This document shows positions 1 through 33,624 of a DNA stretch of 33,624 nucleotides, piece after piece (within the stretch, counting starts at the first letter, position 1; each line of letters begins with the position of its first letter). Source of the DNA: an uncultured Candidatus Rokubacteria bacterium (GTDB lineage Bacteria > Methylomirabilota > Methylomirabilia > Rokubacteriales > CSP1-6); assembly GCA_963789955.1 (NCBI GenBank), contig CAWBMV010000032.1, positions 1 to 33,624 of the forward strand. Direction: 5' to 3'. The notes below the pieces were generated by a model, which was given only the letters and a program-made list of their open reading frames with translations, had not been told where the DNA came from and searched no databases. The position numbers and the translations under genes were made by a program.

Positions 1-410
1 CGTGTCCCTGGAGCTCCTTCGCTCCGGCGCCGCGATAGCGCTCGAAGCTGAACTTCACGTCCTCGGTGGTAATGGGATCGCCGTTGTGGAACTTGAGATC
101 GCGCCGCAGCTTGAACTCGTACGCGAGCCCGTCGGCGCTCTCCGTCCACGACTCGGCCAGGCTCGGCGACATCTTGCCCTTGCCCGGCAGCGGGCGGACG
201 AGCGCGTCGTGGAGCGCGAAGAGAATGCCGAACGGTGCGATCTGGGGCGGAGCCGTGGACGGATCGAACCAGGTCGGCGCGATGGTCACGTGCCAGGCCA
301 CGATGACATCTCCGGCCGGCGCCGTCTGCGCGGCAGTGTCCTGGGATCGATCCCAGCATCACGAGCAGCAACGTCAGCATCACGGCCGCGCCATATCGAT
401 GTGCGCGCAT
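1..410 (-). CDS. ABC transporter substrate-binding protein, family 5 (peptide/nickel type), 5' part only; apparent +1 frameshift after the signal peptide
   Basis: Hand translation. ATG at 410 follows GGAGAGG and gives a signal peptide, MRAHRYGAAVMLTLLLVMLG. One frame over reads AAQTAPAGDVIVAWHVTIAPTWFDP...SLAESWTESADGLAYEFKLRRDLKFHNGDPITTEDVKFSFERY, the SBP_bac_5 N-terminal signature. It runs off the window start. Confidence 0.85.
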   Translation of the reverse strand, partial: MRAHRYGAAVMLTLLLVMLGSIPGHCRADGAGRRCHRGLARDHRADLVRSVHGSAPDRTVRHSLRAPRRARPPAAGQGQDVAEPGRVVDGERRRARVRVQAAARSQVPQRRSHYHRGREVQLRALSRRRSEGAPGT

Positions 411-471
411 GTGCCTCTCCATTCGAATGACGATCAGGGTCAGGCGCTTCGGGGCGAGTATATTCGACTCG

Positions 472-963
472 ATGAAGCTGATGAAGCTGTGGTGGGCCGG
501 GGTTCTGGTCGTGGCCGCCGTGTCATTCTTCGCCTGCGGGACGCCGCCCCCTCCGCTGACGACGCCGGTCGGGATGATGCCGGACCTGCGCGGCACCTGG
601 AACGGCACCGGCGGGCTCCCCTGACGCTCGTCATCCTCGATCAGCGGGATGCCGAGCCGATCGGCGGCGTTTCAGTCGGTCCCTGGCAGGTGTTCGGGCG
701 AGATCTGCCGGGCGCGTCCGCATCCAGCGTCGCGGTCCGCAACGAGATGGTCGGTCAACGTGCAGGGTCGACTCGGCGGCTCGAACGGACGGCTCACCCT
801 GGTGCTCGAGCCCGCGACGGTCAACGGCGGGTGGATCAGCCTGACCTGGCTCGAGGCGAACCGGCTGGCGGGAGCTGGAACGGCGCAAATGAGCTGGGAG
901 CCGCGGGGGCCCGTGGAGCTGATTCGTCAGCCCCAGGGCCCCGCGGCGAAGCCACCAGCCTAG
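472..963 (+). CDS. Hypothetical lipoprotein, broken by compensating frameshifts (near 610 and 720-750)
   Basis: MKLMKLWWAGVLVVAAVSFFAC is a lipobox-type signal peptide. Protein-like sequence continues across three ORF pieces: PDLRGTWNGT, then PLTLVILDQ...GPWQVFG, then SVNVQGRLGG...PRGPVELIR, ending at TAG 961-963. Confidence 0.6.
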
Positions 964-981
964 ACGCTTACCGGCGGGAGC

Positions 982-1390
982 TTACATCTTGCCATCGGCC
1001 TGGAACCAGGTGTAGTCCCACACGCTGAGCCGGTAGCTGGCGGTCGCCGGGTAAGCTCGGGATTTCGAAGTGTGCGCGCCCGAAGCCGCCCACGCCTCCG
1101 GGCACGTACGCGATCCGCTGGCCCACCACCGCCCCACCCGAGTCGATCGCCTGCGCGAGCACGCGAAGGCTGGTGGCGAACTCCCCGTTGTGGTTGTAGA
1201 CGTAGCCGGCGACCTTGCGCGAGCTCTGGCTCTGCTCGGTCGCCGTCCACTCGAACGAGAAGTGCTGCTCCCAGCCTGCCGTCAAGGTCGTGGCCGTCAT
1301 GCTGAGAGGAGGCGCGGCGCCGGTTTCCGCGCACGCCGCGCTCATCGTCGCAATCAGACCGAGCAGGAGGCCGAGGCGAATCGCTTTCAA
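982..1390 (-). CDS. Small hypothetical lipoprotein (beta-rich, FxLYD-like); probable +1 frameshift near 1050
   Basis: TTG start with AGGA upstream, 10 nt after the peroxiredoxin stop; lipobox-like MSAAC. Removing one base at 1049-1052 gives the C-terminus FEIPSLPATASYRLSVWDYTWFQADGKM with TAA at 982-984. The uncorrected ORF ends at 968. Confidence 0.65.
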
Positions 1391-1400
1391 GGAGCGGTCC

Positions 1401-1961
1401 TCATTTCATCGACAAGTTCGCGGCCTTCACGGCCGCCAGCACTTCGGCCGGCTCGAGGAGATTCAGCGGACTGTCCATGACCTTGACGTATTTGATGGTC
1501 CCCGTCTTGTCGATGATGAAGTACGCCCGCTTCGCATAGCGGTAGACCGGGCTGGCTTCGTTCATCTCCATGGCACCGTACGCTGGCAGCATCTGTCGGC
1601 GGAAATCCGAGAGGAGGAGCTGCTTGGAGTGCTGATCCTTCTGCCACGCGGCGAGCGCGAGGTGATGATCGGTGCTAACGCCCACGACCTGGGCGCCGGC
1701 GGCTTCGAACTGCGGCAGCGCAGCCTCGAAACCGGCAAGCTCTTTGGTTCACGTCGGGGTGAACGCGGCGATGAAGGTATAGATGACGACGGGCCCTTTG
1801 GCCGTCAGGTCCGACAGCTTGACCGGCTTGCCGTCAGTCCCGTTGAGGGCGAAGTCGGGCGCTTTCTGCCCGGCCTCCAGGGCGACGGCCGCGCTGGTCA
1901 GGACCAGGACGGCGAGCGCGCTCAGGACGAGAATCCGGCTCACGGCGCGTGTGGTAGACAT
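1401..1961 (-). CDS. Secreted peroxiredoxin (AhpC/TSA fold, AhpE-like), probable selenoprotein with Sec encoded by TGA at 1749-1751; 186 aa
   Basis: ATG at 1961 after GGAGGAG, then a signal peptide and GQKAPDFAL...VKLSDL...VVIYTFIAAFTPT-[TGA]-TKELAGF...VVGVSTD...LLSDF...AYG...KRAYFIIDKTGTIKY. The two ORF-track pieces are in the same frame, and the TGA aligns to the peroxidatic Cys. Confidence 0.9.
1701..1748 (-). promoter_or_regulatory. Candidate bacterial SECIS element
   Basis: Immediately 3' of the UGA the mRNA reads ACCAAAGAGCUUGCC GGUUUCGA G GCUGCG CUGC CGCAGU UCGAAGCC. By eye this folds into 8-bp and 6-bp stems with a G bulge and an apical loop about 30 nt from the UGA. Several A/T-ending codons (AAA, CTT, GGT, GCT) are atypical for this DNA. 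Confidence 0.6.
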
Positions 1962-2090
1962 GGCTCCTCCTTGGTATAGGATCGCTGCCTCGGATCTTAC
2001 TCGTAACCCCCGGCCGAGGCACGCGGTTCCGGCGACCCGGCCGCCCGGAAGATGTGCTAGCGTCCGGATCTGACGGAGGGGAGGACCTGG

Positions 2091-4104
2091 ATGACCGCGA
2101 TCCCGTCGTCCCGTCGGCACTTTCTCGCTGGGGCCGCGTCGGCGACCGCCGGGCTTTTGCTTCCGCGGCCGGCGCGCTCCCAACCGGCGAGCGCTCGCCA
2201 GCTCGTTTCGCGCGAGACGTTCTTCGGCGATCCGGATGTCGCCTGGGCTCAGCTCTCGTTCGACGGCGCCTGGGTCGCGTACATCGCCCCGGTCGCCGGG
2301 GTGCGCAACCTCTGGGTGGCGCCAATCGACGATCTCCGCGCCGCCAGGCCCGTCACCCGGGTGACTGAACGCCCGATCGGATCCTTCTTCCAGTGGGCGT
2401 ACACGAACCGGCACGTCGTCTTCTTCGAGGAGCGGGACGGCGACGAGAACTGGCGCGCGTCGAGCGTCGACATCCACGACGGCACGATCGTCACGCTGAC
2501 GCCTCCGCGCGGCGTGCGCGCGTGGGTGCAGGAGGTCAGCCAGCGCTTCCCGCGCGAGATGCTATTCAGCCACAACGAGCGTGAGAAGCAGTTCTTCGAC
2601 ATCTTCCGCGTCGACGTCGTGACGGGAAAGTCCGAGCTCGTGTACGAGAACCACCGGTTCGCGTGGCTCGTCACCGACAGCTCGTTCCAGCTGCGGCTCG
2701 GCATCCGATTCCTCAAGGACGGCAGCGTCGAGGTGCTCGAGCGTCGGCCGAGCGGAACCTGGATGCCCTTCATGTCGATCGCCCGCAGCGAGGTCGATGC
2801 CACCCGGCTGCTCGACTTCAGCGCCGATGGCAAGACGCTCTACCTCTTCGACGCGCGGGACCGCGACAAGGCCGCGCTCATGGGCATCGACATGGGCACG
2901 CGCCGCGCGCGGGTGATCGCCGAGGATCCCGCGGCGGACGTCACGAAGGTGCTGCTCCACCGGGTCACGCGAAAGCCGCTCGCGGCGGCGGCGATGGTCG
3001 ATCGCCGGCGATGGCGGCCGGCGGAGCCGAGCTTCGCGGCGGATCTGAAGGCGATCCAGTCGTCGACGTCGGGCGACGTCGATCTGGTCGGCCTCAGCGC
3101 CGACGCGAGCCGGGTCATGGTCCTCGTGCAACACGACGCCGCGAGCCCGGAATGGACGATCTACGACCGCGCGACGCGCCGGGTGCGTCCGCTCTTCAAG
3201 GCACGGCGAAGCCTCGACGGCGTGCCGCTCCGGCCGCTCGAGCCGGTGACCTTTCCGGCGCGGGACGGTTTGAAGCTCCAGGGTTATCTGACTCGCCCGG
3301 CCCCGGACGCGCGCAATGTGCCGATGGTGCTGGTGATCCACGGCGGGCCGTATGCCCGGGACGAATGGATTCAATCCGACTCACCAGTGGCTCGCCAATC
3401 GCGGCTACGCGGTCCTGAGCATCAACTACCGGGGCTCGACCGGCTTCGGCAAAGCCTTCGTGACTGCCGCCGACCGCGAGTGGGGCGGCAAGATGCACGA
3501 CGACCTGATCGCCGGCGTCGACTGGGCGGTCGCGCGCGGTATCGCCGATCCCAAGCGGGTCGGCTTCTACGGCGGGAGCTATGGCGGTTACGCGGCGCTC
3601 ACCGCGGCCACCAAGACACCGGACGTGTTCGCGTGCATCGTCGACATCTATGGCATCGCCAATCTAATGACCTTCATGGCGGCGATCCCGCCCTACTGGG
3701 GCCCGTCGTTCAGCGTCTGGAAGAACCGCCTCGGCGATCCGGACACCGAAGAGGGTCGGGCGTTTCTCCGAGAGCGCTCGCCCTTGACGCACATCGATCG
3801 CGCCTTCCGGCCGATCCTGATCGTCCAGGGTCTCGAGGACGTGCGCGTGACCCGCGCCGAATCCGAGCAGATGGTGGCGGTGCTGCAGCGCCGCAACGTG
3901 CCGGTGACGTACGTCGTCTTTCCCGATGAGGGCCACGGCTTCTCGAAGCCGAAGAACCAGATCGCCTTCCGCGCGGTCACCGAAGCCTTCCTCGCCAAAC
4001 ACCTCGGCGGCACCGCCCAACCCATCGACCGCACGAAAGACTTCGCCGGCTCATCCCTCACCGTCGAAGTAGGCGCCGACCTAATCCCCGGCCTCTCCGG
4101 CTAG
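2091..4104 (+). CDS. S9 family (prolyl oligopeptidase/dipeptidyl aminopeptidase-like) serine peptidase, Tat-exported; frameshift near 3367
   Basis: Twin-arginine motif SRRHFL and a beta-propeller-like N-terminal region, then VIHGGPYARDEW. The second frame continues with GFNPTHQWLANRGYAVL, nucleophile GGSYGG, QGLED and DEGHGF. GAATGGATTC lacks two G relative to the expected EWGF. Confidence 0.9.
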
Positions 4105-4220
4105 AGCGATCCCCAACCGTCGATCGCGATGTCGCAGCGAGCCGCACGTGAAGCAGGCCGGCAAGCTATGCGCTAACCGACAAGCGACGACTCAAGCACC
4201 GGCAACCGATCCAACGGAGA

Positions 4221-4288
4221 GCAGGCGGCCGAGAAGGGCCCAGATGCGAGGAGGCGACGAAGCAGATGGGCCCTTCTCGGCCGCCTGC
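4221..4288. repeat. Perfect 22-bp inverted repeat (REP/MITE-like palindrome or bidirectional terminator) between convergent genes
   Basis: GCAGGCGGCCGAGAAGGGCCCA (4221-4242) and TGGGCCCTTCTCGGCCGCCTGC (4267-4288) are exact reverse complements around a 24-nt spacer. Confidence 0.85.
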
Positions 4289-4290
4289 GG

Positions 4291-5613
4291 TCACGCCTTG
4301 TTAAACCTCGAGTAAATTTCAACGATCCGCTTGTCACACTCCTCCAGCGCCTTGCCCGGCTCCCAGTTGTCGACGAGCACCCGCTGGATCATCTTCGGGA
4401 TCACGTGCGTATTGAGCACCTCACCCGCCGCCGGCGTCGGCGCGCCCGCATAGCTCACCGGCACGCCGGTCTCGGCCATATTGATGAAGTGCTTGAACTC
4501 CGGCTTCTCGCGCCAGAACGGCGAATCGAAGAGACGCTTGTAGACGGGCACCCAGCGCCCGCCGGTCGACTGGATGATCTTGTCGTAGTTGGCGGGCTGC
4601 ATGAAGTAGTCGATGAGCCCGCGCGCGAGATCCGGGTACGGGTTCTTCTTGAACGCGCCGTAGGACCACGTGTCGATCTGGTTCACGGTGCCCTTGGGGC
4701 CGGCCGGCACCGGGAAGAGCCCGGTGACCTTCTGCAGATCCTTGTCGTTCGAATCGAGGTAGGCGTAGACGCTCGACGGGTTCATCACGAAGGCCGCCTG
4801 CTTGGACTGGTAGGCCTTGTTGTTGCCCGAGTTGTCCCACGCGATCGCGCCCTGCGGGATGATCTTGTGCGTCTTGAACATGGCCTCGATGACCTTCACG
4901 CCGGCCACGTTCGCGGCGGAGTTCATCACGACCGTCTTGTTGTCGGCCTCGACCATCTTGCCGCCGTAACACCAGAGCAGGTTCATCACGTTGTCGGTCG
5001 TGTCCTCCACGAGCCCGAGACACATTCCGAAGGCATAGAGGCGCGGCGGCGCCTGGATCTTCTTGCTCGTCTCGATGAATTCGTCCCACGTCTTCGGGTA
5101 CTCGACCTTGGCCTGCTCGAGCAGATCGAGCCGCGCGTGAACGGGCCACGGGTTCACGGCCAGCGGCACGCCGAGCGCGCGCCCCTTGTACATGACCGCC
5201 GTCATGCTCGACTCGAAGATGCCCTTGGGCTCGCGACGCATCTTGGCGACGAGATCGGTGACGTCGATCAGGTGGCCTTGCGATCCGTAGAACTGCACGT
5301 TCGATTCGTAGAGGCGGATGACGTCGGGCGGGTTGCCGGCTTCGATCGAGGCCGCGAGCTTGGCGGTAGCCTGCTCGTTGGCGACCACCGCATACTCCAC
5401 CTCGGACTCCTTGAGCCCGGCTTGCTTGGCGAACTCGTAAACCTGATCCTTCTGGATCTGGTCGGCCAGCGGCGTGAAGTTCGGCAGATGCCAGTAGACG
5501 AGCTTCTTCGCCCGCTGCGCGTGACTCTTGCCGACCCGCCACCACGGGCTCGTCGCTGCCACACCCGCGGCCCCCGCCAGCTTCAGCACCTCGCGTCGAT
5601 TGATCGCGTTCAT
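4291..5613 (-). CDS. Carbohydrate-type (CUT1) ABC transporter substrate-binding protein, Tat signal
   Basis: NRREVLK twin-arginine leader; AGNPPDV and YPKTWDEF are SBP family 1 features; GGAGGG RBS; lies downstream of two permeases. Confidence 0.9.
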   Translation of the reverse strand: MNAINRREVLKLAGAAGVAATSPWWRVGKSHAQRAKKLVYWHLPNFTPLADQIQKDQVYEFAKQAGLKESEVEYAVVANEQATAKLAASIEAGNPPDVIRLYESNVQFYGSQGHLIDVTDLVAKMRREPKGIFESSMTAVMYKGRALGVPLAVNPWPVHARLDLLEQAKVEYPKTWDEFIETSKKIQAPPRLYAFGMCLGLVEDTTDNVMNLLWCYGGKMVEADNKTVVMNSAANVAGVKVIEAMFKTHKIIPQGAIAWDNSGNNKAYQSKQAAFVMNPSSVYAYLDSNDKDLQKVTGLFPVPAGPKGTVNQIDTWSYGAFKKNPYPDLARGLIDYFMQPANYDKIIQSTGGRWVPVYKRLFDSPFWREKPEFKHFINMAETGVPVSYAGAPTPAAGEVLNTHVIPKMIQRVLVDNWEPGKALEECDKRIVEIYSRFNKA

Positions 5614-5622
5614 GCGGCCCTC

Positions 5623-6468
5623 CTACCCTTTCACGGCGCCGAGCGTGAGACCCTTGACGACCCAGCGCTGGAAGATCAGATACATGATGAGGGGCGGCAG
5701 CGTGCTCAGGAACGACGCGCCCATCATCGGTCCCCAGAAGAACACGTCCTCCACGACGAAGAGCGAGAGCCCCGTTGTGATGGTCCGGACCTCGACGCTG
5801 TTGACGAACACGTTGGCGTAGAGGAACTCGTTCCACGACTGCGTGAACGCGAAGAACGTCACGACCGCGAGAGCCGGCAGTGACATCGGCAGGATCACGC
5901 GGATGAGGCTGCCGAGCCGGCTGCAGCCGTCGACCAGCGCGGCCTCTTCGAGCTCGAGCGGGACCGAGCGGAAGTAACCCATCAAGAGCCACGTCGAGAA
6001 CGGCACCGAGAAACTCAGGTACGTGAGGATCAGCCCCTGGTGCGTGTCGATGAGCCGGAGTATCGACAGCACCGAGAAAAGCGGGATGAAGAGAAGCGCC
6101 GGCGGCACCAGATAGGTGACGACGAGTCCCCGGGCGATCAGCGCGCGCCCCGGGAAACGGAGCCGAGCCAGCGCGTAGGCGCCGAGGCAGCCGAGCACGA
6201 GCGACAACAGGGTATTGCCGACGGCGATGATCGTGCTGTTGCGGACGTATTTGACGAACGGCGTCGTGCGGAACAGCCGGCCGTACGCGGCGAGCGTCGG
6301 CCGGTGCGGGTAGAGCGTCGCCTCGAACCCGTAGATCTCGCGGTCGGCCTTGAGCGAGGTCGCGATCATCCAGTAGAACGGCAGGAGCGTCCAGACGAGG
6401 AGCACCGCGAGCAGGCCGTTGCCGACCCACTTCAGGAGGCGCTGCGAGCCTGACGTCGTCCGCGCCAT
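5623..6468 (-). CDS. Carbohydrate ABC transporter permease (MalG/UgpE-like)
   Basis: EAA loop ELEEAALVDGCS, SWNEFLYA, several hydrophobic segments. Confidence 0.92.
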   Translation of the reverse strand: MARTTSGSQRLLKWVGNGLLAVLLVWTLLPFYWMIATSLKADREIYGFEATLYPHRPTLAAYGRLFRTTPFVKYVRNSTIIAVGNTLLSLVLGCLGAYALARLRFPGRALIARGLVVTYLVPPALLFIPLFSVLSILRLIDTHQGLILTYLSFSVPFSTWLLMGYFRSVPLELEEAALVDGCSRLGSLIRVILPMSLPALAVVTFFAFTQSWNEFLYANVFVNSVEVRTITTGLSLFVVEDVFFWGPMMGASFLSTLPPLIMYLIFQRWVVKGLTLGAVKG

Positions 6469-6471
6469 CGC

Positions 6472-7386
6472 CTACTCGTCGGCCGGGCGCAGCATGCGGC
6501 GCGTGAGCAGCACGATCAGGACGACCAACACCGGGAAGAACACCAGCGAGATCGCCGCGCCCATGCCGAGCCGGCGGGCGCCGAGCGCCGTCGTGTACGC
6601 GAGGTGCGGAAAGATCTCGGTGCGGCTCGCGGGGCCGCCGCGCGTCAGGATCAGCACGAACTGCAGATTGGTGGCGGTCCAGATCGTCGACAGCATCACC
6701 GTGGTCAGGAAGACCGTCTTCAGCCGCGGGATCGTGACGAAGAAGAACTGCTGGATCGTCGACGCGCCGTCGAGCTCCGCCGCCTCGTAGAGCTCCTTGG
6801 GAATCGCCTGCAGGCCGGCCAGGAACGTCATCGAGTAGAACGGAGTGCCCGCCCACACCACCACCGCGATCACGCACCCCATCGCCAGTCGCGGATCGGC
6901 CAGCCACGAGATGATGTCGCTGGTGAGGTGAAACGTGATCAGGAAGTTGTTCAGGAATCCGCTCAGATCGTCGAAGATCCACCGCCAGTTCAGCGCGACG
7001 ATGACGACCGGGACCGCCCACGGCACGAACAGGAGCGTGCGGAAGACGTTGTTGAAGCGGCGCGGCTGGTCGAGGATGAGCGCCATCGTGAGGCCCAACA
7101 CGAACTTGATCCCGACGGCGACCGCGGTGTAGAGCACGCTGTTCCACGCGGTGCGCAGGAACACGTCGTCGCGGAACAGATCCAGGTAGTTATCGAGGCC
7201 GACGAAGCGGCCGGGCGCGCCGACCATCTTGTCTTGCAGGCTCAGATAGATCGCCGAGAAGAAGGGGTACGCGACGAGGAACAGGATGACCAGCAGCGCC
7301 GGACTCAGCAGGCTCCAGGCGAGCCACGCTTCCTGCCGAAGGGCGCCCGAGCGACGCGGCCGGAGCACGGGAGCTCGGACCAGCAC
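6472..7386 (-). CDS. Carbohydrate ABC transporter permease (MalF/UgpA-like); start uncertain
   Basis: FVGLDNY, LAGLQAIPKELYEAAELDGAS, ILTRGGP. The ORF-track start at 7458 lies inside a predicted promoter, so the in-frame GTG at 7386 is preferred. Confidence 0.9.
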   Translation of the reverse strand: MLVRAPVLRPRRSGALRQEAWLAWSLLSPALLVILFLVAYPFFSAIYLSLQDKMVGAPGRFVGLDNYLDLFRDDVFLRTAWNSVLYTAVAVGIKFVLGLTMALILDQPRRFNNVFRTLLFVPWAVPVVIVALNWRWIFDDLSGFLNNFLITFHLTSDIISWLADPRLAMGCVIAVVVWAGTPFYSMTFLAGLQAIPKELYEAAELDGASTIQQFFFVTIPRLKTVFLTTVMLSTIWTATNLQFVLILTRGGPASRTEIFPHLAYTTALGARRLGMGAAISLVFFPVLVVLIVLLTRRMLRPADE

Positions 7387-7434
7387 CTCGTCTTGAAAGG
7401 CTCCTCGCGGTCCGGCCGAGATCGCCACGCGCGG

Positions 7435-7463
7435 ATTATCAGTGGGCCTCGTGAGCACGTCAA
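7435..7463 (-). promoter_or_regulatory. Sigma70-type promoter for the sugar ABC operon
   Basis: Minus strand reads TTGACG-N17-GATAAT. Confidence 0.6.
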
Positions 7464-7616
7464 GACGCGGCGCCCGCCGCGGCGGGGCTTGAATACGGTC
7501 GCCGACCGCGCGAGACTCGTCGCGCTCCCGTCGAGCGCGGGAGCCCGGAGCGAACGCGCGCCGCGCGCCGCGCCGAGGCCGTCATCCCGATGCTCTTCAA
7601 CGAGGAGGAAGCGACG

Positions 7617-8813
7617 ATGAGGATCCGAGCGAGCATCGCGACCATCGCCATGGTCGCACTCGTGGCAGCCGCGGGCGGCGCGACGCGCGGCGCGGCCGAG
7701 GACAAGACGCTCACGATCGGCGTGCTGGGGCCGCTCTCCGGCGGCGCCGCGTCGTACGGCGTGGAGCTGGTGCGCGGCGCCGAGATGAGGGCCGACGAGA
7801 TCAACAAGGCCGGCGGCCTCAAGGTCGGCAACGACGTCTATCACATCAAGATCGTGAGCTACGACCACAAGGCGCTCGCGGCGGACGCGGCCACTGCGGC
7901 CAACAAGCTCGTGTTCCAGGACAAGGTGAAGTACATCATCGGCAACGCGGTCGGCGCCACCTGCAACGCCGTCCAGACCGTGACGGAGCCCGAGAAGGTC
8001 CTGTTCTCGTTCGTGTGCTGGGGAACGGCCAACCTCGGCCCGGACAAGCCGTACTCGTTCCGGGCGATGCTGAGCCAGTGGGAAGTGGCCGATCCGTTCT
8101 ATCGCTGGGTGAAGGAAAAGCATCCTCAGATCAAGCGCGTGGCGCTCATCTCGCCCAACGACACCAGCGGTAAGGACACCAACACCGCGGTCGTCAAGGC
8201 GCTCAAGGGCCTCGGCTTCGAGGTCGCCGCCGACGAGTACTACGAGCGCGGCACCAAGGACTTCTACCCGATCCTCACCAAGCTCCTGGCGACCAAACCC
8301 GATATGCTCGACGTCGCCGCGGCGCCGGCGGGCGAGGGCGGGCTCATCCTCAAGCAGGCGCGCGAGCTCGGCTTCAAGGGCGCCAAGGGCTGGACCGCCG
8401 GGACCAACCCGTTCACGATCATCGGCGTCGCCGGGAAGGAAGCGGCCGAGGGCGTGTGGAGCCCGCTCAACATCAACGTGAAGAGCGATTTCGTCAGCCA
8501 GACCGTGCGCCGGTTCGGCGAGGAGTACGAGAAGCGCTACAAGGAAGTGCCCGGCGTGATCGCCATCGCCAACTACGCGGCCTTCGACGTGATCACCAAG
8601 GCCATGCAGGACGCGCGCTCGCTCGAGACCGACAAGGTGCTGGCCGCGCTGACCCAGAAGCCCTTCGACACCGTGTGGGGCAAGCTGGTCCTCGGCGGCA
8701 AGGAGACGTACGGCATCGATCGGCAGTTCCTGTACCCGATGGTCATCAGCGAGGTTCGCGACGGCAAGGTGGTCGACATCGCTCAAGTGCTGCCGGCCGC
8801 ACTGAAGAAATGA
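7617..8813 (+). CDS. Branched-chain amino acid (Liv/HAAT) family ABC substrate-binding protein
   Basis: GAGGAGG RBS before ATG 7617; signal peptide; IGVLGPLSGGAASYG and ADEINKAGG are PBP1/LivK-like motifs. Confidence 0.9.
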   Translation: MRIRASIATIAMVALVAAAGGATRGAAEDKTLTIGVLGPLSGGAASYGVELVRGAEMRADEINKAGGLKVGNDVYHIKIVSYDHKALAADAATAANKLVFQDKVKYIIGNAVGATCNAVQTVTEPEKVLFSFVCWGTANLGPDKPYSFRAMLSQWEVADPFYRWVKEKHPQIKRVALISPNDTSGKDTNTAVVKALKGLGFEVAADEYYERGTKDFYPILTKLLATKPDMLDVAAAPAGEGGLILKQARELGFKGAKGWTAGTNPFTIIGVAGKEAAEGVWSPLNINVKSDFVSQTVRRFGEEYEKRYKEVPGVIAIANYAAFDVITKAMQDARSLETDKVLAALTQKPFDTVWGKLVLGGKETYGIDRQFLYPMVISEVRDGKVVDIAQVLPAALKK

Positions 8814-8846
8814 GGGACTCGGCTCGCTAGAGGCCGCGGGCGACTC

Positions 8847-9707
8847 GTGTCGATCGAGCTCCTCGTCCAGGCGCTGCTCAACGGATTCGGCCTGGCGATG
8901 GCCTACGTGCTGGTCGCCCTCGGCCTCACCCTCATCTTCTCCATTCTCGAGATCATCAACTTCGCCCACGGCGAGTTCTACATGCTCGGGGGCTACGTCA
9001 CCTACTACGTCTACGCGCTCTTCGGCCTGAACTATTTCGCGACGCTCGTGCTGGCGATCGTCACGGTCGGCATCGCGGGCGTGGTCGCCGAGCGGCTGAT
9101 CTTCCACGACCTGCGCGGCAAGGCGCTCAACGCGTTCATCGTGTCGCTCGGGCTCCTGTGGGTCATGCAGGCCGGCGCGCAGCTCGGATTCGGCGTCCTC
9201 GACAAGCCCGTGCCGTCCGCGTTTTCGGGAGTCGTGCGCGTGTTCGGGCTGGTGATGTCGGTCGAGCGGATGGTGGTGAGCCTCACCGCGATCGTGCTCA
9301 TCGTCGGGCTCTACCTGTTCCTGCGTCTGAGCCGGCCCGGCCGCGCCATGCGCGCGGTCGCCCAGGATCCGGACGCCGCCGCGCTCCAGGGGGTCAACAT
9401 CGACGCCGTCTCCGCCCTCGGCTTCGGTGTCGGCTGCGCGCTCGCCGGCGGCGCCGGCGGCCTGCTGGCCCCGCTCTTCGCGGTGAGCCCGGCGATGGGC
9501 GCGCTGCCGGTCGTCAAGGCGTTCATCATTATTATCGTCGGCGGCATGGGCAGCCTGCCGGGGGCCGTCCTGGGCGGCCTGCTCCTGGGCGGCGTCGAGG
9601 GCCTCGGCACGCTCTTCATGGGCAGCGCCGCCGTCAACATCCTCGGTTTTCTCATGGTGATCGTGGTCCTGCTCGTGCGGCCGCGTGGGCTCGTCGGTGG
9701 AGCGTAG
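8847..9707 (+). CDS. livH: HAAT family ABC permease, LivH-like
   Basis: ALGLTLIFSILEIINFAHGEFYMLG, GRAMRAVAQD, RPRGLVG. Confidence 0.92.
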   Translation: MSIELLVQALLNGFGLAMAYVLVALGLTLIFSILEIINFAHGEFYMLGGYVTYYVYALFGLNYFATLVLAIVTVGIAGVVAERLIFHDLRGKALNAFIVSLGLLWVMQAGAQLGFGVLDKPVPSAFSGVVRVFGLVMSVERMVVSLTAIVLIVGLYLFLRLSRPGRAMRAVAQDPDAAALQGVNIDAVSALGFGVGCALAGGAGGLLAPLFAVSPAMGALPVVKAFIIIIVGGMGSLPGAVLGGLLLGGVEGLGTLFMGSAAVNILGFLMVIVVLLVRPRGLVGGA

Positions 9708-10692
9708 CGCCGCCGCGCCCGCGGCGGGCGTGGGGCTGATCGCGCTGGCGGCGGCGGTGCTGCCCCTGCTCACACGCGACTCCTATTACCTGGACGTCGC
9801 GACCACGATCCTCATGAACCTCACCTTGACGATGAGCTTTCGGCTACAGGTCAGCACCGGCCAGATCAACATGGCGCACATCTCGTTCATGGGGATCGGC
9901 GCCTACGCGTCGGCGCTCCTCGTGACCCGGGTCGGGCTGTCGTTCTGGGCCACGCTCTGGATCGGCGCGCTGGTGGCGGCCTTGCTAGCCGTGCCGATCG
10001 GCAGCGTGGCGCTGCGCGTGAGCGGCCCCTACTACTTCCTCATCACGTTCGCGTTCTCCGAAGTCGTGCGGCTCTTCTTCAACAACTTCTTCGAAGGACT
10101 GTTCGGCGGCCCCTCGGGGCTGGTCGGGATTCCGAAGCCCGGCCGCCTGCTCGGCTTGACCTTCGACAGCAAGCTCGCCCTCTACTGGCTCATGGCGGTG
10201 ATCAGTGTCGTCGTGGTGCTGACCTTCGTGCGTCTGGACTACTCGCGGTTCGGCCTCACGGCGGGTGCGATCCGCCAGGCCGATCTCGTCGCGGAGACGC
10301 TCGGCGTGAACGTCTTCCGCTACAAGCTGACGACGTTCGTGCTCGGCAGCTTCGTGGCCGGGCTCGCCGGTGTCTTCTTCGCGCACTACCGCCAGGTCCT
10401 GCACTCCAGTGACTTCGGTCTGGAGCCGATGGTGCTGCTCGTCGTCTTCGCGGTGATCGGCGGCACCGGCAGCGTGTGGGGGCCGGTCGTCGGCACGATC
10501 GTGATGACCCTCGCCTCCGAGCTACTCCGTGAGCTCCACCACTACGAGATCCTCGTCTTCGGCGCCGTGCTCATCCTGACGATGCTCTTCGCGCCCGAGG
10601 GACTCGTGGCGCTTCCGGGCGCCGTCCGTCGCTTCCTCCGCAGACCGCAGCGACGGGCGCCCGCGCCCAGGGGAGCCGGCCTTGCTCCTTGA
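9697..10692 (+). CDS. livM: HAAT family ABC permease, LivM-like
   Basis: TGQINMAHISFMGIGAY, IGGTGSVWGPVVG, FAPEGL; GTG at 9697 overlaps the livH end. Confidence 0.9.
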   Translation: MERSAAAPAAGVGLIALAAAVLPLLTRDSYYLDVATTILMNLTLTMSFRLQVSTGQINMAHISFMGIGAYASALLVTRVGLSFWATLWIGALVAALLAVPIGSVALRVSGPYYFLITFAFSEVVRLFFNNFFEGLFGGPSGLVGIPKPGRLLGLTFDSKLALYWLMAVISVVVVLTFVRLDYSRFGLTAGAIRQADLVAETLGVNVFRYKLTTFVLGSFVAGLAGVFFAHYRQVLHSSDFGLEPMVLLVVFAVIGGTGSVWGPVVGTIVMTLASELLRELHHYEILVFGAVLILTMLFAPEGLVALPGAVRRFLRRPQRRAPAPRGAGLAP

Positions 10693-11449
10693 GCTGCGTT
10701 CCGTCTCCCGGCGCTTCGGCGGGTTGCAGGCCGTCGCCGACCTCACGATGACGGTCGCGTCCGGATCGATCCACGGCCTCATCGGTCCCAACGGCGCCGG
10801 CAAGAGCACGGTCTTCAATCTGATTACCGGTGTCATTCCCCTCACGGCGGGCGAGATCCGGTTCAAGGGCGAGCGGATCTCCGGCCTGCGCCCCTCGGAC
10901 ATCTGCCGTCGCGGCGTCGCGCGGACGTTCCAGGCGACGGCGCTGTTTCGCGAGTACACCGTGCTCCAGAACGTGCTCGTCGGCGCCCACCTGCTGGCGG
11001 CCCCCGGGCTCGTGCCGGCGCTCGCGTGGTCCGGCGCCTATCGCGAGCGCGAGCGCCGCGCCCACGAACGGGGACGGGCACTCCTCGCGTCGCTCGGGCT
11101 CGGCGCGGTCGCGAGCCAGGTGGCCGGCCAGCTTCCGCACCGCGACCAGAAGGCGCTGGCGCTCGCGATGGCGCTCGCCACCGGTGCCGAGCTCGTCATC
11201 CTCGACGAGCCGCTCGCCGGGCTCACCGATCAGGAGAAGGCGGAGACGACCGCCGTGCTCAGACGGCTGCGCGAGCAGGGCATCACCGTGCTCCTCGTCG
11301 AGCACGACATGCGGGCGGTCATGGGGGTCTGCGACACCGTGACCGTGCTCGATCACGGCGTGCGCATCGCCGAGGGCACGCCGCGCGAGATCCAGACGAA
11401 CGCCGCGGTCATCGAGGCCTATCTGGGCGCGGAGGAGCCGGGTGCTTGA
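10682..11449 (+). CDS. livG: HAAT family ABC ATP-binding protein, LivG-like
   Basis: Walker [14 protein letters not shown], Walker B ILDEP, VEHDM, VIEAYLG. Confidence 0.93.
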
Positions 11450-12150
11450 GCTGACCGATCTCTCCGTCCACTACGGAAACGTCGCCGCGGTCGACGGCGT
11501 CTCGGTCACCGTGCAGGAAGGCGAGATCGTCGCGATCATCGGTCCCAACGGCGCCGGCAAGACCTCGACCTTGCGCGCGCTGTCGGGACTGGTGCCGGCC
11601 GAGCGGCGGGCGGATCGTCTTCCGCGGGGTCGACATCTCGCGGTGGCGCGCGCACCGCATCGTCACGCTCGGGCTCTCGCACGCGCCGGAAGGTCGGCGG
11701 CTCTTCCCGCAGATGACGGTCCTCGACAACCTCCGGATGGGCGCCTACCGGCGGCGCGACGGGCAGGCCATCGAGCGAACGCTGGCCGAGGTCCTCGAGC
11801 GATTCCCGCGGCTCGGCGAGCGGCGCCGCCAGCTCGCGGGCACGCTCAGCGGGGGCGAGCAGCAGATGCTCACGATCGGCCGCGCGCTGATGTCGAGCCC
11901 GACGATGCTCGTGCTGGACGAGCCATCGTTCGGCCTGGCCCCCTTGATCGTGCGCGAGATCCGGACCATCGTGGAGTCGATCAACCGCGAGCGGAAGGTC
12001 GCGGTCCTGCTGGTCGAGCAAAATGCGCGCATGGCGCTGGCCGTCGCGGCCCGCGCCTACGTGATGGAGACCGGCCGGATCGTGCTGAGCGGCCCCGCGG
12101 CCGCGCTCCGCGAGAGCCCGCACGTCAAGGCCGCCTACCTCGGCGGATGA
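11442..12150 (+). CDS. livF: HAAT family ABC ATP-binding protein, LivF-like; +1 frameshift near 11597-11600
   Basis: Walker A GPNGAGKT lies in the first frame. [34 protein letters not shown] and AAYLGG lie in the next frame. Confidence 0.88.
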
Positions 12151-12172
12151 TGGAGAGGCTGGAGGCATCGCC

Positions 12173-13798
12173 ATGAAGTTCGCGACGCAGCTCACGGACG
12201 ATCTCATCGCGCGCTACCAGGAGTCGGGGCACTGGGGCTCCGAGACGTTCTACGCGATCCTGTCCGCACGGGCCGCGGCGCATCCCGCTCGGATCGCGAT
12301 CGTCGACCGTGGACGCCGCGTCACCTATGCCGAGCTCAAGGCGCGAGTCGACCGGGTCGCGGCGGGATTCGCGGCACTCGGCATCGGCTCGGGAGACGTC
12401 GTCACGATCCAGCTGCCGAACTGGGTCGAGTTCGCGTACGTCTTCTTTGCCCTGGAGCGTCTGGGCGCGGTCGCGAACCAGATCGGGCCGGATTTTCGGA
12501 GCCGCGAGGTCGACTACATCCTGCGCTTCTCGGAGAGCCGCGCCTTCGTCTGCCCGGCGCGCTTCAAGAGCTTCGACTACGTGAAGATGATCGGCGAGCT
12601 GCGCCCCGGCCTGCCCGATCTCAAGACGGTCTGTGTCCTCGGGAGCCCGTCCGGCGGCGCGACGTCGGGCCTCGTGTCCCTGGACGCGCTCGTTGAGAAC
12701 GCCGCCGCCGTGCCTCCGCCCGCCGCCGGCCAGGGCGCGAACGACGTCATGCGGATGGCGTTCACGTCGGGCACCACCGGCAACCCCAAGGGCGTGATCC
12801 ACAGCCACAACACGACGCTCTCGACATGCCGGACCCTGAACGCCGACATGGGTGTCTCCCCGGACGACGTCTTCCTGATCTATCTACCGCTCGGCCTCAA
12901 CTGGGGTTACCTGACGCTCGTGCAGACCGTGATGGCGGGAGCGCGGGCGGTCCTGCTCGACCAGTTCAGCGCCCGCGCCGCGCTCGAGCTCATCCAGGGC
13001 GAGCGCGTGACCTACATCCCGACCGCGCCGGCGTCGATCATCGCGATGCTGAACGACCCCGAGCTCGAGCGCTTCGACCTGTCGTCGCTGCGCGTGGTCA
13101 TCACGGGCGGCGCCTCGTGTCCGATCGAGACGATTCGGGAGTTCCGGGCGCGCATGCACGGCCACCTGATCGAGCTCTACGGCATGCTCGAGACGGGCTT
13201 TCACACGTACACCCGGCTCGACGACGACCCGGAGGCGGTCACCGGGACGGTCGGCACCGTCTCCTCGGGCCTCGGGCTCCGGCTGATCGACGAGTCGGGG
13301 CGCGACGTCGCGGCCGGCGCGGAGGGAGAGATCGCGGCTCTCGGCCCGTCGGTCCACCTCGGCTACCACAAGAATCCGTCGGCGAACGCCGAGCTCTTCA
13401 CCAGCGACGGCTGGTTTCGCACCGGCGACCTCGGGCAGTTCGACGGTGCCGGCAACGTGAAGATCGTCGGGCGGCTCAAGGAGATGATCAACCGCGGCGG
13501 CAAGAAGTTCTTTCCGCGCGAGATCGAGGAGATTCTCTATACCCATCCGAAGATCTTGCACGCCGCCATCGTCGGGGTGCCCGATTCGCGGCTCGGCGAG
13601 CGCAACTGTCTCTGCGTGATCCCCCGTCCCGGACAGACCATCGCGCTCGACGAGGTGGTCGGCTATCTCAAGGATGGGGTGGCGACCTACAAGCTACCGG
13701 AGACGATCGAGATCTTCGACGAGCTCCCGTTCACGCCGACCGGGAAGATCCAGCGCCACGTGCTCGTGAAACGCGTGCTCGAGCGCCGCGGGGTCTAG
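12173..13798 (+). CDS. AMP-dependent acyl-CoA ligase (cyclohexanecarboxylate-CoA ligase/FadK-like subgroup)
   Basis: [12 protein letters not shown]-loop, [41 protein letters not shown]. Confidence 0.92.
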
Positions 13799-14175
13799 TC
13801 TTTGCCGAACCGGATGATCGTGTAACCCAGGGCGGAGACTTCGCCCTGGCGGATCCGGCGGTCGAGCCCGTGATGCTCCTCGGCAACGGTCTGCTCTTCC
13901 TCCTGGCGGTCGCCCCGGCGCCGGTCCAGCATGACCTTCACACCGCTCACGCCCGCCAGCTCGCGCTGCAGATGCTCGTAGAGGGCGATCTCCTTGGCGC
14001 CGACGACGAGCAGGAGGCGAACTCCCGGGAACGAGCGCGAGGGCATCCGGTTGAGGAGGTCGACGGTGTGGCGGCGGCAGATCCCGTGGGTCTCAGCAGG
14101 GTTGTCGAGCGGCGCCCGCTCTCCAAGGATGGCCGGCTGCCCTTCGTTTTGACACCAGGCGCAGGTGACTTTCAT
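13795..14175 (-). CDS. Hypothetical protein with CxxC...HxxCxxH putative metal-binding motif and Arg-rich DRR motifs
   Basis: MKVTCAWCQ...THGICRRH...LLVVGAKEIALYEHLQRELAG...VMLDRRRGDRQ...DRR. The ATG at 14175 lies downstream of a sigma54-like promoter. Confidence 0.75.
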   Translation of the reverse strand: MKVTCAWCQNEGQPAILGERAPLDNPAETHGICRRHTVDLLNRMPSRSFPGVRLLLVVGAKEIALYEHLQRELAGVSGVKVMLDRRRGDRQEEEQTVAEEHHGLDRRIRQGEVSALGYTIIRFGKD

Positions 14176-14242
14176 CTCCCACCGCGCGCCCGAGCCGCGA
14201 TCGTGCCCCGCTGTTCCATGCTTCCTCTTTAAGATGCTGTAA

Positions 14243-14258
14243 AGCACGGCGAGTGCCA
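14243..14258 (-). promoter_or_regulatory. Sigma54 (RpoN) -24/-12 promoter
   Basis: Minus strand TGGCACTCGCCGTGCT against consensus TGGCAC-N5-TTGCW. GG and GC are separated by the required 10 nt, about 70 nt upstream of ATG 14175. Confidence 0.7.
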
Positions 14259-14340
14259 CACGATTCCGGATTTGGCCGGGCCTCCCGATCGAAGGTTCTC
14301 AGCAACTTGCGGCTCAGGCGCGCAGGGTTCCCAAGCCTGA

Positions 14341-14357
14341 TTGGCAAAACCTGACAA
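14341..14357. promoter_or_regulatory. Palindromic candidate enhancer (upstream activator site)
   Basis: TTGGCA-AAACC-TGACAA is a 6-5-6 palindrome with one mismatch, in an AT-rich patch about 85-100 bp upstream of the -24 element. Confidence 0.5.
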
Positions 14358-14377
14358 TTTTGGATGGACGTCGTGGA

Positions 14378-14824
14378 TCAGTACGCGGTCGCGGGGCGGC
14401 TCCTCGGCGGCAGCGCCGCGGCCCTCCGATCGCGTGCGACCGTGGCCCGCAGAAACTGGGCGACGAGCTCGGGCAGGGTCCCCGGCTCGAACGGTTTCGG
14501 GATGAATCCGATGCAGCCGGCCCTCACGAGCTGGTTCGCCTCGGCGGCGGTGCCGGACGTGAACGCGACCGTGGGAATGCCCCGCGTCGCGGCATCGGAC
14601 TTGAGCGCACTGACCACCGCCAGGCCGTCCATCTCGGGCATGTGATAGTCGACCAGGATCAGGTCGGGACGCTCCGCCCGCGCCAGCTCGAGCCCGTCGC
14701 GTCCCTTCGTGGCCTCGAGGACTCGGTGGCCGTGAGCCCGCAGAAGCTCGGTGAGCGTGCTCAGGACGAGCGCGTCGTCGTCGACGACCAGGAGCGTGAA
14801 GGGGGTCGATCTAGCGGAGCCCAG
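14378..14824 (-). CDS. Single-domain response regulator (REC); CTG start, or a frameshifted tail of the upstream kinase
   Basis: The frame stays open upstream of the ORF-track ATG: TLLVVDDDALVL...RPDLILVDYHMPEMDG...FIPKPF. There is no in-frame ATG/GTG/TTG before the VVDD motif, but a CTG at 14824 follows GAGGG at 5 nt. Confidence 0.8.
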   Translation of the reverse strand: MGSARSTPFTLLVVDDDALVLSTLTELLRAHGHRVLEATKGRDGLELARAERPDLILVDYHMPEMDGLAVVSALKSDAATRGIPTVAFTSGTAAEANQLVRAGCIGFIPKPFEPGTLPELVAQFLRATVARDRRAAALPPRSRPATAY

Positions 14825-16409
14825 GGGAACCCTCGGGACGCGGATCGGCTCCGGGCTCGATCAGCATGCGATGGACGAGCTGACGGACCTCGGGCAAGTC
14901 GAAGGGCTTCAGCACGTGCGGCGCGCCGGTGCGCTCGAGAAACGCGCGCTTCTCGCGGTTGAGAATGTCGCCGGTGACGAAGACGATGCGGTGCCGCAGA
15001 TGCGGGAACCGGCGCTCGACCTCGGCGTAGAAATGCTCGCCGTCGAGCCTGGGCATTTTCGTATCGCTGAGAACCAGATCGTACGCGCGCTGGCCGAGCA
15101 TCTCGAGCGCCATCGCGCCGTTGTCGGCGATCCCGATCTGGTGCCCGTCGCCCTGCAGTGCCTCGGCCAGGGTAGCGGCGATGTCGGCCTCGTCGTCGAC
15201 GATCAAGATCGCCTTCCCCGCGATCGGCGCCAACGATTCGGGCGCCGCCGCTTCGACGGCCGGCGCGGGGCACGCCACCACCGGCAGCTCGAGCCGGAAC
15301 GTCGCGCCGTGCCCGACCTCGCTCTCGACCGTGATGGTGCCGCCGTGCTCCTCGAGCGTGCGCCGGCAGAGCGACAGGCCGAGCCCGGTCCCCTCGCCCT
15401 GAGGCTTGGTCGTGAAGAAGGGCTCGAAGATCCGCGCCTGCACGGCGGCGGGGATACCGGGTCCGCTGTCTTTCACCTCGATGAGGACTCGGTTGGCCGT
15501 CATCCCGGTCCTGATCGCGAGCCGGCGCTGCATGTCCATCGGGCGCATCGCCTGGATCGCGTTGACCACGAGGTTCACGACGACCTGATGGATCTGGTGA
15601 CCGTCGGCCCAGATCACCGGCACGGTGTCGCCAAGATCCAGGGTGACCTCGACGTTGCTGGTGCGCAGGTCGTAGCCGAGCAGCTCGACGGCTTCCTGGA
15701 CGATCGAGTTCAGCGCCACCGGGGTACGCTCCGGCGGCCGCTGGCGCGCCAGCGAAAGAAAGTTCCGGACGATCCGCGCACAGCGGTCGGCGCCGGCGAG
15801 GATCTTCTCGGCGCGCTGGACCAGCGCGGGCTCGCGCGCCCCGTTGCGGAGCAGATGGGCCTGTCCCATCACGATCGCGAGCGGGTTATTGAGCTCGTGC
15901 GCGACGCCCGCGAGCAAGGAGCCCATCGTCGCGACCTTCTCGCTTTGCACCAGGCGCTGAGTACGCTCGGCGATGATCTGCTCGAGCGAGCGGTTGTGGC
16001 GGTCGAGATCGAGGTAGAGGCTGCGCGTGTCCAGGAGGTTGCGAATCCGCAGCATGACCTCGAGGCGGTCGAACGGCTTCGTCAGGAAGTCCTTGGCGCC
16101 GGCCTCGAGGGCGCGCTTCTTCGCGTCGCTGGTCGCGTCGGCCGTGAGCACCAGAATCGGCAGGAAGACGTCTTCGGGAATGTGCAGCTGCTGGATGACC
16201 GCGATCCCATCCAGGTGCGGCATCATCAGGTCGAGCAGGATGAGATCGGGCTGGAGCTCACCGTAGAGCGCGATCACCTGACGCGAGTCCGTCGTGCTCT
16301 TGACGTGCCGGTAGCCGCCTTCCGCCAGCATGCGCTCCAGGAGCCGCACGTTTGCCGGCTCATCGTCGACGACCAGGATCCGGGCCTGGGCCGGGTCTGC
16401 TTTGCCCAT
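14811..16409 (-). CDS. Cytoplasmic hybrid histidine kinase, REC-HisKA-HATPase-REC
   Basis: ILVVDDEP...LLDLMMP; H-box AGVAHELNNPL; NLVVNAIQA; DSGPGI; FEPFFTTK; GTGLGL; C-terminal LIVDDE...LSDTKMP...LKPF. Confidence 0.93.
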   Translation of the reverse strand: MGKADPAQARILVVDDEPANVRLLERMLAEGGYRHVKSTTDSRQVIALYGELQPDLILLDLMMPHLDGIAVIQQLHIPEDVFLPILVLTADATSDAKKRALEAGAKDFLTKPFDRLEVMLRIRNLLDTRSLYLDLDRHNRSLEQIIAERTQRLVQSEKVATMGSLLAGVAHELNNPLAIVMGQAHLLRNGAREPALVQRAEKILAGADRCARIVRNFLSLARQRPPERTPVALNSIVQEAVELLGYDLRTSNVEVTLDLGDTVPVIWADGHQIHQVVVNLVVNAIQAMRPMDMQRRLAIRTGMTANRVLIEVKDSGPGIPAAVQARIFEPFFTTKPQGEGTGLGLSLCRRTLEEHGGTITVESEVGHGATFRLELPVVACPAPAVEAAAPESLAPIAGKAILIVDDEADIAATLAEALQGDGHQIGIADNGAMALEMLGQRAYDLVLSDTKMPRLDGEHFYAEVERRFPHLRHRIVFVTGDILNREKRAFLERTGAPHVLKPFDLPEVRQLVHRMLIEPGADPRPEGSPGLR

Positions 16410-16411
16410 GG

Positions 16412-18448
16412 CTATCTCACCGCTCGCGCCAGCAGTTCGTCGAGCACGCCGAGAAATTCGGCGACCGACAGCGGTTTCGTCAGATAGGCGTGAGCGCCCT
16501 CACGAAGGAGACGGGCGGTCTGGCTCGGCGTCGCGTCGGCGCTCAGGATCACCACCGGGATCTCGCGTGTCCCAGGATCGGCTTTCAGCTCGGCGAGCAC
16601 CTCCTGCCCGCCGATGTCCGGCAGATGCAGATCCAGGACGATGGCATCCGGCTGATGCGCACGCGCCAGCTCGAGGCCTCGGCGGCCCTGCACCGCGGAG
16701 AGGAGCCTCACACCGGGGCGCCGCGTGACGATGCGCTCGACCAGCCGCAGATTCGCCGGATTGTCCTCGATGTACAGCACCGATCCCGCCGCGCTCGCCG
16801 CGTCGGCGCCGGGCGCGCTCGCCTCCGGCACACGCGACTCGCACACCGGAGTCGTCGCAACCGGCAGCTCCAGGGAAAACGCCGACCCCACGCCCAGCGT
16901 GCTCTCGGCCCGAAGAGTCCCGCCCATGAGCTCGACCAGGCCCTTCGAGAGCGCGAGCCCGAGCCCGGTGCCCTCGACGGCCCTGTCCGGCACGTCAAGG
17001 CGGTCGAACGGCGTGAAGAGCCGGTGCATGCGCTCCGGTGCGATGCCGGGCCCCGAGTCGGCAACGGTGATACGGCACTGGTCCGCGGAGGCGTCCTCGC
17101 ACGAGACGGTCACGGCGCCCTCGGGACGGTTGTACTTGACGGCGTTCGACAGAAGGTTCAGCAACACCTGCTGGAGCCGCTGACGGTCGGCCATGACGTG
17201 GCCATTCCAGACGACGGCCGACGCGAGACTGATGCCGCGGGCGGCTGCCAGCGGCCGGACGAGGTCGAGCGCCCCGTTGATGACCTCGCCGGTCTCGACC
17301 GGCTCGAGCGAGATCGAGGATTTGCCCGCCTCGATTCGCGCGAGATCGAGGATCTCGTTGATGAGCCCGAGCAGATGCCGGCCGCCCTTGAGGATGTGCT
17401 CGACCGCGTCGCGTTGCTCGTGCGTCTGGGCGTCGAGCTCCAGGAGCTGCGCGAAGCCGAGGATGCCGTTGAGCGGCGTGCGGAGCTCGTGACTCATGCG
17501 CGAGAGGAACTCGCTCTTGGCCCGGTTGGCGGTCGTCGCGCCTTCCTCGGCTCGCTGCGCACGCTGGCGCTCGCGGCGCTCGCTCTCGTGCGCCTCGACC
17601 AGGCGGGCGTAGAGCATCCCGTTCTCGACCAGGAGTACGACGAGCACGAAGCTCGCCGCCAGCAGCCCGTAGATCCGGCCCGCGTAGAACCCGAGATCGA
17701 ATCGGCCGGCGTTGAGCACCACGGCCAGACCGATGTCGAAGATCCACGCGCACAGGACGACGATCAGCCAGAGATCGAGGACGGAGTGCGGCCGGCGTCG
17801 CCAGAGCGCGCCGAGGGCCAGGAAGCTCAGCCCCCAGACGAGCGCGATGACCGCGCTCATCGCCGCGGTGTAGTGGCTCTCGCGCATGATCGCCGGAAGC
17901 AGGCCCTGGCCCGAGGTGGCGACGAGCGTGAAGGCACCGGCGGCGGCAGCGGCGGCCGCCGCCGTCCCAAGGATCGCGAAGATTGGCCGCCCCGGCGGAC
18001 GGCTCGGCTCGGCATCCGAGGTCTTGAGGAACGCGTACGCGATCACGAGGAGCGGAAAGCCGCCGTGCCAGAACATGTAGAGCCAGGCGGTGCTCTGCGG
18101 ACCCGCCCCGAGCAAGCCCGTCGGCCCAAAGAGGCCGGGAAACGTGAGCGCGTGGGCGACGGTCATGAACGCCGTGAACAGATAGGCCCCCGCCAGGATC
18201 TGCAACGCTCGCGATCTCAGGATGGCGAACTGGCCGAAGAGCAGGATCGCCGTCACCAGATCATTGATGACGAGCGCGGATTCGTAGACGGGGATGAAGG
18301 CCCAGACCTGGCCGAGCGGCCGCCTGGCGAGCGGAGCCAGCGCGAGAAAGATCACGCCGGAGACGACCACCACCGCGAGCGCCAGCCGGCGCTCATGGCG
18401 TCCGGCCGGCAACGTCGAGAGGACGACTGCGCGGTCGTCGGGGCTCAC
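16412..18448 (-). CDS. Membrane hybrid histidine kinase with MASE4-like sensor domain, HisKA, HATPase and REC
   Basis: Multi-TM N-terminus (AFIPVYESALVINDLVTAILLFGQF, STAWLYMFWHGGFP, RFDLGFYAGR); FLSRMSHELRTPL; NLLSNAVKY; GTGLGL; YIEDN...LDLHLP...TKP. GTG at 18448 overlaps the upstream TGA. Confidence 0.9.
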   Translation of the reverse strand: MSPDDRAVVLSTLPAGRHERRLALAVVVVSGVIFLALAPLARRPLGQVWAFIPVYESALVINDLVTAILLFGQFAILRSRALQILAGAYLFTAFMTVAHALTFPGLFGPTGLLGAGPQSTAWLYMFWHGGFPLLVIAYAFLKTSDAEPSRPPGRPIFAILGTAAAAAAAAGAFTLVATSGQGLLPAIMRESHYTAAMSAVIALVWGLSFLALGALWRRRPHSVLDLWLIVVLCAWIFDIGLAVVLNAGRFDLGFYAGRIYGLLAASFVLVVLLVENGMLYARLVEAHESERRERQRAQRAEEGATTANRAKSEFLSRMSHELRTPLNGILGFAQLLELDAQTHEQRDAVEHILKGGRHLLGLINEILDLARIEAGKSSISLEPVETGEVINGALDLVRPLAAARGISLASAVVWNGHVMADRQRLQQVLLNLLSNAVKYNRPEGAVTVSCEDASADQCRITVADSGPGIAPERMHRLFTPFDRLDVPDRAVEGTGLGLALSKGLVELMGGTLRAESTLGVGSAFSLELPVATTPVCESRVPEASAPGADAASAAGSVLYIEDNPANLRLVERIVTRRPGVRLLSAVQGRRGLELARAHQPDAIVLDLHLPDIGGQEVLAELKADPGTREIPVVILSADATPSQTARLLREGAHAYLTKPLSVAEFLGVLDELLARAVR

Positions 18449-19122
18449 CGGCGCGGCCGCCTGGACGTCCTGGATGGGTGCTTGGACGCCCTGGACGGAT
18501 GCGTCGTCCGTGCGCGGCCGGCTTTCGCGCGAGGACTCGCCGGCGCCACGGCCACGCCGGCAGCCGAGTCCGCGTCGAGGAGCGCCGCGACCTGACGACC
18601 GAGCGCCGTGAGGCCCGCGCGCTTGGTGACGAACGCGTCGGCCCCGCAGGTCATCGCCAGCTGCTCGGCCTGATCGTCGTCGAACCCGGTCAGGGCCACG
18701 ATCTTCGTGGCCTTGGTCATGGGCGCTTCCTTCACCCGCCGGCACACCTCGAAGCCGTCGAGCCCGGGCATACGGAGATCCAGCACGAGAAGATGAGGCT
18801 GCAACGAGCCGATCCTCAGGAGCGCTTCGTAGCCGCCGCACGCTCCCTCGACCCGGGCGCCGGGGACGAGATCCTCGAGCGCGTCGACGGCGAGATCGAC
18901 GAAATCCTGCTGGTCGTCGACCACCAGGATTCTCGGGCTTTCGTCGGCCTCGGCGCCGAACCCGAACGCGGCCTGGAACCGGCGGAGCTCACTCGCACGA
19001 ATCCGGAAGTGCCGGCCGGGCGTCCGGAACGCCTCGAGCTGACCGGCCTCGATCCAGTTCTTCACGGTGCCCACCGACACCTGGCACCGGCGCGCGACCT
19101 CACCCGTGGTCAAATAACGCAT
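18445..19122 (-). CDS. Response regulator with N-terminal excisionase/MerR-like helix-turn-helix (HTH_17) and C-terminal REC
   Basis: MRYLTTGEVARRCQVSVGTVKNWIEAGQLEAFRTPGRHFRI, then ILVVDD...LDLRMPGLDG; GAGG before ATG 19122. Confidence 0.9.
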   Translation of the reverse strand: MRYLTTGEVARRCQVSVGTVKNWIEAGQLEAFRTPGRHFRIRASELRRFQAAFGFGAEADESPRILVVDDQQDFVDLAVDALEDLVPGARVEGACGGYEALLRIGSLQPHLLVLDLRMPGLDGFEVCRRVKEAPMTKATKIVALTGFDDDQAEQLAMTCGADAFVTKRAGLTALGRQVAALLDADSAAGVAVAPASPRAKAGRARTTHPSRASKHPSRTSRRPRR

Positions 19123-19149
19123 CAGGACCTCAAAACCACGCAATACACG

Positions 19150-19188
19150 AAAAATGGGGTTATTCCAGTAGTAACAGACCCTATTTTT
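19150..19188. promoter_or_regulatory. AT-rich imperfect inverted repeat upstream of the signalling operon (candidate operator)
   Basis: AAAAATGGGGT (19150-19160) and ACCCTATTTTT (19178-19188) match at 10/11 positions across a 17-bp spacer. Confidence 0.45.
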
Positions 19189-19225
19189 TACTCAAATTGA
19201 TCTTTTTGGCAGATTCATCGGCCTG

Positions 19226-19262
19226 AAGAGTAAGACAGGGGACGAGCGGGGCTCGTCCCCTG
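19226..19262 (-). terminator. Intrinsic terminator after the beta-oxidation gene
   Basis: 12-bp perfect stem CAGGGGACGAGC/GCTCGTCCCCTG (19236-19262), followed on the minus strand by TCTTACTCTT. Confidence 0.7.
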
Positions 19263-19295
19263 GGAAATCAGGCGGTTACCGCGCGACGCGCTGCG

Positions 19296-21380
19296 CTAGC
19301 CCGTGAAGCCCTTGCCCTCGTTCGCGAGCCGGTCAAGCAGAGGCGCCGGCGTCCAGAAGGTGTCGCCGCTCTGTTTCTTGAACTCGAGCAGCCGGTCGCG
19401 CAGCGACTTGGTCCCGATCGAGTCGGCCCAGAACATCGGACCTCCCCGATAGACGGGCCAGCCGTAGCCGTAGACCCAGATCACGTCGATATCACTCGCG
19501 CGAATCGCGATCTTCTCCTCGAGGATCTTGGCGCCCTCGTTGACCATGGGATAGAGCAGGCGCTGCAAGATCTCGTCGTCGCCGATGGGGCGCCGGGTGA
19601 TGCCCATCGACGTCGCGACGTCGACGATGATCTTCTCGACCTCCGGATCGGGGACCGGCGTGCGGTCGCCCTTCTCGTACTTGAAGTAGCCCGCGCCCGT
19701 CTTCTGTCCAAATCGACCGAGCTCGCAGATGCGATCGGCGACCGGAGCCTTCGCCCCGCGTCCCTTCCGGATGCGCCAGCCGACGTCGAGACCAGCGAGG
19801 TCACCCATCGCGAACGGCCCCATCGGGAAACCGAAGTCGGTGAGCACGCGGTCCACCTGGTGCGGCGCGGCGCCTTCGAGGATGAGCTTCTCGGCCTGCA
19901 GGCCGCGCTGGTGGAGCATGCGGTTGCCGACGAAGCCGTAGCAGACGCCCACGAGCACCGGCACCTTGCCGATGCGACGGCCGACGGTCATCGCGGTGGC
20001 GATCGTGGTCTTCGACGACTTCTGGCCGCGCACGTTCTCCAGGAGTCGCATCACGTTGGCCGGGCTGAAGAAGTGGGTGCCGATCACGCTCTCGGGCCGC
20101 TTCGTGGCCGAGGCGATCTCGTCGACGTCGAGCGTGGAGGTGTTGGTCGCCAGGACCGCGTCGGGCTTGCAGATCGCGTCGAGCTTGGCAAAGACCTCCT
20201 TCTTGATCGGCATCTCCTCGAACACCGCCTCGATGACGATGTCGGCGTCGGCGGCGGCCTTGAAGTCGACGCTCCCGGTGATGAGCCCCATCCGCTTCTC
20301 GACGTCCGCCTGGGTCAGCCGCCCGCGTGATGCGGTCGCCTCGTAGTTCTTCCGCACGATGCCGAGACCGCGGTCGAGCGCGTCCTGCGCCATCTCGACG
20401 ACGGTGACGGGAATCCCGGCGTTGGCGAAGTTCATCGCGATGCCGCCGCCCATGGTTCCGGCGCCGATCACCGCCGCCTTCTTGATCTCCTTGGCCGGCG
20501 TGTCCGCCGCCACGTCGGGGATCTTGGCCGCCTCGCGCTCGGCGAAGAAGAAGTAGCGCTGGGCCTTCGACTCCGGCGAGTTCAGGAGCTCCACGAAGAG
20601 CTCGCGCTCGCGCTTGAGCCCTTCCGCGAACGGCAGGTTCACCGCCGCCTCGACCGCCTTGATGCAGTTCTCCGGCGCGCGGAACCCGCGGGTCTGGCGC
20701 GCGACGCTCTTCCTGAACTCGGCGAAGATCTCGGGCTTGCCCCGCGCCGGCACGATCTTGTCGTCGAGATCGCGGATCTTCTTGAGCGGCCGCTTCTCGT
20801 TGAGCGCCTTCTCGGCGAACGCGACGCCGGCCGCGGTGAGATCCCCGTCCACGATCTCGTCGATCAAGCCGACCTTGAGCGCCTCGTCGGCGCCGATCGG
20901 ATCGCCGCTCACGATCATCTGCAGCGCCTTCTGCGGACCGACCACGCGTGGCAGCCGCTGCGTGCCACCCGCACCGGGGAGGATGCCCAGCTTCACCTCG
21001 GGCAGGCCGAAGCGGGCGCTCTTCACACCGACGCGATAGTGACAGGCCAAGGTGACCTCGAGCCCTCCGCCGAGCGCCGTCCCGTGGATCGCCGACACCA
21101 CCGGCTTGGGCGAGCCCTCGATCATGTCGAGCACGGCGAAGAGCCCCGGCTCGACCGGCGGCTTGCCGAACTCGGTGATGTCGGCGCCGGCGATGAACGT
21201 ACGGCCGGAGCAGACGATGACGATCGCCTGCACGGCACTATCGGCGATCGCCTGCTTGATCCCGTCGTGGAGCCCTTTGCGCACGTGCTGGCCCAGCGCG
21301 TTGACGGGCGGGTTGTCGACGGTCAGCACGGCCACGCGGCCGCGGCTGCTCAGATCTACGGACTGGGTGATCTTCGCCAT
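19296..21380 (-). CDS. Bifunctional enoyl-CoA hydratase / 3-hydroxyacyl-CoA dehydrogenase (FadB/FadJ-like)
   Basis: NPPVNAL, FIAGADI, GGGLE, GLPEVKLGILPGAGGTQRLPR; GAGTMGGGIA, IEAVFE, TNTSTL, HFFSPANVMRLLE. Confidence 0.95.
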   Translation of the reverse strand: MAKITQSVDLSSRGRVAVLTVDNPPVNALGQHVRKGLHDGIKQAIADSAVQAIVIVCSGRTFIAGADITEFGKPPVEPGLFAVLDMIEGSPKPVVSAIHGTALGGGLEVTLACHYRVGVKSARFGLPEVKLGILPGAGGTQRLPRVVGPQKALQMIVSGDPIGADEALKVGLIDEIVDGDLTAAGVAFAEKALNEKRPLKKIRDLDDKIVPARGKPEIFAEFRKSVARQTRGFRAPENCIKAVEAAVNLPFAEGLKRERELFVELLNSPESKAQRYFFFAEREAAKIPDVAADTPAKEIKKAAVIGAGTMGGGIAMNFANAGIPVTVVEMAQDALDRGLGIVRKNYEATASRGRLTQADVEKRMGLITGSVDFKAAADADIVIEAVFEEMPIKKEVFAKLDAICKPDAVLATNTSTLDVDEIASATKRPESVIGTHFFSPANVMRLLENVRGQKSSKTTIATAMTVGRRIGKVPVLVGVCYGFVGNRMLHQRGLQAEKLILEGAAPHQVDRVLTDFGFPMGPFAMGDLAGLDVGWRIRKGRGAKAPVADRICELGRFGQKTGAGYFKYEKGDRTPVPDPEVEKIIVDVATSMGITRRPIGDDEILQRLLYPMVNEGAKILEEKIAIRASDIDVIWVYGYGWPVYRGGPMFWADSIGTKSLRDRLLEFKKQSGDTFWTPAPLLDRLANEGKGFTG

Positions 21381-21472
21381 GTGCAGCTCCTCTGAAGGGC
21401 TCGCCTCGCGGCCCGGCGCCGCTCAGCGCGCAAAAGTGGCGCCTATGATACCCCGCGACCGGCGGGCAAGGC

Positions 21473-22192
21473 TCAGCAGCCGAGCCGGGCCGCGAGATCG
21501 ACGAAGTCGCTCGCGATGACGTCCCATTCGCGCGCGGGCTTCACGTCCTTTGCCTGCCCGGGTCCGTGCTCGCTCGGCCGCGGCACGAACGCCGTGCGCA
21601 GGCCGACCGCGCTCGCGGCGGCAAGGTCCCCGTTATGGGCGGCGACCATCATGCACTCGCCCGGCTGGAGTCCCAGGAGCGAGGCCGTCGTCAGGTATGC
21701 CTCGGGCTGCGGCTTGTAGTGGTGCGCGACCTCGGCGCCGAGCACGGTGTCCCACGGCAGCCCGCCGTACTTGGCCATGTTCACCATGAGCGCGACGTTG
21801 CCGTTCGAGAGGGTCGCGAGGACGAACTTCTTCTTGAGCCGCGTGAGGCCGGGCACGGCATCAGGCCAGGGATCGAGGCGATGCCACGCCCGGTTCAGAT
21901 GGTCGATCTCCGGCTCCGAGAGGCCCTTGATGCCGAACTGGACCAGGAGCTTGTCGAGGCTCTCGCGATGGAGATCGTCGAGCTTCGTCCACGGGCGGCG
22001 GCCGTTGCGCACTTCGTCCATCGCGGGCTGGTAGAGCCCGCGCCACGCGTCGGCGAACTTGGCCCAGTCGACGCCGAGCCCCTTCTTCTTGCCGAGCGCC
22101 TCGCCCTCGCGAATGAGGCTCGATCGCCAGTCCACCACGGTGCCGAAGACGTCGAACGTGAGCGCCTTGACGTTCTCGATGGCCATGACCAC
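21473..22192 (-). CDS. Haloacid dehalogenase type II-like HAD hydrolase
   Basis: FDVFGTVVDW nucleophile motif, LSNGN, YKP, VAAHNGD. Start is GTG 22192 or ATG 22186. Confidence 0.88.
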   Translation of the reverse strand: MVMAIENVKALTFDVFGTVVDWRSSLIREGEALGKKKGLGVDWAKFADAWRGLYQPAMDEVRNGRRPWTKLDDLHRESLDKLLVQFGIKGLSEPEIDHLNRAWHRLDPWPDAVPGLTRLKKKFVLATLSNGNVALMVNMAKYGGLPWDTVLGAEVAHHYKPQPEAYLTTASLLGLQPGECMMVAAHNGDLAAASAVGLRTAFVPRPSEHGPGQAKDVKPAREWDVIASDFVDLAARLGC

Positions 22193-22198
22193 TCCGAT

Positions 22199-23095
22199 CT
22201 AGGCGGTGAGGAGTTTGTTGCGCTCGAGGATCGCCCGGAGCTCAGCTCGCGTGACGTCGTCGAGACTCGGGCCGGGCGGCCGGACGTGGCTCGACTGGAT
22301 CGCGCCGCGCAGCCGAAGCACTTCCTTGCGGAGCGCGAGGCCGATCCCCTGCTGGCCCTCGTAGCGGATATAGGAGGCGTACCGGTCGTACGTCGCGGCG
22401 GCGCCGGCGACGTCGCCGGCGCGGAACAGATCGTAGATCCGCACGAGCACGTCGGGCACGGCGACACCGGTCATGATCCCGACGGCGCCGCGCGAGAGCT
22501 CTTCGAAGAAGAACGTGCCGTTCATGCCGCCGAAGATCCGGAATCGGTCGCCGCCGGACAGCCGCCGGAGCGCGGTGATCTTCGTCGGCGTGGGCGGCTC
22601 CTCCAGCTTGACGTAGCGGCACGCCGGCAGCTCGTTCGCGATGCGGGCGAGGAGCTCGGTCGACATGATCACACCGGTCGTCACCGGCTCGTCCTGCACC
22701 ACGATGGGCACCGAGACCGCGGCCGCCACCGCCCGGTAGTGCGCCATGATCGCGCCGTCGCCCTTGAGGCCCGGTGGCGGCGCGACCATGAGCGCCGTGG
22801 CGCCCGCCGCCTCGGCGGCCTGCGAGAGCTCGATGCAGGCTCCGGTCCCGGCGTGAGAAGTCCCGACGACGATCGGGAACCGTCCGGCCGCGCTCTTGAT
22901 GAAGACCTCGGCCACGCGGCGGCGCTCGGACTCCGTCAGCTTGTGGAATTCGCCCATGATGCCCAGGACGTTGAGGCCATGCACCCCGCAGCGGGCCTCG
23001 AACTCGACGAGCGAGACGATGCTGTCCTCGTCGACGCGGCCGTCGGGATGGAACGGCGTCGCGGTGATCGGAATCACTCCGGCCAGATCGGTCAT
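22199..23095 (-). CDS. Dihydrodipicolinate synthase (DapA/NAL) family aldolase/dehydratase
   Basis: GVIPITATPF, GIMGE, Schiff-base Lys in YVKLE, VVQDEP; ATG 23095 after GAGGG. Confidence 0.88.
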   Translation of the reverse strand: MTDLAGVIPITATPFHPDGRVDEDSIVSLVEFEARCGVHGLNVLGIMGEFHKLTESERRRVAEVFIKSAAGRFPIVVGTSHAGTGACIELSQAAEAAGATALMVAPPPGLKGDGAIMAHYRAVAAAVSVPIVVQDEPVTTGVIMSTELLARIANELPACRYVKLEEPPTPTKITALRRLSGGDRFRIFGGMNGTFFFEELSRGAVGIMTGVAVPDVLVRIYDLFRAGDVAGAAATYDRYASYIRYEGQQGIGLALRKEVLRLRGAIQSSHVRPPGPSLDDVTRAELRAILERNKLLTA

Positions 23096-23102
23096 GGGAC
23101 CC

Positions 23103-24155
23103 TCACGCGTGGCGATGGTGGGAGCGTTGGTAGTGGGCGCGAAGCGGGTCCACGCCGAAGTCGTTTCGCGGATCGTGCCAGACCGAGTGGACGTGGTTCG
23201 CCCGGTTCTGCGAGTTGTCGTACTCGATGAGGAGCGTCGGGCCGTGCAGGCGATAGTAGTGCGGCTGCCGCGGGTCGATCGGCCCGGCCCACGCGAAGCG
23301 CACGTTCTCGACGCCGGCCTCACGCATCCGGCGAAGCTCGTCGTCGGCGATGTCGGTTCGCATGTTACGCGCGTACGTCTCGACCAGGCGCAGCGCCAGC
23401 GCTCGCTGCTCGGCGCCGAAGTCGCCGAGCGGGACGCCGGCCGGCGTCTTGAGGCTGTCGGCGCGGCCCGGCCCGCTGACGATGTCGCCCGGGGAGTCGG
23501 CCGCGATCACGAGGCGGCCGCGCAGGCTCGGATCGACACCACGCGCGAGCGTGAACGCGAGATCCTGCTCCTCGGCGAGCGTACGCTGCCCGCGCTGCGG
23601 CCCCGAGGGTACTTCGGCCGGATTGGCGCCGAAGAACGCGGGGGTCACCGCGATGGCACGGCCGGGCACGAGTGTGAAGTTGAGCGAGAGATGGTGCCCC
23701 TCGAGACGCCAGCCCCAGGGCGCCGACGCCTCCGGCGCGCCGAACACGCTCACGTAGTATTTTTCGGGGTCGCGCAGGAGGCCGCCGAACGTCTCCAGCT
23801 GGCGCAGGATCTCCTCGAGCTTCATCACGTTGACGGCCTTCGTGTAGCCGACTCCGGAGAGCGAGGTCTTCATCAGCTCGTGCGCCGCCGCGCGGCCGGC
23901 GGCCGACATCTCCTTGAACGCGACGCCGGAACGGGAGCGCGGCACGTAGTGCCAGTTCATGCGCTCGTCCTGCGCGAATGGGAACATGGCGGCGCGGCGC
24001 TGTCCCGGTTCGAGCGCGGCGAGGAACGCGCCGGCCGCGCGCGCCATGGCCGCGCGGGTCGAGTCGCCCGCCTGGGCCCATACGGGTCCGGCGGCGGCCA
24101 GGACGGCCGTCACCAACGTCCCGTGGAGAAGCTCCCGGCGATCGATCAGGCTCAT
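23103..24155 (-). CDS. DUF3500-like protein with Tat signal
   Basis: DRRELL leader; WHYVP, WGWRLEGHHLSLNFT, TPAFFGANP, YYRLHGPTLLIEYDN, NHVHSVWHDPRNDFG; GGAGG RBS. Confidence 0.85.
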   Translation of the reverse strand: MSLIDRRELLHGTLVTAVLAAAGPVWAQAGDSTRAAMARAAGAFLAALEPGQRRAAMFPFAQDERMNWHYVPRSRSGVAFKEMSAAGRAAAHELMKTSLSGVGYTKAVNVMKLEEILRQLETFGGLLRDPEKYYVSVFGAPEASAPWGWRLEGHHLSLNFTLVPGRAIAVTPAFFGANPAEVPSGPQRGQRTLAEEQDLAFTLARGVDPSLRGRLVIAADSPGDIVSGPGRADSLKTPAGVPLGDFGAEQRALALRLVETYARNMRTDIADDELRRMREAGVENVRFAWAGPIDPRQPHYYRLHGPTLLIEYDNSQNRANHVHSVWHDPRNDFGVDPLRAHYQRSHHRHA

Positions 24156-24196
24156 GGCCTCCCAATGCTACACTCCACCGCACGCCGAGTCTCGTG

Positions 24197-24751
24197 ATGC
24201 GATTGTTCCTGCTCCTCGTGTCGCTCGTGCTCGCGGTTCCCTCCCGCGCGGTCGCCGACGAGGCGCTGTGGCAGCTGATGCGCGGCGGCGGTCAGGTCAT
24301 CCTCATGCGCCACGCCGTGACGACGCCGGGTGTCGGCGATCCGACGGGCTTCAAGCTCGACGACTGCTCGACGCAGCGCAACCTCACCGACGCGGGGCGC
24401 GAGGACGCGCGACGCGTCGGGGCGACGTTCAGGGCGCGCTCCATTCCCGTCGGCCGCGTGCTCTCGAGCCCCTGGTGTCGGTGTCTCGAGACCGCACGTC
24501 TCGCGTTCGGCGCCGCGGAGCCGTGGGTGCCTCTGAGCAATCTCTTCGACAACCGCGCGGCCGAGACCGAGCAGCTACGCGCGCTGCGCGATCTCGCGGG
24601 GCGCCGGCCGACCGCCGGCAACGTGATGCTCATCACACACGGCTCCGTCGTGCTTCCGCTCACCGGGATCCAGCCGGTGCCCGCCGAGCTGGTCGTGCTC
24701 ACGCCGGAGGGCGCGAGCCGCTTTCGAGTCGCCGGACGCCTCACGCCCTGA
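24197..24751 (+). CDS. Secreted histidine phosphatase superfamily protein
   Basis: Signal peptide MRLFLLLVSLVLAVPSRAVA, then MRHA, DCSTQRNL, SSPWCRCLETA, LITHG. Confidence 0.85.
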   Translation: MRLFLLLVSLVLAVPSRAVADEALWQLMRGGGQVILMRHAVTTPGVGDPTGFKLDDCSTQRNLTDAGREDARRVGATFRARSIPVGRVLSSPWCRCLETARLAFGAAEPWVPLSNLFDNRAAETEQLRALRDLAGRRPTAGNVMLITHGSVVLPLTGIQPVPAELVVLTPEGASRFRVAGRLTP

Positions 24752-24893
24752 CGCCGCCGTCGCCCGACTCAAAGTGCTACACTCCGCGCCACGGATCGGG
24801 CGGACGCCGGCTGTGCCGCCGTTCAGGTGATGCGCCGGGGATTCGCGCGTGGATCGAGACCAGGCTCGACGGGCTCCAATGAAGGAGATCGCC

Positions 24894-26228
24894 ATGGTAG
24901 AGCGAAGCCACGAACTGTCCGGACGCAAGCGCACGGTCAGCCGGCGAGCGTTTCTCAAAGCCAGCGGAGTCGCCGGGCTCGCCTCCGCTACCGGGGCTCT
25001 GCACGTCAACATCGCGCGTGCCCAGTCGCGAACCCTCAAGGTCGGTTTCATCGGCGCCCAGTCCGGCGTCCGCGCGAACTTCGGCGAGACGACGCCGTGG
25101 ATGATCGAGCGCATCCGCACGGCCGTGAAGGACGGGCTCAAGGTCGGCGGCAAGTCCTACGCGGTCGAGATCGTCGTCAAGGACAACCAGTCCGACCCGA
25201 ATCGCTCCAGCGTAGTCGGCAGCGAGCTGGTGCTTCGCGAGAAGTGCGACCTGGTCATCGCGTTCGACTCCGACGCGGCCCTGGCGGTCGGCGAGCTGGC
25301 CGACGCGCGCAGCATGCCGACCATCTCGACCATGGTGCCGTGGACGGGCTGGAAATTCTCCCGCGGCGCGACCCCTGACGATCTGATCGAGAAGAGCTTC
25401 CCGTACACGTTCCACTTCTTCTGGGGCGCCGGCGAGGTCGTGAAGAACTTCCTGGCGATGTGGAACAGCGTGAAGACCAACAAACAGGTCGGCACGTTCT
25501 ACAGCGACACGCCGACCGGCCGCGCGTTCGGCAACGCGAAGACCGGGCTGCCGGGCGGGATGGCGCAGCACGGCTACAAGGAAGTTCCGGGCGGCTATTA
25601 CAAGATGGCCACCGACGACTTCACGAACCAGGTGACCGCGTTCAAGAACGGCGGCGCCGAGATCGTCTCCGGCCTCGTGCTGCCGAGCCACTGGGCGACC
25701 TTCTGGAATCAGGCGGCCCAGGCCGGCTACAAGCCTCAGGTGTGCACGGTCGCGGCCGCGTTCCTGTTCGCGAGCGCCATCACGTCGCTGGGGCCGCGCG
25801 GCGACGGCATGTCGACCGAAGTCTGGTGGACGCCCAAGTTCCCGTACAAGTCCTCGATCACCGGACAGACGGCGCGCGAGCTCGCGACCGACTGGGAGAA
25901 CTCCACCGGCAAGCAGTGGACGCAGCCCATCGGCTACTCGCACGCGGTCTGGGAAGTGGCGCTCGCCGCCCTCGGCAGCGCCGCGGATCCGAAGGACAAG
26001 GAGTCCGTGAAGCAGGCGATCGCGAATCTGTCGGTCGACACCGTCGTCGGTCCGGTGCGTTTCAAGGACACGCCGATCAAGAACGTCGCGGTCACGAGCA
26101 TGGCCGGCGGCCAGTGGCGCAAGACGAAGAACGGGCGCTTTCCGTTCGAGCTCCTGATCGTCTACAACGCCACGGCGCCGCAGATCCCGGTCGAAGCGGA
26201 GCTCAAGCTCCTGTCGCAGCTCGGCTGA
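24894..26228 (+). CDS. HAAT family ABC substrate-binding protein with Tat signal
   Basis: AAGGAG RBS; SRRAFLK; LKVGFIG...KDNQSDPNR; followed by livGFHM-like genes. Confidence 0.9.
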   Translation: MVERSHELSGRKRTVSRRAFLKASGVAGLASATGALHVNIARAQSRTLKVGFIGAQSGVRANFGETTPWMIERIRTAVKDGLKVGGKSYAVEIVVKDNQSDPNRSSVVGSELVLREKCDLVIAFDSDAALAVGELADARSMPTISTMVPWTGWKFSRGATPDDLIEKSFPYTFHFFWGAGEVVKNFLAMWNSVKTNKQVGTFYSDTPTGRAFGNAKTGLPGGMAQHGYKEVPGGYYKMATDDFTNQVTAFKNGGAEIVSGLVLPSHWATFWNQAAQAGYKPQVCTVAAAFLFASAITSLGPRGDGMSTEVWWTPKFPYKSSITGQTARELATDWENSTGKQWTQPIGYSHAVWEVALAALGSAADPKDKESVKQAIANLSVDTVVGPVRFKDTPIKNVAVTSMAGGQWRKTKNGRFPFELLIVYNATAPQIPVEAELKLLSQLG

Positions 26229-26277
26229 GCCGATCGTCGCCGCCCCGCCGGCCTCCCGCGGGCGGCACGGTAGCGCG

Positions 26278-27009
26278 ATGTCCGCACTCCTCGAAGTGGC
26301 CGGCCTGCACAAGCGATTCGGCGCGATCGTCGTAGCCGACGATGTCACCTTCTCGCTCGACTCGGGCCACTGCCTTGGGATGATCGGTCCCAACGGCGCC
26401 GGCAAGAGCTCGGTCTTCAATCTGATTGCCGGCACCATCGCGCCGGACGGCGGCACGATTCGCTTCGAAGGCCAGGAGCTGAACCGCCTGCCTCCCCATC
26501 TGCGCGCGCGCCGCGGCATCGTGCGCGCGTTCCAGATCCCGCAGCCGTTTCCGCACCTCACCGTCTACGAGAACGTGCTTGCCGCGGCGTCGTTCGGCGC
26601 CGGGCGCTCGGGGTCGGCCGCGGCGAGCGCGGCGCTCGACGTCCTCGCTACCATGGGACTCACCGCGAAGGCCCGGACCTTGGCCGGACAGCTGCCACTC
26701 CTGGACCGAAAGCGTCTCGAGCTCGGCAAGGCTGTGGCGTCGCGCGCGAAGGTGCTGCTCCTGGACGAGATCGCCGCGGGACTCACCGAGCCGGAGGTCG
26801 AGGAGCTCGTGGCCCTGGTCAAGAGCCTCAAGACGAGCCACGCGATCATCTGGATCGAGCACATCCCTCACGCGCTTCGCGCCGTGGCCGATCGCATCAT
26901 GGTGCTCCACTTCGGTCGCAACGTGCTGGAAGGGCCGCCCGCCGAGGTGATGACCAACCGGCTCGTGCGAGAGATCTACATGGGGTTCCGCGCCGATGAC
27001 GTTGCTTGA
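26278..27009 (+). CDS. livG: HAAT family ABC ATP-binding protein, LivG-like
   Basis: [30 protein letters not shown]. Confidence 0.92.
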   Translation: MSALLEVAGLHKRFGAIVVADDVTFSLDSGHCLGMIGPNGAGKSSVFNLIAGTIAPDGGTIRFEGQELNRLPPHLRARRGIVRAFQIPQPFPHLTVYENVLAAASFGAGRSGSAAASAALDVLATMGLTAKARTLAGQLPLLDRKRLELGKAVASRAKVLLLDEIAAGLTEPEVEELVALVKSLKTSHAIIWIEHIPHALRAVADRIMVLHFGRNVLEGPPAEVMTNRLVREIYMGFRADDVA

Positions 27010-27694
27010 CGTTCAGGCGCTCGACGCGTTCTACGGCGACTTCCAGGCGCTCTTCGGCGTCACCCTCCGCGTCGAGGCCGGCGAGACCGTCGCGCTCATC
27101 GGCGCGAACGGCGCGGGCAAGACGACGTTCCTGAAGTGTCTGGTCGGCTTGATCGGCAGCCGGCGCGGCGAGATCCGCTTCGCCGGCCAGCCGATCGCCG
27201 CCGAGCCCGCCGAGCGCATCTCGCGGCTGGGGCTGTCGCTGGTGCCGGAGGGCCGCCTGCTATTCCCGTCGCTGAACGTCGAGGAGAACCTCATGATGGG
27301 CGCGCTCAACCGACGGCCGGGCGCCTGGTCACTGGCGCGCGTCTACGAGCTCTTCCCGGTGCTGGGCGAGCGCCGGCGGCAGCGGCCGGATCAGCTCTCG
27401 GGGGGCCAGCAGCACATGGTCGCGATCGGCCGGGCCCTCATGTCGAACCCGAAGCTCTTGCTGTGCGACGAGATCTCACTCGGGTTGGCGCCGCTCGTGG
27501 TCGATCAGATCTACGAGTCGCTCGGGCACATCCGCGCCGAGGGCGCGTCGATCGTTCTGGTGGAGCAGGACGTCAAGCGCGCCGCCGGCGCGGCCGATCG
27601 CGTGTATTGCCTGCTCAAAGGACGGGTGACCTTGCACGGACAGGCGCGCGGCCTGGGACTCGACCAGCTCTCGCGCGCGTACTTCGGAGCCTGA
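26996..27694 (+). CDS. livF: HAAT family ABC ATP-binding protein, LivF-like
   Basis: GANGAGKT, VPEGR, LSGGQQ, CDEISLGLAP, VEQD. Confidence 0.92.
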   Translation: MTLLDVQALDAFYGDFQALFGVTLRVEAGETVALIGANGAGKTTFLKCLVGLIGSRRGEIRFAGQPIAAEPAERISRLGLSLVPEGRLLFPSLNVEENLMMGALNRRPGAWSLARVYELFPVLGERRRQRPDQLSGGQQHMVAIGRALMSNPKLLLCDEISLGLAPLVVDQIYESLGHIRAEGASIVLVEQDVKRAAGAADRVYCLLKGRVTLHGQARGLGLDQLSRAYFGA

Positions 27695-27715
27695 GGGCGG
27701 CGTGACGAGGACTTC

Positions 27716-28582
27716 ATGATCTGGGTCGAGACGATCATCAACGGTGTGCTCTACGGCGGGCTCTACGGTCTGCTCGGCGTCGGGCTCGCGCTGAGCGTCG
27801 GCGTGATGCGCGTGGTCAATCTCTCGCACGGCGAGTTCATCGTGCTGAGCGCGTTCCTCGGCGTATCGCTCATCGGAGTCGTGCCGTGGCTGCACCCGCT
27901 CGCGCTCCTGCTACCGGTCGCGGTGATCGCGTTCTTCCTGGGCTTCGCGCTCCAGGCGGTCTTGATCAACCGGGTCGTGACGAGGCCCGATCCTTTCGCC
28001 GGCATCCTTCTGACCTTCGGCGTGGCGGTCGTGATGCGCAACCTCATGGTCGAGGTGTACGGCGCCGACCCGCGTCACCTTCAGGCCGGCCACCTGGCCC
28101 AGGCGAGCACGGGATTCGGGGGCCTGCACGTCGGGGTCCTGCCGCTCCTGATCCTGGCGCTCTCGGTCGCATTGTTCACCGCGCTGCAGCTCGTTCTCAC
28201 GCGAACGCGGTTCGGCCGGATCGTGCGCGCCACCGCCGATCATCGGGACGTCGTGCGCCTGATGGGCGTGAACCCCGGGCGCGTCTACAACCTGGTGATG
28301 GGCCTGTCGCTCGCGCTGGCCAGCGTGGCCGGCATGCTGCTCGCGATCCGCGCGTCCTTCACGCCGTATTCCGGCGTCGAGCGCTTGCTGGTCGCGTTCG
28401 AGGTCGTCGTGCTCGGCGGGCTCGGAACGTTCTGGGGCGCGATGCTCGGCGGCATCGCGCTCGGCGTCGCCGAGCTGGTCGGGTTGAGGCTCGATCCGAA
28501 CGCGGGGCCGCTCTACGCCCACCTCTTGTTTCTCGTGGGCGTGCTGCTGAGGCCCAACGGCCTGTTCCGGGTGCGCACATGA
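27716..28582 (+). CDS. livH: HAAT family ABC permease, LivH-like
   Basis: GVMRVVNLSHGEF, FGRIVRATAD, RPNGLF. Confidence 0.92.
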   Translation: MIWVETIINGVLYGGLYGLLGVGLALSVGVMRVVNLSHGEFIVLSAFLGVSLIGVVPWLHPLALLLPVAVIAFFLGFALQAVLINRVVTRPDPFAGILLTFGVAVVMRNLMVEVYGADPRHLQAGHLAQASTGFGGLHVGVLPLLILALSVALFTALQLVLTRTRFGRIVRATADHRDVVRLMGVNPGRVYNLVMGLSLALASVAGMLLAIRASFTPYSGVERLLVAFEVVVLGGLGTFWGAMLGGIALGVAELVGLRLDPNAGPLYAHLLFLVGVLLRPNGLFRVRT

Positions 28583-29688
28583 CGCGGATCAGGTGGCGCG
28601 CGCCGCAGGCCGTCGCGAGGCCGGGGACCCGCCGGCCGAGGCGCGCGTATCGCTGGTCGCTCGTCGCGGTCTTCGCGCTCGCGGTCGTCGTGGCGCCCTG
28701 GGTGATCGGCGAGGGCGCGCAGCGCTTCCTGTCCGAGGCGATGTTGATGCTAGCCATGGCGCAGATGTGGAACCTGCTGGCCGGCTACGCCGGGCTCGTG
28801 TCGATGGGGCAACAGGTGTTCGTCGGACTCGGCGCCTACGGCCTGTTCTTCGCCTCGATCTCGCTGAAGGTCGCGCCCTTCTGGGTGTTGCCGGTCGCGC
28901 CGCTCCTGTGCGCGGCGGTCGCCGCGATCGTGGCGCTCTTCATGTTCCGACTGCGCGAAGCCTACTTCGCGATCGGCACCTGGGTGTTCTCGGAAGTCGT
29001 CTCGCTGCTCATCTCCAAGACCGAGACGCTCGGCGGCGAGCGTGGTGTCGGCCTGCCGACCGCGCGCCTGGTCGACCCGCGCTGGCTCGAGCCCTTGACC
29101 TTCTGGATCAGCGCCGCGATCGCGGTCGCGTCGGTCTTCGGCACCTACGCGCTCCTGCGATCGCGCGTGGGCCTCGGGTTGATGACCGTGCGCGACAACG
29201 ACGTGGCGGCGGCCAGCATCGGGGTCGACGTGTGGCGCAATCGCTTCATCGCCTTCGTGATCGCCGCGGCGGGATGCGGTCTGGCCGGCGCCGTCAGCTT
29301 CACGGCGACGCTCTACGTCGCGCCGGGCTTCGCCTTCGATCCGAACTGGGTGGTCGCGATGATGATCATCGTGATCATCGGCGGCATCGGGACGCTCGAA
29401 GGGCCGATCCTCGGCGTCATCATCTACTTCGCGCTCCGCGAGACGCTCACCGTCGTGTTCGGGCTTTCGGCCGGCTGGTACCTGATCGGCCTCGGCATCG
29501 TCGCGATCGCGGCGATCCTGTTCGAGCCCGACGGCCTCTGGCCGCTGGTCCGCGGCCGCCTCGGCGGCGACTGGCTCAGCGTCCGCCGCGAGCCCCCCGC
29601 GCCGGCGAGGGTCGCTGCGGCGGCTCCGGCCGCCGGGGGCGTGAGATCCTCACCCCCGGGGCTCAGCGCAACCCCGGGCGATCGCTGA
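28579..29688 (+). CDS. livM: HAAT family ABC permease, LivM-like
   Basis: ATGA overlap with the livH stop; WNLLAGYAGLVSMGQ, YFAIGT, IIGGIGTLEGPILG. Confidence 0.9.
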   Translation: MTRIRWRAPQAVARPGTRRPRRAYRWSLVAVFALAVVVAPWVIGEGAQRFLSEAMLMLAMAQMWNLLAGYAGLVSMGQQVFVGLGAYGLFFASISLKVAPFWVLPVAPLLCAAVAAIVALFMFRLREAYFAIGTWVFSEVVSLLISKTETLGGERGVGLPTARLVDPRWLEPLTFWISAAIAVASVFGTYALLRSRVGLGLMTVRDNDVAAASIGVDVWRNRFIAFVIAAAGCGLAGAVSFTATLYVAPGFAFDPNWVVAMMIIVIIGGIGTLEGPILGVIIYFALRETLTVVFGLSAGWYLIGLGIVAIAAILFEPDGLWPLVRGRLGGDWLSVRREPPAPARVAAAAPAAGGVRSSPPGLSATPGDR

Positions 29689-29785
29689 CCCGCCGGCGCC
29701 CCGCGCCCGTCTTCATCGCGCATCCCTGACGGAGCTTGCCGGGCCCACGCGCGGCTCCTGATATAAGGACACAGCGGAGGTCGCC

Positions 29786-31084
29786 CTGGACGCGAAGAGT
29801 CCCCAGATCCCGGACACCGGCCTCACCCTGCGGCAGTACTACATCATGGTCGGGCTCGGCGCCTTCGTCACGACAATCGCCCAGCCCGCCGTCATCGGAC
29901 GGCTCCCGCTCCAGCTTCTCCTGAAAAACCAGCTGCACTTCTCGGCCCAGACGCTCGCGGCGTTCTCGGTCGTCGCGACCTTGGCGTGGAACGTGAAGCC
30001 GCTGGCCGGCATCATGTCCGACGCGTTTCCGCTCTTTGGAACCCGGCGCCGACACTACATGCTGCTCGGCGCCGGCATGGCGGCGGTCTGCTGGTTCTTG
30101 ATGGGCGTCGTGCCCCGATCGTATCTGCCGCTGCTCCTCACGGCCTTCGGCGCCAACGCGTTCATGGTCATCGCGAGCACCGTGATGGGCGGCCTCATGG
30201 TCGAGGCGGGTCATAAGTACGGCATCTCCGGCCGCGTGACCTCGATCCGCCAGGCGCTCCAGAGCGTGGTGTCACTGGGGAACGGCATCCTCGGCGGCTA
30301 CCTGGCCGCGGCCGCGTTCGGCTGGACAGCCGGCATCGCGACCGCGCTGCTGCTCCTGCTGGCGGTCACGACGTTCTTCACCCTCACCGAGCGGCGCGCG
30401 GCGGTGCGCGACCAGCACGTACTGACCAACGCGGCTCACGAGCTCAGCACGCTCGTCGGGTCCCGCACGCTCTGGACGAGCGGAATCTTCCTCGCGCTCG
30501 TCTACATCTCCCCCGGCTTCACGACGCCACTCCTGTTCATGCAGACGGATACCTTGAACTTCAGCACCCCCTACATCGGGCTGATGGAGAGCATCGAGGG
30601 TGCGGCCGGCCTTCTGGGCGCGCTGATCTACGGCGTCGTGTGCCGCCGATTCAACCTCCGGCAGCTCCTGACGACCGCGATCGCGCTGAACGTGACGGTG
30701 ACCTTGCTGTATCTCCGGTACAGCCACGCGACGGCGCCGTTCATCCACGCGACCGTCGGCTTCGCGGTGATCTGCTCCGAGCTGGCGCTCATGGACCTGG
30801 CGGTTCGATCGACCCCGCCCGGATGCGAGAGCCTCGGGTTCTCCCTCATGATGAGCGCGCGCAACTTCGCGCTCGGCGGCTCGGACGTGATCGGCTCGTG
30901 GCTCATCGACAGCCGTCACTGGGTCTTTCACGACCTGGTCTGGCTCAACGCCGGAACGACCGCGCTGGTCCTTGTCTTCATTCCGCTCCTGCCGCGCGCC
31001 GTCATGAGCCGCAAGGACGGCGACGTCGCCGCCGGCCTGGCCGGCGTCCCGCCCGCCGAGCCCACGCCCGCTCGCGCGGTCTAG
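29786..31084 (+). CDS. MFS transporter (BT1/folate-biopterin transporter-like); probable CTG start at 29786, alternative ATG 29846
   Basis: AWNVKPLAGIMSDAFPLFGTRRRHY is typical of BT1-like MFS, and there are about 12 hydrophobic segments. GGAGG lies 5 nt before an in-frame CTG. Confidence 0.85.
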   Translation: MDAKSPQIPDTGLTLRQYYIMVGLGAFVTTIAQPAVIGRLPLQLLLKNQLHFSAQTLAAFSVVATLAWNVKPLAGIMSDAFPLFGTRRRHYMLLGAGMAAVCWFLMGVVPRSYLPLLLTAFGANAFMVIASTVMGGLMVEAGHKYGISGRVTSIRQALQSVVSLGNGILGGYLAAAAFGWTAGIATALLLLLAVTTFFTLTERRAAVRDQHVLTNAAHELSTLVGSRTLWTSGIFLALVYISPGFTTPLLFMQTDTLNFSTPYIGLMESIEGAAGLLGALIYGVVCRRFNLRQLLTTAIALNVTVTLLYLRYSHATAPFIHATVGFAVICSELALMDLAVRSTPPGCESLGFSLMMSARNFALGGSDVIGSWLIDSRHWVFHDLVWLNAGTTALVLVFIPLLPRAVMSRKDGDVAAGLAGVPPAEPTPARAV

Positions 31085-31088
31085 CCGC

Positions 31089-31117
31089 TTGACCCCGCCC
31101 GCCGCGGCCACTAAGCT
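31089..31117 (+). promoter_or_regulatory. Sigma70-type promoter
   Basis: TTGACC-N17-TAAGCT, ending 14 nt before ATG 31132. Confidence 0.55.
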
Positions 31118-31131
31118 GCGCAGACAAATCC

Positions 31132-32097
31132 ATGACGACATTCTTGATGCTGCCCCCGCAGACACCGACGACGCGCGGCTGGGCCTCACGGCTCGCGTCC
31201 GCGCTGCCCCAGCTTTCGGTCGTGGTGGCCGAGACCGACGCCGAGGCCGCCCGCACCGTCGGCGAAGCCGAGGCCGCGTTCGGGACAATGCCCGACGCGT
31301 TGATTCGCGAGGCGCGTCGCCTGCGCTGGCTCCAGGCGCCGCAGGCGGCGCCGCCGGCCGGCTACTATTCGCCGGCGCTGATCGGACACACGGCGACCGT
31401 GACCAATTTCCGCGAGATCTACAACGACCACATCGGCGCCCATATCATGGCGTTCGTCCTGGCGTTCGCCCGCGGATTCCACCACTACCTTCCGCGACAA
31501 CTGCGGCGAGAGTGGCGGCGGGAGCCCAATGACGGCGGCGTGATCCACCTGCCGGAGGCCACGGCGCTGATCGTCGGAGTCGGCGGGATCGGCAGCGAGG
31601 CGGCAAGGCTCGCGGCCTCGTTCGGGATGCACGTCATGGGCATCGACGCGCGGCGTCGCGAAGCACCCCCTGGCGTGTTGAAGCTCGACGGGCCTGAGGC
31701 GCTCGACTCGCTGCTGCCGCTGGCGGACTTCGTCATCCTGACCGTGCCGCACACGCCGGCGACCGAGCACTTCATGCACCGGGCACGCTTCCAGCTCATG
31801 AAGCGCACCGCGTTCTTCATCAACATCGGGCGCGGCATGACGACGCGTCTCGACGACCTGGTCGCCGCGCTCCGTGCGGGCGAGATCGCCGGCGCCGGGC
31901 TCGACGTCTTCGAGCAAGAGCCGCTGCCGGCCGATCACCCGCTGTGGACGATGCCCGGCGTCCTCATCACGCCTCACACCGCCGGCCACGGCCCGCACCT
32001 GGACGAGCGCCGCTTCGAGATCCTGCTGGACAACTCGCGCCGCTTTTTGTCGGACCTGCCGCTGCGCAACGTGGTCGACAAGGCCAACTGGTTCTGA
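31132..32097 (+). CDS. D-isomer specific 2-hydroxyacid dehydrogenase
   Basis: GVGGIG Rossmann motif, INIGRG, GLDVFEQEPLP, ITPHTAG (Arg/Glu/His catalytic residues present). Confidence 0.92.
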   Translation: MTTFLMLPPQTPTTRGWASRLASALPQLSVVVAETDAEAARTVGEAEAAFGTMPDALIREARRLRWLQAPQAAPPAGYYSPALIGHTATVTNFREIYNDHIGAHIMAFVLAFARGFHHYLPRQLRREWRREPNDGGVIHLPEATALIVGVGGIGSEAARLAASFGMHVMGIDARRREAPPGVLKLDGPEALDSLLPLADFVILTVPHTPATEHFMHRARFQLMKRTAFFINIGRGMTTRLDDLVAALRAGEIAGAGLDVFEQEPLPADHPLWTMPGVLITPHTAGHGPHLDERRFEILLDNSRRFLSDLPLRNVVDKANWF

Positions 32098-32109
32098 GGG
32101 GTAGGAGGA

Positions 32110-32949
32110 ATGTCGATGGTCCAGGTAGAACGTCTCGGGTCGCAGATCGGCGTCGAGGTGACCGGCGTCGACGTGAAGACGCTGGACGATGCGACCTTCG
32201 CGGCCGATCTACCAGGCGTGGCTCGACCACAACGTCATGGTGGTGCGCGACCAGGATCTGACGATCGAGGACTTCCTGCGCTACAGCCGCCGCTTCGGCC
32301 TGGTGAGCCCGCATCCGTCGAAGAGCACGCGCCATCCGGACTATCCCGGAGATCACGCTGCTCGGCGTCAACAAGTTCGACGCCGACGGCAAGCTCGACG
32401 AGGCGATCTATCGGCGCGGCGCCGAGGGCTGGCACACCGACGGCGCCTATGATGAGGAGCCGTTCAAGGCGACGCAGCTCTACGCGCTGGCGATCCCGAG
32501 CCGCGGCGGCGACACGCTCTTCGCCAGCATGTATGCGGCCTACGACGCGCTGCCGCAGCGGCTGAAGGAGCGCCTCGACGGGCGGATCGGCGCCTTCACC
32601 TATGGCGGGCGCGCGGAAGGCGACGGCGCTGCTCAACGCGGAGGATCGCGACTGGAAGCCGGTGTTCCATCCGATCATCCGCACGCATCCCGAGACCGGG
32701 CGCAAGGCGCTGTATTTCGATCCGGGCAAGATCCTAGCGATCGAGGGCGTCGAGGCGGAGGAAAGCGACGCGCTGATCGACGAGCTGACCGGCTACATGA
32801 TCCAGCCCGACGGCGAGTACCGCCACAAATGGCGCAAGGGCGACATCGTGATCTGGGACAACCGCTGCTCGTATCACAAGGCGGCCGGCGACTATCCGCC
32901 GGAGGAAGACCGCATCCACTGGCGCGTGTCGATCAAGGAACGCGCATGA
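32110..32949 (+). CDS. TauD/TfdA family Fe(II)/2-oxoglutarate dioxygenase with three apparent +1 frameshifts
   Basis: AGGAGG RBS; IGVEVTGVD; WLDHNVMVVRDQDLT; GWHTDGAY and GGDTLFASMYAAYDALP in a frame not shown in the ORF track; HPIIRTHPETGRKALY; WDNRCSYH. Shifts near 32203, 32347 and 32610. Confidence 0.88.
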
Positions 32950-33624
32950 CGATCGTCACGCGCATGGTCACGCTCGAGCAGGACGGGATTCCCGGGTACA
33001 TGGCGCATCCCGAGGGGCCTGGGAAGCGCGCGGGGATCATGATGGTCCATCACGCGCACGGCGTCACGGCCGACTACAAGATCGACGCCTATCGTCTCGC
33101 GCAGCTCGGCTTCAACGTGCTCGTGCCGAGCCTCTTCAACATGTTCGGCGTTCCGGGAACGACGCACATCGGCCAGGGCGCCGAGCTGCAATCCAAGCAC
33201 TCCGACGTCGAGTTCCTCGGCAAGATGGACGAGGCCTGGCAGTACCTCGTCGATCGAATGGGCTCCGATCCCGCGCGCACCGCCGCGATCGGGCACTGCA
33301 TGGGCGGCCGGTTGCTCATTCCCTTCGCGGCCGATCATCCGCGGCTGCGCGCGCTCGTCCTCTATTACCCTTCGGTCCGGGACGAGCCCGAGACGTCCCA
33401 CCGGCCGCGGCACGCGTTCAAGCTCGCGCGCACGCTCAAGTGCGCCGCGCTGGTGTTCTGCGGCGGCAAGGACTTCATCGCGACGCCGGCGATCCAGGGT
33501 CCGCTCTGGGAAAGCTTCATGGCAAACGGTCAGCCCGTCGAGTGGCACGCCTTCTCGGACGCGAACCACGGTTTCCGTCACCCCGACAACGATGGCTTCC
33601 AGCCTCACTACGCCGATCTCACCT
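32946..33624 (+). CDS. Dienelactone hydrolase family protein, truncated by the window end
   Basis: Hand translation from the ATGA overlap: MTIVTRMV...GYMAHPEG...LAQLGFNVLVPSLF...IGHCMGG...GGKDF...ANHGF (Cys-Asp-His triad). Confidence 0.88.
   Translation, partial: MTIVTRMVTLEQDGIPGYMAHPEGPGKRAGIMMVHHAHGVTADYKIDAYRLAQLGFNVLVPSLFNMFGVPGTTHIGQGAELQSKHSDVEFLGKMDEAWQYLVDRMGSDPARTAAIGHCMGGRLLIPFAADHPRLRALVLYYPSVRDEPETSHRPRHAFKLARTLKCAALVFCGGKDFIATPAIQGPLWESFMANGQPVEWHAFSDANHGFRHPDNDGFQPHYADLT

Follow-up and report, generated by a model that had tools for sequence, protein, structure and literature searches.

Selenocysteine (Sec)-containing peroxiredoxins are an established bacterial protein family (PMC13188914; PMC1794560), in agreement with what a preliminary description of the DNA studied here had stated. 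The peroxiredoxin (Prx) selenoprotein family was defined by Zhang et al. (PMC1794560) based upon the PF00578 domain together with a T/SxxU motif, and 12 bacterial members are given in Table 1 of their paper. PrxU of Eubacterium acidaminophilum (Sohling 2001, as cited in PMC13188914) is a described Sec-Prx, and the longer motif PxxxTxxU has been reported in a review to be highly conserved in such proteins (PMC13188914). For Prx in general, Pro, Thr, Cys, and Arg have been called absolutely conserved, and PrxL of Caulobacter, a Prx-like protein without those residues, showed no detectable peroxidase activity (PMC3322552). The ScsB-TlpA-PprX pathway of Caulobacter (Cho et al., 2012; PMC3322552) includes an exported Prx of the BCP/PrxQ type, PprX, for which TlpA is the inferred reductant; PprX itself, of the two-Cys type, possesses the complete P/T/C/R set. 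Additionally, a Methylomirabilota metagenome-assembled genome with 63 predicted selenoprotein genes has been reported (Deng et al., 2026, as cited in PMC13188914), and the occurrence of a Sec-peroxiredoxin in the Methylomirabilota as such will be no surprise to the specialist.

The gene described here lies in a window of 33,624 nucleotides, the whole stretch of DNA that was analysed, which constitutes the entire contig C32 of a Rokubacteria genome (68% GC, 87% complete, 5% contaminated). It consists of a single 186-codon frame on the reverse strand (positions 1961–1401), interrupted by one internal TGA at codon 71 (1751–1749) in the context ...FIAAFTPT*TKELAGF..., and it is preceded on the same strand by a strong ribosome-binding site, the Shine-Dalgarno sequence AGGAGGAG (1971–1964); similar purine-rich sites precede most of the orthologues. 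The read-through product, which ends at a terminal TGA, has 186 residues with no cysteine and one inferred Sec. This translation bears out the earlier proposal that the two ORF fragments reported by a mechanical ORF caller (one ending at 1749, the other of 94 aa at 1685–1401) are one frame split only by the TGA. The expectation that standard pipelines would call fragments was also correct, as C-terminal fragments of 102–115 aa make up most of the best 120 listed database matches, and six full-length records (P0002, P0003, P0004, P0006, P0007, and P0008) are mis-read with Trp at this column. A gene that is common in a soil lineage is thus recorded as fragments or with a false Trp, and part of the redox repertoire of this lineage is hidden.

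The protein shares with the Prx selenoprotein family the PF00578 domain, the TxxU motif, a UGA-encoded Sec and the existence of Cys-containing homologues. In contrast to that family, it has a signal peptide-like start, no Pro at position −7 and no Cys anywhere. It is a variant of an established family, marked by its predicted export, the loss of Pro and a candidate SECIS with an atypical loop. A literature search covering titles, abstract openings and few subscription papers brought up no account of a Sec-Prx clade that is exported and without the Pro; supplements or BSepDB may list it, and the BSepDB main text (PMC13326102) contains no mention of Prx, peroxiredoxin, AhpC, Rokubacteria, or Methylomirabilota.

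Fold, active site and predicted activity

The protein matches PF00578 (AhpC/TSA) over residues 31–159 with 109 bits (cut-off 26). Its best sequence matches among known structures are archaeal BCP/PrxQ proteins (E 1.6e-24 to 3.1e-20), and the TGA aligns to the peroxidatic Cys of the Aeropyrum BCP/PrxQ 2CX3 (FFPAAFSPVCTKEL). An AlphaFold model, with Sec modelled as Cys, has a pLDDT of 92 over the mature part and matches the fold of Sulfolobus Bcp4 (3HJP) with a TM score of 0.88 at 34% identity, i.e. the predicted fold is that of a Prx. The archaeal BCP/PrxQ structures (2CX3/4GQF, 3HJP, and 2YWN) have in common with it the segment xxAF[ST]xx(C/U)TKE and the Arg; unlike it, they contain the Pro and have no signal peptide ahead of the domain. 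None of the NCBIfam Prx models reaches its cut-off, the best score being 63.7 bits against BCP (PRK09437, cut-off 140), and the PrxU model NF040737 gives 43 bits (cut-off 270).

The motif in this protein reads I-x-x-x-T-x-x-U, where T68-P-T-U71 corresponds to T/SxxU. Thr68 (1760–1758) is present in most orthologues and is replaced by Ala or Asn in 8 of 31, which consequently depart from T/SxxU. Ile64 (1772–1770) is found where the Prx-conserved Pro is expected, and alignments and the clade comparison indicate that this Pro is absent from all 36 clade members, Sec and Cys forms alike. The conserved Prx arginine is retained as Arg145 (1529–1527; R119 in mature numbering), which is invariant in 19 of 19 rows of alignment A2, and the Glu three residues after Sec is also kept. 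The resolving Cys of 2CX3, which we take to lie five residues after the peroxidatic Cys, corresponds in position to Ala76, where the 2CX3 alignment has no identity.

The preliminary description had placed the TGA within a PxxxTxxC motif and called the protein a peroxiredoxin. The position on the peroxidatic Cys column holds, as does the assignment by PF00578, TxxU, Arg and fold, but the canonical Pro is replaced and the curated Prx cut-offs are not reached. Judged by its sequence, the protein belongs to the Prx selenoprotein family as defined by T/SxxU, but not to Prx in the full canonical definition. Peroxidase activity remains likely, though the loss of the Prx proline makes it less certain than previously stated; the predicted activity is that of PrxQ, which the protein probably resembles in its mode of action. 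One may speculate that the loss of Pro is tolerated as a selenolate needs less activation. The clade, whose Cys forms can serve as controls, is a natural setting in which to learn which active-site residues of Prx are made dispensable by selenium.

Other proteins show further variation in these residues. Three Sec-Prx paralogues without Pro and Thr were noted, with the motifs GADFAPAU (C34:114116, reverse strand), GVDFAPTU (C25:9684, forward strand) and CYDWGGIU (C1:621440, forward strand); the first two look exported and both have canonical SECIS loops. Two clade-like proteins, P0010 and P0232, carry Gly or Asp at the catalytic column and are possibly inactive forms or sequence errors.

Export and putative redox partner

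Residues 1–27 (1961–1881) resemble a signal peptide, with a basic start, a hydrophobic core and an A-V-A cleavage-like site. By a simple rule combining hydrophobicity with A-x-A, 30 of 31 clade members have a signal-like N-terminus, and the precursor is very likely exported. Among Cys relatives such a start is seen in 13 of 18 Pro-less proteins (five of these 13 having been added deliberately as close homologues) vs. 13 of 97 that bear the Pro. In this soil lineage Sec then appears to act outside the cytoplasm, which, if the host is aerobic, contrasts with the view of PMC13188914 that selenoproteins are seldom retained by aerobic bacteria.

A gene for a Sec-TlpA with the motif W-x-T-W-U-x-x-C adjoins the Prx gene in 17 of 30 orthologous loci (flanks mostly of about 1.5 kb, three shorter), downstream in 16 and upstream in one. 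No TlpA gene is adjacent to Prx in the window's genome, where Sec-TlpA is found elsewhere: for 16 of the 17 neighbouring Sec-TlpA genes the best match in this genome, with 61–71% identity, is C34:120311, a signal peptide-bearing, TlpA-like UxxC selenoprotein. A CcdA-type gene with a Cys-TlpA upstream is present at C6:158–159.5 kb (CcdA/DsbD-type, C6:158896). In the window's genome and its closest relatives the place of TlpA after Prx is taken by a small lipoprotein-like gene (968–1390, reverse strand) with a DUF1425/YcfL-like lead, which was found in 11 of 31 other TGA-bearing loci searched. The window's copy contains one extra base near 1049, which is absent from all four sequencing runs compared and is an assembly error; an intact copy of 137 aa is present on C1. 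The DUF1425 lead comes from Atlas features (0.94). A paralogue of this gene occurs at C1:909 kb, and the gene is conserved behind Prx in the genus.

Based upon these observations, cleavage of the precursor would leave a 159-aa protein of BCP/PrxQ fold in the cell envelope, with the selenium of Sec71, flanked by Thr68 and Arg145, as its only redox-active atom. By the known chemistry of Prx, the selenolate probably attacks H2O2 or organic hydroperoxides to yield a selenenic acid. As there is no resolving Cys, an outside thiol or selenol must resolve this acid. By analogy with the Caulobacter ScsB-TlpA-PprX system, the TlpA encoded at C34:120311 is somewhat favoured as the resolver, fed by a CcdA/DsbD-type carrier such as C6:158896, and electrons would pass from CcdA to Sec-TlpA, Sec-Prx and peroxide in turn. 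The two systems have in common an exported BCP/PrxQ-type Prx with TlpA as its inferred reductant. They differ in that both partners here use Sec and the Prx is without a resolving residue, and in that the candidate membrane carrier found here is a CcdA-type match to DsbD_TM. Taken as a whole, the explanation that this gene encodes an intact envelope peroxidase with one selenol, re-reduced by Sec-TlpA, appears fairly probable. A wider proposal, in which a Rokubacteria-centred clade of exported, Cys-free and Pro-less selenoenzymes forms an all-selenium envelope relay with Sec-TlpA, with non-canonical chemistry and a SECIS outside the bacterial model, is put forward here only tentatively.

Among the other explanations, the one that survives best accepts both Sec and export, but sees in the protein mainly an envelope selenol redox relay or a repair protein (acting, for example, upon oxidised thiols or sulfane sulfur), similar to PrxL of Caulobacter. 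The loss of Pro throughout the clade and the variability of Thr, Cys forms included, speak for such a role, as do the excess of signal-like starts among the Pro-less Cys relatives, with the reservation on sampling given above, and the behaviour of PrxL itself. The retention of Arg145, of Thr68 (in this protein) and of the Glu after Sec argues against it, and the nearest structures, by sequence as well as by fold, are true BCP/PrxQ peroxidases. We consider a relay or repair role rather unlikely in comparison with the peroxidase function.

Reading of the internal TGA codon

The conservation of the TGA was examined in 50 loci, of which 20 came from a scan of GTDB species genomes and 30 were the best from 41 related genomes, the window's own included. 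Apart from the window's own, 30 orthologous loci (43–94% identity) extend across the column, and every one has the TGA; two close loci end short of it. Beyond these, a TGA is also found in one distant paralogue, and TGC or TGT in 15 of 16 distant loci. The closest named orthologues, with 82, 63, and 59% identity, are from Rokubacteria/Methylomirabilota. Full-length matches with Cys at this column include P0014, P0030, P0047, P0054, and P0064 (49–56% identity). Hence, a check of the homologues for their codon at this site gives TGA in 30 of 30 other orthologues and Cys in six close homologues, and the UGA aligns with a conserved Cys, as is characteristic of selenoprotein genes.

A quick IQ-TREE tree of 115 rows, which omitted CxxC rows, sequences longer than 260 aa and roughly half of the rows with the Pro but no signal, contains a clade of 30 Sec and six Cys rows with an SH-aLRT support of 99. 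The Cys rows are nested within it, with Sec-bearing rows as their nearest neighbours, and this unrooted tree therefore suggests that the Cys forms arose by Sec-to-Cys reversion.

That the TGA is a true conserved stop, separating two pieces or bringing about a regulated truncation, is very improbable. In its favour, the gene fails the strict SECIS filter (see below), but the terminal stops of the 30 orthologues and the window (TGA in 20, TAG in five, TAA in five, one cut off) have drifted to TAA or TAG in 10 of 30 readable cases, whereas the internal TGA has done so in none of 31. As all 30 loci keep the internal TGA while their terminal stops vary, its invariance is beyond chance. Further, the break falls within one compact domain, and gene callers place the second start at differing codons (giving 102–115 aa).

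Of 25 orthologues compared codon-by-codon, the 15 with more than about 75% identity all show an excess of silent changes over replacements both before and after the TGA; for the 10 distant ones the balance is mostly the reverse, as expected at such distance. These counts come from related loci that are not independent and do not amount to formal tests. A second TGA-bearing copy of the gene is found on contig C1; it differs from the window's copy at 14 bases, and 13 of these differences are silent. Additionally, contigs (not raw reads) from four runs of four other studies span the codon with no listed change: in runs X4 and X18 every difference is accounted for and the codon is unchanged, while for X1 and X13 some differences are not displayed. 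Contigs from RNA libraries cover the gene in three studies, although such contigs say nothing on transcription or its level.

In view of these results, a sequencing error or recent nonsense mutation in a pseudogene has a negligible probability: the assembly does contain indel errors (the base at 1049 and a frameshifted selD), but the TGA recurs in the copy on C1 and in all 30 other loci, runs X4 and X18 carry the codon unchanged, and purifying selection has acted downstream of it. The reading of TGA as Trp (code 4 or 25), to which the six records with W at the column could be taken to point, is equally remote and is excluded by the use of TGA as the main stop codon of the genome, in which 638 of 1117 long ORFs terminate with it; the genome also has a tRNA-Trp(CCA); the W-read proteins P0003, P0004, P0006, and P0007 moreover overrun the common C-terminus of the family, and with Trp at the catalytic column the protein would be left without a redox residue.

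The UGA at codon 71 is almost certainly read as Sec. This reading, already inferred in the preliminary description, is supported by the invariance of the TGA, the Cys homologues, the purifying selection, the independent assemblies and the Sec machinery of the genome and of nearly all relatives.

SECIS region and selenocysteine machinery

A long stem-loop is predicted between +19 and +51, counted from the U of the UGA (1733–1701, reverse strand), and it is also predicted in most orthologues. Over a segment chosen for this comparison after the fold had been seen, the distal stem exceeds synonymous recodings in stability in each of the 31 clade members (z −0.5 to −2.9). For the gene studied here the value is z −1.4 (12 of 200), and control segments in the same genes show no such excess; against dinucleotide shuffles its region is unremarkable (z −1.63, 14 of 200). 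For the 3' Glu, GAA is the codon used in 17 of 24 cases vs. 15% genome-wide, a preference which favours pairing of the stem. Covariation in the distal stem amounts to 21 cells (0 of 500 shuffles), but it is not strong support, since most of the double changes come from one subclade and accompany amino acid changes, and this subclade has a canonical hairpin of its own.

A canonical bacterial SECIS has G followed by G or U at the start of its loop, a stem of at least 4 bp and a distance of 16–37 nt from the UGA, and the distal loop is without this conserved G then G or U. A strict filter was home-made after the model in PMC13188914, the lower limit on spacing being relaxed to 12 nt. Of the other family-validated TGA sites of the genome, 28 of 32 passed it (selD was counted and failed) vs. 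32 of 200 Cys-codon controls. Of the sites filtered, the first 34 had been hand-picked from 49 after their folds were seen, and four of the 15 others, filtered later, pass. Both in-genome copies of the Prx-like gene fail, and six of 31 clade members pass. The gene passes a loose filter, as do 137 of 200 controls; its loop in this case is GCUGCC, at a distance of 29 nt and in a fold lying 1.4 kcal above the local optimum. Some bacterial SECIS elements do not fit the model (PMC13188914). The distal stem is the best SECIS candidate of this gene. A weak alternative, the proximal hairpin GCC-GGUUUCGA-GGC (1736–1723; −6.8 kcal/mol), has a canonical-looking loop and was rejected as a conserved SECIS, with 58.6% of cells paired vs. 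57.8% when the register is slid by one.

The Sec machinery that the preliminary description had proposed to look for is present, selD being frameshifted in this assembly. The genes selC, for tRNA-Sec(UCA), selA and selB are clustered at C1:732–737 kb, all above curated cut-offs and the frames open. The selD gene (C6:164353–165326; 304 bits), which has its own CAGU (CxxU) codon, contains one frameshift about 50 codons in; this is likely an assembly error, as 34 of 40 relatives have full-length selD with one TGA. Among 41 genomes, selD, selA, and tRNA-Sec are present in 38, 37, and 36, respectively. Much of C32 matches C1:587–606 kb at 89–96% identity and many small contigs duplicate large ones, from which it is probable that the window comes from a co-binned sister population. 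An S9 peptidase gene of the window (2091–4104, forward strand), split by a frameshift near 3370, has no counterpart at the corresponding position of C1. A strong EF-Tu-like match (C34:313830–314730), whose identity is inferred from the SelB profile only, is split over two frames, which fits indel errors. The 'tRNA-???' reported by aragorn at C1:751321 looks like a GC-rich false match and was rejected.

The genome is rich in selenoproteins, as is that of Deng et al. (2026), with at least 32 other family-validated TGA sites, a few of which may be co-binned duplicates. These comprise selD and 31 in-frame TGA sites inside a Pfam or NCBIfam domain (loci L075, L081, L086–L113, and L119); 11 of 40 candidate sites, at which no Pfam or NCBIfam family spans the TGA, were dropped as probable ordinary stops. 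The 31 sites include seven UGSC, six Prx or Prx-like, five AhpD/YciW-like, three TlpA/ResA-like, two PrdB/GrdB-like, and two DsbA-like proteins, and a single site each in PDO, SelW/Rdx, FdhA, ArsC-like, CYCXC, and DsrE. A second tRNA-Sec-like match of 50–53 bits (gathering threshold 47) was observed in nine relatives outside the window's family (G026, G030–G034, G037, G038, and G040).
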